A stretch of 32,000 nucleotides of DNA from Candidatus Kuenenia stuttgartensis (lineage in GTDB: Bacteria > Planctomycetota > Brocadiia > Brocadiales > Brocadiaceae): positions 4,350,001 through 4,382,000 of the forward strand of contig NZ_LT934425.1 of NCBI RefSeq assembly GCF_900232105.1, read 5' to 3'. This document shows, piece after piece, positions 1-32,000 of the stretch. Position 1 is the stretch's first letter. Each line of letters begins with the position of its first letter. The position numbers and the translations under genes are program-made. The notes under the pieces were generated by a model that was not told the DNA's origin, did no database searches, and was given only the letters and a program-made list of their open reading frames with translations.

Positions 1-229
1 ATTCTGACAATGCGCCCAATGCACAGAGATCGTCTTTATGTGCGAGTGCAAGTCTTATCGCTTCAATCTCCAGGGGAGTGCAATTCGACAGATTCGCAAT
101 GGTGCGTTTCTTGACCTTCCCATCCTCACGGTACGATTCCCGCAGAAGGGTAGATCGATAGATTTTTTTACCGGATTTTGACTTGTTCTCTACAATATGC
201 ATGTCCACCATTGTACAGATAACAACCAT
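1..229 (-). CDS. IS1634-family transposase, N-terminal ~76 codons only (gene continues beyond the window)
   Basis: Identical by eye to the first ~76 codons of ORF 738..2420 read on the opposite strand. The start codon is at 229-227. Confidence 0.85.
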   Translation of the reverse strand, partial: MVVICTMVDMHIVENKSKSGKKIYRSTLLRESYREDGKVKKRTIANLSNCTPLEIEAIRLALAHKDDLCALGALSE

Positions 230-349
230 TATCAGTCAAGTATATTGTCGGATAATAACAATATATTAGTGACTACATATTTATTAAAAATACAGCCTTA
301 ACAAACTATGTATTAAGCACTTATGCGTTTTGGCAGGGGTGAACATCCG
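1..349 (-). mobile_element. IS1634-family (IS4 superfamily) insertion sequence, copy A, partial (runs off the window start)
   Basis: The reverse complement of 1-349 aligns with 618-966 of copy B. I see 3 mismatches, all in the untranslated leader. The terminal repeat GGGGTGAACATCCG at 336-349 is the reverse complement of CGGATGTTCACCCC at 618-631. Confidence 0.9.
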
Positions 350-426
350 ATACAACCGGGAAGTGAAGGAACGATTGCCGTAAATCCCCCTTCATCACTT
401 GGTTCTAAAATTACTTGAATTTTCAT
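350..426 (-). pseudogene. hicB-like (UPF0150/HicB antitoxin family) 5' fragment, truncated by IS copy A
   Basis: The minus strand reads ATG at 426-424 preceded by GGGGGGGGATAAAAAA. It translates MKIQVILEPSDEGGFTAIVPSLPGCI, the typical HicB N-terminus, and then runs straight into the IS terminal repeat at 349. Confidence 0.5.
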
Positions 427-506
427 TTTTTTATCCCCCCCCAAATGTTTTTTAAATTAACCACGCATATTTCGTCCCATTATCACATTTGGATTGGCAA
501 AAATCA

Positions 507-617
507 TCAATTCCTATCTTTTGCTTCGACGATATTAATTTCCTCATATGTCAATCCATACAGTCTGTAAACAATTTCATCTATCAACTTATCTATCGCC
601 TTACTTCTTGTTTTTAA
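507..617 (-). pseudogene. 3' end of an RM-type (Eco57I/TaqI-like or type IIG) methyltransferase or restriction gene, distal half, split by IS copy B
   Basis: The minus strand translates (LK)TRSKAIDKLIDEIVYRLYGLTYEEINIVEAKDRN*. The xIDxxVYxLYGLTxEEIxIVE tail is the hallmark C-terminus of this enzyme class. Stop codon at 509-507. Confidence 0.6.
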
Positions 618-2470
618 CGGATGTTCACCCCTGCCAAAACGCATAAGTGCTTAATATATAGTTTGTTAAGGCTGTATTTTTAATAAATATGTAGTCACTA
701 ATATATTGTTATTATACGACAATATACTTGACGGATAATGGTTGTTATCTGTACAATGGTGGACATGCATATTGTAGAGAACAAGTCAAAATCCGGTAAA
801 AAAATCTATCGATCTACCCTTCTGCGGGAATCGTACCGTGAGGATGGGAAGGTCAAGAAACGCACCATTGCGAATCTGTCGAATTGCACTCCCCTGGAGA
901 TTGAAGCGATAAGACTTGCACTCGCACATAAAGACGATCTCTGTGCATTGGGCGCATTGTCAGAATCGGTGAAACTCCATGAGGGTTTGTCTGTGGGAGC
1001 AGCGTGGAGCGTGTACCAAGTGGCAAAGGAATTAGGGATAGAAGAGGCATTGGGAAAGGACTTTGAAGGAAAGCTGGCGCTTTGGCAAGTAATGGCAAGG
1101 GTAATAGGCCGGGGGTCAAGACTGTCTGCAGTAAGGCTGGCGCAGATACATGCTGCGGGTGACGTCCTGGATATGAAGCGTGGGTTTGACGAGAACAATC
1201 TGTACGATAATTTGTCATGGTTGTCAGAGAATCAGGCAAAGATAGAGCGAAAGCTGTTTGAGTTAAGACGAGGAGGCAATAAGCCGAAGTTGTTTTTGTA
1301 TGACGTGACGAGCAGTTATTTAGAGGGGAAGTCGAATCATTTTGGTGAGTACGGGTATAATCGTGACGGCAAAAAGAGGAAAAAACAGATAGTGATCGGT
1401 ATGCTTTGTGATGAATCCGGGGAGCCGGTATCAACAGAAGTATTTAGGGGCAACACCCAGGATCCGAAGACCTTTGAATCTCAGGTAAAGAAGGTATTAG
1501 AGCGGTTTGGATGTAAAGATGTAACGATTGTAGGAGATCGTGGGATGATCAAGACGGTGCAAATCGAAAGTTTACCGGAAGGGTTTCATTACATAACGGC
1601 GATAACTAAGCCGCAGATAGAGTCGTTGATAAATAAAGGGATACTGCAATTAGGATTGTTCGAAGAAAAGCTCTGCGAGATAAAGGATGATGAGGTTCGA
1701 TATATTCTGAGGCGCAATCCGGTAAGGGCGGAAGAGATGTCAAAGACCCGTGTATCAAAATTACAGAGTATAGAGAAATACATCGTGAAGAAGAACAGTT
1801 ATCTGAAGGAACATCCTAAGTCGTCAGTATCGAAGGCCCTGGAAACAACAAGGGAAAGGCTAACGAGATTGAAACTTGATGGGTGGGTGCAGATAAAAGA
1901 AGAGGATAGGACGCTAAAGATAGAGAGAGCTGAGGAAGCATTAAAGGAGGCATCATACCTTGATGGTTGTTACGCAATCAAGACTGATCTTGAGGAGAAC
2001 GAGGCGGATACCAATCTGGTACATGAACGATACAAGGATTTAACGGAAGTGGAGAAGGCGTTTCGGGACTGTAAGACGGTGAATTTGGAGGTTCGTCCGG
2101 TGTATGTAAGAAAGGAGGATAGTACACGGGGACATGTGTTTGTGGTAATGCTTGCGTACATGATAATTCGAAGGCTGCGCAGAGCGTGGAAGAATTTTGA
2201 CTTGACGGTAGAGGAAGGTCTCGCACAATTGACGACCATTTGTTCGATGGAAGTAACAATCAAAGGCCAAAAAGCTAGTTGCCAGAAGATCCCGCGTCCG
2301 CGGCAACAATCACATGAATTATTAGAGGCATTACAGATAAAGTTGCCAGAAGTATTGCCAAGCCGGAACATACGGGTAGTCACTAGAAAAAAGCTTGCTG
2401 TTCGGCGTAAAAGTCAATAAATATAAGGCTTTTACGGCACTTTTGTTTTTTGACTTGGGGTGAACATCCG
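618..2470 (+). mobile_element. IS1634-family insertion sequence, copy B, complete
   Basis: Perfect 14-bp terminal inverted repeats: CGGATGTTCACCCC at 618-631 and GGGGTGAACATCCG at 2457-2470. A 6-bp target-site duplication TTTTAA lies at 612-617 and 2471-2476. There is a single transposase ORF. Confidence 0.9.
738..2420 (+). CDS. IS1634-family DDE transposase (560 aa; an alternative start at 765, MHIVENK, is possible)
   Basis: The N-terminus KSKSGKKIYRSTLLRESYREDGKVKKRTIANLS is typical of IS1634/IS4-group transposases. The ORF is flanked by IRs and a TSD, and a second copy is present in the window. Confidence 0.9.
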   Translation: MVVICTMVDMHIVENKSKSGKKIYRSTLLRESYREDGKVKKRTIANLSNCTPLEIEAIRLALAHKDDLCALGALSESVKLHEGLSVGAAWSVYQVAKELGIEEALGKDFEGKLALWQVMARVIGRGSRLSAVRLAQIHAAGDVLDMKRGFDENNLYDNLSWLSENQAKIERKLFELRRGGNKPKLFLYDVTSSYLEGKSNHFGEYGYNRDGKKRKKQIVIGMLCDESGEPVSTEVFRGNTQDPKTFESQVKKVLERFGCKDVTIVGDRGMIKTVQIESLPEGFHYITAITKPQIESLINKGILQLGLFEEKLCEIKDDEVRYILRRNPVRAEEMSKTRVSKLQSIEKYIVKKNSYLKEHPKSSVSKALETTRERLTRLKLDGWVQIKEEDRTLKIERAEEALKEASYLDGCYAIKTDLEENEADTNLVHERYKDLTEVEKAFRDCKTVNLEVRPVYVRKEDSTRGHVFVVMLAYMIIRRLRRAWKNFDLTVEEGLAQLTTICSMEVTIKGQKASCQKIPRPRQQSHELLEALQIKLPEVLPSRNIRVVTRKKLAVRRKSQ

Positions 2471-2590
2471 TTTTAATGGTTCGAGGATTGATATGTTTTT
2501 TGTGCAATGATTTTTAAGCAGTTCCTGGGTCTTTCGATCTGATGGGCCTGTAGATACCTTGTTTCTATTCTTCTTGAGATGTTCGAGGTG
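2471..2590 (-). pseudogene. Proximal half of the IS-split RM-type gene remnant (continues at 617..507)
   Basis: The minus strand reads HLEHLKKNRNKVSTGPSDRKTQELLKNHCTKNISILEPLK. Removing the IS and one TSD copy joins it in frame to TRSKAIDKLIDEIVY... An in-frame stop lies immediately upstream at 2593-2591, so only the gene tail survives. Confidence 0.55.
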
Positions 2591-2758
2591 TCAATTAGAG
2601 GTTGGGCGAAGCACACCCAACAAAAAAAGGCATTGATGGATTCTATCCGCTTAACCCATCCTTACCACCCGGCTCAGCACGGCGTGCTTGTGTTCGCGTA
2701 TGAGGTATTCGATGATATATCGTTGGAACTTCTTTCCCGGTCGTTCAAACATGATTGA

Positions 2759-2941
2759 TCAGTTTTCCTGTCTATCCTCATCCTGTTCAACAAATATTTT
2801 AACTACGCGTCCGTTTTCGTAATAAACCAGTGGAGTATGCGTCTGTTTGGCTATTTCCCTTGCTCTTTTTGCCGCTCTTAGCAATGCAGCTTCTACATTC
2901 TCAAGGTCTTTGTCATGAATCTGTCTCTTTTTTCCATTCAT
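2759..2941 (-). CDS. 60-aa protein coupled to the zeta-like ATPase (putative antitoxin or partner)
   Basis: Its start overlaps the upstream gene's stop by 4 nt (ATGA at 2941-2938). It is a small charged protein (..EAALLRAAKRAREIAKQTHTPLVYYENGRVVKI..) of the type often paired with COG4185/zeta-family ATPases. Confidence 0.6.
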   Translation of the reverse strand: MNGKKRQIHDKDLENVEAALLRAAKRAREIAKQTHTPLVYYENGRVVKIFVEQDEDRQEN

Positions 2942-3462
2942 CTCTTTTCTCCTTCTTCAAGCAGTTTTGGCGTTCTGCCTGAGTTGTCGTAAAGAATCCA
3001 GGTATCTACCAACTGCTTGTAAATGTGGTAAAAATTAAACCATCCCTTTCCAAACCGTCGTCTGATAATCTCTTCAGGCACATTATGGCCACCCTGCAAA
3101 ACCCTCCCTTTTACCCGTTCAATGGCAATCTTTACATCATGAAGACTCAGAAATATCAACTTTACCGTGTATCCCCTCTTTTGCCATTCGGGTATCATTT
3201 GTGCATATATTTTACCGCTAAGTGTTGTTTCAAAGGCAAAGCCATCATTACGAAGCAGGTGCGTTTTAATTTCTTCATACATCAGCCTGCCCGCACGGAA
3301 AGCTGCATGTTCAGGGAAAAAAGGAGAAAGCCCTGCAGCTATCAAATCAGCATTAACAAAGATGGGACAGCCCGCCTCATTCGGCAGAAACTCTTTGGCA
3401 AACGTGGTCTTTCCTGCCCCGTTAGGTCCGGCAATGATAACGATATTCTTTTTTTTTACCAT
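2938..3462 (-). CDS. Zeta-toxin-like / COG4185 P-loop ATPase (174 aa)
   Basis: A Walker A motif GPNGAGKTT lies near the N-terminus. Size and overall pattern are typical of the zeta toxin / AAA_33-type kinase family. Confidence 0.75.
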   Translation of the reverse strand: MVKKKNIVIIAGPNGAGKTTFAKEFLPNEAGCPIFVNADLIAAGLSPFFPEHAAFRAGRLMYEEIKTHLLRNDGFAFETTLSGKIYAQMIPEWQKRGYTVKLIFLSLHDVKIAIERVKGRVLQGGHNVPEEIIRRRFGKGWFNFYHIYKQLVDTWILYDNSGRTPKLLEEGEKR

Positions 3463-3559
3463 GTTGATCCTTTAAACCATTTTCGGTAATCCGTCGCTTT
3501 CCCGTTACACATTTGTGGATGATCGATTTACGATATTGTGCAAGTGTAGGGATTTTATT

Positions 3560-3583
3560 GCGGAAATTCTGGCGGAAATTCTG
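3560..3583. repeat. Tandem direct repeat, 2 x 12 nt (GCGGAAATTCTG)
   Basis: Read directly from the sequence. It sits immediately before the left arm of the 3585-3741 inverted-repeat element. Confidence 0.9.
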
Positions 3584-3584
3584 A

Positions 3585-3741
3585 GGACACCATACGTAAT
3601 ATTAGGAATCTTCACTTTTCTTTTGTGGTACCAGGCTTCTGCCGGCGTAGTATGCTCCTGGGACTACCACACGAGCGATCCTAGCTAGCGGGGAATCTTA
3701 ACCGTTTTTCAACACTGAGTCAATAATTAAGTACGGTGTCC
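3585..3741. repeat. MITE-like inverted-repeat element
   Basis: The arm GGACACCATACGTAAT (3585-3600) pairs with the reverse complement of ATTAAGTACGGTGTCC (3726-3741), 13/16 by eye. There is an internal imperfect hairpin, TGGTACCAGG...CCTGGGACTACCA. The arm motif recurs at 5879-5896 and 15080-15103. Confidence 0.5.
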
Positions 3742-3751
3742 CCTGAATTAA

Positions 3752-3829
3752 ATGATTTTCAAGCAGTTCCTGAGTCTTTCGATCTGATGGGTCTGTAGAT
3801 ACCTTGTTTCTATTCTTCTTGAGAAGTTC
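3752..3829 (-). repeat. Second, diverged copy of the RM-gene tail segment seen at 2507-2584
   Basis: About 78 nt with 4 mismatches by eye against 2507-2584. The minus strand reads ..LLKKNRNKVSTDPSDRKTQELLENH.. and then diverges into the AATTAAG..GTGTCCC repeat. Confidence 0.7.
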
Positions 3830-3888
3830 AGAGTTGATCAAAGATTAAGTAAGGCACTGTCCAAAAATAATTTGGTATTTTTATTAAT

Positions 3889-4827
3889 TTAGTTAAGTGA
3901 AATTGTATAATTCCAATCTGGCAAGACACTGTGTTTGTTTATGTTTATTTCTTTCATTTGGTCATCAGTGATTTTGATTCCTTTTTGGTATTCTTTCTCG
4001 TTAAGAATGGTTTGTACGAGAAGACCCGCTGTTGTTGTAGTGCCAGCAATTAAACTTAGCATAACATCATAAGACCTCAAAGGATTCCCCTCCCAATTTT
4101 TACTGATAAAACTAAACAGACGATGTTCTACCGGATTCCATTTTGATGCTCCTGAGGGATAGTGGCAAATCCTGATGGAGAGTCCGTAAACTTTACAAAT
4201 ATTTTGATAAAGCGCATATTTCCACAACCGGGGACGAAATCCGTTGCTCCCTCCTGCGTCACAAAGAATAAGGAGTTCTTTTGCGCATGGATACCTCTTC
4301 CAACCAAATTCATCCAGCCAAATCTTAATTGACTCGACTGCAAATTCCGGTGTGTCATAGGACGTACCAACAATAACTGTCCCTAAATTAGTCAGCAATT
4401 CATAGATACCAAACGGACATCCAACACCAATTGCCTGAGAACGAAAATCATGGGCCAAAACTTCATTTACTATTTTTGTCCACGCCTTGCCCTCATTTCT
4501 GAAATTACCTATCAATTCCTTTTTCTTACTGTCAACACTGATTATTGGCTGACCAGAATCTTCAAAATACTTTTTTGTCTCATTAATAATTTCAAACTGT
4601 CTATTACGGTCCGGATGACGTGTCTCTGCTATCGTTTTGCGATTTACTCTCAGAGAATAATCCATGTCCTTAAGAAGCCTGCTAACTGTTGTTGCACATA
4701 CGCTTACACCTCTATCACCGCATTCTTTTTTTAGAGTACGTGTGCTTCTTCTCGTCCATATTTTTCCTTTACCCATTGGGTCTCCTGCAGTATCGCCCTC
4801 CATCAATTCTTCAAGAAGTTTTACCAC
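3889..4827 (-). CDS. ISAzo13-family transposase, C-terminal (DDE) frame
   Basis: GDPMGKGKIWTRRSTRTLKKE...ISVDSKKKELIGNFRNEGKAW...LILCDAGGSNGFR..WNPVEHRLFS matches the DDE_Tnp_ISAZ013 pattern. The frame is open from the A9 run. Confidence 0.85.
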   Translation of the reverse strand: MVKLLEELMEGDTAGDPMGKGKIWTRRSTRTLKKECGDRGVSVCATTVSRLLKDMDYSLRVNRKTIAETRHPDRNRQFEIINETKKYFEDSGQPIISVDSKKKELIGNFRNEGKAWTKIVNEVLAHDFRSQAIGVGCPFGIYELLTNLGTVIVGTSYDTPEFAVESIKIWLDEFGWKRYPCAKELLILCDAGGSNGFRPRLWKYALYQNICKVYGLSIRICHYPSGASKWNPVEHRLFSFISKNWEGNPLRSYDVMLSLIAGTTTTAGLLVQTILNEKEYQKGIKITDDQMKEININKHSVLPDWNYTISLN

Positions 4828-5660
4828 ATCAGTTTTTTTTTAATCGAAGAACGACCTGCACCGACCTTACGTATCCGTCCCGGTGTAATGTTCTTACTCG
4901 AAAGTTCCCGACGCCCCTTGTCAATTGTTTTTACATTTATGCCGGTTAGCTGTGAAAGTCTTAAATCGCCGCCATGTCCCAGTTTCATTGATTCTAAACC
5001 AAGATAAAGCCGTTTCTGCCTTTCATCAAGTATGGAAAGAAATGTCTGCAGGCAATCCGTAACCACTTCACTCCCAAAGCCGGGAATTAATACCTTTTCT
5101 TCCTTACAAGCACACAACATGATTGACTGTTTACGTCTGGCGAGTTGATCCGTACCTAACACCTTGGAGATATACAAATATTCTCCGGCAATCTGCTCGC
5201 GCAAGACCCTTCCAGATACCACTAATTGAGTCAGTGCATTAAAGACTCGCACATGTACCAGCGTTTGAAGCTCCGAGGCAAAATAACCTTCCTGGGATTT
5301 ATTAATGATGGCCTCGAGAGTATCTACAAGACTTCCTTGTTGAGAAAAATATATTTGATTGAAACTCCAAATGCCATATTTATTATAGCTTGCAAGTGTA
5401 TCCAGTGTATGGTATTTGCCCGCATGGGAATAACTCGCACGATGTCCGAGCGATTTTAGCTTCCTGAAAACCGTTGCTTTTGAAGTCGTTCCCAAAGCTT
5501 CTTTGATACTGTCCAGAGTTAAAACGACATCCCTGCTGAATAGTCCCAAGAGCTTGCGATGAGAATACTTAGCTAAACGCATAATGATATCATTAGGATT
5601 AATACGCCGGATAAAATACCACTTAATCCTAATGTTATCATAATGGCTGGAGGGTGTCAA
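4821..5660 (-). CDS. ISAzo13-family transposase, N-terminal frame (ends 12 nt after the A9 run)
   Basis: ..LDERQKRLYLGLESMKLGHGGDLRLSQLTGINVKTIDKGRRELS..PGRIRKVGAGR is the HTH part of ISAzo13-type transposases. It overlaps the downstream frame by 7 nt. Confidence 0.8.
   Translation of the reverse strand: MTPSSHYDNIRIKWYFIRRINPNDIIMRLAKYSHRKLLGLFSRDVVLTLDSIKEALGTTSKATVFRKLKSLGHRASYSHAGKYHTLDTLASYNKYGIWSFNQIYFSQQGSLVDTLEAIINKSQEGYFASELQTLVHVRVFNALTQLVVSGRVLREQIAGEYLYISKVLGTDQLARRKQSIMLCACKEEKVLIPGFGSEVVTDCLQTFLSILDERQKRLYLGLESMKLGHGGDLRLSQLTGINVKTIDKGRRELSSKNITPGRIRKVGAGRSSIKKKLMW
4833..4841 (-). other. A9 homopolymer (T9 on the plus strand) at the junction of the two transposase frames
   Basis: The minus strand reads TCG ATT AAA AAA AAA CTG ATG TGG TAA. 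A -1 shift inside the run gives ..SSIKKKTDVVKLLEELMEGD.., a continuous ~590-aa transposase. Confidence 0.8.
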
Positions 5661-5878
5661 TGCCTATATTTACTAGTTGTAACGGCTATTACCGTGACAT
5701 ACACAAAGACACTACAACGATACTATTGGTACTATACAATACCATGTTATTTGTGGTCGCTCCCTAAGTTAGTGAAGCCTGTCCTGAGTTTATCGAGGGG
5801 TGAAGCAGACCCATCAATCACATTTTCATTTATTTTGATGGGTTCGCGCCAATTAACCCATCCTTGATTGAGTTAATA

Positions 5879-5896
5879 ATTAAGCATGGTGTCCCT
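5879..5896. repeat. Copy of the dispersed motif AATTAAGYAYGRTGTCCC
   Basis: AATTAAGCATGGTGTCCC here. Related copies are at 3724-3741 and 15080-15103, with an inverted copy at 3585-3600. Confidence 0.6.
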
Positions 5897-6019
5897 TAAT
5901 ATCCTTATTAATAGATTGCCAATTGAAAAATGAAGGTCCCTGCTGACTCAAGAATTGTGTAGGGTCAAGGAATGGCGAGTTGCATTAGGTATCCCCTTGG
6001 CTGTTGCTGCCGTTTCCAG

Positions 6020-6819
6020 CTTTGTGCCCGTTTAGGTTCTCCATAGCACTTTTCCATCCCCTGCCACATCAAACCGTACGTGAGGCTTCGTCGTGAGCTC
6101 AGCCGAACGGTTTTCCCTCATACGGCTTCCCTGCTCCCTTCTCAGCAAGGCATTATACACCTATCGATATGGAGCAGCTTTCGGGTAGATATATCCCCTT
6201 ACTCCACCGCTTCCAGCCGAAACCACTCAGTGCTTGTCAGTCTTCGCCTTGATGTATATCTTCCTCCTCAGTTCCTGCAGACTTATAGAAGCATTTGTCA
6301 TTCTTCCCTGCCTCACCGCTAAAGAAAGATTTAGAATACAGCAGATCCCCTTCGCTCCGGCAAGGTTATGCTGTCCTTGCCATCTCCACTACTACGGGCT
6401 CATCCGCCACCCTCTTGCCTGTCAGTCTACTTCGCCCTTCGACTTATAAGGCTTACATTCGCTCCTGATATTTCTATCAGGGACAAGGAGGGTTTCCCCA
6501 GTTGATACTGCTCCCTTCTATCCGTGTCGCCGCTGATACCCCGCCACCGTTCTTTTACCTATTAGCCAGTTTAGGTGCGTGAATTCCGCCTTCGCCTACT
6601 ATTGACAGGCTCGGCCAGTGGTTCCTGACTTTCACGAGGCTACCTCTACGTTCACGTACGTTACAACCCGGATATTCGCTCGCCGGCCTTACGCCGACTT
6701 TGTAGATGGGCTTCAGAAGGCAACGTTTCCATCACCCCCTGCCATCCAAGCTACATGGCTCCGGCTTTTACCACAACGGGACTTTCACCCGTTAGAAAAC
6801 AGTACCCTTCCCTGGGCAC
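6020..6819 (-). ncRNA. Group II intron-like ribozyme RNA without a reverse-transcriptase ORF (3' boundary unresolved)
   Basis: The minus strand starts GTGCCCAGGGAAGG at 6819. It contains GNRA-capped helices typical of domains I-III (GGGTGAAAGTCCCG, GGGGAAACCC, GGCGTAAGGCC). A domain V-like hairpin at 6128-6071 has arms AAGCCGTATGAGG / CCTCACGTACGGTTT, matching the consensus lower stem, AGC triad and AC bulge. The ORF track shows no minus-strand ORF of 60 aa or more in this span. Confidence 0.65.
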
Positions 6820-6883
6820 GCCAATAGATTAGGTTTTACCCCAAATGTCTGATTTCATAACCCCATATATTCACTGCATCGAA

Positions 6884-7474
6884 TTATACATTTTCTAAAT
6901 TTTTTAATGCATCTTCTATTGAAACTTTTGCACTCTCTGCGTGTTTTTTAATTTCTTCGTAATAGGTATCCGCCTTACCTGTGCCTGAGTTTGAAAGTGC
7001 AAATTGTGCCTGACTATTTACCTTGTTTATATTTACATACGCCAGACAAATGGCATCAAACTTAGTTTTATCAATCTTAACTATTTCATATTTAAAACTA
7101 TCCCACAAACTATTAGATAGTTGAATATAGAAAATACTACGATTGTCACCAGAAGTAATCTTTACTTCCTTTGTATCCTCACAATAAGCATCTAATATGG
7201 ATTTATTCTCTTTTAATTCTGTTTTTATTGCAGATATACTATTTTGAAATGTTTTTTCTTGTTCAGCTTTACTCTCTAATTTGATGGAATAATAAATAGC
7301 TACCAATGTAATGCCACCGCCAATTAAAGCACTAATAATTGGTATTATGATGTTTTTAGACCAGTTCCATAAATCATATTTACCTGAGTATATATATGAA
7401 AGATATGATAAAAAACCTAAAATTAAAAGCGCGAAAATGGAAATTATTATGCATACTTTAGGTATATTTTTCAT
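6884..7474 (-). CDS. Membrane protein, 2 TM helices plus ~125-aa soluble C-terminal domain, function unknown (196 aa from MKNIPKV)
   Basis: Hydrophobic stretches VCIIISIFALLILGFLSYLSYIY and IIIPIISALIGGGITLVAIYYSI. The longer tracked ORF (to 7738) is in-frame read-through of a transposase remnant. The gene is AT-rich. Confidence 0.6.
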   Translation of the reverse strand: MKNIPKVCIIISIFALLILGFLSYLSYIYSGKYDLWNWSKNIIIPIISALIGGGITLVAIYYSIKLESKAEQEKTFQNSISAIKTELKENKSILDAYCEDTKEVKITSGDNRSIFYIQLSNSLWDSFKYEIVKIDKTKFDAICLAYVNINKVNSQAQFALSNSGTGKADTYYEEIKKHAESAKVSIEDALKNLENV

Positions 7475-7738
7475 AATATGAACGGCTTGTGCCATGGCCT
7501 CCAGAGAGTTTCTTTTATAGTTTTTAAACATTGCGTAGACGACAAGGAGAAACATTGCAAATTGTTTTTTAGTAAAACATGATGCAAAATGTTCAAGAAA
7601 TTTATTTAATAACGATATGTTTGTTCTGAAAATACTCAAATCCTTTGCTCCGGCAATTGATTGTGTAAGAAATTTACAAGTGCAATTAATACCGGAAGTA
7701 AAGGCTAAAATCAAAAGTAAATATTTGTCGCAAAGCAT
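7475..7738 (-). pseudogene. Possible N-terminal remnant of an IS701/DDE_5-type transposase, fused in frame to the membrane-protein ORF
   Basis: LNKFLEHFASCFTKKQFAMFLLVVYAMFKNYKRNSLEAMAQAV resembles the F..F...F...Q...F...V.......R.S...MA N-terminal pattern of that transposase group. Recognition is weak and by eye only. Confidence 0.3.
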
Positions 7739-7915
7739 TGATAAGTCATAAGTTGTGGCCGACTCTACTTACAACTCAGAAATATTTTTCCAGACGTATT
7801 CTTTAACAAAGTAATGTTATTAACTTTCCTTGCAATCTGGCGGTTTGGATAACGCCTATATTGGCTGTAAAAACTTGAATATACGGCTAGAATGCCAGCT
7901 TTCCGGCAATCTGTA

Positions 7916-7937
7916 GGGGCGTATTGCAATACGCCCC
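7916..7937. repeat. Perfect 22-nt palindrome GGGGCGTATTGCAATACGCCCC
   Basis: Read directly. It lies in the divergent intergenic region, 125 nt upstream of the 8062 start. Confidence 0.9.
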
Positions 7938-8061
7938 CTGCTTTCAGTCGATTAAAATATACCCTTCCTGATTAAATATTTCAAGCCTTCCCTTATTTTT
8001 CTTGACAGCCTATCTCATGAGTGAAATAATCACTTACCCCACCAAACTAAGATAATTATTT

Positions 8062-10629
8062 ATGGAGGATAAAGCACATAATAATGAACTTTTTAACGAA
8101 AATCTTTCATGTAATCACAATATTATGACAAATAAGATTATAGGGCAGGTAGAAAATGCCTTTATAAAAATAGGCTATAGCAAAAATCTGATACAGAAGG
8201 ATTATAAATACGTTGATTTATTTTCCTCATGTACGCCTATTCGTACGGTAAATTATGCGCTATTTGGCCAGGAACCTTTTGATTACCGTTCTGCCTGCTT
8301 TGGTATCCAAATAGCAGCACCCAATCGTTCTACAGATGATGTAGCAAATGAATTAAAATCGCTTGGAGCGCCTCAGATTTTTATCATTAACAACGGCAAA
8401 ACTGAACGATGGGCTATAACGGAAAGTGAACCTCTTCTTAAAGATAAGTATGAAACTGCCTGCCTGCCTAATGTCATTGCACAAAACTTGAGAGACTGGG
8501 AACCCCAAGCTATCATACGGGCAAAATCGGGATTTGCCCGACCGGGGCCCCGTCAGTTAGATTTTGTTGATATCGGATTACTTCCTGCCATAGACTACAA
8601 AGCTTCTCAAAAAATAGACCACTTGCTTCGGGCTGTACTTAATTATGCTGAAGAAGACTTTCATGAACGAGATTTACTATTTGATGCACCTGCGGTTTTT
8701 CAAGTTGTCTTTAGTCTTTTGGCTGCAAAAGTACTCAAAGATCGCAATATCTGCAATGCGAAAGGGATTGATTTTTCTATTCCACAAACGGCATTGCAGG
8801 CAATATATGAACATTACGGTTTTTCTTTAACTACACCGGCTTCAAAAATTCCAGAACTAACTCTTGAGTCAATATCACAAAAAATTGGGAAGATTTTCCC
8901 GCTGAATAATATATCAGTAGATACTCTTACATACATTTATGAAAATACATTTGTCTCTCAAAAAAGCCGTCAAGAACTTGGAATTCATAGTACCCCATCT
9001 TATGTTGCTGATTACATTCTTTCGCAAATTCCGATAGAGGATTTACAAAGAGAACAGTGGCACGTCACAGATCCTATGTGTGGGCATGGTATTTTTCTTA
9101 TTGCAGCAATGAGAAGAATGAAAAGCCTATTGCCAGGAGATTGGGACAGTAAACAACGGCATACATTTTTCATTAAACATTTACATGGAATAGAGATTGA
9201 CCCATTTTCCGTTGAAGTAGCCCGTATGTGCCTCATGTTAGCTGATTTTCCCGAATCAAATAGCTGGGATTTACAAAGACAAGATATATTTGCCGATAAT
9301 ATCCTCGAAAATAGTATGGCGAAAACTATGATACTTGTAGGCAACCCACCTTTTGAAAACATCAAGGGCAAAAGACCTGAAACCCCAAAACCAGCTGAGC
9401 TTTTACACAGAACGCTTCCGATTTTACCAAACAATGCATTAATTGGTTTGGTTTTACCACGTAGTTTTTTAGATGGTTCTGACTATAAAAACGAACGAAC
9501 TGCCTTGCTCAGTAACTTTAAAATAATTTCCGTTACGTGTCTTCCTGACCGTGTCTTTTTATATTCTGATATGGAAACTACAGTTATTGTTGCCAGAAAA
9601 CAGCAGGCACGAAAAAACTGGAATATGTTGTATAGAGAAGTTAGGGACAGCGAACGAGATGACTTTCAGATTCGACATGGTGTTACATGGGAAGACAATG
9701 TTCCACAATCTTACCTCAAAGACAAAATGCAAGGGCGTCTTGTTGTGCCATTGTTGCGTGAAATTTGGGAACGATTAGAAGGATATACACGTTTTGGTGA
9801 AATAGTTGATATAAGCATAGGCGTTCAATATAAACCAAATTTAGGAAAAGAAAGGTTATGTGAAATAATCCGTGATGTGCCTTTTCCTGGTTCAAAACCA
9901 GGCATTTCAAAAGTCACAAAAGGATTCATGCAATTCATTGCTGAAGATACAGTTTATATGTCGACAGACAAACAATATCGAAGATTTGAAACATCTACAG
10001 CTTGGGAACTACCGTGGGACAAACCAAAGGTTATAGTTCCTGCTTCGCGCATGTCCAGGGGACCGTGGCGATATGCAGCCGCATTAGACAAAAACGGTTG
10101 CATTGTAAGCCGAAGATTTTATAGCATTTGGCCAAAATCTAAAACCTTTGATGTTGCTATGTTAGCGACATTGCTGAATTCTCCAATTGCAGTAGCATTC
10201 ATTTATGCCCATAGCTTTCAAAAGGATATTCCAAAAAGAGTATACACCGATATACCTATTCCCGAAATATCCATTGATACTAAACAAATTATTGATTATC
10301 TCGTGAATCATTATTTAAAAGTGTTAAGGAAAGATGAGACAGAAGCCAAGAAAACATTACTTCAGATAGACGCTGAGATACTAAAACTATATAAACTTCC
10401 TCCACGATTGGAACGTCAACTTTTAGATATTTTTTGGGGTCACCAACGCCCTGTACCCTTTGAATTTAAAGGCTACATCTCCCCAGAAATCAATGCATGG
10501 ATTCCTCTTCATATTTACATATCAGAGCAATTTAATAATGCAACACCTGATAAAATTATGGAAAGAATTCCACTTATCCGTGATACTGAGTTTATAAATT
10601 ATCTTAAAAAACTGGGAACAGAAGAATAA
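8062..10629 (+). CDS. N6-adenine DNA methyltransferase-like protein, gamma class, with TaqI/Eco57I-type C-terminal region and an unassigned ~285-aa N-terminal domain (855 aa; possible type IIG-like enzyme)
   Basis: Motif order is X-I-IV: YENTF..RQELGIHSTPSYVADYI; VTDPMCGHGIFLIAA (nt 9070 onward); LHGIEIDPFSVEVARMCL; ILVGNPPFENI (NPPF at nt 9343-9354). The C-terminal half has FGEIVDISIGVQ and ..IDAEILKLYKLP.. features of specificity domains. Confidence 0.8.
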   Translation: MEDKAHNNELFNENLSCNHNIMTNKIIGQVENAFIKIGYSKNLIQKDYKYVDLFSSCTPIRTVNYALFGQEPFDYRSACFGIQIAAPNRSTDDVANELKSLGAPQIFIINNGKTERWAITESEPLLKDKYETACLPNVIAQNLRDWEPQAIIRAKSGFARPGPRQLDFVDIGLLPAIDYKASQKIDHLLRAVLNYAEEDFHERDLLFDAPAVFQVVFSLLAAKVLKDRNICNAKGIDFSIPQTALQAIYEHYGFSLTTPASKIPELTLESISQKIGKIFPLNNISVDTLTYIYENTFVSQKSRQELGIHSTPSYVADYILSQIPIEDLQREQWHVTDPMCGHGIFLIAAMRRMKSLLPGDWDSKQRHTFFIKHLHGIEIDPFSVEVARMCLMLADFPESNSWDLQRQDIFADNILENSMAKTMILVGNPPFENIKGKRPETPKPAELLHRTLPILPNNALIGLVLPRSFLDGSDYKNERTALLSNFKIISVTCLPDRVFLYSDMETTVIVARKQQARKNWNMLYREVRDSERDDFQIRHGVTWEDNVPQSYLKDKMQGRLVVPLLREIWERLEGYTRFGEIVDISIGVQYKPNLGKERLCEIIRDVPFPGSKPGISKVTKGFMQFIAEDTVYMSTDKQYRRFETSTAWELPWDKPKVIVPASRMSRGPWRYAAALDKNGCIVSRRFYSIWPKSKTFDVAMLATLLNSPIAVAFIYAHSFQKDIPKRVYTDIPIPEISIDTKQIIDYLVNHYLKVLRKDETEAKKTLLQIDAEILKLYKLPPRLERQLLDIFWGHQRPVPFEFKGYISPEINAWIPLHIYISEQFNNATPDKIMERIPLIRDTEFINYLKKLGTEE

Positions 10630-11160
10630 GTGAAACAGGATTACTATCTTCTTGATACAAATATTCTTGGATATCTTGCTGAATTAAAAGTAGGCGGAAA
10701 TAGTCCTGAATGCAAAGCCTTAGAAAAACATTGGAATGGATTACCGCAACCACATAATACAAGAATTTTTTTATGTCCCATAACCATTGGCGAGGTCGAA
10801 TATGGGCTTCGTGTCAGGTCTTATAATAGACCGGAACAGCATGAGCAAGCGCGTCAAATATTATCTTCATTTCCTGCTTTTGACATAAATATCAATATAG
10901 CACGTGACTGCTATGCCGACCTGCGTGCAAAACTCTTCGATAAATATGCCCCAAGAGATCGAAAAGGAAAAAGTTGTAAAAAGAGGATAAGAGAATGGCG
11001 TGATCCTACTACTGATAAGGAATTGCAAATGGATGAGAATGATCTTTGGATTGCTGCTGTAGCAATGGCGCACAATCTTGTGCTTGTGACCCACGATAAA
11101 ATGAATGCAATAAAAAGCATAACAAGTTCGGATTTACGATTTGAAGATTGGCTAACGTAA
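10630..11160 (+). CDS. PIN-domain (VapC-like) nuclease, 176 aa, GTG start directly after the upstream stop
   Basis: PIN acidic positions occur in YLLDTNIL, IGEVEYG, ENDLWIAAVA and LVTHD. The GTG at 10630 follows the TAA at 10627-10629 with no spacer. Confidence 0.75.
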   Translation: MKQDYYLLDTNILGYLAELKVGGNSPECKALEKHWNGLPQPHNTRIFLCPITIGEVEYGLRVRSYNRPEQHEQARQILSSFPAFDININIARDCYADLRAKLFDKYAPRDRKGKSCKKRIREWRDPTTDKELQMDENDLWIAAVAMAHNLVLVTHDKMNAIKSITSSDLRFEDWLT

Positions 11161-11174
11161 CGGTTATTGAAAGA

Positions 11175-11309
11175 TTATCCTCCCTCTCCCAGAAATGCCT
11201 TATACAGTAAGGCAGGTGTGAATGCTGCTAATTCTGACTCTGTCTCATCCAGTAATCTTCTGCGTTTTTCTGCTTTTAATTTGCCAATAGCGCTATATAC
11301 TACTATCCA
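11175..11309 (-). pseudogene. Possible C-terminal remnant of an HsdS-like specificity subunit
   Basis: The minus strand reads WIVVYSAIGKLKAEKRRRLLDETESELAAFTPALLYKAFLGEGG*. The coiled-coil plus ..LL.KAF.GE tail resembles HsdS C-termini. It is 44 codons bounded upstream by a stop. Confidence 0.3.
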
Positions 11310-11337
11310 TCAATTTCTTGTTTTTTATGCGTGTTTT

Positions 11338-12894
11338 TCATGCCGCCATTTCCGTAAGTGCTTTAATATCAAGGGCTGAAGCGGTCATCAGTGAACAAGA
11401 GAACTTCTGGCCTTTCTCCGTCAAAACATAGCGGTTGGCCCTCGGAACTTTGCGGATTAGACCGTGTGCCCGCAGCATCTTTATCCGTCGGGTCGTTCGT
11501 CCGGAATATTTCTTTTGCTGATCCTTGCCGGATTGTTCGGATTCCCGGTAAAGCCACTTACGCAAATCATGGTTGCGGAATCCATTTATCGCGTTTTCGC
11601 CTTTGGACAGGAACATCAGCATCTGGTAATCATCCTGCTGCCAGGGATTCAAACCTCGATACCTCTTGCCCTCTTTGACAACCTTGTTACAAGCGCTGCT
11701 CACCACTTCTTTCAGTTTCTCCTCTACCTGAGCCGCCGCCAAAGCATCCCCATAACGATCATTGCATTGTTGGCTCACCTCACACCGTCGATGAAGATCG
11801 CTTACGCCCTTACGCATCTTCTGCCATGACGCCGGTTTGCCTTCATCATCATTGGGACTCCGAAAGACCTTAAAGTCCCGCGTATTATTGATCGTTGTCT
11901 CAATACGCAAGAGACTACCGCTCTTGTTATACATCTTCACTGAATTATAATTCACACTGTGCTTGACCCGTATACCTTCATAGCGTCTTCGATAGTCGCT
12001 GATAACCTCATCAGGGGCAGCGCCTGCAAGGTTACGCCTACCCAAATACTTCATCACCGAAGAACTGTCGCAAACCCGCATCGCATGATGAACAAACGAT
12101 GGAAACAACTCCTCCAATGCCTCAACCGATTTAAACATGATGTCCGTCGCCCACTCCGTCTCATCCGCAGACCAGTAATACTCCGGTTCCAACGGACGAA
12201 GAATCTGCGACAATGCCGGGCAACTGCCCAACGCAAGCCCGTTCAGCAGCTTCGCCCAGTCAGTCTTAAGCTGCTCATGGAGCAGAACCTGCGCAGCCGC
12301 AATATCCTCTATACGCACAAAACAGTTGCCGTCCTTAACATAATCAATACCTTGCTTCTGAAGTTGCCGCTCCAGCCAATGACGACCATTGAGACAAATG
12401 AAAATATTAAACGGCGCCCAACTCTGGATACGAACATGACCAAAACCAAACACTGGATCGTTAAAATAATGATACACAAAGACACACTTGCGGGGCGCCA
12501 TTACCAACTCGAGCTTCTTGCTGGCCTTGTTGCCCTTGACCATCGGCGCAATACAAGGCTCTACCACACTCAACAGGCAGATGGAACCTTCCGTAATCCT
12601 CTTATCCGCCGCGATCTGGCGAGCCAACTTCTCCTTATCAACACCGCTGCTCATCAAATACCGCACCTCGATACCCAAATCTTTCGCCCGCGATTCACAA
12701 CTGTCTCGCACCTGTGCCGTAAGCCCATTGACCCAACCGGAAAAATCCTTAAGCAGAATTCTCGCTTGGTTCATGAATGTTCCCATCCCACGCTCACTGG
12801 CCAACCACCGCAATGTCCCGCGAAAACGAATCCTGTCCAGACCGCTTATTGCACCCACGATCCTGTCTCGATATAATTCCATCAACTTATTCAT
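11338..12894 (-). CDS. Conserved-looking protein of unknown function, 518 aa, with a C-terminal winged-helix-like segment
   Basis: A long ORF with visibly higher GC than both flanks. The C-terminus RRIKMLRAHGLIRKVPRANRYVLTEKGQKF looks like a wHTH. I cannot assign a family. Confidence 0.6.
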   Translation of the reverse strand: MNKLMELYRDRIVGAISGLDRIRFRGTLRWLASERGMGTFMNQARILLKDFSGWVNGLTAQVRDSCESRAKDLGIEVRYLMSSGVDKEKLARQIAADKRITEGSICLLSVVEPCIAPMVKGNKASKKLELVMAPRKCVFVYHYFNDPVFGFGHVRIQSWAPFNIFICLNGRHWLERQLQKQGIDYVKDGNCFVRIEDIAAAQVLLHEQLKTDWAKLLNGLALGSCPALSQILRPLEPEYYWSADETEWATDIMFKSVEALEELFPSFVHHAMRVCDSSSVMKYLGRRNLAGAAPDEVISDYRRRYEGIRVKHSVNYNSVKMYNKSGSLLRIETTINNTRDFKVFRSPNDDEGKPASWQKMRKGVSDLHRRCEVSQQCNDRYGDALAAAQVEEKLKEVVSSACNKVVKEGKRYRGLNPWQQDDYQMLMFLSKGENAINGFRNHDLRKWLYRESEQSGKDQQKKYSGRTTRRIKMLRAHGLIRKVPRANRYVLTEKGQKFSCSLMTASALDIKALTEMAA

Positions 12895-12994
12895 AAGTAG
12901 TGTCCTCCAAATTGTCTGATTACTATTTACGAGGATACTACTATACTTTATAATAAACTAAAAATCACCTTTTTGGTTGCGGCCAAAGGCTGCG

Positions 12995-15006
12995 CTAGCG
13001 TGAGTTTATCACGAAATAAGGTGTAAGACAAAGACATCAAGTTGCAATCCAATGATTTGTATCGGGTTGCGACTTTTTTTGTCTAAAAAATTATGTATAC
13101 ACTGAATAATACTATATTTATATTGCATTATATGCCTGTATATACTATTATACACGGAGTATTAATCTATTACGTATACACTAACAACTAATAGCCATGG
13201 CTACCATTCAATCTAAAAACTCCAGAGGTTATAAATATTGGTATATTGTCGAATCGCGGCGCGTTAACGGCAAGCCCAGGCCCATCGTCCTGGCCTATCT
13301 TGGCAAGGCAGACGATTTATTAAAACAACTGCAAGGTCTTACCGAAAAATTACGGCTCAAATCTTATTCACATGGCGCGGTAGCCGCATTGCTAAGTGTG
13401 GCCAATGCCCTGGACGTCCCTTCCGTGATTAATAAATATATAAAGTCGCCACGGCAGTATTGTGCTAAAAAACCTGTTCGAAATAATCTGACCGCCGGAA
13501 GTACCCTCTTGTTGGGTGCCGTGGGGAGAGTGTGTGTGCCTACCAGCAAAAGAGGATGGTGGGATTGGGCAAAGACGACTACTGCCGAATACTTACTCAG
13601 ACACAGCTTGAGTAAAATAGACAGTCAGCATTTCTGGGATTTGATGGATGCACTTCCTGAAGAATCCATTGCAGAAATCGAGCGCGAATTAATTGAAAAG
13701 ACATTTAAAACATACAACCTTCAAAGCGACACACTGTTTTTTGATACAACCAATTTTTTCACGTATATCGACACAACTAATCTGCGATGCACTATTGCCC
13801 GGCGGGGGAAAAACAAACAAAAGCGATACGATCTCAGGCAGGTCGGGTTGGCGATGGTCGTTACACGTAACGACATGATACCGTTGTTTCACCATACCTA
13901 TCAGGGGAACATGGCGGATGCAAAGGTGTTCAGCGCGGTTCTTGAGACGATAAAAGACAGGATGACCGGATTAGGTTTCGACAGCAAAAAGCACACTATT
14001 GTTTTTGATCGTGGAAACAATTCCATGGACAATATGGCTATTGTAGAGAGATTGGCATTGCATTACGTTGGAGCGCTTACACCGTATCATCACAAGCAGT
14101 TGGTAGGGGATGCCATGTGTAATTTCAGGGAATATGACGTTGACGGCAGTAAGATACAGGTGTACCATGACAAACGGGTTATTTGGGGGCAGGAAAGAAC
14201 CGTTGTCGTATTTATTTCCGAGAAATTAAAGGTTGGGCAATTAAGGGGAATGTCTCAGTCTCTGGAAAAGGCAGAACATCAGTTAAAGCTCTTACAGCAG
14301 CATCTGTGTAATCCAAAGGGAAAGATGCGGGACAAAGAGGGTCTGGAGGATACGATAAGAAGTGTAGTGAAATGTCAATTTGCGAAGGATGTTATCGATT
14401 GGTCGTTAAAAGAGGTATCTGAAGGCAAGTTTCAATTGAATTTTTCAATCGACCAGAAAAAGCTCGAAGAAATAGAAGGGGAACTGGGGTTCAGGATTCT
14501 TATGACAGACCATCACGATTGGGATACCGCGGACATTATAAAAGCCTACTATGGGCAATCAAAAATTGAACATGCCTTTAGAAATCTCAAGAACCCCTAT
14601 CACCTTGCTTTAAAACCGCAATTTCACTGGACGGATCAGAAAATCAGGGTGCATTTTTTTATTTGCGTCCTCGGATACCTAATGGCGGCGATTGTGTGGT
14701 ATCAGGCAAAAGCGCACGCACAATTTAGTGGAACGTTAGATACCCTGTTAGACACCCTTAATAATATAAGGCTTTCTGCTATGCTTGAAGAAACAAAGGC
14801 CAGAGGGAGAGTTAAGGCTACCTACAAATTGGAAGAAATGTCCGACAAGGAATCTCTGTTGATGAATGCGTTAGGCATTATGGATTTCCACAAACATCGG
14901 CTGAAACTTCAAGGACTCAGTGTATACAATTGATGTTGTGCTTAACGCATTGACTGTATTTATGTTACGTTGCTTCATGCCTTATTTTGTGATAAACTCA
15001 CGCTAG
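12995..15006 (+). mobile_element. Second, different IS1634-family insertion sequence
   Basis: 27-nt terminal IRs: CTAGCGTGAGTTTATCACGAAATAAGG (12995-13021) against the reverse complement of 14980-15006, with 1 mismatch by eye. There is a single transposase ORF. I could not recognise a TSD. Confidence 0.8.
13197..14933 (+). CDS. IS1634-family DDE transposase (578 aa)
   Basis: The N-terminus IQSKNSRGYKYWYIVESRRVNGKPRPIVLAYLG and the overall architecture are typical of IS1634/IS4-group transposases. The ORF is enclosed by IRs. Confidence 0.85.
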   Translation: MATIQSKNSRGYKYWYIVESRRVNGKPRPIVLAYLGKADDLLKQLQGLTEKLRLKSYSHGAVAALLSVANALDVPSVINKYIKSPRQYCAKKPVRNNLTAGSTLLLGAVGRVCVPTSKRGWWDWAKTTTAEYLLRHSLSKIDSQHFWDLMDALPEESIAEIERELIEKTFKTYNLQSDTLFFDTTNFFTYIDTTNLRCTIARRGKNKQKRYDLRQVGLAMVVTRNDMIPLFHHTYQGNMADAKVFSAVLETIKDRMTGLGFDSKKHTIVFDRGNNSMDNMAIVERLALHYVGALTPYHHKQLVGDAMCNFREYDVDGSKIQVYHDKRVIWGQERTVVVFISEKLKVGQLRGMSQSLEKAEHQLKLLQQHLCNPKGKMRDKEGLEDTIRSVVKCQFAKDVIDWSLKEVSEGKFQLNFSIDQKKLEEIEGELGFRILMTDHHDWDTADIIKAYYGQSKIEHAFRNLKNPYHLALKPQFHWTDQKIRVHFFICVLGYLMAAIVWYQAKAHAQFSGTLDTLLDTLNNIRLSAMLEETKARGRVKATYKLEEMSDKESLLMNALGIMDFHKHRLKLQGLSVYN

Positions 15007-15079
15007 GCATTTCATGGTTAAATTGCCAATATAAAACACGGGGTTCAAGTTGCAAACTTGAACCCGATTGAAGATCGAC

Positions 15080-15103
15080 AATTAAGTATGATGTCCCCTG
15101 AAT
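15080..15103. repeat. Copy of the dispersed motif AATTAAGYAYGRTGTCCCCTGAAT
   Basis: AATTAAGTATGATGTCCCCTGAAT. Compare 3724-3747, AATTAAGTACGGTGTCCCCTGAAT. Confidence 0.6.
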
Positions 15104-15156
15104 ATAACACTTAAAATCAAGAATCTTCTGAATCTTAGGCAGATTCCCAAAATAAT

Positions 15157-16718
15157 TCATCCTTTCGCAAACGCCTCCCGTAAAACCGACTGCATCAGCA
15201 TTTCGGACTGTTCTTTGCGTTCGGATACTTGTTTTTCTAATTCACCAATCATGGCCATGAGTTTATCCACACGTTCAACAATGGCTTGTTGTTCAGCAAG
15301 TGGCGATAGAGAAACTATCAAATTTGAAAGAGATGTGCCATTAACATTTGGCTGTCCCGCGCCCCATGCCGCATCATACAACTGCTCCCAATATTCAGGA
15401 CTTTCAAGAAAATACTTTAGATACTCAGGGAAAATATTTTTTGAAGGAATAACCCTAATCAAATACGAAGCAAACAAAGACCTGACAGGGATATCTTTGA
15501 TAAGAAATGATTTCCCAATTGTGCCGCCTGTTCTCGCGATAACAATATCGTTTTCTGATAATATAGTCAAATAAATCTATTTTTCTAAAAACATTACAGG
15601 TAGGGGCGAAGCATTTGCCTGCATATAAGAGAGAGACGTAAAATGTTGTACATGCGCCAACTCCGCTATGTTGAAGGAGTTATACTGTACGCAGGCAAAT
15701 GCTTCGCCCCCACTTTTCAAAAAGCCAGATTACCGCTAAGTTTCTAAAACCAGATTTGTTTGACTATAGATAACTTTTTATGTCTCTTTCCGAATACGCA
15801 CAACCCGGTACTCCGTCCCAATCAACTCTGTTGTTTTGAATATCCGTTATCCTTAAAAGCCTCACGTCCTTCTTCTCCGGTCTTGCGGAAGCATTAAATC
15901 CATAGTGAACATTTAAGCTTACATCCTTCAGCCGACACCCACACCCACCCCTCAGGCAGGTCAAACGGTTTTTCTTCTTCACTGATGGGCGGCAGTGCTT
16001 TTTTCTTCTTCATGCTCTTTGTGAGCTTTGTTAGACGCCCTTTTTCGACCTTAATCTTCTCAAGCAGTTTCGAGGCGTGATTCTCTCCGCTGATAAGATC
16101 GGGATGCTGTTTGCGCCATTTAGCCGTCAGCTTGCCTTCGATTGCTTCCTGTAATATTCTTCGGCGGAGTTGTTTGATGAGAGAGATTTGGTGGGCTGAT
16201 TCTAAGTCTTGATCTGCTGAAAGTTCTGATATTGTTTTCAGTTTTTGGCAAATTCTACTTTGTGTCAGAATACCATATTGTGGAATTTTAAAATTTAAAA
16301 AATCCTTTTCTTTAAATCTTTTTCGGCTAACACTCGACATGCCACCACTAAGATTATTTATAGCTGTAATATTTTCGGGCAAAAGTATGCCACTAAGAAG
16401 GAATTCAGGAAGCAATTTACTCTCAACACAAGTAAAAAGTGGAAATTCATTTGATACCAGACAGCCATCAAATTCATCTGGAATAACTGCAAAAGAACTT
16501 TTCCATGCAAAAAGACGATTGTAGATAAAATCTCTCTGTTTAACTTCATATAGCTTAGTTGCTTTTATTTCATTTCCATATTTTTCCTCTCGCAGAAAAA
16601 CACCTTTTCCATACCACTTTACTCCAAGAAGCCTGTATTTTGTATTTGGATCCAGTCTTTTCTCTCGTGAGACCTCTTTTAAAACGTCTCCAATCCTTAC
16701 CATATTCCACTCACCCAT
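15157..16718 (-). pseudogene. hsdS: Type I restriction-modification specificity subunit HsdS, disrupted by a 1-nt frameshift (~15935) and a MITE insertion (15564-15766)
   Basis: Three consecutive ORF pieces cover it: 16718..15894, 15982..15764 and 15570..15157. HsdS hallmarks include MGEWNMVRIGDV.., the central coiled coil ..LIKQLRRRILQEAIEGKL.., LPEGWVWV(R)LKDV.., ..NDIVIARTGGTIGKS.., ..PLAEQQAIVERVDKLM.. and ..SVLREAFAKG*. The start overlaps the rhuM stop (ATGGGTGA). Confidence 0.85.
15564..15766. mobile_element. 203-bp MITE with TA target-site duplication, inserted in hsdS
   Basis: Terminal IRs are TAGTCAAATAAATC (15564-) and GATTTGTTTGACTA (-15766). TA lies at 15562-15563 and 15767-15768. 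There is an internal 23-nt IR: GTAGGGGCGAAGCATTTGCCTGC (15600-15622) paired with 15691-15712. Deleting the element plus one TA gives ..DIKSYLLSENDIVIARTGG.., in frame. Confidence 0.8.
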
Positions 16719-17739
16719 CTTCCCGCCTCTTTTTCTTCTGGATGCGTTTAGTTGCTTTCTGCTCAATCGCTTTTGTCGCACGATCAAAATCAGAAATATA
16801 GTCTTTGTCTCGGTCTTTTTTGTACTTTTTAAATTCGCTTTCAGCCTTTTCAATTGCCTGCTCAGCGCTCACTTTACCGGCATGGGTAAGGAGTTCGTGT
16901 TCACTCAGTTTCAAAAACTGGTCAAGTTTCTCTATCCAGTCATTCATCTTCATCAGCCTGCCGTTGGTTGCCTGCAATTCTGCAAAGTCAAGATACAAAG
17001 ACACGATAAGATTTAAGCGTTTTAACTCATCTTCATTGAGATAGTTTTTTGCAATCTTTATATCCTGTGCGGTAATGTAATTCCCTTTAAAATTGGTTAG
17101 ACCCATAAGGGGTTTTGTGCTGTCTGCCCGCCTGTCGATAATCTCCGCCGCGGTGTGGCCATGAACAGCATAGTGCATCTTGTTTTGTACAGTAGCAAAA
17201 AATTCCGCAGTCAGTTTGTCATCTTTTCTATAATCAATGCTGGTGGCATAAATATCGGTTACTTTCTGATAAAAGTTTCGCTCGCTGCTACGAATATCGC
17301 GAATGCGCTGTAAAAGTTCCTGAAAATATCGCGCCTTTTCACCACCTTGTTTTAATCGTTCATCATCCAGAGCAAAACCTTTAATAATGTATTCTTTCAG
17401 CCGCTGTGTGGCCCAAATACGAAATTGTGTTCCTCGTCGCGACTTAACCCGGTATCCAACCGAAATAATGACATCAAGATTATAATGCTTCACAACATAT
17501 TCTTTACCGTCTGTGCCAGTTCGTCGGAATTCCCGACATACTGATTTTTCATCAAGTTCCCCTTCATTAAAAACATTATGTATATGTTCAGTAATGGTTG
17601 ACCGGCCTTTAGCAAAGAGTTCTGCCATCTGATCTTGTGTAAGCCAGACTGTTTCATCCTCCATTTTTACCTGAATCTTTGTCTGTCCGTCTTCGGTCTG
17701 ATAAATAATAAGCTGGGATTTATTTTGTGCGTTATCCAT
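16711..17739 (-). CDS. rhuM: RhuM-family protein (Fic/DOC-related; commonly embedded in type I RM loci), 342 aa
   Basis: IIYQTEDGQTKIQVKMEDETVWLTQDQMAELF..TITEHI.NVF..GEL..SVCREFR.T..DGK.Y.VKHYNLD.IISVGYRVKS..GTQFRIWAT is the RhuM signature. The ORF is intact and overlaps both neighbours by 8 nt. Confidence 0.85.
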   Translation of the reverse strand: MDNAQNKSQLIIYQTEDGQTKIQVKMEDETVWLTQDQMAELFAKGRSTITEHIHNVFNEGELDEKSVCREFRRTGTDGKEYVVKHYNLDVIISVGYRVKSRRGTQFRIWATQRLKEYIIKGFALDDERLKQGGEKARYFQELLQRIRDIRSSERNFYQKVTDIYATSIDYRKDDKLTAEFFATVQNKMHYAVHGHTAAEIIDRRADSTKPLMGLTNFKGNYITAQDIKIAKNYLNEDELKRLNLIVSLYLDFAELQATNGRLMKMNDWIEKLDQFLKLSEHELLTHAGKVSAEQAIEKAESEFKKYKKDRDKDYISDFDRATKAIEQKATKRIQKKKRREDG

Positions 17740-18340
17740 TCTCCAACTCCTTTCTTAATTGTTGAAGAAGCTCGTCGCTTTTACGAAATGATTCATGTAG
17801 CATCGTTACCAGTTCCGCACTTGAATACACGTGTTTTTCCTCTAAAATATGCGGATTTTTAATGTCGAGGTTATAGTCATTCGCAGCAATCGTATCTATA
17901 GATACCTTCCATGCCTGCTCATTTTCTTTGTGTTTCTTCCACCACTTCTTAAGCCCATCAAACTCGCTTTTCTGAATCGGCTTCGTCTTGCTGTATGTCT
18001 TAATACCTTCGGGCAGTTTATGTTCCCAATACCAGATTTCTAGAGACTGAGCCCGCTCGTTTAACACCGAAACATCCACTCCGGCCACATATATTTTCTG
18101 CCTGGAGTCGGATACTATTTCACCGCCTTGTATGATTGCCGGTTGTGTGGGATATTCAGCCGTTATTTCTTCTTCAAAATCCACAGGCTGGCCGGTTTCA
18201 GGGTCAATGACATCCTGGTCTTCTTCGGGATGAATATCCTGATCCGTTAATTCTTTTTCGCCTTTAACCTCTCTGATCATGACGGGGTAGCCGTCAAAAG
18301 CGGGGTCAGCGAAAAGGTCTGTCACATTGCGGAAGTCCAT
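17732..18340 (-). pseudogene. Chimeric remnant: internal fragment of an EcoAI/EcoEI-type HsdR fused to the C-terminal ~100 aa of HsdM
   Basis: The N-terminal part (open from ~18385) reads (INEEYGKTYFAI)MDFRNVTDLFADPAFDGYPV..acidic..KIYVAGVDVSV, an HsdR-like F.I.DF....F.DP.FDG.P block. The C-terminal part reads EIWYWEHKLPEGIKTYSKTKPI...EQAWKVSIDTIAANDYNLDIKNPH, the HsdM tail. No MTase catalytic motifs are present. Confidence 0.6.
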
Positions 18341-18486
18341 AATGGCAAAATATGTCTTGCCATACTCTTCATTTATTAATAAGGGTTTCTAAAATAGCAT
18401 CAAGCGTTTGTGCAAGATTCAGGAAACAATAACAATACCCCCCCTGTTTTATACGTTCGGAATAACGAACCATCAGATTTTACGCT

Positions 18487-19503
18487 TCATCTATGGCATG
18501 TGGTGCAGGCAATACCAAAAGCGCTAGGGTGTGGAGCTTCTCCCGCCCGGTTACGCGGATGGCACTCATTACAGTTTCCGGTAAATGGCGGGTGCGGAGA
18601 ATCTATTGCGGATGGGTGTTCGGGATACGAATGGCATACGGTACATGAAACCATTGATATAGGAAAGTGGCAATTTGTGCAATGCCGGTTTCTTGTGTTT
18701 GCTCCACCCCATGATGCCGTATGGTTTAGCGGTTTCGTGTTGGAGTGACACCGTTCACAGAAGTCTTCCAGATGACAAACACTGCATTTCTTTCTCTCCC
18801 ACGATGCAGCAAATCCATGTGTTTTTCTTCTCCATGCATTATTGTGGTTTTTTGGTTTTTGGTCCCTGTGGCAATCGACACACCAGTTGAGGTCAACATG
18901 ACAGCGGTTGCAGTAGTCTTTGTTGTAATAGAATTCATTCCCATGCTTTTGTATCCATCGCGCATCTTCATGTTTTACCCATCTTTCTTCATGATACAGC
19001 GGCATACGATTCTTTTTTATGTGTTTGTGGCAAACATCACAGGCAATGTTTTCTTCACCTCTTTCCTTATGACAGGGGATACAGTTTTTAAACATGTCCG
19101 GAAGTAAATCTACGGTAATTGCATCACTCTTTTCGATACCCTCATGGCATGCCTTGCAGTCCACATTATTTTCCAAATGTGTCTTATGGCTGAATTTCAG
19201 GTCTTTATATTTTTTCGGAACATTGTGCTTTACCTTGATTTTCATCCCGGGTTTTGTATGACAGTAAAGACAGGATGCCGGATTAGTGGTGTCAAATTTC
19301 TTCATATGGCATGAAAGGCACTTTGCCATTTTTGGCCACTTTGGTTCCAAATCTTCTTTGTAATTGTGGCAGATATTGCAATCGCTGAGTCCTCTTTCAA
19401 TGTGTTTGGCGTGGCTATAATGAATGCCGGACTCTTTACAGCCGCTCAAGAAGGCGAGCGAAGACAGCGCCACGATTAAAAACAGATAATATGGTTTTCT
19501 CAT
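18487..19503 (-). CDS. Multihaem c-type cytochrome, 14 CxxCH motifs, predicted lipoprotein (338 aa)
   Basis: I counted 14 CxxCH motifs in the translation, several as paired motifs (CNRCHVDLNWCVDCH, CSVCHLEDFCERCH). The N-terminal signal has the lipobox LSGC. Confidence 0.9.
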   Translation of the reverse strand: MRKPYYLFLIVALSSLAFLSGCKESGIHYSHAKHIERGLSDCNICHNYKEDLEPKWPKMAKCLSCHMKKFDTTNPASCLYCHTKPGMKIKVKHNVPKKYKDLKFSHKTHLENNVDCKACHEGIEKSDAITVDLLPDMFKNCIPCHKERGEENIACDVCHKHIKKNRMPLYHEERWVKHEDARWIQKHGNEFYYNKDYCNRCHVDLNWCVDCHRDQKPKNHNNAWRRKTHGFAASWERKKCSVCHLEDFCERCHSNTKPLNHTASWGGANTRNRHCTNCHFPISMVSCTVCHSYPEHPSAIDSPHPPFTGNCNECHPRNRAGEAPHPSAFGIACTTCHR

Positions 19504-19523
19504 AGTATTTTGTTCTATATTTA

Positions 19524-20918
19524 TTAAAAACTCATGCTGTACGAAAGCAATAACTGATGAAACATTTCAGGATCAGTATCGCTGTTTTCTGTCGTCCATC
19601 GGAAACTGACGTCTGATTTTTCCGTTAACAAATATTTGATTCTCAGAAAGTAGGTCCTTATATTGATCTTTTGCTCAATATCCCGTGTATACTCATTATC
19701 AAGGATTGTCTGCAGGGTATTGCTTCCGTCAAAATTGTATTTATACAAAGAATAACTAGTGCCGCATCCGAGGTCGAACTTGTTTATTTTTTTGTCAAAT
19801 TCAATTCCAACATCTGCACTGTGGTCAACGCCCTTCGCATCCCAGTATTCAACCGTGAAAGTAATCCTGGAATCTTCAAGAAGAATATTATTTGCCGTAA
19901 GGGCGATAAAACTTCTGTAGTAATCGTGATTAAATGAGTTTTCATCATCGTTGTCGAGTACATTCCGGTAATCAAGCCCCCCGGAAATCCCGAATTTTTC
20001 CCCGAGCCCCTTATAGCCGGTGAGACTGAAGAGATCAAATGACTCAAAAGTGCCTAGTATCTGATAGAAAGGGGAAATATCATTGCTCTGTTCCGATAGC
20101 GAATGGAGGAACCGGTAATACGACAATTGCAGACTTGTATCCCAGTCTATTTTGTCCCATGACACTTTTGTGAGAATATCCTTGGGGAGATTGTTTAAGA
20201 GAACGTACCGACCGTAAAAATGCAGGTCTTCATAGAGCCTTTGCCATACGCTGAATCCTATTTCGTCATCATTGCTATGGTCATCATCAACAATACGAAT
20301 ATAATCTAACGAGGCGTGGGTATCGATAAAAGGCCGGAACGCAACGCCGCCTCCGGCAACCGTATCATCATCCGGGCTGCTGTACTGTGACGCCCTTAAC
20401 CCGCCGAAAACGTGAGCTTCCACCGGGCCTACCTGCTGTTCGTATTTTGCGCCGTCAAATAAAATATTCTCAACGGAATACTGATATTGGCGGCCTAAGC
20501 GCAGTTGCGATTTTTCGAGGACAGGGTTTTTGATGTCGGCGTAAAAGTAATAGATGCGGCCGTTGACGCTTTTATTATATGTGTCAAGGATGTCCCTGAA
20601 CGTGCCATCCCTTGGTTCATGCCCGTCTAAATCCTCGGATAATCTTCCGGAACCGGAAATAGAAACCTTGTTATTAAAAAAATCTTTCGTTTTAAAGCGC
20701 AGGCGCTGGTACATATCGTGGTCGTCGTCTCCGCCTGCCCAACGGCCTTCGTACTGGGAGCTGAAATTACCTGAAATAAAATTATTATAGGTAAAGCCGC
20801 TTTTCTCTGTCAGCCCCGTAATTAAATTACTATCGGTTACATTTGTTGTCTGGGCGTTAATTTGGGAAGAGAGCGATACTATCAATGCCAGTGCGGCGCC
20901 TGCTGCTTTTAAAAACAA
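19524..20918 (-). CDS. Outer-membrane beta-barrel (porin-like) protein; start uncertain (TTG 20918 preferred; ATG alternatives at 21026 and 21203)
   Basis: From the TTG the N-terminus is MFLKAAGAALALIVSLSSQINA|QT, a canonical signal peptide. Amphipathic strand-like segments alternate throughout, and the C-terminus ends ..LLLSYSMSF (terminal Phe). The stop lies 20 nt upstream of the cytochrome start. Confidence 0.7.
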   Translation of the reverse strand: MFLKAAGAALALIVSLSSQINAQTTNVTDSNLITGLTEKSGFTYNNFISGNFSSQYEGRWAGGDDDHDMYQRLRFKTKDFFNNKVSISGSGRLSEDLDGHEPRDGTFRDILDTYNKSVNGRIYYFYADIKNPVLEKSQLRLGRQYQYSVENILFDGAKYEQQVGPVEAHVFGGLRASQYSSPDDDTVAGGGVAFRPFIDTHASLDYIRIVDDDHSNDDEIGFSVWQRLYEDLHFYGRYVLLNNLPKDILTKVSWDKIDWDTSLQLSYYRFLHSLSEQSNDISPFYQILGTFESFDLFSLTGYKGLGEKFGISGGLDYRNVLDNDDENSFNHDYYRSFIALTANNILLEDSRITFTVEYWDAKGVDHSADVGIEFDKKINKFDLGCGTSYSLYKYNFDGSNTLQTILDNEYTRDIEQKINIRTYFLRIKYLLTEKSDVSFRWTTENSDTDPEMFHQLLLSYSMSF

Positions 20919-21436
20919 GGGTTTAATCTGCTGATTTTTAAAAGGAGTTTTATTCGTATCTAATATGAAAAATGGATTGCAAGAGAGATGATTAATGAAG
21001 CAAAAGAGGCGCAATAAGCATCTCATTTGACTGGCGGTATTTTGTATTTTTATTAAAAACGTGTTTATAACTATTATGGGGAAGCGGATTTTCACTTGGA
21101 GTGACCAAATATTTTTTTTTATTTTCGGTAAGAGTTCGGTAAGAGCATGTTCTTTCCAATACGATAAAAATAAATCATGCATAATGCATTCAGCAGATAT
21201 CAATTGCTATCTTTGCGATGTTTAGTACATTTACAGCAAAAGATACCTTTGTAATAAACGAAACGTTTGCTAAAGTTACATAATGCCGTTTCCGTTTTCA
21301 ACAAAAATCTTGTTTTTGGTTTGTAGATAGTAAACATCTGTTCCTAAAGGAAATAGTATTGCGTTGGTGTTTTTAATACTATAATATCTTTTTTTAAAAA
21401 CCTCTTCATTTGGTAATATTTTAGTTTTTTAAAAAA

Positions 21437-21509
21437 GTAGGGGCGAAGCATTTGCTGTAAATTGTCATAAATACCTTCATATCCAAACGGGCAAATGCTT
21501 CGCCCCTAC
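21437..21509. repeat. Inverted-repeat element related to the hsdS MITE core
   Basis: GTAGGGGCGAAGCATTTGC (21437-21455) pairs perfectly with GCAAATGCTTCGCCCCTAC (21491-21509). The right flank TTTTTCAAAAAACTAAAGTGTTAC resembles 15713-15740 and 26512-26536. Confidence 0.8.
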
Positions 21510-21650
21510 ACTGCGATTATTGGAATTTTTCAAAAAACTAAAGTGTTACTTTTTTGTAAGTTTTTCTGTAACTATTCAGCGTAAACATTACAGTTTGATA
21601 CCAACATCTTCGGGAAACTCCTGTTTCTCAAAATAAAATAAGGCGCTGCA

Positions 21651-22496
21651 ATGAAATTTGGCAAGTTTGAAATCTATCCTGTTTCCGATGGTTGCATTTA
21701 TTTAGACGGCGGCGCTGTTTTTGGCGTAGTGCCAAAAGTCCTTTGGCAAAGAATTCTTCCACCGGACGAAAAAAACAGGGTGCAGTTGTCTTTGCAATGT
21801 CCGTTGGTTGTCGCAAAAAAATATAAAATACTGATCGATACCGGGACGGGTTCAAAACATAACGAAAAATTTTGTCAGATGTACAGGTTAGAAAAAAAGG
21901 CACCACTTTTGGAATCGTTGTGCAGGTTTGGTTATCAGCCCAAGGATATAGATATTGTCATCAATACACATCTTCACTTTGATCATGCGGGAGGGAATAC
22001 TACCATCAATGAAAAGGAGGAAATTGTTCCTACATTCCCAAAAGCAACGTATTTTATTCAGAAAGGAGAGTTAGAGGTGGCCTTAAATCCAAATGAAAGG
22101 ACAAAGGCTAGTTATGTTGCTGAAGACTTTTTGCCAATAGGCGGCACAAAATATCTCCACCTTGTTGACGAAGATGCCGTAGAAGTGGAAAGGGGTATTT
22201 CACTAGTAAAAACAGGCGGGCATACCCGGCATCATCAATGCGTCAAAATTGAATCTGAGGGACAAACAGCGTTCTTTCTGGCTGACCTGATACCCACTGC
22301 AGCCCATTTGAATTATCCGTATATTACAAGTTATGATTTGTTCCCGCTGGAAACACTGGAAAGCAAAAAAAAGATAATAAAGCAGGCCTTTGAAGAACAT
22401 TGGCTTTTGATATTTCAGCACGATCCAAAAATACGAATGGGATATCTTAAAAAAGTGGATGAGAGATTTGAGATTGAAGAGGTCAAGGTCTATTGA
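21651..22496 (+). CDS. MBL-fold metallo-hydrolase (281 aa)
   Basis: HxHxDH motif in VINTHLHFDHAGGN, with later His/Asp ligands (GGHTRHH). Confidence 0.85.
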   Translation: MKFGKFEIYPVSDGCIYLDGGAVFGVVPKVLWQRILPPDEKNRVQLSLQCPLVVAKKYKILIDTGTGSKHNEKFCQMYRLEKKAPLLESLCRFGYQPKDIDIVINTHLHFDHAGGNTTINEKEEIVPTFPKATYFIQKGELEVALNPNERTKASYVAEDFLPIGGTKYLHLVDEDAVEVERGISLVKTGGHTRHHQCVKIESEGQTAFFLADLIPTAAHLNYPYITSYDLFPLETLESKKKIIKQAFEEHWLLIFQHDPKIRMGYLKKVDERFEIEEVKVY

Positions 22497-22520
22497 ATAG
22501 ACCTTGACCTCTTAATTTTT
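22479..22520. terminator. Bidirectional rho-independent terminator between convergent genes
   Basis: A 15-bp perfect stem, GAGGTCAAGGTCTAT (22479-22493) / ATAGACCTTGACCTC (22497-22511), with a 3-nt loop, followed by TTAATTTTT. Confidence 0.7.
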
Positions 22521-22536
22521 ATAATGGATTCTTTTG

Positions 22537-23265
22537 TTAAACCGGCTGAGCGCCCTTTATCTGTTTTCCTTTTACAATACCGTATGCCCCGCAAATAATT
22601 AAATAAAAGCTTAAAGCGGAAGATAGCGCCAACTCCGGCGTGATGATAAAGTAGACAATAGCGGCGGAAAACTCCAAAATAACTGCCTTAATCCCCTGTC
22701 TTTTCCCGATTTTGCAGGTAATGTTAAAAAAGGGGATTTTGCTTATCATTAAAACACCCAATGTGAAAACAATGAACGGTAAAAAATTCACGATAATGTC
22801 TGTTCCAAACCGTGTGTAGATAAAGTGATGGAGTATGCAAAGCTGTGCCACCGTTCCTCCTGCAAGCGTTGATGGCAAACCTGTGAAAAAGTGCCTGGGC
22901 AGTTGTATCGCCTCTTCTTTTTGTGCGTTAAACCTTGCCAGACGATACGCGGTGCACATCATGAAAAACAATCCAAAACCCCATGAAATAACGATAGGAC
23001 TGTTATTGCACATTTTCGTCATAAGGACAGCCGGCGCAATACCAAACGCCACTAAATCTGCCATAGAATCTAATTGCGCCCCGGTTTTGCTCGCGGTATT
23101 CATCAAACGTGCAAGTTTCCCATCAAAACCGTCGAGAATCATGGCAACGATTATAAGCCATGCCGCTATTTCAAGCCTTTGATTTAAAACACACATTATC
23201 GACAGAAAACCGCACATAATATTGCCCATAGTTAATACTGTGGGTAAATATTGTTTTATCTTCAA
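22537..23265 (-). CDS. pssA: CDP-diacylglycerol--serine O-phosphatidyltransferase (CDP-alcohol phosphatidyltransferase family)
   Basis: The motif DGFDGKLARLMNTASKTGAQLDSMADLVAFGIAP matches D-G-x2-A-R-x8-G-x3-D-x3-D. The protein is multi-TM. Confidence 0.85.
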   Translation of the reverse strand: MKIKQYLPTVLTMGNIMCGFLSIMCVLNQRLEIAAWLIIVAMILDGFDGKLARLMNTASKTGAQLDSMADLVAFGIAPAVLMTKMCNNSPIVISWGFGLFFMMCTAYRLARFNAQKEEAIQLPRHFFTGLPSTLAGGTVAQLCILHHFIYTRFGTDIIVNFLPFIVFTLGVLMISKIPFFNITCKIGKRQGIKAVILEFSAAIVYFIITPELALSSALSFYLIICGAYGIVKGKQIKGAQPV

Positions 23266-23959
23266 ATCAAATATCTCCTTTATTTACATTGTTTAAATCC
23301 GCATCCAGCCCGAAGGCTGGACGCTACTTTTTGAAATAATTTCGTTAAACTGTTACGATCAAATATGAATATTCGTTCGCGGTAATTGAGAAAAGCAGAT
23401 TAATAATTTTCAGGCATTACCATAAGGTATCGTAACAGTGTAACAAAACTTATTCCATTCAGAACTAAAAACTCTTAATTGAAAACATATTTTATAAATA
23501 CTTTAAATACAGTTAGTTATAAATTAAATAGAGAACATGTAGTTTGTTGCCGTTACAGGCTTAGATCAAATAAATGCAGTAAATATACTGCATTTACGGT
23601 ATTTTATTACTGCATATGAGATGAGGGTCGAAAATGTAATTGCTCAATAAATTGTGGTGATGGAGCTATTGGTATCTTATCAGTAATTTCTTTTGAATTA
23701 TCCTGTCAGGCAATGCCATGCCCTACCCGATTATCACCAACCACAACTTGTTGAGAAGTTACATTTTTTAGTCTATTTTTTCTTGACACCATTCTTTTAT
23801 TGTGATAATTTGTCTCAAACTCATAACTTTTGAACAGTTAGGTATATTTTATTGACGAGGAAACCGGATACTGTAAAAGATTTATGAAATAATGGGAGAG
23901 AATGCCGATTGGTAAATATCCTTGCTAAATCTTGAAAATAACTTACAGGAGATAACTGA

Positions 23960-24646
23960 ATGGATGCATACAAAAAGTATTTAGCCGAATTTGTTGGTAC
24001 ATTTGCATTGGTTTTCATTGCCGCTGGCGCTGTGTGCGCTGATTTTTATTTGAAGCAGTCTGGCGGGCAAGGTTTTGGGCTTCTGGGAATTTCAATTGCT
24101 TATGGTGTCGTGGTAATTGCCGTTATTTATGCCATGGGCTATGTGTCTGGTTCCCATATTAACCCTGCAGTAACAATATCTTTTTGGATCACGAAAAGAA
24201 TGGAGCCTAACACTGCAATTATGTACATAATTTCTCAGATCGGCGGAGCTATTTTAGGCGGGTTTGCATTGCGAACTATTTTTCCTGACGCATTAAGTAG
24301 TATTCATCTAGGGACGAGCACACTAGCCGCAGGCGTCTCCATTGAAAGAGGCATACTGATGGAATTTATTATATCGTTCCTCCTGATCTTTACCATCTAT
24401 GGGACACTCGTAGATAAAAGGGCTTCTGGGGGTTTTGCCGGACTAGCGGTTGGGTTGGTAGTATTGTTTGGCTCGCTGGTTGGCGGGACAATTAGTGGCG
24501 GGGCAATGAATCCTGTACGCGTTTTTGGCCCTGCGATTGCTTCTGGCCAATTTACTAATCATTACGTTTGGTGGATAGGCCCAATACTTGGCGGTATTGC
24601 GGCAGGCATTGTTTATGACAAGCTTTTCGCCGAACGTAAAAAATAA
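23960..24646 (+). CDS. MIP-family channel (aquaporin or aquaglyceroporin-like), NPA / NPV boxes
   Basis: SGSHINPAVT is the first NPA box and GGAMNPVRVFGPA is the second box, read as NPV. The protein has six hydrophobic segments. Confidence 0.9.
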   Translation: MDAYKKYLAEFVGTFALVFIAAGAVCADFYLKQSGGQGFGLLGISIAYGVVVIAVIYAMGYVSGSHINPAVTISFWITKRMEPNTAIMYIISQIGGAILGGFALRTIFPDALSSIHLGTSTLAAGVSIERGILMEFIISFLLIFTIYGTLVDKRASGGFAGLAVGLVVLFGSLVGGTISGGAMNPVRVFGPAIASGQFTNHYVWWIGPILGGIAAGIVYDKLFAERKK

Positions 24647-24694
24647 CGTGCAGTTGACGAAAGAGGTTTAAATAAGAAATATATAAATAGGAAG

Positions 24695-24732
24695 ACGGCA
24701 ATAGGTAGCGCATTTACCTATTGCCGTTTTTT
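24695..24732 (+). terminator. Rho-independent terminator of the MIP channel gene
   Basis: A 12-bp perfect stem, ACGGCAATAGGT / ACCTATTGCCGT, followed by TTTTTT. Confidence 0.8.
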
Positions 24733-24749
24733 CATTGAATTGAAGGGTT

Positions 24750-25403
24750 GTGCATTTGTTTGATATCGACATAGTTCTCTCCAAAATAAAGCATAAAAAC
24801 AAAGAGTTTGCCGAGCCTGCCGTTACAACTATTTCCAGGAAACGAACTCCTTTTCACGTATTGATATCCTGCCTTTTAAGTTTGCGGACAAAAGATCAAA
24901 CCACCAGAGCAGCCTCAGAACGGCTCTTTGCGATTGCGGATAATCCCGAAGATATGAAAAAGATCCCTTCGCAAAAACTGGAAAAACTAATCTATCCGGT
25001 AGGTTTCTACCGGAGAAAAGCGGTCACTATTCAGGAAATTTGTGAAACACTTACAAAAGATTACGAAGGTAAAGTCCCCGATGAAATAGATGAGCTGTTG
25101 AAACTAAACGGCGTTGGACGAAAAACAGCAAATTTGGTAGTTTCCCTGGGATACAAAAAACCGGGGATTTGCGTTGACGTCCATGTGCATAGGATTACTA
25201 ATCGTTGGGGCTACATAAAGACAAAAACTCCGGCAGAAACTGAATGTGCCCTCCGCAAAAAACTCCCCGCAAAATATTGGTTGTGTATCAATGATCTTCT
25301 CGTTACTTACGGTCAGAATATTTGTGTCCCAATTTCACCGAAATGCAGTCTTTGCCCGGTAAATAGTTATTGTAAAAAAGCAGGGGTAACACGGCACAGA
25401 TGA
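24750..25403 (+). CDS. nth: Endonuclease III (HhH-GPD DNA glycosylase with a 4Fe-4S cluster), GTG start
   Basis: The HhH motif is LKLNGVGRKTANLV. The cluster motif is CVPISPKCSLCPVNSYC (C-x6-C-x2-C-x5-C). Confidence 0.85.
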   Translation: MHLFDIDIVLSKIKHKNKEFAEPAVTTISRKRTPFHVLISCLLSLRTKDQTTRAASERLFAIADNPEDMKKIPSQKLEKLIYPVGFYRRKAVTIQEICETLTKDYEGKVPDEIDELLKLNGVGRKTANLVVSLGYKKPGICVDVHVHRITNRWGYIKTKTPAETECALRKKLPAKYWLCINDLLVTYGQNICVPISPKCSLCPVNSYCKKAGVTRHR

Positions 25404-25474
25404 ATGCGATTTCATAAATAATGCGAAAAAAGGCGATATACATAAATAAGCATCTGCAATGACATTTTGATAGA

Positions 25475-26371
25475 TTGGGAAACAATATGAGACCTCCTTG
25501 GATAAGGGCAAAATTCCCGTCAGGTAAAGGTTTCACGGAAATAAGGGAGATACTGCAGGAATATCGGTTGCAGACCGTGTGCGATGCGGCTTTGTGCCCC
25601 AATATCGGCGAATGCTACAATCAAAAAACGGCAACGTTTCTAATACTGGGCGGTGTATGTACCAGAAAATGCGGGTATTGTGCCGTTACAAAAGGAACCG
25701 CTGCGACACTGGATGAAGAAGAACCATATCGGGTCGCTACGGCTGTCAGGAAAATGGGATTAAAATATGTCGTTATCACATCAGTAACCAGGGATGATAT
25801 CACAGACGGCGGTGCGGGCATCTTTGCACAAACGATTCAATGTGTTCGTGATTTTGTTAATGATTGCAAGGTGGAAGTATTGATTCCTGATTTTGGGGGT
25901 TCCGTTGATGCGTTATGGACGGTATTGGATGCAAGGCCTGATGTTTTAAATCATAATATAGAAACTGTTCGCCGTTTGTATCCAATAGTAAGACCTGGGG
26001 CTGATTATGAAAGATCACTGCAATTATTGCGTATTGCAAGTGAAGAGAGGCTGCTTATGCCAACAAAATCAGGGATCATGCTGGGATTGGGAGAACAATG
26101 GGATGAGATAACAGAGGTTCTACACGATATTAAAAATACCGGTTGTGAAATAATAACGTTGGGACAGTATCTTCGTCCAAATAAAAACGCCTTACCTGCT
26201 AAACGGTATTATACACCTATGGAGTTTGAAAGATTACAACGGGAAGGAGAAAAAATGGGTTTCCGTTGTGTTGAGTCCGGCCCCCTGGTAAGAAGCTCTT
26301 ACCATGCAAAGGCACAATCAGAGAGTATTTTAGAAAAAAAACCAGAAATTATACAAAAAACCCATAATTAA
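25475..26371 (+). CDS. lipA: Lipoyl synthase (radical SAM)
   Basis: CPNIGEC...CTRKCGYC cysteine motifs, and RSSYHA near the C-terminus. An alternative start MRPPWIRAK lies at 25487. Confidence 0.9.
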   Translation: MGNNMRPPWIRAKFPSGKGFTEIREILQEYRLQTVCDAALCPNIGECYNQKTATFLILGGVCTRKCGYCAVTKGTAATLDEEEPYRVATAVRKMGLKYVVITSVTRDDITDGGAGIFAQTIQCVRDFVNDCKVEVLIPDFGGSVDALWTVLDARPDVLNHNIETVRRLYPIVRPGADYERSLQLLRIASEERLLMPTKSGIMLGLGEQWDEITEVLHDIKNTGCEIITLGQYLRPNKNALPAKRYYTPMEFERLQREGEKMGFRCVESGPLVRSSYHAKAQSESILEKKPEIIQKTHN

Positions 26372-26373
26372 CT

Positions 26374-26490
26374 CCGAAGGGGTGATATAATTTTATCTTT
26401 CATGAAACACCGGACAGTGGCGATTATGTCATCCCTTCGGGATTAGGCGTGGTTTTACCGTGTTTTTCTATAATCATATTACCCCTTCGG
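26374..26490. repeat. Palindromic element directly after lipA (possible terminator or REP-like)
   Basis: The outer IR is CCGAAGGGGTGATAT (26374-26388) against the reverse complement of ATATTACCCCTTCGG (26476-26490), 14/15 by eye. There is a central hairpin ATCCCTTCGGGAT (26431-26443). Confidence 0.6.
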
Positions 26491-26512
26491 GGTTCTCCTT
26501 TTTTCCCGGAAT

Positions 26513-26566
26513 TTTTCAAAAAGCTAAAGTGTTACCTTTTTTTGTAACCGTTTAGCTTTTTGAAAA
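26513..26566. repeat. Perfect 16-nt inverted repeat element upstream of thiD
   Basis: TTTTCAAAAAGCTAAA (26513-26528) pairs with TTTAGCTTTTTGAAAA (26551-26566). There is an inner GTTAC...GTAAC pair. It is related to 21524-21548. Confidence 0.75.
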
Positions 26567-26579
26567 AACACCATGAAAA

Positions 26580-27416
26580 ATGAATAAACAAGCAATTCCT
26601 TTATTTAAAGCGCTTACGATAGCCGGCTCCGATAGTATTGGCGGAGCGGGTATACAGGCGGACATGAAAACCATCGCGGCATTGGGAGGATATGCGGCCA
26701 CTGCAATCACCGCGTTAACGGCACAAAACACGCTGGGAGTACATGCCGTCTATGAAATTCCTGCTTCCTTTGTTGCGCGGCAAATTGACGCAGTAGTATC
26801 CGATACTGGCGCCGACATCGTCAAAACAGGAATGTTGTACAGCAAGGATATCATTGAAACGGTTGCCTCCAGGCTCAAACATTATGCGCTTTCACCTGTT
26901 GTCGTCGATCCCGTCATGCTGTCAAAAAATGGAGCGGCACTATTGGCCGAAGATGCCATTCCGGCCTTGATCTCTCAATTGTTTCCCTTGGCTTTCATCG
27001 TTACGCCAAATATTCCGGAAGCCGCACATATTTCGGGCATAAAAATTCAAAATATCACAGATGCAGAAAAGGCTGCAAAATACATACACAAACTCGGCCC
27101 CGCAAACGTACTAATAAAAGGCGGCCATGCTCTGCATTCAAGTGATATAAAGAGCAGCAATACGGTAATTGATATTTTGTACACTGGAAAATCCTTTGCA
27201 TATATTGAAGGCGAGTATCTCCCCGCAAAACATGTCCATGGTACCGGATGCGTCTATGCCTCCGCAATCGCAGCGTATCTTGCGAAAGGATGCGGCATCG
27301 CGGAAGCTGTTCGGCAGGCAAAAAAATTTGTCGTTCTGTGTATTAAAAAATCATTCTCTCCGGGCAGGGGATATGATGTTATGGAGCCGTTTAGTACCTT
27401 AGCGCCTTATCAGTAA
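26580..27416 (+). CDS. thiD: Hydroxymethylpyrimidine/phosphomethylpyrimidine kinase
   Basis: LTIAGSDSIGGAGIQADMKT, DPVM, and the C-terminal GTGC..ASAIAA pattern of the ThiD/PfkB family. Confidence 0.9.
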   Translation: MNKQAIPLFKALTIAGSDSIGGAGIQADMKTIAALGGYAATAITALTAQNTLGVHAVYEIPASFVARQIDAVVSDTGADIVKTGMLYSKDIIETVASRLKHYALSPVVVDPVMLSKNGAALLAEDAIPALISQLFPLAFIVTPNIPEAAHISGIKIQNITDAEKAAKYIHKLGPANVLIKGGHALHSSDIKSSNTVIDILYTGKSFAYIEGEYLPAKHVHGTGCVYASAIAAYLAKGCGIAEAVRQAKKFVVLCIKKSFSPGRGYDVMEPFSTLAPYQ

Positions 27417-27864
27417 CTTCTTTGCACACTTCCATTCGTCAGTGCGTGTTTTTTGGCAAAATATTTAATGGTGAAATCCGGAATGCTAAATACTAAATCC
27501 GAAACAAATTCTAATGACAAAATAATTTGAACTTCTGAACAAATGCATCTTTCATATCTCGCATTTCATGCTTAATATTGTTGCCTGCCTCTGCGTTGTC
27601 GCATGCAGACAGGTATGTTTTGGATTTGTTTCGAATTTTATGTTTTGTCATTACAATTTGTTTCATATTTTGTACTTCGAGTTTAGTATTTTTTATACCT
27701 TACTTGTTTGGTTCTGGCTATGCCAGTTTAGGGCATTACAATTCCCTTGAATTAGCTTGTTTAGGCTGTTATACTTTTTAAAAGTGGCAAGCCTCTCCTG
27801 ATTTACATCGCGATAAATATCTCTTTTAAATTCGTTGTTTGTAGGTAATTGAGGAAGCGATAGT

Positions 27865-28500
27865 ATGCAACAAGCCGTTAGCCTGGAATCAAGCGTGCTC
27901 GTATTAAACAAGTTTTTCATGGCGCTCCATGTAATCTCTGCGAAACGGGCATTCACATTGCTATGTAAGCACATTGCTGAGGTTGTTTCCGTGGATGAGG
28001 GAAAATATAATTCCTATAATTTTGAAAGCTGGAGGGATGTTTCTTCGTACAAGGTCTCGCTCGGTTTAACAGACGACGACACTACGAGTTGGGTAAAAAC
28101 TGTTTCCTTTTCCATTGAGGTGCCAAAGATTATCCGGCTCTTAACATACGACAAATTTCCTCAATCTTCTTTGAAATTTAACAGAAGGAATATTTTTGCC
28201 AGAGATGAAAATAAATGTCAATACTGCAGCAAACGTTTTCCGGTTTCAGAATTAAGTTTTGATCATGTTATACCAAGGGCGCATGACGGAAAAACCACGT
28301 GGGAAAACGTGGTATGTGCATGTACTGAATGCAACAAAAGAAAAGGCGGCAGGACTCCTGAACAGGCGGGAATGAAGTTGACCAGAATACCCGTAAAACC
28401 AAAACACAGCCCTGTATTGAGATTGAAACTCCGGTTTGAAAAATATGAATCGTGGAAACAATTTTTGGACGAAGCGTATTGGTCGGTTCCATTAAAATAG
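27865..28500 (+). CDS. HNH endonuclease-domain protein (211 aa)
   Basis: CQYCSKRF..LSFDHVIPRAHDGKTTWENVVCACTECNKRKG is the HNH motif with a zinc-ribbon cysteine pair. Confidence 0.85.
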   Translation: MQQAVSLESSVLVLNKFFMALHVISAKRAFTLLCKHIAEVVSVDEGKYNSYNFESWRDVSSYKVSLGLTDDDTTSWVKTVSFSIEVPKIIRLLTYDKFPQSSLKFNRRNIFARDENKCQYCSKRFPVSELSFDHVIPRAHDGKTTWENVVCACTECNKRKGGRTPEQAGMKLTRIPVKPKHSPVLRLKLRFEKYESWKQFLDEAYWSVPLK

Positions 28501-28563
28501 TCCCCCCCCTACCAAAGCCTTCATACAATAAACTATCGACACAGTAATTAATCCAGCTTTGCC

Positions 28564-29655
28564 TTGTCCACATCTTCAATAAAAAAATATTATTTGTGTT
28601 TGATAAGGAAAGAGCTTTCCGGCATACTGCCTGAGATTCTCCGGCAAATGCTCTATCTGTTATCGAAAATATACGGGTTTTCCATAAAAACTCGTATTTT
28701 TTTTTACAGAAAAGGCATTTTGAAAACATACCGGCTGCCCGTGCCAGTAATCAGCGTCGGAAATATTACTACAGGCGGAACGGGGAAAACCCCTGTTGTT
28801 GAATACCTGGCAAAATATGCTGGGAAAAAAGGCAAAAGGGTTATTATCATAAGCCGCGGATACGCGCCAATGATGCAACAGGGAAAAGATGCTGCAAGCA
28901 ATGAAATGTGCAATGATGAACACCTCTTATTTAAAGAGAATATCCCCGGCATAATGAATATATTGGGAAAAGACCGGGTAAAAAGCGGCTGGGAAGCCAT
29001 AAATCGCCGTCAGGCAGAGTGCTTGTTGCTGGATGATGGTTTTCAGCACCTACGGCTTTTACGGGATATGGACATTGTTCTTATTGATACACTGGAGCCT
29101 TTTGGATACGAATACACTTTGCCCCGTGGATTATTAAGAGAACCATTGGAAGGATTAAGAAGGTCAGATCTGTTTCTATTGACTCATACAGACCAAATTA
29201 GCCCTGAAAAAAAACAGACGGTAATCAACCGGCTCCGTGAAATTGCAAGAGATGTTCCCGTAATAGAATCAATCCACAAACCAGTGCGTCTGGTTTTAGC
29301 AGCCGATGAAAAATCGTTTGGTACTGAATGGTTGGCCGGAAAGAAGGTTTTTGCTTTCTGCGCAATCGGAAATCCGTTATCGTTCAGGAAAAGCCTTGAG
29401 AGTTTAGGAGCGATACTGGTTGGTTTCCATGAATTTCCAGACCATCACGCATATACTCCTTCGGATCTGCATATTTTAAACGGCGAAGCCAGATGCGCCT
29501 CTCCCGATGCAGTCGTCATTACGCAAAAAGACCGTGTAAAACTAGGAAAAGACCTTGCCCGCTGGACGTTACCGGTATTAACGCTGAAGATGGAGATTTG
29601 TATTACAAAAGGAAGTGAAATTTTGCATAAAAAGTTAGATGAGAAATTAAATTGA
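28564..29655 (+). CDS. lpxK: Tetraacyldisaccharide 4'-kinase (start uncertain: TTG at 28564 or TTG at 28600)
   Basis: PVISVGNITTGGTGKTPVVEYLA is the P-loop and DDGFQH is also present. Length fits LpxK. Confidence 0.85.
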   Translation: MSTSSIKKYYLCLIRKELSGILPEILRQMLYLLSKIYGFSIKTRIFFYRKGILKTYRLPVPVISVGNITTGGTGKTPVVEYLAKYAGKKGKRVIIISRGYAPMMQQGKDAASNEMCNDEHLLFKENIPGIMNILGKDRVKSGWEAINRRQAECLLLDDGFQHLRLLRDMDIVLIDTLEPFGYEYTLPRGLLREPLEGLRRSDLFLLTHTDQISPEKKQTVINRLREIARDVPVIESIHKPVRLVLAADEKSFGTEWLAGKKVFAFCAIGNPLSFRKSLESLGAILVGFHEFPDHHAYTPSDLHILNGEARCASPDAVVITQKDRVKLGKDLARWTLPVLTLKMEICITKGSEILHKKLDEKLN

Positions 29656-29669
29656 AAGGAAAAGAATAA

Positions 29670-29840
<171 letters not shown>

Positions 29841-29917
29841 TCCAGGGGAACTTAAGGGAACCACAGATTTCACAGACTTCGTCGTGATCTCAGTCGAACG
29901 ATTGCACAGATTAAAAA

Positions 29918-29957
29918 CAGGGTGGCACGGACAAACAAGTTTGTCCGTACCACCCTG
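29918..29957. repeat. Long hairpin after the ferredoxin gene (possible terminator; no T-run)
   Basis: CAGGGTGGCACGGACAAA pairs with TTTGTCCGTACCACCCTG, an 18-bp stem with one mismatch and a 4-nt loop. Confidence 0.6.
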
Positions 29958-30011
29958 TACCTAAGTGTTACAATATTTCTTGTTTTGTCTCATTAATGCC
30001 AGGAACAATAG

Positions 30012-30983
30012 ATGGAAAATCAGCATCATTGCGAAATCAGGAAATATACTCCTTTAGATCTTGGAAAGATTAGTACCTATTCAATAACAGAACGACAGAA
30101 TCTTTCCAATATTCATCTTTTTGCCAAACCAACAGAACCCACTGACGGAATAAAGGCCTTTTTCGAATCTTTGCCAGAAATACTGGCTTCGGCAAATCTG
30201 CGCAAGGTTATTGATGCAATAGTCCTGGCGCGACAGAATAAGCGTCCGGTGGTAATGTCATTTGGGGCGCACGTAATCAAATGCGGTTTGTCACCGCTCA
30301 TTATTGATTTGATGAAACGGAATATTATAACCGCCCTTGCAATGAATGGGGCTGCCGCTATTCACGATTACGAAATATCACTGATCGGCGCAACCTCGGA
30401 AGATGTGGCAGAAAGTCTGAGGGATGGAAGCTTTGGAATGACAAAAGAAACTCCTGAAGCATTTCAAATAGCCTCTTCAAGGGGAGCAACTGAGGGCATC
30501 GGATTGGGAAGGGCAATGGGAGAAAAGATTATTGCGGATAACAAAGCCTATACCGATCTGAGTTTATTGGCCTGGAGTGCGAAACTGGATATCCCGTCCA
30601 CCGTACATGTTGCGTTCGGCACAGACACTATTTACATGCATCCTAACATTTCAGGCAAAGACATGGGCGAATCCAGTCATATTGATTTCAGGATACTTGC
30701 TTCAATAGTATCCGATTTGGAGGGTGGCGTCTGGCTCAACGTTGGGTCTGCTGTCATCATGCCGGAGGTGTTTCTTAAAGCGCTTACCATAGCAAGAAAC
30801 GTGGGGAACAAAGTGGAAAATTTTGTAACGGTAAACATGGACATGATCCAGCACTACCGGCCGCAAACCAATGTATTAAAAAGGCCTACCCGTACCGGAT
30901 ACGCACTCACCGGACACCACGAAATCATGTTCCCCCTGCTCAGAATGGGCATTCTTTCAAGACTTGGCTCTGAAAATGAGTAA
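30012..30983 (+). CDS. Conserved protein of unknown function (323 aa); possibly a deoxyhypusine-synthase-like fold
   Basis: A long ORF with conserved-looking blocks (GAHVIKCGLSPLIIDLM, NGAAAIHDYE, GSAVIMPEVF). The family assignment is from memory only and is weak. Confidence 0.4.
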   Translation: MENQHHCEIRKYTPLDLGKISTYSITERQNLSNIHLFAKPTEPTDGIKAFFESLPEILASANLRKVIDAIVLARQNKRPVVMSFGAHVIKCGLSPLIIDLMKRNIITALAMNGAAAIHDYEISLIGATSEDVAESLRDGSFGMTKETPEAFQIASSRGATEGIGLGRAMGEKIIADNKAYTDLSLLAWSAKLDIPSTVHVAFGTDTIYMHPNISGKDMGESSHIDFRILASIVSDLEGGVWLNVGSAVIMPEVFLKALTIARNVGNKVENFVTVNMDMIQHYRPQTNVLKRPTRTGYALTGHHEIMFPLLRMGILSRLGSENE

Positions 30984-31620
30984 AAAAAATACCCTATTGA
31001 AAATATACCGCAAAATGTACGATTCTCTGGGACCTCAACAATGGTGGCCTGGAGAAACACCGTTTGAAATTATCATTGGCGCTATATTGACCCAGAATAC
31101 CAATTGGTCAAATGTTGAAAAGGCTATCAATAATATAAAAAAAGTAAACAAACTTACCCCAAAGGGAATACATTCGCTAAGTTTGCCGGAACTGGCGGAA
31201 CTGGTCAGGCCTTCAGGGTTTTTTAATGTCAAGGCAAAGCGTGTTAAAACATTTGTCAACTGGCTGTTTTCAAAATATGAGGGCAATCTCACCGCCATGT
31301 TTCATCAGGACTGCCGGACGCTTCGTGAAGAATTGCTTAGCATAAACGGCATTGGACCGGAAACGGCGGATTCGATTCTGCTTTACGCAGGCAATATGCC
31401 TACTTTTGTCATAGACGCCTATACGCACAGGATATTTTCGCGGCACGGCCTTGTTCCTGAAGAAAGCGCTTACGATGAAATGAAATCTTTTTTTGAAGAC
31501 AACCTCCCCGAAGACACTAAATTATTCAATGAATACCATGCCCTGATCGTGAACATCGGAAAGTTGTTTTGCAAACCCAAAAGGGTGTGTGAACAGTGCC
31601 CTCTGCTTGAGTTTTTGTAA
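30976..31620 (+). CDS. Endonuclease III-related protein (COG2231-type HhH-GPD protein)
   Basis: WWPGETPFEIIIGAILTQNTNW, the HhH motif LLSINGIGPETADSILLY, and a C-terminal Cys cluster C..CEQCP. The MSKKNTL start overlaps the upstream stop (ATGAGTAA). Confidence 0.75.
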   Translation: MSKKNTLLKIYRKMYDSLGPQQWWPGETPFEIIIGAILTQNTNWSNVEKAINNIKKVNKLTPKGIHSLSLPELAELVRPSGFFNVKAKRVKTFVNWLFSKYEGNLTAMFHQDCRTLREELLSINGIGPETADSILLYAGNMPTFVIDAYTHRIFSRHGLVPEESAYDEMKSFFEDNLPEDTKLFNEYHALIVNIGKLFCKPKRVCEQCPLLEFL

Positions 31621-31756
31621 CTATTCGGAGTAAACACTACGGTCTAACATGATAGCATCAGGCGCTTATCACATCACATCCTTTGTTGCCCAATGGCGCC
31701 CATCAGCCGCAACGCTTTTTGGCGTCGGCTGGATGGGATTGTTAGTCAATAATTCC

Positions 31757-32000
31757 TCACGCCGCGTGTAGCGGCGCCAACTCTTTATTGCTGATTCTCG
31801 ACAACCCAAGCTTTACCAATACACAGTTAATATCATCAGCAGTTACATTGGATGGCGCCGTGATCTCAATACCTATAGGATTACCGCTTTCACCAAAATC
31901 AATAATTAGTCCCTGACCCGCCTTAGCAGTTTTACGGCTTTTCTCCCCTTGCTGACGTGGTAAATACAGATATGCAGCAAGTGGCTGACCGTGACGAAAT
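31757..32000 (-). CDS. DUF2283-like small protein, 5'-partial at the window edge
   Basis: The minus strand from 31999 reads FRHGQPLAAYLYLPRQQGEKSRKTAKAGQGLIIDFGESGNPIGIEITAPSNV...*. The ..D.d..G..iGIEI..aS.. pattern matches DUF2283. Stop at 31759-31757. Confidence 0.5.
   Translation of the reverse strand, partial: FRHGQPLAAYLYLPRQQGEKSRKTAKAGQGLIIDFGESGNPIGIEITAPSNVTADDINCVLVKLGLSRISNKELAPLHAA

Follow-up and report, generated by a model that had tools for sequence, protein, structure and literature searches.

The gene pair and its setting

The window (the whole stretch of Candidatus Kuenenia stuttgartensis DNA that was analysed, 32,000 nt) contains two abutting genes on the forward strand, encoding a methyltransferase (MTase)-like protein and a PIN nuclease. 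The features discussed below are as follows.

6656-6794, reverse strand: group II intron fragment in the flank of the pair
8002-8030, forward strand: promoter-like site TTGACA-17 nt-(TG)AATAAT, ~30 nt 5′ of the MTase ATG; a consensus match only, at 11 of 12 positions
8062-10629, forward strand: MTase-like gene, 855 aa, ATG start; KSMBR1_4040 in strain MBR1
8134-8454, forward strand: restriction-endonuclease (REase)-like domain, aa 25-131, predicted from an AF2 model and Foldseek
8455-8916, forward strand: helical connector, aa 132-285, holding the most conserved N-terminal cluster
8917-9651, forward strand: gamma-class N6-adenine MTase domain, aa 286-530, with motifs X, I and IV
9652-10356, forward strand: TaqI/CamA-like target-recognition region (TRD), aa 531-765, from weak Pfam TaqI_C and structural matches
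10357-10479, forward strand: conserved C-terminal block, aa 766-806, IDAEILKLYxLPPRLERQLLDxFWGxxRPVPFxFxGY, common to all partner types
10480-10626, forward strand: PIN-type tail, aa 807-855 (...WIPLHIYIS...), a proposed partner-docking module
10630-11160, forward strand: PIN nuclease gene, 176 aa, GTG start abutting the TAA; KSMBR1_4041
10939-11034, forward strand: clade-specific basic insert of the PIN protein, aa ~104-135

Both open reading frames lie exactly where an earlier note on this sequence had placed them, and the zero spacer that it described is correct; the junction reads GAA GAA TAA GTG, with both genes in the same frame. By consensus matching the PIN gene has no comparable promoter-like site immediately 5′ of it, in keeping with a single MTase–PIN operon. 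The first 21 residues of the MTase protein are a low-confidence extension present only in Brocadiaceae, and translation may instead begin at M22 (nt 8125). In RefSeq the two genes are annotated generically, as 'N-6 DNA methylase' and 'PIN domain-containing protein', and in MBR1 the MTase gene is annotated 'putative type I restriction enzyme M protein'.

The surrounding DNA is AT-rich as had been described, with a GC fraction of 0.31-0.39 across 7-11 kb compared with 0.45-0.49 in the flanks. The flanks contain DDE transposases and the group II intron fragment, and type I RM debris and RhuM lie downstream of the pair, confirming the bracketing by IS elements, an intron and RM debris. In a comparison of strain MBR1 with KUST the pair is listed as present in MBR1 only. 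The PIN had been described as lacking an antitoxin, and neither an antitoxin gene nor a repeat RNA was found. There is no VapB-like ORF at the locus, and related loci have no room for one, the gap between the MTase gene and its partner being -11 to +18 nt. Tandem repeats resembling an RNA antitoxin (type III TA-like repeat RNA) are absent.

Architecture of the two proteins

Starting at the N-terminus of the MTase protein, aa 1-285 have no family match in Pfam, NCBIfam or PADLOC, in agreement with the earlier observation that residues 1 to ~285 match nothing, and a profile of this region compared with PDB sequences gave noise only. Structure prediction was more informative. With the window fragment aligned with full-length database homologues as input, AF2 generated a domain of alpha-beta-beta-beta-alpha-beta-beta-beta topology (pLDDT 90), for which Foldseek matched the nuclease domains of DrdV (the best), 9y1l, 6okh, HsdR and BsaXI. 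The D...(D/E)xK triad that had not been seen by eye is also missing from the family; across 65 members strands beta2 and beta3 carry no conserved acidic residue or lysine, and the only conserved residues in the sheet are D52, R61 and R76. The chain then enters the helical connector, where R153, K155, Q165, D167, D170, E178, K184 and D186 form the conserved cluster. The N-terminus thus models confidently as a dead REase-like nuclease domain plus helical connector in a type IIG/IIL layout, and D52, R61 and R76, or the connector cluster, may provide a non-canonical active site. The earlier note had envisaged a standard PD-(D/E)xK nuclease making this an ordinary type IIG enzyme. The fold found by structure prediction and Foldseek is indeed REase-like, but with the catalytic residues absent from the expected strands the protein is not an ordinary self-sufficient enzyme of that type. 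The N-terminal domain is found only in this MTase architecture (443 clusters, with full-length members of 820-940 aa).

The MTase domain follows, with the motif order X-I-IV of the gamma class and the motif positions as previously given. Motif X (GIHSTPSYV, aa 307-315), motif I (DPMCGHG, with D337 of DPMCGHGIFL beginning at nt 9070) and motif IV (NPPF, N428-F431, nt 9343-9354) are all invariant in the family, motif I in the form DPxCGxG. Pfam assigns N6_Mtase to aa 286-524 (1.5e-12) and also matches MmeI_Mtase (1.1e-9), with Eco57I just under its cut-off. PADLOC reports a generic MTase domain only, with partial PglX and mad2 matches. The proposal of a TaqI-type C-terminal half is supported by structural matches of the MTase and TRD core to CamA and M.BseCI (E~1e-20), the Pfam TaqI_C match (aa 649-719, E=1e-3) being weak and under the cut-off. 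In Foldseek the whole chain aligns over 900+ columns with BpuSI, DrdV and PglX. From its sequence the subunit is an active-looking SAM-dependent N6-adenine MTase. The published MBR1 methylome contains five asymmetric m6A motifs compared with at least seven candidate MTases, and KSMBR1_4040 was left out of the RM tables of that paper. The TRD varies slightly more than the remainder of the protein, which counts against fast specificity switching, since that predicts more variability. Beyond the conserved C-terminal block the chain terminates in the PIN-type tail, which is predicted to be ordered (pLDDT 75-93). This tail has no Pfam match, and those that replace it in homologues (see below) match nothing in Pfam, NCBIfam or PADLOC.

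The PIN protein matches PF01850 (8e-12). The acidic positions that had been picked out by eye correspond to a quartet, D9, E55, D138 and D156, that is invariant in 51/51 PIN partner proteins. The basic insert (~30 aa) is likewise real and no local oddity, as its length and character are kept across the same 51 proteins. By sequence the protein is VapC-like, with best matches to VapC (NCBIfam VapC, and the PDB VapC entries 6nkl and 3zvk); the NCBIfam VapC models score far under their cut-off, at 38 compared with 140 bits. PADLOC has no match for it.

Conserved linkage and exchange of the nuclease

The linkage of the two genes was examined from both sides. The forward set comprises 79 MTase-seeded genome loci (29-95% identity) from more than nine phyla, including Planctomycetota, Nitrospirota, Desulfobacterota, Chloroflexota, Verrucomicrobiota, Bacteroidota, Patescibacteria and Gemmatimonadota, together with Alphaproteobacteria and others. 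Downstream DNA is available for 74 loci, and all 74 have a small nuclease gene or its remnant on the same strand 3′ of the MTase gene, within the gap of -11 to +18 nt. Reciprocally, the MTase gene lies directly upstream in 74/74 testable PIN-seeded metagenome loci, and a PIN of this clade was never seen there without it. The divergence of MTase and PIN is correlated (r=0.92). The prediction that the genes would be adjacent in unrelated genomes is therefore borne out, and the linkage is near-absolute, essentially obligate in both directions and far beyond chance. One locus (L004) has an intact MTase gene and a decayed PIN gene. Clustering of all ORFs within 4 kb gave no third conserved gene, only lineage-specific extras, comprising a 68-100-aa upstream ORF and a second MTase in Dehalococcoidia, and an upstream ORF of ~163 aa in Alphaproteobacteria.

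The partner is not always a PIN. PIN is the commonest (about 52 loci, plus the decayed copy in L004), and is replaced in separate clades by HEPN (10), HNH (7) or metallo-beta-lactamase (MBL; 5) proteins, all partners falling between 130 and 340 aa. The HNH and MBL assignments exceed the Pfam cut-offs, and HEPN was confirmed by a profile match to solved HEPN structures (E=1.9e-4). The MTase tail past aa ~806 co-varies strictly with the type of partner, the HEPN-, HNH- and MBL-linked homologues having unrelated tails in place of the PIN-type tail, and this argues for physical coupling of MTase and nuclease. As judged from these sequences, several exchanges of the nuclease have occurred during evolution. 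One locus (L014) was considered as a clean recent PIN-to-HEPN swap and rejected, because a sliding comparison showed a mosaic, similar to the HEPN clade at both ends and to the PIN clade in the middle.

The expectation that the pair would be enriched near defence genes was not borne out. The 115 nearest-neighbour positions are mostly occupied by housekeeping genes, with ~5 RM-like or McrB-like genes and no clear defence-island enrichment, and the pair was not found on phages in IMG/VR or INPHARED. It also occurs on Rhizobiaceae plasmids, including those of cultured Agrobacterium and Sinorhizobium, beside a Shedu gene, transposases or integrases. The pair is accessory and mobile in character, and may have a role in defence.

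Relation to known systems and proposed function

The closest architecture is that of the type IIG/IIL enzymes (MmeI, DrdV and BpuSI), which have the same order of N-terminal REase fold, helical connector, gamma N6-adenine MTase and TRD. The present MTase differs in lacking the conserved D...(D/E)xK triad, in having an obligatory separate nuclease gene and an additional partner-specific C-terminal tail, and in its size, 855 aa being smaller than the matched chains (870-1016 residues). Type III RM systems (Mod and Res) are likewise adjacent co-transcribed genes, in which a MTase with TRD would provide a separate nuclease with target recognition, but here the partner has a PIN, HEPN, HNH or MBL fold in place of an SF2 helicase/ATPase, and no conserved helicase lies near the pair. 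PrrC-EcoprrI and Ronin share the tight linkage of an RM-type MTase module to a potentially toxic effector with no classical antitoxin, and Ronin has likewise lost the restriction nuclease function of its RM part. Both are built on type I HsdM/HsdS, where a single type IIG/IIL-like chain is found here, and they act through an ABC-ATPase-HEPN anticodon nuclease or a 61-aa membrane peptide, whereas the effectors of the present family are small soluble nucleases. With VapBC the pair shares the PIN fold with its four invariant acidic residues, but VapB is replaced upstream by an 855-aa MTase, and the PIN has its clade-specific insert and occurs only beside that MTase. The MTase-TRD core is structurally similar to that of BREX PglX/BrxX, as the partial PADLOC match also indicates. 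PglX is a MTase without nuclease activity of its own that works only with partner proteins (PMC11341690); it lacks the REase-like N-terminal domain, and neither BrxC, PglZ, BrxL, other BREX genes nor MAD1-8 are present near the pair. None of the named systems considered (Ronin, PrrC, BREX-related, MADS, Hma, Ambrosia, and DS-3 and DS-5 of DefensePredictor) fits, and full-text searches of the open literature, outside REBASE and subscription journals, found no published description. The two-gene module is apparently widespread and undescribed.

The explanation that we favour, and to which we give about an even chance, is that the pair is an obligate two-subunit RM-like module that descends from a type IIG/IIL enzyme and has its nuclease outsourced, under the control of the MTase/TRD subunit. 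The large subunit would mark host DNA by methylation and read a specific DNA motif through its TRD, while its own REase-like domain would have lost the catalytic residues. Cleavage would pass to the product of the abutting gene, a small stand-alone nuclease, which would dock on the partner-specific tail, be held or positioned by the MTase subunit in a physical complex, and be unleashed once that subunit meets unmethylated (foreign) target sites. Self would thereby be distinguished from non-self by methylation, and the module would have an immune role. Most likely the effector is an RNase where it has a PIN or HEPN fold, and growth would be arrested or infection aborted; with HNH or MBL it is most likely a DNase, and restriction would be direct. 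That PIN and HEPN are RNase folds agrees poorly with DNA restriction. A more specific version, which we hold tentatively, is a class of methylation-guided immune system not recognised before, in which the dead-nuclease MTase/TRD sensor allosterically switches on an interchangeable effector through a cassette-like docking tail. In the commonest form the effector would be a VapC-like PIN RNase, so that unmethylated foreign DNA leads to cleavage of RNA, an RNA-targeting restriction.

The earlier note had offered two readings, the nuclease arm of a split RM-like system or a guard effector restrained by the MTase, and the data are compatible with both. The main alternative is a guard or decoy of the PrrC-EcoprrI/Ronin kind, which we consider unlikely though still worth weighing. 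The MTase would be a restriction-enzyme look-alike that sequesters a toxic nuclease, methylation being secondary, and phage anti-restriction factors that bind or disable it (DNA mimics such as Ocr/ArdA, SAM hydrolases or Stp-like peptides) would release the PIN to kill or arrest the cell. This is consistent with the death of the cis nuclease, as HsdR was lost in Ronin (bioRxiv 10.1101/2023.04.06.535777), with a tightly linked effector of invariant catalytic residues that lacks an antitoxin, and with the PIN never occurring without a MTase that can itself outlive PIN decay (L004). The structural relatives PglX/BrxX and the type I MTases are known Ocr targets (PMC11341690), and Anantharaman et al. 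2013 read HEPN-RM linkage as guard-type (PMC3710099). However, purifying selection has maintained motifs I and IV and the TRD in homologues from different phyla with as little as 29% identity, suggesting that methylation and sequence reading matter in themselves, and many loci have no adjacent companion RM or BREX for a decoy to back up. Should the PIN itself be the DNA-cleaving subunit brought to unmethylated sites by the MTase/TRD, the pair would be a strict split restriction enzyme with a new restriction-nuclease fold. HNH and MBL, both typical DNase folds, are found in the genomic slot and at the tail-docking position that the PIN takes up here, and the conserved basic insert of the PIN could be a means of binding duplex DNA. 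DNA 5′ nucleases are among the members of the PIN-like superfamily. In their survey of that superfamily Matelska et al. 2017 noted that PIN domains working as restriction modules, or together with them, were still to be demonstrated (PMC5499597). Yet the PIN resembles VapC in sequence, those VapC proteins that have been characterised cleave RNA, and the alternative partner HEPN is known only as an RNase fold; we regard a strict split enzyme as improbable.

A non-immune role in stabilising mobile DNA is given a small chance. Here the MTase would be a large proteinaceous antitoxin of the PIN toxin, or loss of methylation would trigger killing (RM selfishness). The presence of the pair in strain-variable, IS-, integrase- or plasmid-associated DNA, the lack of defence-island enrichment, the TA operon-like translational coupling and the asymmetric decay all agree with this. 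Against it, an antitoxin needs far less than an 855-aa enzyme whose domains for catalysis and DNA recognition are conserved, swapping of RNase- and DNase-fold effectors is typical of immune systems, and at many loci the neighbours are housekeeping genes, without an obvious mobile element. Lastly, an ordinary type IIG enzyme next to an unrelated orphan vapC, for which nothing speaks except the generic RefSeq and MBR1 annotations, has next to no probability. Chance adjacency is already refuted by the comparative data: the linkage in both the forward and the reciprocal set, the co-divergence of MTase and PIN, the co-variation of tail with partner and the missing catalytic triad.

The MTase–PIN pair permits a direct test of PIN nucleases as restriction modules, and the plasmid copies in Agrobacterium and Sinorhizobium make experiments possible beyond the uncultivable anammox host. 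The module is a natural experiment on possible signalling from a DNA-reading methyltransferase to an effector, a matter of relevance to BREX, PrrC and Ronin, and its partner-specific tail suggests a portable docking interface for recruiting effectors to such an enzyme. If it works as proposed, the module would add a compact two-gene family to the RM world, one whose cutting function has left the enzyme and can be supplied by any of four unrelated nuclease folds.

The gene pair and its surroundings in Kuenenia

Both ORFs are present exactly as first described, and the junction between them, said to have no spacer, reads GAA GAA TAA GTG. The principal features of the pair are as follows.

8002-8030: promoter-like site, near-consensus, by consensus match
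8062-10629 (+): 855-aa gamma-class N6-adenine methyltransferase-like protein (MTase)
8518-8619 region: conserved connector cluster, MTase aa 153-186
10630-11160 (+): 176-aa PIN nuclease

A comparable promoter-like site was not found before the PIN gene. In strain MBR1 the genes are named KSMBR1_4040 ('putative type I restriction enzyme M protein') and KSMBR1_4041 ('PIN domain protein'), and both are listed among the MBR1 genes missing from the 2006 KUST strain (PMC5854607 supplement). The 855-aa protein is identical in CP049055.1 and other Kuenenia assemblies. Its start codon is uncertain, because the position of M22 (nt 8125) is the start in most homologues. The first 21 codons (MEDKAHNNELFNENLSCNHNI; 8062-8124) occur in Brocadiaceae homologues only, and are predicted to be disordered (pLDDT < 50).

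The earlier note placed the pair in an AT-rich block bracketed by IS elements, an intron and restriction–modification (RM) debris. This holds: the GC fraction is 0.31-0.39 in the block vs 0.45-0.49 in the flanks, and DDE transposases, a group II intron fragment and type I RM debris lie around it. Positions marked with a dagger (†) were derived by offset from L082, a Kuenenia locus.

738-2420† (+): 560-aa ORF, no Pfam match
~2759-2941† (-): 60-aa ORF, following the 174-aa KSMBR1_4035
~2938-3462† (-): 174-aa protein KSMBR1_4035, weak Zeta_toxin match
6656-6794 (-): group II intron D1-D4 fragment, Rfam RF02003 (104 bits, E=1.4e-22)
6884-7738 (-): 284-aa ORF KSMBR1_4039 with hydrophobic segments, divergent from the MTase
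11338-12894 (-): 518-aa ORF, faint C-terminal wHTH match only
13197-14933: IS (DDE), inserted in this arrangement beside the type I RM debris
~15157-18325† (-): type I RM debris

The intron fragment sits inside a GC-rich stretch (~5.6-6.9 kb), in whose ORF list no intact intron-encoded protein is evident. KSMBR1_4039 lies in the most AT-rich part (GC ~31%), and Pfam, NCBIfam and PADLOC all gave no match for it. The ORF is unique to MBR1, with a metagenome variant (locus L085) that is 89% identical and carries an insertion; no homologue was found beside the pair outside K. stuttgartiensis. The 560-aa ORF recurs several times in the Kuenenia loci L080-L082, and it and the 518-aa ORF behave like uncharacterised repeated or mobile-element genes. 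KSMBR1_4035 is annotated 'Zeta toxin' and is MBR1-unique; with the 60-aa ORF it may form a small toxin–antitoxin pair in the same accessory region. The RM debris comprises a 137-aa Methylase_S fragment, a 342-aa RhuM-family protein and a ~200-aa N6_Mtase fragment.

Linkage of the MTase to its nuclease partners

The MTase-like protein belongs to a family of 820-940 aa that is conserved over the full length. A scan with one genome per species gave 79 MTase loci from many phyla at 29-95% identity. Adjacency in unrelated genomes was examined by tblastn with all-against-all clustering of neighbouring ORFs. In all 74 loci with downstream DNA a small same-strand gene follows the MTase, with a gap of -11 to +18 nt.

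Partner genes following the MTase
PIN: ~175 aa, about 52 loci
HEPN: ~145 aa, 10 loci
HNH: ~190 aa, 7 loci
Metallo-beta-lactamase (MBL): ~340 aa, 5 loci
Decayed PIN remnant: 1 locus, L004 of Ca. Scalindua rubra (12527-12659, last ~45 codons only; MTase homologue intact)

The HNH and MBL assignments exceed Pfam cut-offs, and the HEPN assignment is backed by a profile match to solved HEPN structures with the motifs SRAYYA and RNxxDY aligned. Reciprocally, the PIN clade served as seed for 80 metagenome loci (34-88% identity). Among the 74 whose upstream DNA spans 150 nt or more, 73 have the MTase directly upstream of PIN, and the sole flagged exception, L157, likewise has an overlapping MTase match. 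Pairwise divergences of MTase and PIN are correlated (r=0.92, 1,081 pairs), and chance adjacency is excluded. No third gene conserved across the whole family emerged from clustering of the neighbouring ORFs.

A C-terminal block, IDAEILKLYxLPPRLERQLLDxFxGxxRPVPFxFxGY (aa 766-806 in the window), is common to the whole family; beyond it the tail differs with the partner. The PIN-linked tail is ~50 aa ('...WIPLHIYIS...') and is predicted to be ordered in the full-length model (pLDDT 75-93); the HEPN-linked extension is ~110 aa ('...EQDPETxEKWLLIDITVDG...VRENIRLSY'), and MBL- and HNH-linked MTases carry other, unrelated tails. None of the tails matched a known domain. In a neighbour-joining tree built from the MTase minus its tail, without bootstrap values, PIN is the predominant partner, with HEPN in two clades, HNH in three and MBL in one. 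L014 (10001-12691) was ruled out as a recent partner swap, as its MTase is a mosaic: the first ~360 aa and the tail are HEPN-clade-like, while aa ~360-800, including the target-recognition domain (TRD), resemble the PIN-linked sisters. This shows recombination within the family, not simple effector exchange, and suggests shuffling of the TRD or of segments between sub-families.

No clear enrichment near defence genes was seen: nearest neighbours are heterogeneous and mostly housekeeping, and the RM-like or McrB-like ones among 115 sampled amount to two type I S subunits plus three AAA_5 proteins. Some copies of the pair lie within integrase or primase islands and others on Rhizobiaceae plasmids. 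On Agrobacterium tumefaciens pAtA74a_a the pair adjoins a Shedu SduA gene, a ResIII/DEAD helicase and a Mu transposase, and a Sinorhizobium copy is flanked by IS elements on both sides. Searches of viral contigs and phage genomes turned up no copy.

Two lineages have upstream ORFs of their own. In eight Dehalococcoidia/Chloroflexota loci (L034, L038, L040, L042, L043, L046, L048, L051) a conserved 68-100-aa ORF (...RKRRxISYP...PYWNRSLSDIGGM...; no Pfam match) lies directly upstream of the MTase, and in several of the eight PIN is followed by another Eco57I-like MTase, ~960 aa long and with NPPF (e.g. L040 13138-16026). In Alphaproteobacteria, a branch with an MTase tail type of its own, a conserved ~163-aa ORF overlaps the MTase start (L167 5498-5995, L059 5025-5513, L063 1177-1665); it belongs to no Pfam family and is 36% identical between an Agrobacterium plasmid and a Hyphomicrobium MAG (E=4e-21).

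Domain architecture of the two proteins

Domain scans place N6_Mtase, MmeI_Mtase and Eco57I matches across aa 286-524 of the MTase and a weak TaqI_C match at aa 649-719; aa 1-285, earlier left without a nameable family, gave none. The full-length model (pLDDT 85.5) matches CamA and M.BseCI in its MTase and TRD core, and aligns over >900 columns to BpuSI (type IIG), DrdV and PglX/BrxX. Motifs I and IV are invariant in the family.

The AlphaFold2 model of aa 1-292 (pLDDT 90.2, pTM 0.83) has an alpha-beta-beta-beta-alpha-beta-beta-beta core at aa ~25-131 and then a helical bundle. Its leading Foldseek matches in the PDB are DrdV, a type IIL enzyme (probability 0.96 over 274 aligned columns), 9y1l, a 'putative restriction endonuclease domain' protein (probability 1.0), 6okh, HsdR nuclease domains and BsaXI. 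These matches are consistent, though with weak E-values (4e-3 to 6e-2). The canonical D...(D/E)xK triad, which the earlier note could not find, is indeed absent, because, of the polar residues in the sheet, only D52, R61 and R76 are conserved among 65 family members, and strand beta3 (ACFGIQI) is uncharged. Conservation in the N-terminal half is strongest in the helical connector (aa 132-285) to the MTase domain, at R153, K155, Q165, D167, D170, E178, K184 and D186. Searched exhaustively with phmmer, aa 1-292 gave 443 clusters at 50% identity; in full-length members the domain is always the N-terminus of an MTase of the 820-940-aa size class.

The second protein is a PF01850 PIN domain whose closest solved relatives are VapC toxins. 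Its residues D9, E55, D138 and D156 show no variation among the partners (51/51), and the basic insert proves to be a hallmark of the PIN clade, at ~30 aa.

Proposed mode of action

The best-supported reading, with roughly an even chance of being correct, is a two-subunit RM-like module derived from type IIG/IIL enzymes. The MTase/TRD subunit would write and read methylation and, via its tail, would control an outsourced, interchangeable nuclease. A guard of the PrrC/Ronin type, released by anti-restriction factors, is unlikely. Long-term conservation of the TRD and of MTase catalysis favours a real role for methylation rather than a pure decoy. L004 is the only case of decay, and the converse, PIN without the MTase, was never observed; this asymmetry is compatible either with PIN depending on the MTase or with its being restrained by it. 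A non-immune addiction module is the least probable of the readings.

Slightly less improbable is that PIN is a true DNA restriction subunit. According to a survey of the superfamily, PIN nucleases had yet to be demonstrated as restriction modules, and the survey noted none beside type II RM genes (PMC5499597). The HEPN survey reports HEPN-RM linkages and the analogy to PrrC, and does not include the present family (PMC3710099), and recent papers on BREX-related systems, modularity networks, Ronin and DefensePredictor concern systems other than this pair. PADLOC (2023) does not recognise PIN and catches the large protein by generic MTase models only, and RefSeq gives both genes generic names. 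In line with the claim of an undescribed module, no description was found by full-text search of the literature outside REBASE and subscription journals. The pair is rated a putative RM-like or RM-linked effector system. PIN (VapC-like) and HEPN have RNase folds and HNH and MBL have DNase folds, so the outputs of the family probably include RNA targeting (abortive) as well as DNA targeting.
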